Shown: positions 1-64,000 of the stretch, piece by piece
How positions within the stretch are numbered: position 1 is the stretch's first letter
How the letters are laid out: every line of letters starts with the position of its first letter
Assembly: GCF_009914755.1 (NCBI RefSeq)
Contig: NC_060941.1
DNA: 64,000 nt
Reading direction: 5' to 3' (one strand)
From: the human T2T-CHM13v2.0 reference genome, Homo sapiens
Program-made: the position numbers and the translations under genes
The notes under the pieces: model-generated
What the model saw: only the letters and a program-made list of their open reading frames with translations
The model's database searches: none
What the model was told of the DNA's origin: nothing

Positions 1-980
1 TTATCTGTCTCTCAGCAGACTAAGTGCCCCCTGAAAGCTACATGTTGCATTTTTCATCCCCCTGCCACCCCTCAGTGCCCAGCCAGAAGCCTAGAACCTG
101 GCAAGTTCTCAGTGTTCAGCAATTCTCATATGTGAGTGAAGGCAGAAGGAGTTTATGGTCCAAAGAGTTCCTCATGAAGGTAAAAGTGTTGTGGAAAGGG
201 CGAGGCAGCTGGGTGAGGCTTGTCAAGAAGGTGGCAAGGCCTTGGCCAATAGTCTCCTTTGACTAGCTGTGCAACTCCCCACTCATCTGTATGCAACATC
301 CTGTCTCACCTGTTGTGGTTTTGCTACCCAGAAGGCCACGTGGCCATACCAGGAGCTTCTGTCCTCCCCAACACCTGGCCCAATATACTGCCCTTGCCAC
401 CATGCGCAACCCAGAGGGTTCAGGTGGTTTACTCCAATAAACTTTTTCCCACAAGAACCCCAGCTACTTTGGAGGAGCACTGCCACATGCCAAGCATGCC
501 ACCAGGTGCCATATGTACAGTGACTCATTTAACTCTCACAGAAGTCCTATGAGTCAGGTGTTGGTCCTCCCTTCCCTTCCATTTTACAAGTGGAAGAACT
601 GAGAGCTTTGCAGAAGCTACGTACTTTTCTGATGTGTTCTTAACCACTATGCTGGAATCCCCAGCAGCTGACTTTTGTTTCCAGTAGTGTCAAGAGCTGG
701 GAGACACTTTCGATGAGAAAATAAGGCTTAGAAAGGAAACTTCATTCCTATTTCACCCAGGGTGATGGCAGAGCTTGCAGTAGAGCCTGGACTGGTATCC
801 TGTCTCTTGACTTCCGGCTCAGTGCTAGCCCACCATTGTGCACCAACCCCAGCTTCAGCCAGCCTATGTGGGAATGATTAGGAAGCAAACAACTCCACAA
901 GGAAGGCCAAGGAATGACCCCTGCCTCCCTGTCCACCCAGCCAGTCGTGAGTTGACAGGATGGGAAAGACGTCTTCCTAC

Positions 981-1094
981 CTTTCCAGCACCACTCTCTC
1001 CACTGACAACAATAGACTGGTTGACTGGTTCAATCAGGCTCTTGACATTCCTGTAGGTCTGTTCACCCACAGTGAACACATGGGGCTTCAGTTT
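981..1094 (-). CDS. MYO19: MYO19 coding exon (motor domain, P-loop); gene continues beyond window start
   Basis: AG/GT-bounded 114-nt exon encoding KLKPHVFTVGEQTYRNVKSLIEPVNQSIVVSGESGAGK; GESGAGK is the myosin P-loop. Confidence 0.96.
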
Positions 1095-1454
1095 CTGGAA
1101 CATCAAGGAGTGAAAGGTCATGTGAGGGAATGCCTGTTTTTCAATGATGACTGAGCCAATGATGACTGAGATGGGGAGGCTGCCAATAGCAGTGGTGGGA
1201 TGCTTCCTCCAGAAAAATTTTCTGGATGTCACATTGTTAGGCCCAACTTTAGAACCCCTATGTTGGCTTTACCTATTCATTTTCTCTCAGCCTAGAAGCA
1301 GGGCTAGCCTTGACCAGTTTATGACATTAACACTTTATACCCCCATCTTATCTTGCTTTAATTGTCTTATCCTTCTGCCTATTACTTCATATTACTATAA
1401 TTTGCAATTTGCAAAGTTCGTATAAACTACTAAGAAGCCTGTCCACTAATTGGA

Positions 1455-1560
1455 AATATAACCCTATTTTATAGATAAGGAATGTGAGGTTCAGAGGAGT
1501 TAAATAACCTTGCAAGGCCACTCAGCAAGTAAGTATATCCATGTGATTTAAATTCCAAAG
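1455..1560 (-). mobile_element. MIR fragment (others near 4370-4575, 8860-9000, 9620-9730)
   Basis: attttatagataaggaatgtgaggttcagagg...ttgcaaggccactcagc resembles the MIR core. Confidence 0.65.
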
Positions 1561-2640
1561 CCACTGTTCCCCTTTTCTTCAACAACTATTAACTGTCTTC
1601 AATGTACTAGGCATCAATCAAGCTGGATGCTGAGGAAACATAGGGGACTACGACTTGGCTTTTACTTTTCCGGAGGCAGGGCAGACAGCAGACAGGGCTC
1701 TCAGGACAGACTGCCCCTGGATTCCAACTGGATACCTCATCACGCATGAACTTCTGGAGGGCCACGCCATCTCCACAATGCCTAGCTAACCCAGCCAGCA
1801 GTGATCACTTACCCACAGCTTGCTGAGGGAGAAGGCAACTGTTCCATATGGCGTCAGAGCCACTCCTCTCTACACCTGCCCTTGCCCCAGCCACCTATCA
1901 CCTGGAGGGATACAAAGCCTCCAACTGTTGTCTCTGCCTCCTGCCTCACCTTCTTGAACCCAACTCCCACAGTAATTATTCGTCTAGTGGGTTCTGTTCC
2001 CAGTCCCACCTCTACCTGGATGAAGATGCTCTGCAGATTCTCTCTGCCTGCTATGGTGCTTCAGACTCTTCACAAACAACCCTGGCTTTCTCGTCTTCCT
2101 GCTCTCATCTACTCCCTCTTGCCCCCAAGACCTCCCTCCTGCCAGCAAGTTTTCTCTCACCTCTCCCTGAATGCATCATGCACTTTTACACCAACAAGCT
2201 CATTATCTGTCTGTACCTCCACCACCCCACCCCAAATAACTTATCCTTTTCTCAGTAAAAGAATAAGTTACTTTCCTCAGCAGAGATAAACATATGCTGA
2301 ATTTTCCAGGGCAATCCTTATCGTGTATAATTTCATTCTTTCCTAAAAAGGTAGTTTTGCTGGACTCAGTGGCTCATGCCTATAATCTCAGCACTTTGGG
2401 AGGCTACGGCAGGTGGATCACTTGAGGTCAGGAGTTCGAGACCAGCCTGGCCAACATGGTGAAACCCCATCTCTACTAAAAATACAAAAATTAGCCGGGC
2501 ATGGTGGTGGGCACCTGTAGTCCCAGCTACTCGGGAGGCTGAGGCACAAGAATCACTTGAACCCTGGAGGCGGAGGTTGCGGTGAGTCAAGATCGCACTA
2601 CTGCGCTCCAGCCTGGGTGACAGGGAGAGACTCAGTCTCA

Positions 2641-2769
<129 letters not shown>

Positions 2770-3303
2770 TTAGCCAGGTGTGGTGGCATATGCCTGTAAT
2801 CCCAGCTACTCAGGAGGCTGAAGCAGGAGAATTGCTTGAACTCAGGAGGTGGAGGTTGCGCTGAGCCCAGATCATGCCATTGCACTCCAGTCTGGGCAAT
2901 AAGACTGAAACTCCATCTCAAAATAAATAAATAAATAAATAAATAATAATAAAAAATAAAAAGGTAGTTTGTTAAATAAACAAATATATAATACCTTTAT
3001 AAATCCTTTCCTGTTAATAAAACCGCAAACAAGAAAAAAAAATCCTTTCTCTTATGTCTCTTATTTTAGGTTCCAAACTCAGTTAAACAAATATTTATTT
3101 ATTCCCCACTTTGCACCTTCTGTCCTGTAGTCAGTTCTTCATGGTTCAAAATTCTGCCAGCTCCTATTGGGCAGGCCGTGGCACTAGCAGACTCTGAATG
3201 ACCACATTGCTGGTGAATAGATGAATAAGGACAGGGGTAACTGCAAAGAGGTTTAGCGGGAGGTAGAGGAGCCCTGAGGCCACAGGCAGCGGCAGAGCCT
3301 TAC

Positions 3304-3452
3304 CTGGGGCTGAGGCGCAGCATGGTACTCTCTCATTAGCTCGGGCGAGTAGAGCTGAGGAACAGGCTTGAAGGGGTTCAAGGCTACCAGGGTGCAGCCA
3401 GCATTGGTGTAGAATGTGTCTGCCATGTACCGGGCCTGCAGGCACCTCAGGA
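3304..3452 (-). CDS. MYO19: MYO19 coding exon
   Basis: 149 nt, phase 1 to 0, (V)LRCLQARYMADTFYTNAGCTLVALNPFKPVPQLYSPELMREYHAAPQPQ; myosin-type YT.AG..LVALNPF motif; canonical splice sites. Confidence 0.95.
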
Positions 3453-3816
3453 CTGAGGCAGAGATGCCTTTAGCAAACTCGGGCTCAAATATAGTCAAAC
3501 CACACACACAGACACACATCTACTTAAGTAACAGCCCTCTTTCTGCAATTAGCCAAGAATCATTAAATCCCAGCAGCTCCCTGAAGAAAAGATACAAGAT
3601 CTAATTAAGATGAGCTCCAAATCTGAAGCAAAGCATGCCCTGGGGAGCCCAGGTGCAGCTGTCATGCTCCCTCAGGCGGAGGTCTGGAGCAGCCCACCTG
3701 GCTCCAGATCAGGAGTCCTGCCGACCTCCGTCTGACCTGGAGAAGCTGTGCTGACTACTCTCATTACACCTCCAACCTCCTGGAGATGATACTCCTGAGG
3801 AATGGGAGGCCCATAC

Positions 3817-3955
3817 CTGTCTCTAGTGTCACAGGATTCACCCTGGTGAGGTCATCCAGTTTGTACAGCAGGACCTCCCCACCCAGGAACTCCTGCAGGT
3901 CTTCTCTGAGGTACTCCCTGGCTTGGCCATCAGACCCCGGATTGTGGCCATTGAC
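3817..3955 (-). CDS. MYO19: MYO19 coding exon
   Basis: 139 nt, VNGHNPGSDGQAREYLREDLQEFLGGEVLLYKLDDLTRVNPVTLET; TTCCAG acceptor, GTATGG donor; phase fits next exon. Confidence 0.95.
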
Positions 3956-4109
3956 CTGGAAGAGATAACGTGAAGGTGAGGCCAGGCACAGTGGCTCATG
4001 CCTATAATCCCAGCACTCTGGGAGGCCAAGGCGGGCAGGACACAAAGTGAGGAGATCGAGACCATCCTGGTTAACACGGTGAAACCCCGTCTCTACTAAA
4101 AAAAATTCA

Positions 4110-4325
<216 letters not shown>

Positions 4326-5642
4326 CTACAGAAGGGTGGGAACCTGTATAGTAGAAGGAGACTCTGGTATCATAGTCTGGTTGGGTTCAAATTTCAGTTC
4401 TGCCTCTTAGTAGCCCTGTGAGCCTGGGTAAGTTACCCTCTTTGAGTCACAGTTTGTTTATTCGTAAATAAAGGAAAATAAACTCAACTGACAAGGTTAT
4501 TGGGAAGAAAAGAAGAGATATACAAAGCATTTAGTCAGTGCCCGGCATACAGCATGTACTCAACAAATGCTATCTCTTCTGCCAAGAGCTCCGGCCACTT
4601 GCAAGTAGCACTTCCAGGCTACTAGCCTTATTAGAAATAAGGCTATAGGAATGTTGCAAAGGAAAAGAACCATGGGTTAGGCCTTTTTGGGAAGAGACAG
4701 TTCAGCTTTTGATGTAAAACAGCTGTACCTTCTGAGAGAGGTAGCCCCATGTCTTCATCACCTGCCTTTTGTGGCTTAAATTTAGGCTGGCTAATGAATT
4801 GGTTCCCTTGGCCCGAGTCTGCTTGAGAGAAAGCCTGGCTCAGACGGCTGTCTGAGGTCAAGAATAAGCACCAAGGGAACAGGTCCTTTCTCCTCCCTTG
4901 CCTATCTTTTTTTTTTCCTTTCTTTTTTAAGAGATGGAGTCTTGCTCTGCTACCCAGGCTGCAGTGCAGTGGCATGATCATATCTCACTGCAGCCTCCAA
5001 CTCCTGAGCTCAAGTGATCCTTCTGCCTCAGCTTCCTGAGTAATTGGGACTAGAGGCATGAGTCACCCTATCTTCCTTTGCCCATTCTTGATGTATCATC
5101 CCTCCACTTCCTCCTGTGGTCCCATTTCTCCTACTGTCTCCTTTGGGGATGCAGGAAAGACAGAGTGGGGGTTGAAGACAGGTATCTTGCTGAAATGTGC
5201 TTTTGAAGGAAGAGGTCTGTGATACAACAGGTGAATTTCCAATGAGAATGGTGAGCCTAAAATTTCAAATCTCTCATAGAAATAAGCCATGGTGGCAAAT
5301 TTCCTCCAAGAGGCCCAGTAATGCATTTCTTCCAAAACTGTTGCCTGTTCTCTGAACTTTGGGCCCACTATAATGCACAAGGTAGGCTCTTGGCCTCCAG
5401 AGTAACTGCGGAGGTCAGAGCACAGCTATATCTATGCATATCCCTCTCCTTTTATGAAGGGGAAAAAAAAACCACCACTACACAAACCATTCACAAACAC
5501 AGACACAATTTATGAAGAGTTCTGATCCAACCAGAGAGGCATCTGAGTATAGTGATCAAGTACCTGGACTTGAAAGTTAGTTGTCTGGCTCTGAATCCTG
5601 ACTCTATCTCTTACAGTTATATACTCTTATGTTAATTTCTTA

Positions 5643-5915
<273 letters not shown>

Positions 5916-6087
5916 TTAGCTGGGCATTATGGCATGTGCCTGTAACCCCAGCTATTCTAGAGGCTGAGGCAGGAGGGTTGCTTCAGCCCAGGAGGTCGAG
6001 GCTACAGTGAGCTATGGGGATATCACTGCACTGGGCAACAAAGTGAGACCCTGTCTCTAAATAATTATTTAAAGTTCTTTTCTGTAA

Positions 6088-6752
<665 letters not shown>

Positions 6753-6984
6753 TGAGGCAGACGGATCACTTGAGGTCAGGAGTTTGAGACCAGCCTTGTC
6801 TACAGAGTGAGACTCCATCTCTAAAATAAAAATAAATAAACAAAAATTATTAAAAAAAATTTGGAGGCTGGGCGCGGTGGCTCACGCCTGTAGTCCCAGC
6901 ACTTTGGGAGGCCGAGGTGGGTGGATCACGAGGTCAGGAGATCGAGACCATCCTGGCTAACACGGTGAAACCCCATCTCTACTA

Positions 6985-7248
<264 letters not shown>

Positions 7249-8279
7249 TCATAGGTTTTTTCCCCTACATACTTTAAAAACATTGAAAAGTATTATATTT
7301 TTGTGTAACTTGCTTTATTCCATTGTATTGATATACCTTTTTTTTAATAAGAGAAAAAAAAAGTTTAAAAATAAGCAAGAAAAAAGCCCAGAGCAGTCAA
7401 CTGTTTTGCCCACTTCTTACCTTCAAACCTGTTCCAGGAGCCATATGGCTGGAAGGTCAAGCTGCAGTGTCTACTATGGCTCCCTTGATGCTGGCAGGCC
7501 CCACACCTGGCTGCTACCTTGCTGATGTCAGGCACTTACCTACCCAAGACTCCACTAGACTCTGAGCTCCTTGAGGGCAAGCACCAACCTCAACATCTGC
7601 CTCAGCCCAGTGCCTGGCAACACTTGGTAAAATAAAAAGTCAGCAAATAAGTACTGGCACTCTCTCAGGACCAAGAGTTACACATGAAGGATGATATGGG
7701 TATGAGAGAGAGCTCCGCTGTAAAAGGTGATTTGGAATCCTACAGGCCTGGGGCAACAGTAGCCTTTTCAGAGAGGCAGAGACATGGGGATCATGTAACC
7801 CATGATCCACTCATTAGAATCCTTCTATATTTCCTCATAGTCTCCTACATTTCTGCACAGGCTGACCTCTTTGCCTGGAGTGCTTATTTTCCTTCTCCAA
7901 GTGGCTAATTCTTTCTAGTTCTTTAAGGCTTAGCTTCAAGGAACACATCCTCTTGGAAGCCCCAGGCTTCTACTATGCCTCAACAATTCAGGTGGCAGGG
8001 ACATCTCTCAGGACTTCCTCTGCAGAATCCCCAAAGTGCCCTAAGGATTCCCTTACCCATCCCACCTTACCTATCCCAAAGAAAGGAGCTAAAAACCACA
8101 AGACAGATTCAAATTAGGTATCAGGAAGAGTTTCTTGATGATGAGTAAAAGGCACTGGAGAGACAATTTGAGGAGAGAAAAGAGACCTTTAAGGGGGCTT
8201 TCCCTTCCTTCCAGGTTAGGGCTAGCAACAGATGCTGCAGGTGCTTGAGGGCCTGGGTTATCTAAGGTTGAGGTTTTAC

Positions 8280-8291
8280 CTGCTGGAGCAT
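8280..8291 (-). CDS. MYO19: MYO19 start (MLQQ) at the 3' end of exon 8280-8434
   Basis: AGG-ATG CTC CAG CAG then GTAAAA donor; pyrimidine tract and CACAG acceptor at 8435-8436; gives the known N-terminus MLQQVNGHNPG. Confidence 0.9.
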
Positions 8292-9705
8292 CCTCCTTCA
8301 AAGTGGTCAGCCAGGGTTCTGGGTTGCAGGAGGTACAAGGAGTACTATCCACCTAGTCATGGGACCATGGGCTGGGGTATGGTTCCAACAAAGGGCTCAG
8401 TTCTGGAGGAATCTCAGACAAGTCACTCCAGCGCCTGTGGCATGAGAGAGAAGACAAGGACCACACACAGGTGAGGGCTTTTCTGGAGTGACTCACTCAC
8501 TCCTTCCCACCTAGCAGAAGCAACCAAAATGAGATGCAAGGCAGGCCTGGGCGGAGAGTGGGCCTGTCCTTTCCCTTGCCAATTAGGAGACAGGGAAACT
8601 TTTATGAGAGCCTCAGAGGCTCCCTGGGCCAGTTTTATTACAGGGTTAGGGTTTGGGTTGGGGTGGGGCTGCAAACCCTCTGGGTCAGTGTGCCATGGAG
8701 GAGGAGTAAGACACTGGGGAGACAGAGAAGCCTTGTGCCCTATCCTCTACATTAGACAGAAATATCCTATTTCAGTCGTTGGTGAGGAGGAGAGGCTGGA
8801 GTCATCTCTCGCTGCTCCAGGAAAGGTGTGGTGTGGTAGTTTATATCACAGTTCAATCACTCACTGGGTGTGTGATCCTGGGTCAGGCACATCACCTACC
8901 TCAATTTCTTACCTTGAAAATGGGGACAGTTAAATCTGCCTCATAAGGAGTGGTTGTGAAGGTCAATGAGGTCATGGTTTGACAGCACCACACAAAGTAC
9001 GAATCTGAGTATTCACTCAGAGGATAAACACTGTTAGCACTACGACTAAGGGTTGATGATCCATTTGGGAGCGCTAATCAGGTGAACGGTCCAGTGTCAA
9101 CTTCAAGAAGGTGAGGATTTCAGGGAGATGAATCCATCTGGGAGGTGGGGTGTTGTGAGGCTGGGCCTAAGCCAATCTTTGAAGAATGGTTAAGTGACCC
9201 TCAGACTTGGAATTTTCTAGGCCTTGGCACCACCCCTAGCAAGGAGAGATGAGGCTGAGGGTGAAGCGTGCCTGCAATGGATTAACCCTGGTGGAGACTT
9301 TCTTGAGGCTCTGAATACATCAAGTCTTTAAAGAACCCAGGGATAGGGACTTCCATAGAAGCTGGAAAAAGGACAATTGAGGCGGAAACAGGTATCAGGA
9401 CCGTGCTGGACCACTTAAGGTGTGGTGCTACAGCCCTAAAAGATCCTGACCCTGGACACTGACTGTACCCCATCCAAGGGACAGCCATGCAGAGGGCTCC
9501 AGAGAACAAAGCTCTTTCAACTGGGAACTCATCTCAAGCAATAGGTCCAGAGGGGCAGCACAACAGGTTTGGGGTTTGAATCCAAAACCCAAGGCCCCTG
9601 GCACAGAACCCAAGAACTAAGCCTCACTCTGTTTCCTCGTTTACAAAACGGAGTGATAATATCCAGATCTCACGGGGCTAAATGAAGCGTTAAAGGGGCT
9701 AATAC

Positions 9706-9857
9706 CTGTGAAAGCGCTCTGCAAATGTTATTACGATGCAGCATCAGCTCCTAGCTGGAGTCAAGTGAGATTAGAGCAGTTTTCTCCAGTTCTCCCAGCT
9801 CCTGCTCCAGTCGGTTTCGCGGTTACCAGCCAAGAATTTCTGGAAAGGGTGTGAACA
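9706..9857 (-). other. MYO19: Probable MYO19 non-coding 5'UTR exon
   Basis: CTCCTTTCTGCCCACAG acceptor and CAG/GTATTA donor bracket 152 nt between the promoter and the ATG exon. Confidence 0.65.
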
Positions 9858-10513
9858 CTGTGGGCAGAAAGGAGACGGTAATGAGTAAATGGAACACCGA
9901 ATCAAGGCAAGTGGCAACCTGATCACCAGTCCCTCCTTCTCAGACTGTTTCTTTCTAGGCATGGAGGACAGTGGGAGGGCAGACGCTGAGAAGCGCTGGG
10001 TAAGGATCTCATCAGTCCAGCTGGCTCCGCCCCCAGGTTCCCGGCGGGAACCGGGGACTCAAGGTCCGGGCGTCGTGCCGCAAACCCAGGGCTGGGATGC
10101 CGTTCCGGAAGCACCTGGCACGGGGAGAGTATGTCCTTCCCAGGAAGGTGGACGTGACCCCAGCCAAGGGCGCAGCTGCCCTGACACCTCCCGGGACCAG
10201 CCGCCCCCTCCCGGGGTCCTCAGCTGGGCGAAGAGTGGAGCAAGGACCCTCTCCCCCCAGGCCGCCCCCTGCCGGCCAGGTGGAAAGGTGGAGGGTGATC
10301 AAGAAAGACTTGTTTCAAGCAAGAGCCAAGAGCTGGGCTACCCCCTCGTGAGACACAAGAGGGTCAAAAGGAAAAGGCAAAAAGGAGGGAAACGGCGCTT
10401 TGGAAGGGGAGGTGGAGACGCCTACTTCTTCCTCACCGCTGCGGGGCAAACTGGCCTCCCAAGCCCCTTCCGCGTCTGAAGGGCTTCAGATATAGGTTCG
10501 GGTTGACACTCAC

Positions 10514-10650
10514 CGGTCCCACGGCCCGAGCCGCCGTGCTTCAGGCCCCCGCCCGGCCAGACTGGAAAGGCGGGCGGGCCAGGTCAGGCGGCGGGAAGAA
10601 CACGGGCAGGAGAGAAAAGAGGAGGGGCAAGAGCGTGCAGTGAGGAAAGG
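10514..10650 (-). other. MYO19: Probable MYO19 first exon (5' limit uncertain)
   Basis: Consensus donor CCG/GTGAGT at 10513 inside a CpG island. Confidence 0.6.
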
Positions 10651-11234
10651 AACCTGGGAGCGCCGAACCGCACCCCGTCGGCTGCGGCACTGCTAAGTGG
10701 CCGGGGGTCGGCCGGCTCCTCCCTAGGGGCGGGGCGAGCACTCGCGGCGCGGGGCGCGCACGTGGCTTGGCCGGGACGCCTGGTCCGGCTTGCTGGCTTC
10801 AACTACGGTGAGATGTTTTGCGACCCTGGGGTAAAATGAGGGTAAAGCGGCAGCTTCCCACGTTCTGGGGGAGAAGCGCGGAAGCACGGTTTCCTGGGCC
10901 TTCGGGCGACACCAGGACTGGGGGTCTTTCAGTAGAGGTCGCCGCGGCGGAGTCTTGTGCGAGTGCGGCGGAGTGTTGTGCGAGTCCGGCGGACACCATT
11001 ACCCTGATAGGGCCTCGCCGTGAGGTCTGAGGGGCCGTGTGAGGTGCATGGCGCGCCGTTTCCTCTCCAGGCGCTCCTCTCAGGGCTACGGCCCTAGAAG
11101 ATCTGGCCTGCACCAGCCCAAAGGACATGACAGGAGTGGGTAGCCCACGGGACACTGGCACGAGCGCCATGATGGGCGGAGACGCGCGGAATCGGCCGGC
11201 CCGGAAGTGCCAGCTGCCTGCGTCGGCCGGAAGT

Positions 11235-11345
11235 GCCGCGCGGGAGGCGGAAGCGGCTGGTTCCCGCGTGGTTTGGCGGGTGCAGCGGCAGTCCGGCTGC
11301 CCTTCCCACGTAGACCGTCTGCTGGGGGCGCCGGCACCATTTGGA
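11235..11345 (+). other. PIGW: Candidate PIGW non-coding first exon (alternative donor ACG/GTGAGA at 10807)
   Basis: Lies downstream of the ETS pair; donor-like GGA/GTACGT at 11346; PIGW coding exon has an acceptor so needs an upstream exon. Confidence 0.5.
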
Positions 11346-12298
11346 GTACGTGAGGTATACGGGTAGGGCGCGGCCAGGTCGGGCGTCTGTTAGGAAAAAG
11401 ACTTTTTATTTTTATGTTTATTTTTTAAGAGACGGAGTCTCGCTCTGTCGCCCAGGTAGGAGTGCAGTGGCGCGATCTCGGCTCACTGCTGCCTTCCACC
11501 TCTGGGCTCAAGCGATCCTCCCGCCTCAGCCTGGCATTACAGGCGCGCACCACCACGCTCAGCTAATTTTTAATTTTTCTTTTTTTTTTTTTCACTCCTG
11601 GCCTTAAGCGATCCTCTCTCCTCCCAAAGCGCTAGGATTGCAGGCATGAACCACTTCTCTCGGCTAGGACTTTTATTTTTAATGGTCAACTGATTTGAGT
11701 TGGTTACTGTGAGATATTGTCACAGGTTCCAGACAGGCCATAATGCACGCATGCATTCACTTACTTATTCAGCTCATGGTACATTTAGAAACTCTAGGTT
11801 CATGTTTAACCAACAAATGTGTTCTTCCAGTATGCCGTTTTTCAGACAATGATGTGTGGCATTCAGAGGTGTTTTACAACCCTTAATAAAAGAGCAACTA
11901 ACACTAGTATGTGCTATACATCCATTCTTAATGCACCCACCGTACCTACTTCCATCCTAACCTGAAAACATAGCTGTCTGTAAATGAGGAAAGGAGCAGC
12001 CTGGGGATCCAGAAATCACTGCAGGGGTCACGTTTTGTACCAAGGCAGTAGGTTTGGAGAGGCTCTGAACTGGAACCAAGGCCCCCAACTTCAAAATGTA
12101 CTTGGCCCCTAGCGTTTGAATTTGCTTTAAGGTCATTAGTAAATCCTATTCAATTTGCATCAAAGAATCTTCATGATACGTACTGTGCTCCATAATAGAA
12201 ATTCCCATCTGCCTATGATGCCATTCTCAGAGTTTATATCCCAAATTCGCTCTCTTTTCCTTTGCTTTTTCTTTTCCTTTTTTTTTTTTTTTTTTTGA

Positions 12299-12607
<309 letters not shown>

Positions 12608-12650
12608 TAGCTGAAGCTTTGTAACCAATAATTTAATATTATTAGTATGA

Positions 12651-14369
<1,719 letters not shown>

Positions 14370-14510
14370 TCAGCAGGAGTAGGATATATAAGTATTTGGG
14401 CAATATTTAATGAGGAATATTAATTGTAAAGAAATTGTGCTTTTGGCAACAGTGTTAACCATATTTTATTATAAAATAGTTTCAGTCATCTAAACAGCAG
14501 TGATGCTTAA

Positions 14511-14743
<233 letters not shown>

Positions 14744-14835
14744 TGATAACACCCACCTTGGCCTCCCAAAGTGCTGGGATTACAGGTGTGAGCCACCACA
14801 CTGGGCCAATGCTTAATATTTTAATGTATCTCAAC

Positions 14836-15106
14836 AATAAAACCAAGAAGAAACAAAGCCTTTTGACTTGTTAGAATGTATTAAGTAGTATTTTAAAGAA
14901 ACTTTATAGTTGTGACATTGAAAGACTGTTGGGGTGGGGGGAGGAAAATTTTTACTTTCCATCTTAATGTAACCTTATGCTATTCTGTATTTTTACTGTA
15001 TATTGCTTTTACAATAAATATAAAATGAAATGTTTATGTTGACATTTCAGTGTGAACTGTGGATTGTCAATACTTGTTTATTGCTCAATTTAAATTTTTG
15101 AATAAA
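14836..15106 (+). terminator. PIGW polyadenylation signals
   Basis: AATAAA at 14836, 15013 and 15101; 15013 is preceded by TGTA elements and followed by GU-rich sequence. Confidence 0.6.
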
Positions 15107-16090
15107 ACCTAGGACTAAGAAGCAAGTGTTTAAAATCAAACACTCCAATGTGCAGATGGGTGGATATAAAAAGAAAAATTTTAAAAATAAAATACTTATA
15201 TACTATGAAGTCAGACAGTTAAATGCACCAAAGAATAGATGGAAGGCTGGGCATGGTGACTCACGCCTGTAATCCTAGCACTTTGGGAGGCTGAGGTGGG
15301 AGGATTGCTTGGGCCCAGGAGTTCAAGACCATCCTGGGAAACAGTGAGACCCTGTCTACAAAAAAAAAAATAGACTGAATTGGATGTTATATTATAGCTT
15401 ATACACATAATAATTACGAGACAAAGTTTTGCTTTGGGATTAATTCATCTTTTAGCCTACCCTATGCTAGGGATTTAAGAAGCACAGCACAAATTTCCTG
15501 ATACCTCAGAGCTTGCAATCTAGTGGAGGAAACAGACATTAAACATCTATTGTGAAATGCTAAGTTATGAAGAAAAAGCATAGGTTGTCAAGAGTGTCAA
15601 ATCAAGAACTGACCTAGTAAGGAGTCAAGTTTTCCCCACAGATTTTTTTTTTTTTTTGAGCTAGAGCTGATTAGTGGGATGAGGAGTTATAAAGTCTTAT
15701 GTGTCTGGGGGCTGGGGGGCAAATGGCAGAGAACATTATAGATGGATGACTCCCTCAGCAAAAGTCCTACGTTGGGAGGGCACCAAGCACATAATGGAAT
15801 TGAAAGAAGGCTGAACACAGAAGAAGGAAGAGCATGGGCAGAGAGCTGGAGAGGCAGGCAGGGGCCACATCAGGCATCCTCACCTACCATGCTAAGGGAA
15901 AGGAGAACCAATAAGAAAGATGAGAGTCATCAAGTACCCAGTGTAATTTAATAAAACTATGGCTAAATTAAGGTTTAATTTAAATCTGTAAAAAATAGAG
16001 ATGGGGTTGCCCAGGCTGGTCTCAAATTCCTGGCTTCACGTGATCCTCCCATCACAGCCTCCCAAAGTGCTGGGATTACAGGCGTCGTGA

Positions 16091-16360
<270 letters not shown>

Positions 16361-16470
16361 TGATCCGCCCACCTTGGTCTCCCAAAGTGCTGGGATATAG
16401 GCATGAGCCACCGCACCCAACCAGGTGTGTTTATTTTTGACAGATAAAACAGAACTTCCCAGTGTCAGCT

Positions 16471-16567
16471 CATGAAAAAGAAAACCCAATCCACAGATCC
16501 TCAGGTTTAGGTCACTATGGTAATTTAAATAACATTCTGTGGCCATAGATTGTCTTACCACATAAAA
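16471..16567 (-). pseudogene. Fossil collagen IV NC1-domain exon
   Basis: CACAG acceptor at 16568-16569; reads HRMLFKLP**PKPEDLWIGFSF then (frameshift) M, matching the NC1 consensus HSQTxxIPxCPxGWxSLWIGYSFxM. Confidence 0.7.
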
Positions 16568-17196
16568 CTGTGGTTATTATAATGAAACAACAAAAAGTCT
16601 TCTAATCAACTATCATTTTCCTTGCAACTATCAATTTTTGAGGGCAGAGGAGAGGGAAAGATAACAAAGTGAGGAGTAAGAAGAACATAATCTGTCCAGG
16701 ACCTCAGCCTATCTATGCCCTTCAGAAAGTGACTCCCATAATTTTAATTTTTTTTTTTTGAGGCGCAGTCTTGCTCTGTTACCCAGGCTAGAGTGCAGTG
16801 GCACGATCTCCTGCCTCTGCCTCCCGAGTAGCTGGGACTACAGGTGCCCGCCACCACACCCGGCTGATTTTTTGTATTTTTATTAGAGACGGGGTTTCAC
16901 CGTTAGCCAAGATGGTCTGGATCTCCTGACCTCGTGATCCGCCTGCCTCGGCCTCCCAAAGTGCTGGGATTACAGGTGCGAGCCACCGCACCCGGCCAAT
17001 TTTAATTTTACACAATTATAAACTGGGGATGTCTACTACACGTGCCCCAGTAGCTCTTGTGTGCCGAAGATGACAACCAGTTTTATTTTTATTGAGCATA
17101 AATGTCCAATGTATTTATATAAATCATACAAGAACCTTATGTTCCTCCCTAGGAGTTTAAATATAGTCTATGAAGCTAAGACATAATAAGGAATAC

Positions 17197-17294
17197 CTTG
17201 GTACTTTTCATTTTTTTTAAACCTAGGTAGCCTGGAGAACAGATAGATCTCATTTATGCCTGCATTTTGTGGCTAGCGTCTCACACATTTGGAC
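17197..17294 (-). pseudogene. Fossil collagen exon (11 triplets)
   Basis: TTCTTTTTCTTAG acceptor, AAG/GTATTC donor, 98 nt phase 1 to 0; 9 of 11 Gly-position codons are Gly or one substitution from Gly; ends ..SP GYL GLK KMK STK. Confidence 0.7.
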
Positions 17295-17833
17295 CTAAGA
17301 AAAAGAATGGTAGTTTGCTGATAATTTATTACAGCTCCGTCCCTCCAACTGTTCTTTATTAGGTACCAGCAAAATGTGTTCTGCTGTTGATTGCCTTTAC
17401 TTTCCTGGCCTTTCAAATCCTTTGAACTTGCATTTCACAATGCCAATATCAAAATGAAATAATAGGCAACAGACAACTGTCTTTTAATGTAGCAATTATA
17501 TATTTCGTCAATTAGAGGTTTGCTCTCTAAAAGCAGATACTTTTCATTTTAAAGTACATAGGATAATTCTCAAGAAGTATTTGCTGCAGTACTGGTGGTT
17601 ATGGCTAAAAATAGAGCAATAGTGAAAATAAAAATAAGTGCCTACTCTAAAACCAGGAAGATGCACAGTGAAAACTTTGAAAAATTATTTTGCCATGAAA
17701 TAATTTTCTAAGCGTTTTCCTTGGGATATTGATTTTATTGTATCGATTGTATTATATTGTATGGTATTAGATTAGATTAGATTGGATTGGATTTATAGCA
17801 CCCAGGCTACCTCCTTGAGAAACAGCAACTTAC

Positions 17834-17918
17834 CTAGCAAATCCACCTTTTTCGCCTTTAAGAATACGTTTTCATTGAATTCCTATTTGTCCAAAGATAC
17901 TAAGTATGCCCGGTGGAC
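17834..17918 (-). pseudogene. Fossil collagen exon
   Basis: CCCTAAT branch site, TGTCTCTTAG acceptor, GTAAGT donor; phase-1 start; (G)PP GIL SIF GQI GIQ *KR ILK GEK GGF. Confidence 0.75.
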
Positions 17919-18249
17919 CTAAGAGACAAACCCAAATTAGGGAAAGTAAGCTCAGATGGAAAGAGACCTTTGGGATTTCATTTTATTATGTTTTATATAT
18001 GTTTTAATACCTTTTCACAGATTTAAATCCCCAGGGTGAATACTCCCTTCTTTGTTAGTACCTGGCGTGTGTTCAGTAGTCAAAGTAATTAAAATTAGCA
18101 CCTATATAATGAGCTTGTCATTTTTAATGTTCTTTACCAACCAGAATCCTAATGAAGTCTAAAAGGTTTAGGCTGGGCACGTTGGCTCACGCCTGTAATC
18201 CCAGCACTTTGGGAGGCCGAGGCGGGCGGATCAAGAGGTCAGGAGATCA

Positions 18250-18511
<262 letters not shown>

Positions 18512-18929
18512 CTAGATACTGAAGGCCACAGTATCTTGGCTCACTGCAACTTCCGCCTTCCCGGTTCAAGCGATTCTTCTGCCTCAGCCTCCGGAGTAGC
18601 TGGAATTAAAAGTGCTCGCCACCACGCCCAGCTGATTTTTGTATTTTTAGTAGAGACAGGTTTTCTCCATGTTGCCCAGGCTCGTCTCGAACTCCTGACC
18701 TCAAGTGACCCGCCCGCCTTGGCCTCCCAAAGTCTTGGGATTACAGGTGTTAGCCGCCGCCCCCGTCCTGGTTTTTGTTTTGTTTTTTACATAAAACGCA
18801 AGATTCTCTAAAAATGTCCAAATTTTGGCTATGTATATGAACATCATACATACGTATTAGATTCAAGCTAATACTCACTCTTCTACTCTGCTAACATGGC
18901 CAGAAGACATAAAAAAAATTTTTTTTTGA

Positions 18930-19187
<258 letters not shown>

Positions 19188-19396
19188 TGAGCCATGACCC
19201 CGGCCCAGAAGACATAAATATTTGCCGGGTAATGACACCTTCGGGAATGAACAATGGTTCTTCGTTTATTATGTCACCGACCCTAACAATGACCACACAA
19301 TGTACTAAGTCAACATGGCTAAGGGTGCACTATGGGTTATTTGTTGTGAATCTCTAAGACTCCATGTGATAACCAAAATACTTTATTTTGTTTTGA

Positions 19397-19660
<264 letters not shown>

Positions 19661-20319
19661 TGAGCCACCATGCCCGACCCAAAATACTTTTTTTAAAGGT
19701 ATCACAGCTCCAGGAAATAGAGCAGTAAATTGATCTGTCCTTCAGATCACCAGGACTTTCATAGGCTAAATATCTTCACAACAGACCTCCAAAACCTTCA
19801 AGGTCAGAACTGAACACACGGTGGCGAGAGGAACTGTCTTCACAGCAGCTCTGCTTCCTCGGAGACGGCCAGAGGGAAAGGCCGTTGGCCAGTGCCAGTA
19901 CTTCGCCCAAGGGAGTACCTGCTCACATTAACCCAGCCCAAGAAGTTCCTTTGGCCAAGACGCACACACACACACCACTGTCCGGTTTTCTATTTCCTTC
20001 CAGTGTAACGACAACCACAAGCTATCAGCACTTCACTATTTGCTGTCCCCTCAGCGGGATCGGGATGCAGCTACGCAGCGGGCCCCTGGCGAGCCGCGGT
20101 GTCAGGGCCCTTTTCTCCTCTTCCCACCGTGGGAAGCGAATTCAGTGGCGTCAAGGGCCAAGAGCCAGACCTGAGTTTGTCTCTCACCCCCCGATGCTCG
20201 TCTCCCTTTTCTCACTGCCTTCCGCCCCCTCTGATCTCGACTTCTCGCAACCTATCCAGGTCCTCTCTGGGCCTCTGCCCTGAGTCAGCCCCGAATCAGA
20301 CGGGCTTGACTCGCTGAAA

Positions 20320-20373
20320 GAATTCCCCTTTGAGAGGAGGCAGATTCCCCTCTACATAGACGACACCCTGACG
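20320..20373 (+). repeat. 54-nt direct copy of the 3' part of GGNBP2 exon 2 (21517-21570)
   Basis: 52 of 54 nt identical by direct comparison. Confidence 0.97.
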
Positions 20374-20679
20374 TCGAGGGGCTTGCCCCTCGTCCGTGGG
20401 GAAGCCTTCCCGGCCCGCGGCTGGGGCCTGAGGTTGGGCCGATCACCCCTCCTACCAGTCCTAGTTCGGGTCTAGCGGAATGGCTGGGCTCCGAGAAGGG
20501 CGCCGGGCCCACGGGCGGGACGGCCAGGGCGGCCCCGCACCCTCTGGGCGCAAATTTCTCCAGCGGGGTCCCCAGCGCGGCCAGCCCCAGTCTCGCGAGA
20601 GGACGTGGGTCCCGCCCGGCGCCCGACCCCGCCCGGCCCCACCTTCCCCTCGTCCCCCGCCCTCCTTCTTCCACTCCCC

Positions 20680-20850
20680 GCGGCGCGAGCGGCTGACTGC
20701 CCGTAGAGGAAACGACATTCGGAGCTGCGCTCCCGCCCACGCCGGCCCTGACGCGGGCCTCGTCAGCCAGTAACAGGGAGCAGAGGTGGGAGTTAGCGAG
20801 GCGACCACGAAAACGGTGAAGGTCGGAACCGACAGCCTCCTCCGAGAAGG
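20680..20850 (+). other. GGNBP2: GGNBP2 non-coding exon 1 (5' limit uncertain)
   Basis: Donor AGG/GTGAGG at 20851 downstream of GC boxes. Confidence 0.65.
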
Positions 20851-21381
20851 GTGAGGAAAGGGTCTGAGCCTCCCCGTTCCCTGGACTCCGCAGAGCCGCT
20901 GCGGGGTCGATCCCTCCCAGGGGCGGGGTCGCGCTGGGCAACTGCAGTCCTGGGGCCGACTGGGCGGGGTGCGCCCAGAAGCGGGGAGAAGGGGTCAGTT
21001 GGGGGCAGAGGGCACCCGGGCGGCGGGCGGCGGGGAACAGGCTGCGGGGCCCAGGCCAGGGGTGGGGTCCTGGGGCCGGGACTCCTGCAGCGGGCGGGGA
21101 AGCCCCCGGCAGGCCGGTCCCTTCCGCCTCTCCTTTGGACCCTGACTGGAGGCCGGCGGGCGGGCGGGCGGGCGGGAGAGAGGGAGGGAGCGCGGCGCGA
21201 GGGGGGCGGGTCCCGGCGGCGCTGGGCGCTGATTGGCTGAGCGTGTGTGGAATCGGGTGATGGGAAACGCAGCCCGGCTCTCCCGTACCCTCCCGCTCCG
21301 CTCCCTGCCCCCCGTGGCGAATGTGCTGCGCAGCGGCGGGTGCTTACGCTCGCGGGGTTTGGCTGTTGCAGGCAGGAGCTG

Positions 21382-21446
21382 GGAGGAGGCGGCAGCGGCG
21401 GCGGCAGAAACAGCAGCGGCGGCGGCGGCGGCAGCTGGGAGGAGGT
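21382..21446 (+). repeat. Interrupted (GGC)n / (GCA)n tract in the GGNBP2 5'UTR
   Basis: ggaggaggcggcagcggcggcggcagaaacagcagcggcggcggcggcggcagc. Confidence 0.85.
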
Positions 21447-21477
21447 GGTGACGGTGGCAACGGCAGCGTCGGGGACG

Positions 21478-21570
21478 ATGGCGCGACTCGTGGCAGTGTG
21501 CAGGGACGGGGAGGAGGAGTTCCCCTTCGAGAGGAGGCAGATTCCCCTCTACATAGACGACACCCTGACG
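21478..21570 (+). CDS. GGNBP2: GGNBP2 first coding exon (exon 21372-21570)
   Basis: ACG-ATG-G Kozak context; MARLVAVCRDGEEEFPFERRQIPLYIDDTLT; donor GTGAGC; TTGCAG acceptor at 21371. Confidence 0.93.
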
Positions 21571-24367
21571 GTGAGCGGGCCGGGCCGGGCTGGGCCCGCC
21601 GCTCCCCTGGCAGCTGTTTCCCCTCCTCCCCCTCCCCCAGGCCGAGCGCTGCGCACTGGAGAAAGAGTGTGTTGCAACTCCTAGGCGAGGCCTTCTCTTC
21701 AGCAGGCCCCACAAACTCGCCTTTGCAGTGGGTGGCTCGGTAACCTCTGTCGGCCCCAAGCCCAGAGCTCCGTACGCACTCCCTCTCTCCAGATTTTCCT
21801 TCTTTTGGAACCTTATTCCTTGACCCTTTCCCTTTAGGAGACGCTGCTTTTGCCAAAGCACACATCTCAGAGAGGGGTTGAAGGATCTTGGGCGTTTAGG
21901 GCCTACCCCATACAGAAACCACCTACCCTCGGGGAGGCTTAATTACCTGGTAATGTCGCAGCTGCACTGCTACCTGTGTATTTTCTGTTTTAATACTGGT
22001 AGCTCTCACCACATAAGCTTAATTACTGGGGGCAGAGTGACATGCTCGTGCACAGTCAAGATTCCACTAAAATGGTTTGATTTCGTTGTAAATAGTCTCG
22101 TATTGCCTAATGCATTAAAACTCTTGAAATGATTGTATTGCTAGGCCCTTTCTTCAAAACGGGCTTTCTTCGCATTATTTAGTTTACAGGTGGACTTTTT
22201 TTTTTTTAAAGGAAGCCAAATTATTGAATGTGTAAGAGTACTATAAAAAGCTGATTGCTCATCTTGAGTGTCAAGACCCAGTTCCGGGTACTTTATTCTT
22301 TAGATTTGGTAGTGTAGCATTATCGACCCTCTGCCCTATGTTGCTGTACTGTTTCCTTTAAAAGGAAATGGCTGAAATTTGAATTGAATCTGAACAGGAA
22401 ATGAGTGCAGTTGCTTGCCACTTAAGAAATGAAATTAACCTTTTCCGAATATCTTTTGAAATCTGCGTTTTGATGATGCTGAAGCTTTGGATTATACATT
22501 TGCTTATTTCGATAAGGTGCACCTAAGTCTCTTCATCTCATCAGTATTCTTTTGCTATCAAAGGCAGTTGATCAGTTTTGTTCCTCAATATTTTTTTTTG
22601 CAAATATCTACCGAAGTTTTTTCAAATTTTATGTAAAATGCAAGTCATTGTAGAGATGCCAGTCTATGCCTTTATGCTTGCCAGTCTCAATTAAGACTTG
22701 ATTGAGCTGCAGTACTTTAAAAAGGATTAGAAGAGCTATTGAATGACTTAATTTATTAGAAGTTTTTAAGTGACAGCATTTCTAATTATTCAAGTGCATT
22801 TATTTTTCATGAAAAAAGGTAGAATGATTTGTTCTGACATAAAGTAAATAGTGTTGATGCATTAGAAATTGTGTGTCTTGATTATGATTTCTGTACTTTT
22901 TGCATTAGAAGTATAATGGACTTGTATTTTTAAATAGTTGAAACTAGCACTGTGATCATATTAAATAATGCATTTCTCAGTTTGGACTTCAGATAGGGAT
23001 TCATTTGTTGATATTTTCTTTCTTCTCTCCCCTGCTAACATAAACACTTTTCTGAAGCATATAGTTATGATATCAGCCTTTAAGGTTTATTGTCCCACAA
23101 TGGCTGTGGAGTTAAAAAAAAAAATTCAGTGAGTTTGGATATAAGATTATTATTTAATGAATAATCATAACATAGGAAAACATATCAAAACATAGGGAAA
23201 ACCAACATAAATAGTCTTCAAAAGACACTAGTTCTTGGTATATTCACATAACCACCTTTGTGAATGCAGCACATTAATACATCTGTCATATAGCACTTTA
23301 AAATGGCCAACTTTTTAAGTGCTTTTATACTGTATTCTCTCCACAATGATGTGACTTTCCAAAATTTTCCACTGAAAAAGATGTAACCTTGCAATGTGGT
23401 TTAGTATGGAACTTACTTTGCACTGTATCTGGCGGTTGAATTTTGCTTTTATTGTACTGTGGACTTGTGACTAAGGCAAATAAAACTTAAGCTCACTTAA
23501 TTTAAATATCTCAAAATAACATTTAGGAAAAGGTGCAGTTTTTCTTTGCTTCAGAATGGGTTTTTATCACAAAGGAATGAGTGAGACATTTATTTGTGCT
23601 GGGACTTCTGCACAGTCATTGAATGCTGTGAGTGAATGTTAGTGAAAATTCTTGTCAAGGGAAACAAGTTTCTTTCAGGATATTCTACCAAATACTACTG
23701 AAAGGGAGAATGCAGAGCAAAACACCTGTTGGGAGAGAAGGGGAAAAGGGAAGAGGGAAGGAAGATGCCCCTATCAGAGTTTTATGCTCTGCATTGTTCC
23801 TTTGATAGATGGCAGTGGATGCCTGAAGTTAACCTTAGGTTTTGTCTTTGTCCCTAGGGTCTGTAGGTAATGCACTGAGGAAACATTGTTTGAACTTATT
23901 TCAAATAGTAGTCTTAGGATTTTGATAGTAGCTAAATGTTGCAATATAGTTACAATGTTTACAGGCAGTTGCAGACTTTATCATTTTAGTTGGGATGCTG
24001 AAACTTTACCCTTAGTTAAACTGGCAGTTGTAATTTGGACTTGTAAAATGAAATTAACAAACTTGTATGTAAAGAAGTAGCCTTAGGCTGGGTTTGGTGG
24101 CTCACGCTTGTAATCCCAGCACTTTGGGAGGCTGAGGCAGGTGGATTACTGGAGGTCAGGAATTCAAGACCAGCCTGGCCAACATGGCAAAACCCCGTCT
24201 CTACTAAAAATACAAAAATTAGCCAGACATAGTGGTGGGTGCCTGTAATCCCAGCTACTCAGGAGGCTGAGGCAGGAGAATCCTATGAACCCGGGAGGTG
24301 GAGGTTGCGGTGAGCCGAGATCGCACCACTGCACTCCAGCCTGGGCAACAAGAGCAAGACTCTGTCT

Positions 24368-24409
<42 letters not shown>

Positions 24410-27400
24410 GCCTTAGGCCCGGTGCTGTGGCTCATGCCTGTAATCCTAGCACTTTGGGAGGCCGAGGCTGGCAGATTGCCTGAGCTCAGGAGTTTGAGAC
24501 CAGCCTGGGCAATGTGGTAAAAACCTGTCTCTACTGAAATACAAAAAAATCAGTGGGTGTGGTAGAGTGTGCCTGTAGACCCAGCTACTGATGAGACTGA
24601 GGCAAGAGAATTGATTGAACCCCCAGAGGCGGAGGTTGCAGTGAGCCAAGATTGCGCCACTGCACTCCAGCCTGGGAGACAAAGTGAAACTCCGTTTCAA
24701 AAAAAAAAATAGCCTCTTCTTTTATGTGATATGTTGTGTCCATGTTTAGAAGATTCCCATGGTAGTTCAGTGAGTTTGAACACCTGAGTATAGGATAGGG
24801 CTGATGTAGGTGTACTTGAGAAAATTCCAAATAAGTTGGTGGAATGGTGAAATATTTAAGAAAGTTTTATACTCTGGCTAAAATGTTGTTCAGTGTTACT
24901 ACAATTATAAAATAACAGATAGAATACATATTTGATTTTAGAGAAATCTGAAGAATTAAAGTTTTTTTTTTTTTGAGACACAGTCTCGCTCTGTCGCCCA
25001 GGCTGGAGTACAGTGGCCTGATCTTGGCTCACTGCAACCTCTGCCTCTCAGGCTCAAGTGATTCTCCTGCCTCAGCCTCCTGAGTAGCTGGGATTACAAG
25101 TGCGTGTCACCACGCCCAGCTAATTTTTTTGTATTTTTAGAAGAGATGGGGGTTTCCCTATGTTGGCCAGGCTGGTCTTGAACTCCTGACCTCAGGTCAT
25201 CTGTCCGCCTCGGCCTCCCAAAGTGCTGGGATTACAGGTGTGAGCCACCACACCCGGCCAAAATATATATTCCTTCTAAAATCTTGAAAAATAACTACAA
25301 AACAAATTACCCTTAGTCATGCTTCTCAGGGATAAGCACATTTGGTGTAATTTCAGTCCTAGACACACAGATACAGTTAATATATTCTGTAACTTTTTGT
25401 CCTTATTTATTTCACTAAATGTAATTTTGAAAACATTTTTTCTTGTCATTCTTAAACATTTTTAATGGCTGTGTAATATTCCGTTGTATGACATTCTGTA
25501 ATTATTTTTCCACTGTTGGACATGGAGGTTGTTCTAGTTTTTGCTATGAATAAACTGTAAGAACATAAATAATGCAAAAATCTTTGCATTAAAATGTTTT
25601 CTCAGGCTTTTGGAAGTGGAATTACTGGTTGGATCAAAGGATAAGAACCTTTTGTAAAGTTCCAGGTACATATTGTCAGATTGCTATGATATTTCTTTTT
25701 TTTTTTTTCGAGATGGAGTCTCACTGTGTCACCTAGGCTGGAGTGCAGTGGTGTGATCTTGGCTCACTGCAACCTCCGCCTTCCAGGTTCAGGTGATTCT
25801 TGGGCCTCAACCTCCTGAGTAGCTGGGATTACAGGCGCCCGCCACCATGCCCGGCTAGTTTTTGTATTTTTAGTAGAGACGAGGCGTCACCATTTTGGCC
25901 AGGCTGGTCTCGAACTCCTGACCTCAAGTGATCTGCCTGCCTCGGCCTCCCAAAGTGGTGGGATTACAGGCGTGAGCCAATGCGCCCGGCCAGATTGTTA
26001 CATTTCTGCATTGCAGTTTACTCTCCTAATTTAAACCAATCTAAATAGACTACTCTGATAAGAGTTTGGGGTTTTGTTTTTTTTTTCTTTTTGTTCTTGT
26101 TTGCATGTACAGCATTAATCTGGTAAGAGTTCTTAATGTCTTACACTTTAAAAAAATGATAAATGGTGGCATATCCACTTGGGAATTAGATGTTTTGTAA
26201 TTGTTAAAAGTTAGCATTTAATGTTTTCTTTCAACTTTTAACAGTTAATTTTACTGAGGGTGATAGATGTTACAAATAGCTGTGTGGAGTAAAACCAAAA
26301 TGACAGTGATTTTAATAAATGCAAACTTAGTATATTGTTGGTTAGAACTTGTGAGAATGCGCTAAAAACAGGTTTTTTTTGTGGTCAGGAGAAACCAGAA
26401 CAGATACTTAAGAGTGAAAGTGGGTAATTGATTCAATAAACTTTATAAAGCAGTAATTGCAGCACAATGACTTGTTCTATTTGTTGCTAGCTATGGGTAG
26501 GGAACCTCTTCATGAAGCTGAATGCTAATGATGCCTCTATAAAACCACACCTGAAATACTTTACAGGACTGTCTTCCTTTAGGTAACCTAGAATCTCAAG
26601 ATTAAGTTAAGGAAGTGGTTTTAAAGAATGAAGAACAAATTGTGCTACTAGCCTCTTTGCCTTCCCCTTTTTATTTTCATCTCTTAAAACACTGAACAGC
26701 ATATAGTGATTGGCCAGAAAACAGTAAGGTAAAAAGCCATTGTCCTAAGTGTTTGAAAGGCGAGGACAGAGTATTTAGTTTGAGTGCATTGTCTCCAGCC
26801 AGAGTAGTGAGTAAATACAAGAGAAAATTTAGTAGTATGCAAGCTGATGAAACCAGGAAAGATAGAAATAGATTAGATCTTAGTATTTTTGCTACTAATT
26901 AGGTGAAAATGAAATGATTGGAAACAAGTTTTGTTTTTAAAAATAACCGTGTTCTTTATTGACTTTTTTTTTTTTTTGAGACCGAGTTTTGCTCTTGTCG
27001 CTCAAGCTGGCGTGCAATGGCACGATCTTGGCTCACCACAACCTCCGCCTTCTGGGTTCAAGTGATTCTCCTGTCTCAGCCTCCCAAGTAGCTAGGATTA
27101 CAGGCATGTGCCACTATGGCTAATTTTTTGTATTTTTAGTACAGACAGGGTTTCTCCATGTTGGTCAGGCTGGTCTTGAACTCACGACCTCAGGTGATCC
27201 ACCCGCCTGGGCCTCCCAAAGTGCTGGGATTACGGGCGTGAGCCACCGGCTTCTTTATTGACTTCTTAGAAAGAATTCCTAAATCAGGTATTATCCATAT
27301 AATTAAAATATTTTAGGCTGGGCGCGGTGGCTCATGCCTGTAATCCCAGCACTTTTGGAGGCCTCGGAGAGTGGATCACCTGAGGTCAGGAGTTCAGGAC

Positions 27401-27485
27401 CAGCCTGGCCAACATGGTGAAATCCTGTCTCTACTAAAAATACAAAAATTAGCTGGGCATGGTGGTACGCCTGTAATCCCAGCTA

Positions 27486-27581
<96 letters not shown>

Positions 27582-28613
27582 TCAAAAAAAAAATTTTACA
27601 AATCAGCTCGCAGGTCTCAGTATTATTAGATGTGTTCTTTGATCTCCGTTTCAATTTTTAAAACAGTTGATCAGAATATAAATACATACTGAGTCAGAAT
27701 TTAGGATTTTGCCTAAGAACCAGACTGGAGAGATTTTGATTTGGTTAAATAAGGAATATTCTTTGTTTCTTAAATTGATAGCTTTGATCTTTAAACAGTA
27801 TAGATAATTGTCATTTTTTATTACGGCTATTGGTATGTGGTGAAATGGTGTATATTTGTATCAAGCAAATGAAAATATAAATCAAGGTATTAGTTACTTA
27901 AATGGTAGGTTTGGAGTGACCTCCAATATTCTGTTGAGTTACATGGCTCTAAAAGTTTATACCTTTTTAATGACTTGACAGTTAAATTTTTGTGTGTCTT
28001 AAACCTTTTGATGATTCCAGAAAATATGAGTTAATTGAACTATTAACTATTTTATTGCTTTTATTATAATAGTTTTCTGGACCAGGATTTCCAATACCAG
28101 GATTATTATTATTTTTTTAAATTTGAGTAGAGCATGTTAATTAGAATAAATACAATAGGCAGTATGGTTCATTAGATATTTTGCTCTTTTCAGTCATCCT
28201 CACCAGATTATTGATAGCTACAGCATTAAAATAGACCATTGACTTCAGTTTTGCTTTGTGCTGTTGATAAAGTTAATGTATGAAAGTGCTTATAACAATG
28301 TCTAATACACATGAAGTGTCTTTATTATTACTTATTGCTACCCCCCTTTAGAGGTATTAATAAGACTGAGAAGGAAAACTAGAAACAAGATGTCAGGGTT
28401 GATAAACCTGAAAATTGGATAATTGACATTTGGACATTTCATCTGTATGCATGGAAGAAAAAACTTTCAGAATGGTAAAAGCTATTGAAATGGGTCAGGC
28501 GTGGTGACTCACGCCTGTAATCCCAGCACTTTGGGAGTCCGAGGCAGGCAGATTGCCTGAGCTCCGGAGTTTGAAACCAGCCTGGGCAACATGGCAAAAC
28601 CCTGTTTCTACTA

Positions 28614-28945
<332 letters not shown>

Positions 28946-29642
28946 TTACTACCTAGAGATAGCCACATCTAATATGTTTTCCTTTTTTGAAAGATAAAGT
29001 ATACACACTGAAAATTTGAAGTGTGTTGCACATGCAGTCTGGATTATGTTAGTATTTGCATCATAGTCTATCCTTTAGTATCTATTTGTCTCTGTACTTC
29101 ATATATCTCATATTCCTCCGTTATCAAGAAAAACTCTTAAATCTATTGCTTACGTTTGACTTAGCTGTTAATGAGGCCTCATTTTGCTGTTAGAACAAAC
29201 ATGTTTTAAATTTCTCTAATATGGAAGGAAAGGAATGGTTACATCTATTAAAGAAGCAGGTCTCTGGTGCTGGTTGGGGAAGGGAGTGATCTTTTTAAGA
29301 TCGCATTCAACTGGGTAGGGATATTTTGTTTTTGCCTTAAATCGGTGTTTTTCTCTTGACTTCACTCTTTGATTTTGTAGGAGTTTGTGGTCCTTGTTAT
29401 GTGGCAATGTGGAAATAGTTTGTCCTAGTACGATATGTTTGATCTTTAACAATGTTTTAGTTAAGATATACATGTGTTACTTTCATTGTTTTGAAGGCAT
29501 ATCTTTTTCCCCCACATTTTAATACCTGAAATCAGGATGCTGCTTGAATTTGATGACATCTTATAGTAAAAATGGCTTGTAGTGATACATAACTATGGTA
29601 CTAAAAATCTGTGGTGTGACAACAGATCAGTAAAATGTACTA

Positions 29643-30035
<393 letters not shown>

Positions 30036-30104
30036 CTAGGTGACGGAGCAAGACTCCGTCTCAAAAAAAAAAAAAAAAAAATGGAAACTTGTCTTATGTA
30101 CTTG

Positions 30105-30300
<196 letters not shown>

Positions 30301-30574
30301 TAGTAGAGATGGGGTTTCTCCATGTTGGTCAGGCTGGTCTCGAACTCCCAACCTCAGGTGATCCGCCGCCCCCCACCCCACTGGCCTCCCAAAGTGCTGG
30401 GATTATAGGTGTGAGCCACCGCACCAGGCCATGTACTTGGATTTAACAAAATTTTTTGAGGGGCTAGGGATGGGTGCAAATCTGGCTTTCACGGGTCTAT
30501 TTCTGGAGTTTGTAGGCTGTATCCTGTTCTCAGAGGGGTAAAGTAATTGATTTCCGTTCTGTTTGCATTTTAAG

Positions 30575-30655
30575 ATGGTGATGGAATTTCCTGATAATGT
30601 GTTAAATCTCGATGGACATCAGAATAATGGTGCACAGCTAAAGCAGTTCATTCAG
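30575..30655 (+). CDS. GGNBP2: GGNBP2 coding exon
   Basis: 81 nt, MVMEFPDNVLNLDGHQNNGAQLKQFIQ, AG/GT, phase 0-0. Confidence 0.92.
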
Positions 30656-31078
30656 GTAATAGTTTTTTCAATCAGTGTTTTTAATGGTGTATGTGTATTT
30701 TAAAGACTCATTTAAAATTTAGCTGTATTAATTTTATATAGGATTCTCTAGGTCTTAATATTGCACTGGAATTGCTCTTTCACCATTGCTATAGTAAGCA
30801 TGCATAGTTATTTACATGATTTATGTAACTGCCATGTGAAAAAGAATTGGTGGTGGTGTGTTAATATTTTACATGTCCATAAGACTTTAATTTTAAAACC
30901 AGGCCATCTTTCCTAGTTTTTAAAAGATAAGGTATATAATTTTTCATTAAAAACTTGTTGGTTTTCTGCTGTACTAATTGTTTTGTTCAGACAAAGTAAT
31001 CCTATATTATGAATTTTCTGATGTTTGTTTAATTCCTGAGAAATATAGTGCTTTATAAATACACTTAAATGCAATGTA

Positions 31079-31698
<620 letters not shown>

Positions 31699-32241
31699 TA
31701 ATTAAGATATTGGAAGATGACTTGTTAGTTTACTTCAGAACTCTTATTTCTACTTTTAGGAAAACTTTGAATGGAAGGGTAATGGTAAATGTGAGAAAAT
31801 GCTTCTTGGGAATTGTCCTACTTTCCTATCCGTTTTTGGCAAATCTGAAAGTGTTAACTGCAGTTAACTATAACTCCATCAGGTAGAAGTTACTTACTAG
31901 AGTTTGCTCATTTCTCTGCAACAGTAGCTCTCAGTTATTTTTCTACCTTGTCATAACCAGCAGATACAATTCATAAGCAGCAGCATGCTAGTTACTTCCC
32001 TACATAAGGAAGATAGGCCATGTTTTCTCCCATTAATTCGTAATATACCTGTTCATGCCTCTGGATTGGGAATTGCTGCTCCATATGATTACCATCCTAA
32101 CTTGACTCCTGTAGCTAAACATAGTGATAGTAAGTGTGTTGTTAAAAGTTGTCAAAACAAAACAAAACAAAAAAAACAGGCCAGGCGTGGTGGCTCACGC
32201 CTGTAATCCGAGCACTTTGGGAGGCTGAGGCGGGTGGATCA

Positions 32242-32549
<308 letters not shown>

Positions 32550-32837
32550 CTAATACTCACTGAACCAGCCCTACATTTCCAGATGCAGTACTGCTTTTTG
32601 GCATCCTAAGCAGAGTTGTTTATATACCCTAGATTCTAGAGCAAGGGGGTTTGTGGAGGAAATTCCGTACAGCATGGACAAAGCTGACTACTTTGCCTTT
32701 CTGACTCAGTTGCAGGTAGAGCTGGTAAACCCTGGCCAGGTTGTACTTTACTGCACAAGGATAGGAACCAGTAGTAGTGAAAGTGTAATTTTACGTCTTT
32801 TTAAAGGACACTCTTTCATTTTCTTTCCCTCTTTCAG

Positions 32838-33091
32838 CGACATGGTATGCTTAAGCAACAGGATCTAAGTATTGCCATGGTGGTGACATCACGCGAAGTC
32901 CTGAGTGCACTTTCTCAGCTTGTCCCATGTGTTGGTTGTCGTCGCAGTGTGGAGCGTCTCTTTTCCCAGCTTGTAGAGTCTGGAAATCCTGCTCTTGAAC
33001 CCCTAACAGTAGGGCCCAAGGGAGTCCTGTCTGTAACTAGAAGCTGCATGACTGATGCAAAGAAGCTTTATACATTATTTTATGTACATGG
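32838..33091 (+). CDS. GGNBP2: GGNBP2 coding exon
   Basis: 254 nt, RHGMLKQQDL...PCVGCRRSVE...LFYVHG, phase 0-2. Confidence 0.94.
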
Positions 33092-33189
33092 GTAAGTATA
33101 ATCAATTAGGAGAAAATGGGTTTGTTAAAATTTAAAACAGCTTGGTGACAGTGGCAGCTTATTTTCTTGATGGAAAGATTGAGTCTGAT

Positions 33190-35550
<2,361 letters not shown>

Positions 35551-36527
35551 GATTCTAGATTGGTTAATTTTTATTTAGCTTTTATTCTATCTTATTTATT
35601 AATTTTTTTGAGACAAAGTCTCACTCTGTCTCAAGCTGGAGTGCAGTGGTGCAATCTTGGCTCATTGCTACCTCCGCCTCCCAGATTCAAGTGATTCTCG
35701 TGCCTCAGCCTCCTGAGAAGCTGGGATTACAGGCGTGCACCACCACACCTGTCTAATTTTTGTATTTTTTTTAGCAGAAATAGAGTTTCTCCATGTTGGC
35801 CAGGCTGGTCTCTTAACTCCTGGCCTCAGTCTCCCAAAGTGCTGGGATTACAGGTGTGAGCCACCATGCCTGGCCTCATTTTAAAATTTTCTGTAGAGAT
35901 GAAAATTTTGCTATGTTACCCAGGCTGGCTTTGAACTCCTGGCCTCAAGTGATCCTCTTACCTCAGCCTTCCAAAGTGCTGGGATTATAGGCATGAGCTA
36001 CTGCACCAGGCCTGATTCTAGATAATATTTAAAAGGTAGAATTGGCAAACTTTGCTCATTGGTTGGATGGAAGGTGCGGATAGTAGTAGTGTGTATTCCA
36101 TATTTGCATAAAAGTTCTGTTGATGACTCCTCTTCAAGGATGTATTGTGTTTACATAATGTTTTGTGAGGTTTTTATATATTTTTTAAAGACATGGGATC
36201 TCACTATGTTGCCCTGGCTGGTCTCAAACCCTTGGGCTTAAGTGATCCTTTCACCTCGGCCTCCCAAATAGCCGGGACTACAGGTGTGTGCTTCTGCAAC
36301 TGGTGTATTTACATAATGGCTGGGCAAGGGAAGATGGCTGAGAGTCAGGTAGCAGTCAGTGTTGAAATAACGTGAGTGCCAGGCACACTGCTAGATACAG
36401 TGGGGATAGAGAAAAGTGGTTTTTTTGTGTTTTGTTTTGAGACTTCTCTCTAAAAGACAGTAAATAGAGATTTTAAAATTTGAAAGTAAAATGAATTAAA
36501 CCCTTAATATGTTTTATTTTTAATTAG

Positions 36528-36626
36528 GTCCAAACTAAATGACATGATAGATGCTATTCCAAAAAGTAAGAAGAATAAGAGATGTCAGTTGCACTCCTTA
36601 GATACGCACAAGCCAAAACCTTTGGG
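36528..36626 (+). CDS. GGNBP2: GGNBP2 coding exon
   Basis: 99 nt, SKLNDMIDAIPKSKKNKRCQLHSLDTHKPKPLG, phase 2-2. Confidence 0.93.
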
Positions 36627-36873
36627 GTAAGTAGAATTGAATACCAAGAGGCTTTGTCATTGTTAAGATTATATATTTGATCATATTTAGTAAAAGAAAT
36701 AAACCCACTGTTTGCTTTAATTCATTAATTGGTTATACTCTATGACATAGGTCAAAATAAATAGATCCTCTTGTTATGTTGGCCATTTTGCCTTGATATA
36801 TATAAAGTCTCAATGTAGATCTGATTTAAAAAAATTTTTTTATGTTAAATATGTTTTAGAGGAGGGAGGTTGA

Positions 36874-37002
<129 letters not shown>

Positions 37003-37361
37003 TGAGTAGCTGGGACTACAGGTGCGTGCCACCACACCTGGCTAATTTTTGTATTTTTAGTAGATATGGGGTTTCACCCTATTGGCCAGGCTGGTCTCGG
37101 ACTCCTGACCTCAGGTGATCGCCCACCTCAGCCTCCAAAGTGCTGGGATTACAGGTGTGAGGCACCACACTCGGCCGGTTGAAGTCTTTATGGAAATGTA
37201 TGCAGCTAATATGAACGTTTTCAAAGTAGTGGTAATCATTATTTGATCTACAGAATAGTCATAATGTATAAATTATTTATCTTTCTTGTCTCTAGCTGTA
37301 ATTTACCAAGGTTTTAAAAAAAGTAGTTATGACGATATTATGACAATATGTATTTATGTAA

Positions 37362-37583
<222 letters not shown>

Positions 37584-38459
37584 TAGCCAGGATGGTCTCG
37601 ATCTCCTGACCTCATGATCCGCCCACCTCGGCCTCCCAAAGTGCTGAGATTACAGGCGTGAGCCACCGCGCCCGGCCTATTTTATTTTTTAAGCAAATAT
37701 TGCCTGATAATAATTTGTAGTTTTCTTCTTGATTAAGTGCTATAGTGTCCAAGGCTGCTTTTTCACTTTCTCCCAGCACAGTGCCATAGTTGTCCCCTAC
37801 AAAATTGCCTGGGGGTGGGGATAGTGAGGCGAAGCCATGGAGTGTGAAGGGACTTTCTAAGACGTGACTTTAGTTTTGGAGAGAATGGGATATTAAAAAA
37901 CTATACTTCTTTATTAATTTTATCTTTTAATTATTTTTTTGAGACACAGTCTTGCTCTGTCACTCAGGCTGGAGTGCAGTGGTACGATCTCAGCTCATGC
38001 AACCTCTGCCTCTTGGGTTCAAGCAATTCTTGTGCCTCAGCCTCCTGAGTAGCTGGGATTACAGGTGTTCGCCACCACTCCTGGCTAATTTTTTTGGATT
38101 TTTAATAGAGACGGGGTTTCGCCATGTTGCCCAGGCTGATCTCAAACTCCTGGCCTCAAGTGATCTGCCTGACTTGGTCTCCCAAAGTGCTGGGATTACA
38201 GGCGTGAGCCACTGCACCTGGCCTCTGAAAAGTTAATTTTTAAATATCTCATTTGTGTCATTGTCACCTTTTTTTGATTTTTTTTTTTTTTTTGACCTGA
38301 ACTTCCGAGTTACACCATTATTGTATAGACATTTTCCTCCCTGACACAAAGACTTGGATGACCAGGCAGTGGTATGTTAATAATCTATTAAGTTTTTTTC
38401 CCCTATACCGAGCAACAAAAAATATTTAAAACATTTTATCGGCCGGGTGCAGTGGCTCA

Positions 38460-39053
<594 letters not shown>

Positions 39054-39449
39054 TTATTAGTAAAATTGTCAAACATAGAAAAGTAAAAAATACAATGATT
39101 GAACCTCCCATGCACTTTTACCAAGATTTAGTAGTAATCAAGAGTTGCCACACTTGCTTCATTTATCCACCTTTTTCTTTGTATTTTAAAGCAAGTCCCA
39201 GGCTTCGTGTTACTCTATTGCATCCTTCCACATGCATCTCTAAATATATGGACATTTTTTTTCACACATTGCCATCATAACACCTAACAAAATTAAGTGT
39301 AACAATCGAATACCCAGTTCATACTTAGATTTTACCTGTTTCTGGTTTTTTTTTTTTTTTTGAATGTTGGTTTGTATGAATCAGGATCCAAACAAGAACC
39401 ACACATTATGTTCTTGTAGCCTGAAGAAAAGAAGTTTTCTTAAGGATAG

Positions 39450-39818
<369 letters not shown>

Positions 39819-41390
39819 TAAAAATTTTTTATTTTTTATTTTTTCATCAGCTCATTCTTCCTTCTCAGATTTGTCAGTAGCTTCAGAGAATTTCTGACTC
39901 TAAATGCAGAGTACAGGCTAATTTTTCACATTAGAGATGACCTGTTGGCTGAAGGCCTAAAGTGGTATGATACAGTAAAGAGCTTGCCTTCTGGTGCTTT
40001 TTTTCTGTTAAGCATATTCTTTGTTGATGAACTGAGAAGCAAGTAGCCCAGCATTTTATGCATCTGTGTTCATTGCTGCCTTCCTTCAAAGACCAATCCT
40101 TCCACTCTTGCTCTGCACTCCATTTTCTTTGTTTTCAATCACTTTGCTTATTCAGTTACCTACTTTTGTTAAATTTACATTCAGCTCTGTTTTCCTATCT
40201 TTCAGCTTAAGAAACAAAACAAACCTCCACAGATTTTACATCCCCTTCTAGCTACAGTTCCACTACATGGGAAGTCATATGTTTTAGAAGGCTGTTTGCT
40301 GAGTATGGAATCAGTGTGAATGGACTTAATTGATCTTAAGTGGTGTCTGTCTCTTGATTAAGGTAGCTTCAGTTATTCCCACAGGCCACATAGAATAGCA
40401 GGCTAAGCAGTACAGTATGCTTAGCCAAGGCTCCCTCTCCCTTGGATGGTCACCACTATTAAATGCTACTATGATTCTCCATTTTATGTATTTCCACTCC
40501 CCCTCCTGCTGCTACATCCCCACCCCCCATAGCTTTTTTAATTTGTTTAGTCTATTTCCAGAGAAAGTATAATACAGTTGATTAGGTTTTAGCCTAATAA
40601 ATAGAAATCTAGGTCAGCCTTTCTGAGAGTATTCTCTCATCTATGCAAGTAAACCCAGGTTATTGTCTGTCTGGGAGTAAGTTTGAGATCTGGAAGAAAG
40701 ATCTAGGCTGGAGTTGTAGGCCTGTAGTTTATCTTAGAGAATGTTATGTAAGATCACCTAAAGGGAAAGAGAGTAAAAGAATTCTGAGGAATTTAATGGT
40801 AGAAAAGAAATTAGTAAAGAAACCTGAGAAAGAGTAGCCAGATAGGTAGAAGGAAGCCAAGGTGTAAAAGCGTTCCAAGGAAGTCTGATCAACTATATTA
40901 AATGCGGCCAAGTTATCAAGGACCCAAAAGTGGACATTGGATTTAGTAACAATGAGATAATTGGTGATCTTGAAGAGCTGAGCTAGTGATTGAGTGGAAG
41001 CAGAATCCAGGTTGCAATGATTGAAAAGTGAATGCAATGTAAGGTTGTCATGGATTAAGCTGTGAATGGAGAGTATGGGAGCAGAATCAGAAAGTGGAAA
41101 GGTTATTTTTTTGGAAAGTTTGATCTTAAAAGAATAATAGAAGGCATAAGGTCTAGAATGTTTATAAATAAAATCCTGATTTGAGATACAGATTTTTTTT
41201 ATAGAGCTTTTTTTTAAAAAAAAAATGCCTTCACATTCTAATGATATAATAATCATTCTTTAGCTGATTTCTCTTTATGAACCTTTCCCTCAATTATGAG
41301 AGCTTGAGTTTGAGAGTTTTTCAGTTCTGGGAAATTATGCATTATACTGATCAAGTATAGTTAATAAAAGGGGCTGGGCGGGGTGGCTCA

Positions 41391-41737
<347 letters not shown>

Positions 41738-43419
41738 CTAAACCTTGGCCTGAGCCCTTGTGAGAGGGAGTACAGAGCTGAATTGTGTGGATAACTTACA
41801 TTTTAGGCAGAGGGTTGAGAAATACCCATTTAGCTACATAGAGTAAGTTAAAAGTTCAGAGGTTTTTCCGTCTCTGGCGTCCAAGGTGTAATGAATTCCT
41901 TGGACTGTACTGAGACCTGCAGAAGAACAGACAGGAGCCAGTTGTTCAGAATCATGAAAAATCAAGAAGGCTGTGATTGAATGGAGTGTAAACCCACATT
42001 TCCCTTGGAATGCAGGTCCAAGATAAATGTGCTGCAACAAAGCAAAATGTGTGGCAATTTTCATACTGAAGTTGAACCCTGTTGGGGAGGGAGAGTGGGA
42101 AGTTTTTAGTAAGTTTGTTAAAAAATTGTATAGGGCTGGGCTTGGTGGCTCACGCCTGTAATCCCAGCCCTTTGGGAGGCTGAGGTGGGTGGATTGCTTG
42201 AGCTGAGGAGTCGGAGATCAGCCTGGGCAACATGACAAGACCCTGCTGTCTCTACTTAAAAAATACAAAAAATAAAAAAATAAAAATAACCTGGTGTGGT
42301 GGTACACGCCTATGGTCCTAGCTATTCGGGAGGCTGAGGTAGGAGGATCACTTGAGCCCCTGCAGGGGTGGGGTTGCACTGAGCCAAGATCACGCCACTG
42401 CATTCCAGCCTGAGTGACAGAGCGAGAATCTGTCTCAAAAAAAAAAAAATTACCACATAGTTCTTATTAATTTAGGCTGTATAAAGTGTTCGTCTTAGTG
42501 TACTATCTTTTAGTAAATGTAAAACTTATTCACTGTAATTAATCTATGACCTTCCCAGCTACTTATACATGTGAAGGTAGATGATAGTTTTGTTACCATG
42601 GTTTAGCTTTAAAAAGGAGTGATTACAAAAAAAAAATTGAGCTGAGCATGGTGGCTCACACCTGTAATCCCAGTGCTTTGGGAGGCTGAGGTGGGAGAAT
42701 GGCTTGAGGTCAGGGGTTTGAGGCCAGGCTGGGCAACATAGTAGAGACCTTGTCTCTACAAAATAAAAGTAAAAAAAAAAATTACTTGATGATGATCTCA
42801 TTAAGTAGATCAAAACTTCTTAGAATTTTCAATTTGTGGAAGATTGGTCTGTGTTTAAAAGGGAAAATACTTGATAATTTTTTCGGTCATTTTGACTTTA
42901 GAACATTCCAACTATATTTGCTCATAGAATACTTAGTTTATTAACCAGTTGCTCTCTTGATAACTACAGATGTTGTTAAATTGTATCAGATAAACTTGAT
43001 AGTCAAGCAGAAGTTTTTATATAAAGATATGAGCACACATTTAAATGAACGTTATATTAATATAAAGTGAGTATGTAATCATATAATTTGTAAACATGTT
43101 CTAATATCTTAATCATTAAAGTGTTCATGATTTTAATTTAGACTATAGAAATTATTTCTTCAGATTATCTCAGTGTCACTAAGCTTTGTACTATACTACG
43201 GTGAAGGGAGCAGTAGCAGTGTCAGTTCAGAGAAGTTAAGTACAGATGAGAAATAGTGAAGGCCACAGGAAGGACGGCAAGTATAGGATCATTTTCCATT
43301 ATGGACGTTTCCAGGGAACAGCCAGGTAAAAACAAGCAATACTTTAATCTGTTTTTTGTTTTTTTAAGGTTTTACCCTTCTGTATTCTCCCTTTTCACTA
43401 ATATTTGTTCTTTCTACAG

Positions 43420-43533
43420 AGGTTGTTGGATGGATGTATGGGAACTAATGTCGCAGGAATGCAGGGATGAAGTAGTTTTAATTGACTCGAGTTGTCTTTT
43501 AGAAACACTAGAAACATATCTGCGAAAACACAG
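43420..43533 (+). CDS. GGNBP2: GGNBP2 coding exon
   Basis: 114 nt, GCWMDVWELMSQECRDEVVLIDSSCLLETLETYLRKHR, phase 2-2. Confidence 0.94.
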
Positions 43534-43680
43534 GTAAGTCTGATGGTTGTTCCAGTATAATGTGGAAGGTGCCTTATGTGTCAGTCACCTAGAGTGGCCT
43601 GTCACTGAACTCCTTTGTATAATAGCATTCTAGCCTTCCCTTTAATACTTGGCACTAGGCGGAGCTTAATATTAGAGTAG

Positions 43681-43961
<281 letters not shown>

Positions 43962-44954
43962 TGAGCCACTGCGCTTGGCCAAAGCAGTTGCTTTATGGGA
44001 TGACTCTCAGGGTTAGCCTTCTTGTGTTAAGCCAGCATCTCCTATTTTGTGATTTTTTTTTTTTTCTTTTTGAGACAGAGTTGCACTCTGTCACCCAGGC
44101 TGGAGTGCAGTAGCGAGACCTCGGATCACTGTTCCCTCCGCCTCCCGCGTTCCAGCGGTTCTCCTGCCTCAGCCTCCTGAGTAGCTGAGACTACAGGCGC
44201 ATGCCACCACGCCCGGCTAATTTTTGTATTTTTAGTAGAGACGGGGCTTCGCCATGTTGTTCAGGCTGGTCTCGAACTCCTGACCTCAGGTAATCCATCT
44301 GCCTCGACCTCCCAAAGTGCTGAGATTACAGGCATGAGCTGTGCCCAGCCTATAATGGCATTTTCAAAATTAAATTAGTAGCTTTTTACTTAATATTTGA
44401 AGTATTTCTTCTGTCATTATCAGGACCCCAAAAGAGAGTTGATATTCATGTGTTTTGTTACTATAAAAGTAACTTCAGATTTTTCTTTATAGAACACTAC
44501 TTTTACAAAGGAATTTTCTTTTTTTTTTTTTGAGACGAAGTCTCGCTCTGTTGCCAGGCTGGAATGCGCTGGCTCGATCTCGGCTCACTGTAACTGCTGA
44601 CTCCCTGGTTCAAGAGATTCTCCTGCCTCACCCTCCCAAGTAGCTGGGATTACAGGCACATACCACTGTGCCCAGCTAATTTTTGTATTTTTAGTAGAGA
44701 TGGGGTTTCACCATGTTTGCCAGGATGGTCTCAGTCTCCTGACTTGTGATCCGCTCTCCTCAGCCTCCCGAAGTGCTGGGATTACAGGTGTGAGCCACCG
44801 TGCCTGGCCTACAAAGGAATCTTCTAAGTGTCATTAACATTTGGAAATTCATAGGGAGGAGACTCCAGTAGAAAAGGAAACTGGTGGGCAGGGTGCGGTG
44901 GCTCACGTCTGTAATCCCAGCACTTTGGAAGTCTCAGTCAAGTGGATCACCTTA

Positions 44955-45194
<240 letters not shown>

Positions 45195-46161
45195 CTAGAG
45201 ATGGTGTTCTTGGGGCAGTTCTACTGTTTAAATTTGTTACAAGTTGCGTTTGTGGTTGTATGTCCTTTGACTTTGAGGCAGATATACACAATTATTTTGG
45301 GAGTGCCTCTAAAAATCAAGTGAATGATAAAAACTGGTGTCATTACTTTATGTGGCAGTAAGCTAATGACTTCGCCCGCATACCAAGTTTATTGGTGTTT
45401 TTCTTTTTTCAATTAAAAACTTTCTTTCTTTGCCTTTTTGGTGGATTATGCCCAAGAGAGTAGAGAATGTGTCACTTACTTGGAGTTTTACAGGGACTAT
45501 ACAGACACAAAACATATATCCTTCCTCTTTAAATATGAATTGATCCTCCCAAAAGATAGTTTTTGCAGGTGATAAATGACAAGTTATTAGAGCACATGTT
45601 TTGGAGTTTCTTATAATGGTTTTGTAGATTTTCCTATGTTTAGGGTTAGTGTTTTAACATTTTTAGATGGATTTTAGTCCATTTTACAGATATCTTAACG
45701 GTTGTGAGAAAGTATGGTTGAGAGTAATAATAATTAAGGCAGTGAGTGATGAATTTAGGGAGATTGTATTGCATCTGGATTCTACTAATTGTAACTGTAC
45801 AAGTTAGTTGACTTTCTGTGCCTCAATTTTTGTCTTCTTTAAAACAAACATAGGCTGGGCATGGTGGCTCACAACTGTAGTTCCAGCACTTTGGGAGGCC
45901 AAGTCAGGTAGATGGTTTGAGCTCAGGAGTTTTAGACCAGCCTAGACAACATGGTAAAACCCCGTCTCTACAAAAAAGCAGAAAAATTAGCTGCCATGGT
46001 GGCACAAACCTGTAGTCCTAGCTACTGGGGAGGGTGAGGTGAGAGTATCACTTGAGCCCAGGAGGTTGAAGGTGCACCATGATCACAGTGGCCGTGATTG
46101 TACCACTGCACTCCAGCTTGAGCAACAGAGTGAAACGCCATCTCAAAAATAATAAAAATTA

Positions 46162-46734
<573 letters not shown>

Positions 46735-46805
46735 CTACTGCACTCAAGCCTGGGTGACAGAGTGAGACTCTGTCTCAAAAGAAAAGTATTACGGTAGAAC
46801 ATCGG

Positions 46806-46847
46806 CAGATACTACACTTGATCTTAGTCAAAAGGCTGAGACGTGAT
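46806..46847 (-). pseudogene. 3'-truncated U2 snRNA retrocopy (U2 nt 1-42)
   Basis: ATCACGTCTCAGCCTTTTGACTAAGATCAAGTGTAGTATCTG, 38/42 to U2 5' end as recalled; flanking direct repeat AGAACATC. Confidence 0.9.
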
Positions 46848-46906
46848 AGAACATCATTAGAAATGAGGTGTTAATAAACTGAAACCTCTGCCTTAAGGGT
46901 TTTTTA

Positions 46907-47050
<144 letters not shown>

Positions 47051-47379
47051 CTAATCTCAGCACTTTGGGAGGCGGAGGTGGGTGGATCACAAGGTCAGGA
47101 GTTCAAGACCAGCCTGGCCAACATGGTGATACCCCGTCTCTACTAAAAATACAAAAATTAGCCGGGCTTGGTGGCGTGTGCCTGTAATCCCAGCTACTCA
47201 GGAGGCTGAAGCAGGAGAATCACTTAACCTGAGAGGTGGAGGTTGCGGTGAGCCAAGATTACGCCATTTGCTCTCCAGCCTCGGCAACAGCAAGACTCCA
47301 TCTCACAAAAAAAACAGGCCGGGTGCCATGGCTCACGCCTGTAATCCCAGCACTTTGGGAGGCCGAGGCGGGCGGATCA

Positions 47380-47658
<279 letters not shown>

Positions 47659-49877
47659 TTAGCTGGGCGTAGTGACACACCTGCAGTTTCATCTACTCGG
47701 GAGGCTGAGGTGGGAGGATCACTTGAGCCCAGGAAGGTTGAAGGCTGCAGTGAGCCATGATCATGCCACTGCACTTCAGCCTGGGTGACAGAGTGAGACT
47801 CTGTCTCGAAAAAAAAAAGTTTTAAAAAAGTCATATGCAATGCTGCTTTTGCAAATGGGAAAAAAGCTTTTACGGCTTTTATATCCTATTTTTAACTTGC
47901 TATTTACTTATGCTTATAGTTGTACAATCAAACATATATTAAACTACTATGAGAGTATAAAGCAGTAAAATAGGGGGAAAATATTTCAAGTTTTATTATT
48001 GTTCTCTTTGATATTTGACCATTTAATTACCTGAAAATGTGAACTTGCTGTTTATAACCTGAAAATGTGGAAGTATTTGTTGTTATTTCTGTGTCCGTTT
48101 TTTCTCTCCTAAAGGAGAGACTTTCTGTTCCTGCGCGCGTATGTGTATATTTTAAAAGAACACAAAATAAGGCTAAGCACAGTGTCTCACAGTTCAGCAT
48201 TTTGGGAGACTGAGGTGGGCGGATTGTTTGAGCCCAGGAGTTCAAGACTAGCCTGGGCAACATGGCCAAACCCTGTCTCTCCAAAGAATACAAATATTAG
48301 CCATGCGTGGTGGCACACACCTGTAGTCCCAGGTACTCAGGTGGATGAGGCGGGGAGGGTCACCTGAGCCTACTAGGGAGGTTGAGGCTACAGTGAGACA
48401 AGAGTATGCCACTGCACTCCAGCCTGGGCAACAGAGTGAGACCCTGTCTCAAAAAACCGTGAAACATAAATTTACCTTTCAAACAGTTTTTAAGTGTACA
48501 TTATAATTTTGTTAACTATATGCACATTGTTGTACAACAGATCTCTAGAACTTTTTCATCTCAACTGAAACTATACGCATTGAACAACACCTTTTTTCTC
48601 CCCTCACCCCCTAGCAACCACAATTCTTCTTTCTGTTTCTGAGTTTAATTATTTTAGATAGCTCATATAAATGGGATAATGTAGCACTTGAATTTTTGTG
48701 ATTGGCTTATTTTACTTAGCCATTATCTAAGACAATACTTAGATAATGTCTAAGATTCATCTATGTTGTAGCATATGACAGGATTCCCCTCTAAAAGCTG
48801 AATAATGTCACAATACTGTGACATTATTTAAAAATGGGCAGTGTCATAGTATATGTGATATTATTCACTTTTCTTTTTTCTTTTTTTTTGAGACAGTCTC
48901 GCTCTGTTGCCCAGGCAGGGGTGCAGTGGCTTGATCTCGGTTCACTGCAACCTCCGCCTCCCGAGTTCAAGTGATTCTCCTGCCTCAGCCTCCTGAGTAG
49001 CTGGGATTACAGGCACACACCACCACACCTGGCTAATTTTTGTGTTTTTAGTAGAGACAGGGTTTCACCTTGTTGGTCAGGCTGGTCTTGAACTCCAGAC
49101 CTCAAGTGATCCATTCGCCTCGGTCTCCCAAAGTGCTGGGATTACCGCACCTGGCTATTCACATTTCTTTGTCCATTCATACATTGATGGACATTGAAGG
49201 TTGCTCTCACATTTCGCCTGTTGTCAATAAATGCTGCAGTGAACATGAGTGTGCAAATATCTCTTCAAGATCCTTGCTATCAGTTCTTTTGGATATATAC
49301 CTAGAAGTGGGATTCCTGGATCGTATGGTAGTTTTATTTTGAAGAACTTCCGTACCGGTTTCCATAGCAGCTGTACCGTTTTATATTCCTGCCAGCAGTG
49401 CATAAGGGTTCCAATTTCTTCACATCCTCAGTAACACTTGTTATTTGTTGTTGTTGTTGTTTTGATAGTGGTCATTCTAGTTGGTTTAAGGTGATATCTC
49501 ATTGTGTTTTTGATGTGCATTTTCCTGATGATTAGTGATGTTGAGCATCTTTTCATATGTTTGCTGGCCATTTGTATATAATCTTTGGAGAAATGTCGAT
49601 TCATGCTTTGCCCATTTATTTATTTACTTTTAAGTTATTTTATTTTTTTGACAGGATCTTCTTTGTTGCCCAGGCTGGAGTGCAGTGGCATGATCACGGC
49701 TTTGCCCATTTTTAAATTAAGCTATTTTTTTTGTGATTGAGTTCTAGTGGTTCTTTATATTCTGGCTATTAACCCCTTATTCAATATATGGTTTGCAAAT
49801 ATTTTTTCCCATTCTTTGGGTTGCCTTTTTACTCTGTTGATCATCTTTGCTGTGCCAACGTTTTTAAGTTTAATGCA

Positions 49878-50159
49878 TAGTCATGTGCTATGTGATGACA
49901 TTTTGGTCAGTGATAGACCACATATATGACAGTGGGCCCGTAAGATTATAATGGAGCATACTGCGTTGCAGATCAAGTAGAGGAAATGATTAATATTCAG
50001 TGATGGTGCTGGGACATTTGGTTTTCCATGTGAAAAAAATATAAATAAAAATATGTATACTACCTAGGTTTGTGTAAGTACACTCTGATGTTCGCACAGC
50101 AACAAAATAGCTAACAATGCATTTCTCAGAATGTGTCCCATTGTTAAGTGACACGACTG
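49878..50159. mobile_element. Tigger3/MER7-type DNA transposon MITE
   Basis: Ends tagtcatgtg... and ...gacacgactg-TA; internal cccgtaagattataatggagc. Confidence 0.7.
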
Positions 50160-50164
50160 TAGTC

Positions 50165-51102
50165 TTTTTTTTTTTTTTCAGGCTTAATTCACTTTATTTT
50201 TCTTGTATAAAAACCCTGTGTTGTAGCCACAGCTGGAGCCTGGGTCCTCTGCATGGAGACTCTGGTGTGGGTCTTGACGAGATGGTCAGTGAATTCCTGA
50301 CAGGAAGACTTGATGAATACAGTCTCCTTCCAGAGGTCGGGGGTCAGGTAGCTGTAGGTCTTAGAGATGGCATCAAAGGTGTCCTTGGTATAGTTACCCA
50401 GGGCGGCAGTGTAGCCCCTGGCTAAGGTGTAGCAGTCATCAATACCAGCCATCATAAGCAGCTTCTTGGGTACAGGCACTGAGACGATGCCAGTGCCTCT
50501 GGGCGTAGGGATGAGGCGCACCAGCACAGAGCCGTGGTGGCCTGTCGGCTTGCAAGGGATGGTGTGGGGCTTGCTGATCTTGTTCCCCCAGTAGCCTCTG
50601 TGCACAGGGACAATAGAGAGCTTGGCCAGGATGATGGCCCCGTGGATGGCAGTGGCCACCTCCTTGGAGCACTTAACACCCAGACCGATGTGGCCATTGT
50701 AGTCCACGATGGCAACAAACATCTTGAACCTGGTGCGCTGGCCGGCACGGGTCTGCTTCTGCACTGGCATAATCTTCAAAACCTCGTCCTTGAGAGAGGC
50801 CCCCAGGAAAAAGTTAGTGATCTCAGATTCCTTCATGGGCAGGGAGAAGACATACATCTCCTCCAGGGACTTGATCTTCATGTGCTTGACCAGGCGGCCC
50901 AGCTTGGTGATAGGCATCCACTCTTTATCCTCGGCCTTGCCTCCATGAGCTCTGCGGCCTCAGCCGCGGCCTCAGCCCCAGCCCCGGCCCCGGATGCCAC
51001 TGCCGAAACCTCCACGGAAGCCACTGCATTTCCCCATCCCAGGCGATCCCCACCACCGGCTGCCACCAGCATCATCTGCCATTTGGTGTTTTCTCAGAGA
51101 AG
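50165..51102 (-). pseudogene. Processed RPS2 (uS5) pseudogene in GGNBP2 intron
   Basis: Intronless RPS2-like sequence from 5'UTR/ATG (51082) to AATAAA and poly(A); two in-frame TGA at 50974-50972 and 50962-50960; native stop changed to CAG. Confidence 0.95.
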
Positions 51103-51305
51103 CATCTATTTTTGTTTTTGTTGTGCATGTGTGCTTTTGGTGTCATAGCCAGGAAATCATCACTTAGTCCAGTGTCATGAAGAGTTTCCCCTATGTTTTC
51201 TTCTAGTTTTATGGTTTTCAGATGTTAACATTTAGTTTTTAATCCATTTTGTGTTAATTTTTGTATATTTTTGCCCATATTTAAAACTTTAGTGAAATAA
51301 CATAA

Positions 51306-51618
<313 letters not shown>

Positions 51619-51896
51619 TGATCTCGAACTCCTGAGCTCAGATGATCCACCCGCCTTTGCCTCCCAAAGGGCTGGGATTACAGACGTGAGCCACCGCGCC
51701 CAGCCCATATCTTCATTTTAAGAAACATTGTTATCTACTATTGGTCCAGCAAAACGTGTGTGCATGAAACAAAGATATGGCAGTAGAAGGGTAAATACTA
51801 TAGTAAGAAGTCTAGGCCGGGCGTGGTGGCTGATGCTTGTAATCCCAACACTTTGGGAGGCTGAGGTGGGGGGATCACTTTGAGGTCAGAAGTTCA

Positions 51897-52353
<457 letters not shown>

Positions 52354-52730
52354 TAGAGACCAGGTTTCTCCATGTTGGTCAGGCTGGTCTCGAACTCCCA
52401 ACCTCAGGTTACCTGCCCGCCTCGGCCTCCCAAAGTGCTGGGATTACAGGCGTGAGCAACCACGCCTGGCCAGCTGAAAGGTTTTTAAGCTGAGACACAG
52501 ATAATCAGATTTGTGCTAGAAAAATTATTTTGGTATAAGAGATGCGTCAATGCTAGGAAGAGTGGAAACAGGAAAGTCAGTTAAGAAGCTTTAAAAAAAA
52601 AAAAAAGTGGGCTGGGTGCGGTAGCTCAAGCCTGTAATCTCATCACTTTGGGAGGCCGAGGCGGGCAGATCACCTGAGGTCAAGAGTTCAAGACCAGCCT
52701 GGCCAACTTGGCGAAACCCTGTCTCTACTA

Positions 52731-53042
<312 letters not shown>

Positions 53043-54326
53043 TTAAACCATGCCAGAGGGAATTGAAAATAGGGACCTACAGGAGAAACAAGAAAGAATG
53101 AATACTAGTTGGCTCTACTCAATAGGAAGACCCAGGGAGAAGTTGGAATTAACTCAGATTTCCAGCCTGGGTGACTCTGAATGGCTGTGAATGGCAGTGT
53201 TCTTATTAACAGGGATTGAGAAGGCACATAGGAATAGAACAGCATTACCCTTGGACAGTGAATTTAAGGTGTTGCCTATTGGACATCTGCCATGTCTTGT
53301 CACTTTTCGATATGGGTCTGGCCCTCAGGCAATAGCAGAGATTTGAATGGAGCTGTAGAGTCACAAGTCATCTTTATAGACATGTTAGTTGAAGCCATAC
53401 GCATAGATGAGCTCATCTGGGAGATGAATTTAAATCAAAGAGATCAAAATTTCCTTGTTTCACTTAACTAATCTTCTTAGCCATTTACTCTTATTGTGAG
53501 CCTGGCTTTTCCACCTGACCAAGTTCTTCTTGTTCCAGGAATTCAAAGATAAAGAAACCAGGCTCTATTATTTCTTTCTGATTGATTGATATTTGGTTTC
53601 TAAAAGAAATTTTCTTCCTTCTCTACATTCACAAACTCTTCTATTCTTTTGCCACATTTTATACACTTAAGTTTAAACCAGTTTCCATGTATATTTTGTC
53701 TATATTATGTTTGTTATTGAGAAATAGGCATTTTTGGGAAGAAAGAATTTGGCATTTTGGAAATAATCAGAAAATTAAAAAATGCACACACCACTTTCCC
53801 ATTCTTCTCCCCACCCCAACCCCTACCCCTATCCTCAAATGCTTAGCTAGTGAAATATTAAAATGTTGTAATAGAAATTGGAGTCAAGGTCTCCTTGCTG
53901 AAGAGACCATCTATTTTCAGAGACTGGAAGGAGAGAGAACAAACCAATCAAGAGTCATTGGTTTGTTGCCTCTATTGTTTTATTTCTGACCTGCGCAAAT
54001 AGCTTTTGAAGTGGAGATATGCTAGTTCTTGGCAACTAATACTTTTCTGGGCATGCATTTTATGAAATAATAGGTATGTATCTGCCTCATTCTTTTAGGC
54101 TATGTGTTTCTCTAGTTTAAAAATAATTTGCCAATGAAGGTCTATCTGTATTTATGCAATCCCTAAATTTGTATTTACCTTATGTGCGTATGTTTTAAAT
54201 GTGTGTATGGAGGCTTATTTTGGATGCTGTAGATGGGAGAGAGTGCCATCATCTAGTACACTGTTATATGCCACAAGAAATAATTGCACAGCCATTTCTT
54301 AATTTTAAGGTTTTTCTTTTCAACAG

Positions 54327-54530
54327 GTTTTGCACTGATTGCAAAAATAAAGTCCTCCGAGCATACAATATCCTTATTGGTGAACTTGACTGCAGCAAAG
54401 AAAAGGGCTACTGTGCTGCACTTTATGAAGGCTTGCGGTGCTGTCCACATGAACGACACATACATGTTTGCTGTGAAACAGACTTCATTGCACATCTTTT
54501 GGGTCGTGCTGAGCCAGAGTTCGCAGGAGG
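54327..54530 (+). CDS. GGNBP2: GGNBP2 coding exon (Cys/His-rich); alternative end 54536
   Basis: FCTDCKNKVLRAYNILIGELDCSKEKGYCAALYEGLRCCPHERHIHVCCETDFIAHLLGRAEPEFAGG. Confidence 0.93.
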
Positions 54531-55588
54531 GTATGAGTATGTAATTTGCTAGAATGGGCTATCTAGCGCTTTGCTTCATTTTATTACTGAAAGTTTATTT
54601 TCATCACCTTCTGCCTCAGTACATATGATATATGTATAAATTAAAGTATGCCTGTAAAGATTTTGCTTCTCTTTAAAGTATGCATTTCTTAATTGACTGA
54701 AAATAGGGAAAAACTGTTCTCTGGTGTTTGGTTCAGTCCTCTGCTAGTTCTTGCTTGAAGGGAGGCAGGCTTTTTTGGCTTTCATTGTTACAGACTATCA
54801 TTTTCATTTGAAAATGATTAGAAGGGATTTTTCTCCCTCTATCCATGCATTATCATGTGTAAATTTTATTCACAATAATGGTTTTTGCATAAGTCAGATC
54901 TTTGCAGTAGGGGATTAAGAAATGCCTTATTGAATGTAATTCACGAACTGTGTATATTATATTATTATTACTACACAGAAACCTAAAGTAGTATCTCTGG
55001 CTTTGTTGTAAAAATAAAATCAGATGATGATGTTAATAGAATAAATCAAATGCATTTCCTTTTGTATTTAGGGTATCAACCCTCATTTGAGTGCCTACTT
55101 TCTGCTAGAATACAAAGGGCTTTTTTATCGCCAAAGTTCTGTGAACACTTGTAAAGACTGGCCTGGTGGAGGACTCTTGCCCATGATGAATCACTTTGGC
55201 ATTGCCTTTCTCAATTCCTCCTCAAAACAAAAAACCTAAAGAAGGAAAAAATGTTTTGCTATAATTGGAAAGTAAAAGGAACTGTTGTGTCTACTATGAG
55301 CTGGACACTTCTATGTGATTGCTTTGTGCCCTAAAACCCATCTTTTTAGAGCCAGTTCCTGAATTACTTTATTTTTAGCAATACGAGGACTAAATTCTAC
55401 TTGCATGTGTATTTCTCATTGGTTGTGGACATGCATGCTTGTATAGCAACATATACGTTGAGTGTAAATGTATAACTGTCTTGTTACTAGGTAAGCACAT
55501 TGTGTTTAAAACCTGAACTTGCAGCTGTGTTATCCATCTTTTACTGTTTCAGTTAAAGGTATTAGTGTGTGATTATTCCCTTTTATAG

Positions 55589-55763
55589 GCGAAGAGAAAG
55601 GCATGCAAAGACAATAGATATAGCTCAAGAAGAAGTTCTGACCTGCTTGGGAATTCATCTTTATGAAAGACTGCATCGAATCTGGCAGAAGCTACGGGCA
55701 GAAGAGCAGACATGGCAGATGCTTTTCTATCTTGGTGTTGATGCTTTACGCAAGAGTTTTGAG
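55589..55763 (+). CDS. GGNBP2: GGNBP2 coding exon
   Basis: 175 nt, RRERHAKTIDIAQEEV...ALRKSFE, phase 2-0. Confidence 0.94.
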
Positions 55764-56507
55764 GTAAGAACAGTGGGCTGTTCCAGTATCTCAGATTGCT
55801 TAGTCACGTTATTGGACTGAATCTTAATGTAAGCCACCAGTGCCTAAAAGGACTGTCCATCACTGATAGAGCTTCATGGATTTGGCTGGATATTGTTACA
55901 TGGCTTTGGGTTGGAGTGGGGGTGGTCTAGGGAACTGGGATTTAGAAGAAGTTGATGGATTTAAAAAAATGTTTTTAATCCTGTTAACTTTGCTAGCTTT
56001 GGTTTTTAGACTTTCTCAGAGTAGAAAACTGAAGATGTTTAATAAGATGCTGCTATGAAACATAACTAGTGAGGCTGGGCATGGTGGCTTACGCCTGTAA
56101 TCCCAGCACTTTGGGAGGACGAGGCAGGCGGATCACCTGAGGTCAGGAGTTTGAGACCAGCCTGACCAATATGATGAAACCCCGTCTCTACTAAAAATAC
56201 AAAAATTAGCTGGGCGTGGTGGCGGGCACCTGTAATCCAGCTACTTGGGAGGCTGAGACAGGAGAGTTGCTTCAACCTGGGAGGTGGAGGTTGCAGTGAG
56301 CCAAGATCACGTCACTGCACTCCAGCCTGGGCAACAAGAACAAAACTCCGTCTCAAAACAAAAACAAAAACAAAAACAAAACAAAAAAAACACACATAAC
56401 TAGTGAAAAGTTAAATGCCCCCAAGGATTAAGCAGGAAATGTTAAAACCTTCAGTGAGTTTCATTTTGCCTGCTAATGTCCAGTAGTATGAAGTAAATGC
56501 TGTGTGA

Positions 56508-56762
<255 letters not shown>

Positions 56763-56902
56763 TAGGATGGTCTCAATCTCCTGACCTCGTGATCCGCTGC
56801 CTGCCTTGGCCTCCCAAAGTGCTGGGATTACAGGCATGAGCCACGGCGCCCAGCCCTTACTCGTTTTCTCTTTGTATTTTTGTACCTTCAGAGACTAGAT
56901 CA

Positions 56903-57285
<383 letters not shown>

Positions 57286-57409
57286 TTAAAACTAGAATCT
57301 TGCTGGTTTGGAATAGGAGTGTGTATATTACCACAGAAAACAAAGGGACCGGGCACGGTGGCTCACGCCTGTAATCCCAGCACTTCGGGAGGCTGAGGCG
57401 GGTGGATCA

Positions 57410-57882
<473 letters not shown>

Positions 57883-58099
57883 GTAATATTTCTTAATATC
57901 AACTCTTAAGTGTGTATGTATTGCTTGTAGATAGAAGTACAGGCCAGGTGTGGTGGCTCACGCCTGTGATCCCAGCACTTTGGGAGGCCCAGGGTGGAGG
58001 TATCACTTGAGCCTAGGAGTTTGGGACCAGCCTGGGCAAGATAGTGAGATCTCTATCTCTATTTATTTTATTTTATTTTTTTAATAAAAATAAAAAGTA

Positions 58100-58902
<803 letters not shown>

Positions 58903-59125
58903 TATGGCTTTTTGCTAGATTTGGGCATTTTTACTATGCTTTTCCAGATGTGAGCTCCTGCAGTTTTTATATCAGCTTTTTTCCTACTGTAGTCTGTATA
59001 AGCCAGAATTTTAATGTCATGTCTATGTTTTATTAAGACAATGTTGAGTAGTTATCTCTTTACCTGACTTTAATGTATTATTAGATCAAAGTCAAAATAT
59101 AGAAAGCCACCTCTGTGCATGACCT

Positions 59126-61580
<2,455 letters not shown>

Positions 61581-61643
61581 GGAATAAAATGTAGCTGTTA
61601 TGGAGTAAAGCTCTTGACTCTCTCTTAATGTTGATCCTTAAAG

Positions 61644-61794
61644 GAAACAGACTTCATAGAAAATAGCAGCTGCAAAGCCTGTGGCAGCACTGAAGATGGT
61701 AATACTTGTGTAGAAGTAATTGTTACCAATGAAAATACATCATGTACCTGTCCTAGCAGTGGCAATCTTTTGGGGTCCCCTAAAATAAAGAAAG
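61644..61794 (+). CDS. GGNBP2: GGNBP2 coding exon
   Basis: 151 nt, ETDFIENSSCKACGSTEDG...SPKIKK, phase 0-1, GTAAGT donor. Confidence 0.9.
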
Positions 61795-62183
61795 GTAAGT
61801 AAATAATTTCTTTTTAAAATGAACTCTTAACTCTATTCTTTCTTACTGTTAAATGTAAGAGCTTTTAGAGATTCTGTGAGCTAGAATTTTAAAACTGCTT
61901 TATAGTTCCAAGAATATCATATAATTTAGTCAGATACTTAATATTTCCTTTTTCTTTATGTTCTTTGACTTATTTTTGACAAAAACGAAAAATGGTAAAT
62001 TCCTAATCATATTTTCATTATTTAATTTACTTTCTACTTAAAAAAAAAATCCTTCATTGGAAATGTTCTACTTTTAATAAGCCATTAATTATGAGATTTT
62101 TCTGTGGTCCCCAAAGAGTTCACTCTTTGTCCTAATATACTTATTGGTATGTTAATAGTAACTCTCACTTGATTTATTCTCAG

Positions 62184-62309
62184 GCTTATCTCCACACTGT
62201 AATGGTAGTGATTGTGGATATTCATCTAGCATGGAAGGGAGTGAAACAGGTTCTCGGGAGGGTTCGGATGTTGCCTGCACTGAAGGCATTTGTAATCATG
62301 ATGAACACG
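62184..62309 (+). CDS. GGNBP2: GGNBP2 coding exon
   Basis: 126 nt, GLSPHCNGSDCGYSSSMEGSETGSREGSDVACTEGICNHDEH, phase 1-1. Confidence 0.92.
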
Positions 62310-62393
62310 GTAGGCTCACATTAAGTTTCCCAGTTATTTCTACTACATGGCTGACTTAAGAACATAAATAAGAAGGATTATTGATTTCTGCAG

Positions 62394-62542
62394 GTGATGA
62401 CTCTTGTGTTCATCACTGTGAAGACAAAGAGGATGATGGTGATAGTTGTGTTGAATGTTGGGCAAATTCTGAAGAGAACGACACAAAAGGAAAAAATAAA
62501 AAGAAGAAGAAGAAAAGCAAGATACTGAAATGTGATGAACAT
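62394..62542 (+). CDS. GGNBP2: GGNBP2 coding exon
   Basis: 149 nt, GDDSCVHHCEDKEDDG...KNKKKKKKSKILKCDEH, phase 1-0. Confidence 0.93.
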
Positions 62543-63340
62543 GTAAGTGTCATAACTTGTAATTCTTAAACCTTTGCTGTTGAGGACAGAACACGTGTTT
62601 TCCTTGGAGTGGCATATGTGCAGCTTAGCTGCTAGGATTTACTTTTTTTAGAATGAGTTCTTTATGCAGTTCCATTGGGTGCTCATCGTGTGAGAGTGTG
62701 GGTTGGGGGCAGAGAGAGATGTGATCATTTGTGCAACAGTCCTTGTGAGTCAGAAATTCAATTGTTCTTTTTATACTTTTAAAATTATAAGCTGTGTAAT
62801 CTTAAACAATTTGTTTAGTCCCTATCATATTAGGTTCTATGAAGGTGAAGTGAATGTATATTGGCAGGTGTGGCATAGTGTCTAGTACATAGTAAGTGCC
62901 TGGTAAAATAAAATGAATGCCAGCTGCTACTATTACTTAGTATTCCTTCTAAAGGTTTAATACTATGTCAGGATTTTTTTGAGATGGAGTCTCACTCTGT
63001 CGCCTATACTAGAGTACAGTGGCATAATCTTGGCTCACTGCAACCTCTGCCTCCCAGGTTCAAACAATTCTCCTGCCTCAGCTTCCTGAGTAGCTGGGAT
63101 TACAGGCGCATGCCACCATGGCTGGCTAATTTTTGCATTTTTAGTAGAGATGGCATTTGACCATGTTGGCCAGGCTGGTCTTGAACACTTGACCTCAGGT
63201 GATCCACCTGCCTCGGCCTCCCAAAATGTTGAGATTGTAGGCATGAGCCACCGTGCCCCGCTTTTTTTTTTTTTTTTTTAAAGAATAATTGCTATTATAT
63301 CATGCCTTTTTACCTGTGAAATCCTTTGCTGTGGTATCAG

Positions 63341-63589
63341 ATCCAGAAGCTTGGAAGCTGTATTACAGATCCAGGTAATCGAGAGACCTCAGGAAATACC
63401 ATGCACACAGTGTTTCACCGTGACAAGACCAAAGATACACATCCTGAAAGCTGTTGCAGCTCTGAAAAGGGTGGGCAGCCATTGCCTTGGTTTGAGCATA
63501 GGAAAAATGTACCACAGTTTGCAGAACCTACAGAAACGTTGTTTGGTCCCGATTCCGGAAAAGGTGCCAAGAGCTTAGTTGAACTCCTT
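63341..63589 (+). CDS. GGNBP2: GGNBP2 coding exon; gene continues beyond window
   Basis: 249 nt, IQKLGSCITDPGNRE...GAKSLVELL, GTAAGT donor. Confidence 0.92.
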
Positions 63590-63818
63590 GTAAGTATTCC
63601 ATGTGGTCTTACTGTACATAACTGTTTGGGAACGGGGTGGATGTGGGAGGGGATAGTATTTGAGGGCTTAAGGTAGGTAGTTGAAGGAAGCTTATGAGAA
63701 ATTAAGGGTAGTATTTCATTATTGTTTGGGGACTTCATTTCTGTCCTTCCACTCGTGGTTTATGCAACTACTCTGGAACACGTTTCCATGGCCGCCTCTG
63801 TCTCAGTAGAAGACATTA

Positions 63819-63940
63819 TAGGTATTCCTTGAGTTACAGTGGGGTTACATTCCAATAAACCCATTATAACTCAAAAATACTGCGAGTTGAAAATACATTC
63901 AACATCCCAATAAACCCTTTGTAAAGTTAAAAAAAAAAAA
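63819..63940. mobile_element. Tigger4/MER46-type MITE fragment
   Basis: ttacagtggggttacattccaataaacccatt resembles the Tigger4 terminus. Confidence 0.55.
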
Positions 63941-64000
63941 TCCCAAATAAGGCTGGGTGCAGTGGCTCATGCTTGTAATCCCAGCACTTTGGGAGACCGA

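What the first reader, a model, noticed from the sequence alone, without database searches (positions are those of the whole stretch)
20320..21570. 54-nt copy of GGNBP2 exon 2 upstream of its own promoter, differing only at two synonymous positions
20320-20373 matches 21517-21570 at 52/54 nt (GAG to GAA, TTC to TTT), so both read EFPFERRQIPLYIDDTLT. Near-identity stops exactly at the exon end (ACG/GTGAGC versus ACG/TCGAGG); flanks are only faintly similar. The copy has no in-frame ATG (TGA at 20281) and no donor. A divergent transcript would carry a near-perfect antisense to the exon-2 sequence abutting its 5' splice site and could influence splicing or translation. Alternatives are a duplicated transcription-factor element (the copy ends in CRE-like TGACGTC), gene conversion, or a recent neutral templated insertion. 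Two synonymous changes alone are too few to show selection.
Basis: partly seen in the sequence, partly recalled or inferred. Interest (0 to 1): 0.7.

Follow-up and report, generated by a model that had tools for sequence, protein, structure and literature searches.

The report
Repair-patch copy of GGNBP2 exon fragment
A 51-54 base piece of the first coding exon of GGNBP2 has been copied 1.2 kb upstream into the promoter it shares with a long MYO19 transcript, most likely as an ordinary scar of DNA-break repair with no role of its own.

Summary
Window 20320-20373 matches 21517-21570 (the last 54 nt of GGNBP2 exon 2) at 52/54, with a core at 20323-20373 of 50/51. None of 100 shuffles of the window gave a match. 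The T2T genome search found only these two copies. Both read EFPFERRQIPLYIDDTLT. Identity stops at the last exon base, and the flanks are not significantly alike.

The copy does not continue into exon 3. It has no poly(A), no ATG and no splice donor. One base after its right end lies a perfect 8-bp palindromic hairpin.

Size, spacing, orientation and uniqueness fit the published class of repair-mediated duplications ("doublets"; Pace et al. 2009: 824 human cases within 5 kb, spacing peak about 1,200 bp, 8 donors holding exon sequence). A second dispersed doublet turned up in the 264 kb I scanned.

By the hub annotation, MYO19 transcription starting at 20568 (minus strand) runs through the copy. 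An antisense RNA therefore exists at least as pre-mRNA, and the predicted duplex is strong (-110 kcal/mol). Nothing shows that it acts.

Age (roughly 2-60 Myr from one or two differences) and phylogenetic spread could not be tested, because no other vertebrate genome was on hand. Verdict: a new member of a known kind, of low to moderate interest.

The parts
20320..20373 (+). Acceptor copy: a 54-nt (core 20323-20373, 51 nt) duplicate of the 3' end of GGNBP2 exon 2. It lies about 300 nt upstream of the GGNBP2 TSS, inside the 5' edge of the CpG island.
   Evidence: 52/54; 50/51. (only two copies in the genome). (CpG o/e 0.6-0.7 around it).
21517..21570 (+). Donor: the last 54 nt of GGNBP2 exon 2 (codons 14-31 of the CDS that starts at 21478), followed by the donor ACG|GTGAGC.
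   Evidence: searches (translation MARLVAVCRDGEEEFPFERRQIPLYIDDTLT; donor score 8.6), hub annotation.
20375..20392 (.). Perfect palindromic hairpin (8-bp stem CGAGGGGC, 2-nt loop), one base after the right end of the copy. It is a candidate snap-back filler or a break-prone palindrome.
   Evidence: There are 26 such hairpins in 64 kb and 2 in 20000-21800. The chance of one within 3 nt of a given junction is about 0.006-0.016 (a post hoc estimate).
20369..20375 (.). TGACGTC heptamer spanning the right junction (TGACG from the copy, TC from the flank). It is CRE-like by the recalled consensus TGACGTCA.
   Evidence: sequence reading. No binding evidence.
20188..20568 (-). 5' region of the MYO19 long transcripts (TSS 20568 by the hub's gene span), which reads through the copy in antisense. 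The exon's low end is unknown. Candidate donors are at 20456 (copy intronic) and at 20188 or 19927 (copy exonic).
   Evidence: Hub annotation. (minus-strand sequence). (donor scores 6.5, 7.6, 7.3 with a recalled weight matrix). (internal exon 17834-17918 has an AG acceptor and a TAG|GTAAGT donor).
20672..20850 (+). GGNBP2 exon 1 (non-coding). With the minus-strand TSS at 20568 it forms a bidirectional CpG-island promoter with about 100 nt between the starts.
   Evidence: Hub annotation. (GC 0.72-0.79, CpG o/e about 1).

Best explanation
A chromosome break in the upstream edge of the GGNBP2/MYO19 CpG-island promoter was mended by copying a short stretch of nearby DNA. The broken end invaded the same chromosome 1.2 kb away, inside GGNBP2 exon 2, copied 51-54 nt, let go, and was joined to the other end. 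This is synthesis-dependent strand annealing or alternative end joining, which produces 'repair-mediated duplications' or 'doublets'. The exon is the source and the upstream copy is a functionless scar. The scar is transcribed only because it lies in the path of the minus-strand MYO19-long / promoter-upstream transcript. Shown here: the repeat, its uniqueness, its sharp ends, and the absence of retrotransposition marks and of coding or splicing signals. Inferred: the repair mechanism, the direction of copying and the neutrality.
For: 1. There are two copies only, in direct orientation and 1,197 bp apart. Pace et al. 2009 (PMC2671141; abstract and sections 6, 7, 8, 10 read) describe 824 human duplications of at least 50 bp with the donor within 5 kb. 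They report a spacing peak near 1,200 bp, no poly(A), microhomology, filler or deletions at the junctions, and roughly neutral divergence. Eight of the 824 donors held exon sequence (4 partial exon/intron, 2 full exon, 2 intron/full exon/intron).
2. The copy has no poly(A)/T, no target-site duplication and no continuation into exon 3, so it is not an L1-mediated or processed-mRNA copy.
3. The left junction shares GA (20320-20321) with the donor, which is possible microhomology. At the right junction a perfect 8-bp hairpin starts one base after the copy. This is the kind of structure made by snap-back synthesis in end joining (PMC4912351, PMC2943611, PMC5728401; search listing and start of abstracts only).
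4. Direction of copying: the exon copy sits in an ORF with its ATG 39 nt upstream and a scored donor. The upstream copy has a stop 39 nt upstream, no ATG and no GT.
5. One or two transition differences, one of them CpG to TpG in the copy, give 2-3.7% divergence. At the rate used by Pace et al. this is about 9-17 Myr, with a 95% range of 0.2-61 Myr.
6. Base rate: in 264 kb of contiguous sequence (the window plus 200 kb) a self-comparison found 2 dispersed local two-copy pairs, this one and an 80-nt pair 891 nt apart. Such pairs are therefore not rare.
Against: The right end falls exactly on the last exon base. On a DNA template that is a coincidence of roughly 1-3% (my estimate, post hoc). The mismatch density of 2/54 in the exon part against 3/8 beyond it differs (Fisher p = 0.013), which argues that the copy really ends there. 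Both differences are synonymous (chance 0.047 for any substitution, 0.11 for transitions), which is weakly suggestive of constraint but not significant. At 51-54 nt the copy is at the short end of the Pace et al. class (mean 162 bp). Its acceptor is not in a recognisable transposable element, so it cannot be in their catalogue. The empty ancestral site was not available, so microhomology, filler and deletion cannot be defined properly. Neutrality is assumed, not tested.
Confidence: 0.5

Rival explanations
1. The scar has the same standing, but the template was RNA rather than DNA. The break was patched from nascent GGNBP2 RNA made 1.2 kb away, specifically a molecule ending at the 5' splice site of exon 2 (the free 5'-exon intermediate of splicing, or a cDNA primed at that end). 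This would be a class-2 templated sequence insertion.
For: Near-identity stops exactly at the last exon base, and the next 8 nt are much less alike (2/54 against 3/8, p = 0.013). The donor is transcribed and close by. Onozawa and Aplan 2016 (PMC5110952; abstract and sections 5, 8, 9 read) report that break-site insertions are enriched for transcribed sequence, are reduced more than three-fold by reverse-transcriptase inhibitors, and show no TSD or poly(A) but do show end-joining features.
Against: Those insertions come mainly from distant loci, whereas proximal ones fit DNA strand invasion (39 of 39 proximal junctions inspected had repair hallmarks and none had poly(A)). There is no exon 3 sequence, so an ordinary spliced mRNA was not the template. 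The 5'-exon intermediate is short-lived and held in the spliceosome. A single boundary coincidence is a weak basis.
Confidence: 0.22
2. The copy works as a regulatory antisense. The minus-strand MYO19-long or promoter-upstream RNA carries 54 nt complementary to the GGNBP2 exon 2 sequence abutting its 5' splice site. It pairs with GGNBP2 pre-mRNA made from the same promoter and alters its splicing, editing or translation.
For: The hub annotation places a minus-strand TSS at 20568, so the copy lies at about +196 to +249 of that transcript. Exon 17834-17918 is a well-formed internal exon, so the transcript is spliced and processed. The predicted duplex is -110.1 kcal/mol with one G.U and one A.C, against -23.6 (sd 5.0) for 200 shuffles. 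Two of the three best candidate donors would leave the copy in the mature first exon.
Against: There is no expression, duplex or perturbation evidence. The third candidate donor (20456) would make the copy intronic. No Rfam family matches here. The two synonymous differences do not show constraint. Dispersed short duplications arise often without function. Pace et al. found no constraint on their two fully duplicated exons, one of which is even transcribed in antisense.
Confidence: 0.06
3. The copy was co-opted as a promoter element. It brought transcription-factor sites from the promoter-proximal exon, or made a new CRE-like TGACGTC at the junction, and now tunes the bidirectional promoter.
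For: The heptamer at 20369-20375 is formed only at the junction. The copy lies inside the CpG island about 200-350 nt from both starts (hub). Pace et al. report 21 duplicated predicted TF sites among 824 events.
Against: This is motif resemblance only, and the CRE consensus is recalled rather than tested. No binding data were available. A 7-mer match is weak.
Confidence: 0.07
4. It is the remnant of an old, longer tandem duplication of the exon 2 region. Its core was kept alike by selection or gene conversion while the flanks decayed.
For: The flanks are slightly above background in register (left 40 nt 15/40, right 40 nt 17/40; null fractions 0.067 and 0.043).
Against: The drop from 50/51 to background is abrupt on both sides. 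A gapped local alignment of 400-nt flanks recovers only the 62-nt core. Gene conversion needs flanking homology, and there is none. The copy has no ATG, no donor and an upstream stop, so no coding selection can act on it.
Confidence: 0.04
5. It is a chance match or an assembly artefact.
For: None.
Against: None of 100 shuffles gave even one match to the 51-nt pattern. The blastn E-value is 1e-21 within the window. The flanks on both sides are unique, ordinary sequence.
Confidence: 0.01

Closest known systems
[quoted passage not shown]
   Same: A single extra copy of unique DNA with the donor on the same chromosome within 5 kb. The spacing here is 1,197 bp, and their histogram peaks near 1,200 bp. 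There is no poly(A) or TSD, there are possible microhomology and filler-like features at the junctions, and the divergence is low and near-neutral. Donors can include partial exons (8 of 824).
   Different: It is shorter than their typical case (51-54 nt against a mean of 162 bp, with a cut-off of 50 bp). The acceptor lies in a CpG-island promoter rather than inside a transposable element, so their pipeline could not have found it. The copy ends exactly at an exon end. The empty site has not been examined.
'Doublets': short paired local duplications (Thomas et al. 2004, PNAS; known to me from Pace et al.'s description and from recall; the paper itself is not held)
   Same: A short (under 100 bp), nearly identical pair lying close together.
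   Different: I could not read the paper, so its exact definitions are untested here. The exon origin is a special case.
Class 2 templated sequence insertions / TSIPs (Onozawa and Aplan 2016, PMC5110952)
   Same: A patch at a break from a transcribed template, with no TSD and no poly(A), and with end-joining features. It would explain an end at an RNA processing site.
   Different: Their templates are mostly distant or on other chromosomes, and the insertions are polymorphic in people. Here the template is 1.2 kb away, and polymorphism is untested.
Natural antisense / promoter-upstream transcripts pairing with a neighbouring gene's mRNA
   Same: A divergent transcript carries sequence complementary to the neighbour's exon.
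   Different: In ordinary cis-antisense pairs the complementarity comes from overlapping transcription of the same DNA. Here it would come from a displaced copy and act in trans over 1.2 kb. No function has been shown.

Membership tests
Repair-mediated duplication (Pace et al. 2009) | Inserted sequence of at least 50 bp found at only one other place in the genome | tested here: met
   The copy is 51-54 nt. The whole-genome search returns 2 places. Its length is borderline.
Repair-mediated duplication (Pace et al. 2009) | Donor on the same chromosome within 5 kb, not tandem (more than 50 bp apart) | tested here: met
   Start-to-start spacing is 1,197 bp, in direct orientation.
Repair-mediated duplication (Pace et al. 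2009) | No poly(A)/T tail, and no marks of retrotransposition or processed mRNA | tested here: met
   Sequence reading. There is no match to the start of exon 3.
Repair-mediated duplication (Pace et al. 2009) | Junction hallmarks: microhomology, filler, deletion relative to the empty site | tested here: inconclusive
   GA is shared at the left junction, and an 8-bp perfect hairpin starts 1 nt after the right junction. Without the ancestral empty site these features cannot be assigned.
Repair-mediated duplication (Pace et al. 2009) | Empty orthologous site in an outgroup species | not testable with these tools
   The own genome 'has no relatives here'. No vertebrate collection was available.
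Class 2 templated sequence insertion (Onozawa and Aplan) | Template is transcribed sequence; no TSD, no poly(A) signal or tract | tested here: met
   The donor is a coding exon (hub). There is no TSD or poly(A).
Class 2 templated sequence insertion (Onozawa and Aplan) | Template from a distant region; insertion polymorphic among people | tested here: not met
   The template is only 1.2 kb away. Polymorphism could not be tested.
Processed retrocopy / L1-mediated class 1 insertion | Spliced exon-exon continuity, poly(A), target-site duplication | tested here: not met
Functional alternative exon of GGNBP2 | Start codon or acceptor, open frame, 5' splice site | tested here: not met
   There is an in-frame stop at 20281, no ATG, and ACG|TCGAGG in place of a donor. 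It lies upstream of the annotated TSS.
Known RNA family | Match to an Rfam covariance model | tested here: not met
   the only matches in 19500-22500 are Alu-derived (19500-19678).

The most novel reading that the evidence does not exclude
The patch was copied from the free 5'-exon splicing intermediate of nascent GGNBP2 RNA, which is why it ends on the last exon base. It landed in the first exon of the divergent MYO19-long / promoter-upstream transcript. It now gives that RNA a 54-nt antisense to the GGNBP2 start-codon-proximal exon and its 5' splice site. The two genes of the bidirectional pair would then cross-regulate through an RNA duplex made possible by a displaced exon copy.
Probability: 0.04. 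Interest if true: 0.6.

Novelty: new member of a known kind. Interest (0 to 1): 0.25.

Why it matters
As a repair scar it is one more example of a documented process, and of little consequence. It is a slightly unusual example for three reasons. The donor is a coding exon, which held for about 1% of donors in Pace et al.. The copy ends precisely at a splice site. It also lies in the transcribed 5' region of the neighbouring gene's long isoform, in antisense.

If comparative data showed that exon-derived local duplications tend to end at splice sites, that would be germline evidence for RNA-templated break repair in primates. GGNBP2 lies in the 17q12 deletion interval. It is also discussed as an ALS risk gene acting through raised expression (listing and start of abstracts only). 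Any element that tunes its expression would therefore be worth knowing, but nothing here shows that this one does.

Tried and rejected
- Flank homology: an in-register scan and a gapped local alignment found only the 62-nt core. I rejected an old long duplication.
- Spliced-mRNA origin: the start of exon 3 (30575) does not follow the copy. Rejected.
- Further templated pieces around the acceptor: blastn-short of 20200-20500 against the window gave only chance matches of 10-14 nt, besides the core and the local palindrome.
- Rfam scan of 19500-22500: nothing at the copy, only Alu-derived hits upstream.
- Transposable-element test of the acceptor flanks: both flanks are unique in the genome search. 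That search skips very common words, so an old degraded repeat is not excluded.
- Placing the low end of the MYO19-long first exon by donor scoring was ambiguous: 20456 scored 6.5, 20188 scored 7.6 and 19927 scored 7.3. The weight matrix was recalled from memory and is approximate.
- DNA folding of 20360-20410: the hairpin is in the minimum-energy structure, but the overall z-score is only -1.52.
- Literature: GGNBP2 with MYO19 gave 52 papers, of which 20 were listed and none concerned this feature. GGNBP2 with 'bidirectional promoter' gave 1 paper, which was irrelevant. GGNBP2 with 'exon 2', 'duplication' and 'upstream' gave 0 papers. I found no description in that library. Subscription journals are not covered.
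Thomas et al. 2004 is not held. The supplementary tables of Pace et al., which list their 824 loci, were closed, so I could not check their catalogue directly.

Full report
**The observation**

Reading the window and the repeat finder confirm that 20320-20373 and 21517-21570 agree at 52 of 54 positions. The copies are in direct orientation, 1,197 bp apart. The differences are A for G at 20322 and T for C at 20331; the second is a CpG-to-TpG change in the upstream copy.

A 51-nt pattern covering 20323-20373 matches exactly twice in the window. None of 100 dinucleotide-preserving shuffles gave any match. blastn-short gives the core as 50/51 with E 1e-21. A search of the whole T2T assembly with 20300-20400 returns these two places only.

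The exon segment is the end of the 31-codon first coding part of GGNBP2, MARLVAVCRDGEEEFPFERRQIPLYIDDTLT. The upstream copy reads the same 18 residues. It is preceded by an in-frame TGA at 20281, has no ATG, and runs on to a TAG at 20473. The exon ends ACG|GTGAGC and the copy ends ACG|TCGAGG.

One refinement concerns the left end. The bases before 20323 (GAA against GAG, preceded by GAAA against GGAG) may be acceptor flank with partial microhomology rather than copied sequence. In that case the copy is 51 nt with a single difference.

**The extent of the homology**

In register, identity per 20 nt falls from 18-20 inside the core to 7-9 on the left and 6-12 on the right within 10-20 nt. I tested the copy's flanks against all other offsets in the GC-rich 20700-22300 stretch. 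They are not clearly above background: left 40 nt 15/40 (fraction of null at least as high 0.067), right 8 nt 5/8 (0.055), right 40 nt 17/40 (0.043). A gapped local alignment of 400 nt around each copy returns only the 62-nt core.

Mismatch density is 2/54 in the exon part and 3/8 in the next 8 nt (Fisher p = 0.013). The copy therefore effectively ends at the exon's last base.

**What it is not**

- It is not a processed-mRNA copy. Exon 3 begins at 30575 with a sequence that does not follow the copy, and there is no poly(A)/T or target-site duplication.
- It is not an interspersed repeat. Both acceptor flanks (19950-20319 and 20374-20670) are unique in the genome search. In a self-comparison of the window, this is the only pair in which each copy has a single partner.
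- It is not a known RNA family. The only Rfam matches in 19500-22500 are Alu-derived, at 19500-19678.
- It is not a usable exon.
- It is unlikely to be kept alike by gene conversion, since there is no flanking homology to support conversion.

**The setting**

The copy lies in the 5' edge of the CpG island. GC is 0.59-0.73 and CpG o/e is 0.6-0.7 around it, rising to about 1 at 20571-20850. By the hub annotation GGNBP2 starts at 20672 (+) and the MYO19 gene span ends at 20568 (-). This is therefore a bidirectional promoter with about 100 nt between the starts.

The MYO19 exon 17834-17918 has a pyrimidine tract with AG before it and TAG|GTAAGT after it on the minus strand. It is thus an internal exon fed from a first exon that begins at 20568. 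That transcript passes through the copy, at about +196 to +249, in antisense.

I could not find where its first exon ends. Annotated donors in the window score 2.8-12.7.

The antisense of the copy would pair with exon 2 RNA at -110.1 kcal/mol. A perfect antisense gives -118.4, and 200 shuffles give -23.6 (sd 5.0). The duplex holds one G.U and one A.C.

One base after the right end of the copy there is a perfect hairpin: an 8-bp stem (CGAGGGGC and its complement) with a 2-nt loop, at 20375-20392. It is part of the minimum-energy DNA fold of 20360-20410, although the z-score of that fold is only -1.52.

The window holds 26 such hairpins (stem at least 8, loop at most 6, at least three base types in the arm). 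Two of them lie in 20000-21800. The chance that one lies within 3 nt of a given junction is about 0.006-0.016. This estimate is post hoc, and there are two junctions.

An inverted copy of the flank right at a junction is what snap-back (in cis) templated synthesis by end-joining polymerases produces (PMC4912351, PMC2943611, PMC5728401; I saw only the search listing and the start of the abstracts). Alternatively, a pre-existing palindrome may have caused the break. Either reading points to break repair. It also explains the 5/8 resemblance to the intron as chance.

**Comparison with what is known**

Pace et al. 2009 (PMC2671141; abstract and sections 6, 7, 8 and 10 read, with passages of section 14) found 1,136 insertions of at least 50 bp of unique DNA into human transposable elements.

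- 824 had the donor within 5 kb. Of all 1,136, 753 were separated by less than 3 kb. The spacing histogram peaks near 1,200 bp, which the authors caution may be partly methodological.
- Mean length was 162 bp.
- All 39 inspected proximal junctions bore microhomology (2-9 nt), filler (1-68 nt) or deletions, and none had poly(A).
- Divergence tracked the neutral rate.
- Of the 1,136 duplicons they dated, 53 are shared with a non-primate mammal. The rest are confined to primates or to narrower primate groups.
- Donors included 4 partial exon/intron pieces, 2 full exons and 2 exons with flanking intron.
- The two fully duplicated exons showed no sign of constraint, even though one is transcribed in antisense.
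- They equate their class with the 'doublets' of Thomas et al. 2004. That paper is not held, so I know it only through their description and from recall.

The present pair meets the tested criteria: single extra copy, proximity, no retrotransposition marks. It is at the short end of the class. Because its acceptor is not in a transposable element, their method could not have listed it.

My own small base-rate check covered 264 kb of contiguous sequence (the window plus L003-L022). It found 9 two-copy pairs of at least 30 nt at 88% identity or more:

- 2 dispersed local direct pairs: this one, and an 80-nt pair 891 nt apart
- 5 HSPs from four tandem arrays
- 1 palindrome
- 1 pair 123 kb apart

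. Dispersed short duplications are thus common. What is uncommon here is the exon donor.

**Age**

Two differences in 54 nt (3.7%) or one in 51 nt (2.0%) correspond to about 17 or 9 Myr at the 2.2e-9 per site per year used by Pace et al. The Poisson 95% ranges are 2-61 and 0.2-50 Myr.

Two caveats apply. The exon copy is constrained, so only one lineage is free to change. The acceptor lies in a CpG island, where CpG decay is slow. A primate-age event is the most likely, but I could not test it, because no other vertebrate genome was available (one search states that the genome has no relatives here).

**DNA or RNA template**

The exact stop at the exon end is the one feature that the ordinary DNA strand-invasion model leaves to coincidence. 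My estimate for that coincidence is 1-3%, made post hoc.

Break-site insertions templated by RNA are documented (PMC5110952; abstract and sections 5, 8, 9 read). They are enriched for transcribed sequence, are reduced more than three-fold by reverse-transcriptase inhibitors, and have class 2 junctions without TSD or poly(A).

A template ending at the 5' splice site, such as the free 5' exon after the first step of splicing, would explain the boundary. The absence of exon 3 sequence excludes ordinary spliced mRNA running through the junction. I rate the RNA variant at about 0.2 and the DNA variant at about 0.5. The two differ in origin, not in consequence.

**Function**

Nothing found here indicates function. 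Both differences are synonymous, but that has a chance probability of 0.047 (any substitution) to 0.11 (transitions only), and the copy cannot be translated in frame from any ATG.

The antisense idea is physically possible and its precondition, a divergent transcript, is annotated. It remains untested, and I give it about 0.06. The junction heptamer TGACGTC is CRE-like only by a recalled consensus, and I give promoter co-option about 0.07.

No paper in the searchable library describes the copy.

**Verdict**

The feature is real. It is most probably a primate-age break-repair patch copied from GGNBP2 exon 2: a new member of a known kind, with two mildly unusual traits (an exon-end boundary, and antisense placement in the neighbouring gene's long transcript). 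These traits make it a reasonable test case but not a discovery. The decisive data are outgroup empty sites, stranded RNA over the copy and a deletion experiment, and they lie outside these tools.

Noticed in passing
window 20375-20392: A perfect 8-bp-stem, 2-nt-loop palindrome starts one base after the right end of the exon copy. It may be snap-back filler or a break-prone palindrome. It is one of only 2 such hairpins in 20000-21800.
   Followed up: partly
window 20120-20136: This is the second perfect hairpin of the CpG-island edge (8-bp stem CTTCCCAC, 1-nt loop). A similar 12-13-mer (CCGTGGGAAGC-like) recurs at about 20394-20406, on the other side of the copy. This is probably chance.
   Followed up: no
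L011:3205-3284 and L011:4096-4175 (window-extended coordinates 147205-147284 and 148096-148175): A second dispersed direct 'doublet': 80 nt at 93.75% identity, 891 nt apart. Each copy has no other partner in the 264 kb scanned. By the hub's table it lies within the span of lncRNA LOC105371750.
   Followed up: no
L008:175-270, L010:2173-2276, L014:1637-1745, L019:7100-7170: Short tandem duplications (units of 32, 52, about 54 and about 34 nt, in 2-3 copies at 92-98% identity) turned up in the same self-comparison.
   Followed up: no
L010:4940-5036: A 97-nt near-perfect palindrome (about 90% self-complementary).
   Followed up: no
window 20352-20357 (minus strand): The antisense of the copy holds ATG followed directly by TAG. 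If the copy is exonic in the MYO19 long transcripts, this would be a start-stop mini-uORF in their 5' UTR.
   Followed up: no
window 21389-21434: A GGC/GCG triplet-rich run (GCGGCGGCGGC...) lies in the GGNBP2 5' UTR part of exon 2, just upstream of the ATG at 21478. It was reported as direct-repeat family D5.
   Followed up: no
window 19500-19700: There are Alu-derived matches (Metazoa_SRP below its gathering score, and mir-1268/mir-1285-like) about 600 nt upstream of the copy. They mark the distal limit of the unique promoter-flank sequence.
   Followed up: no
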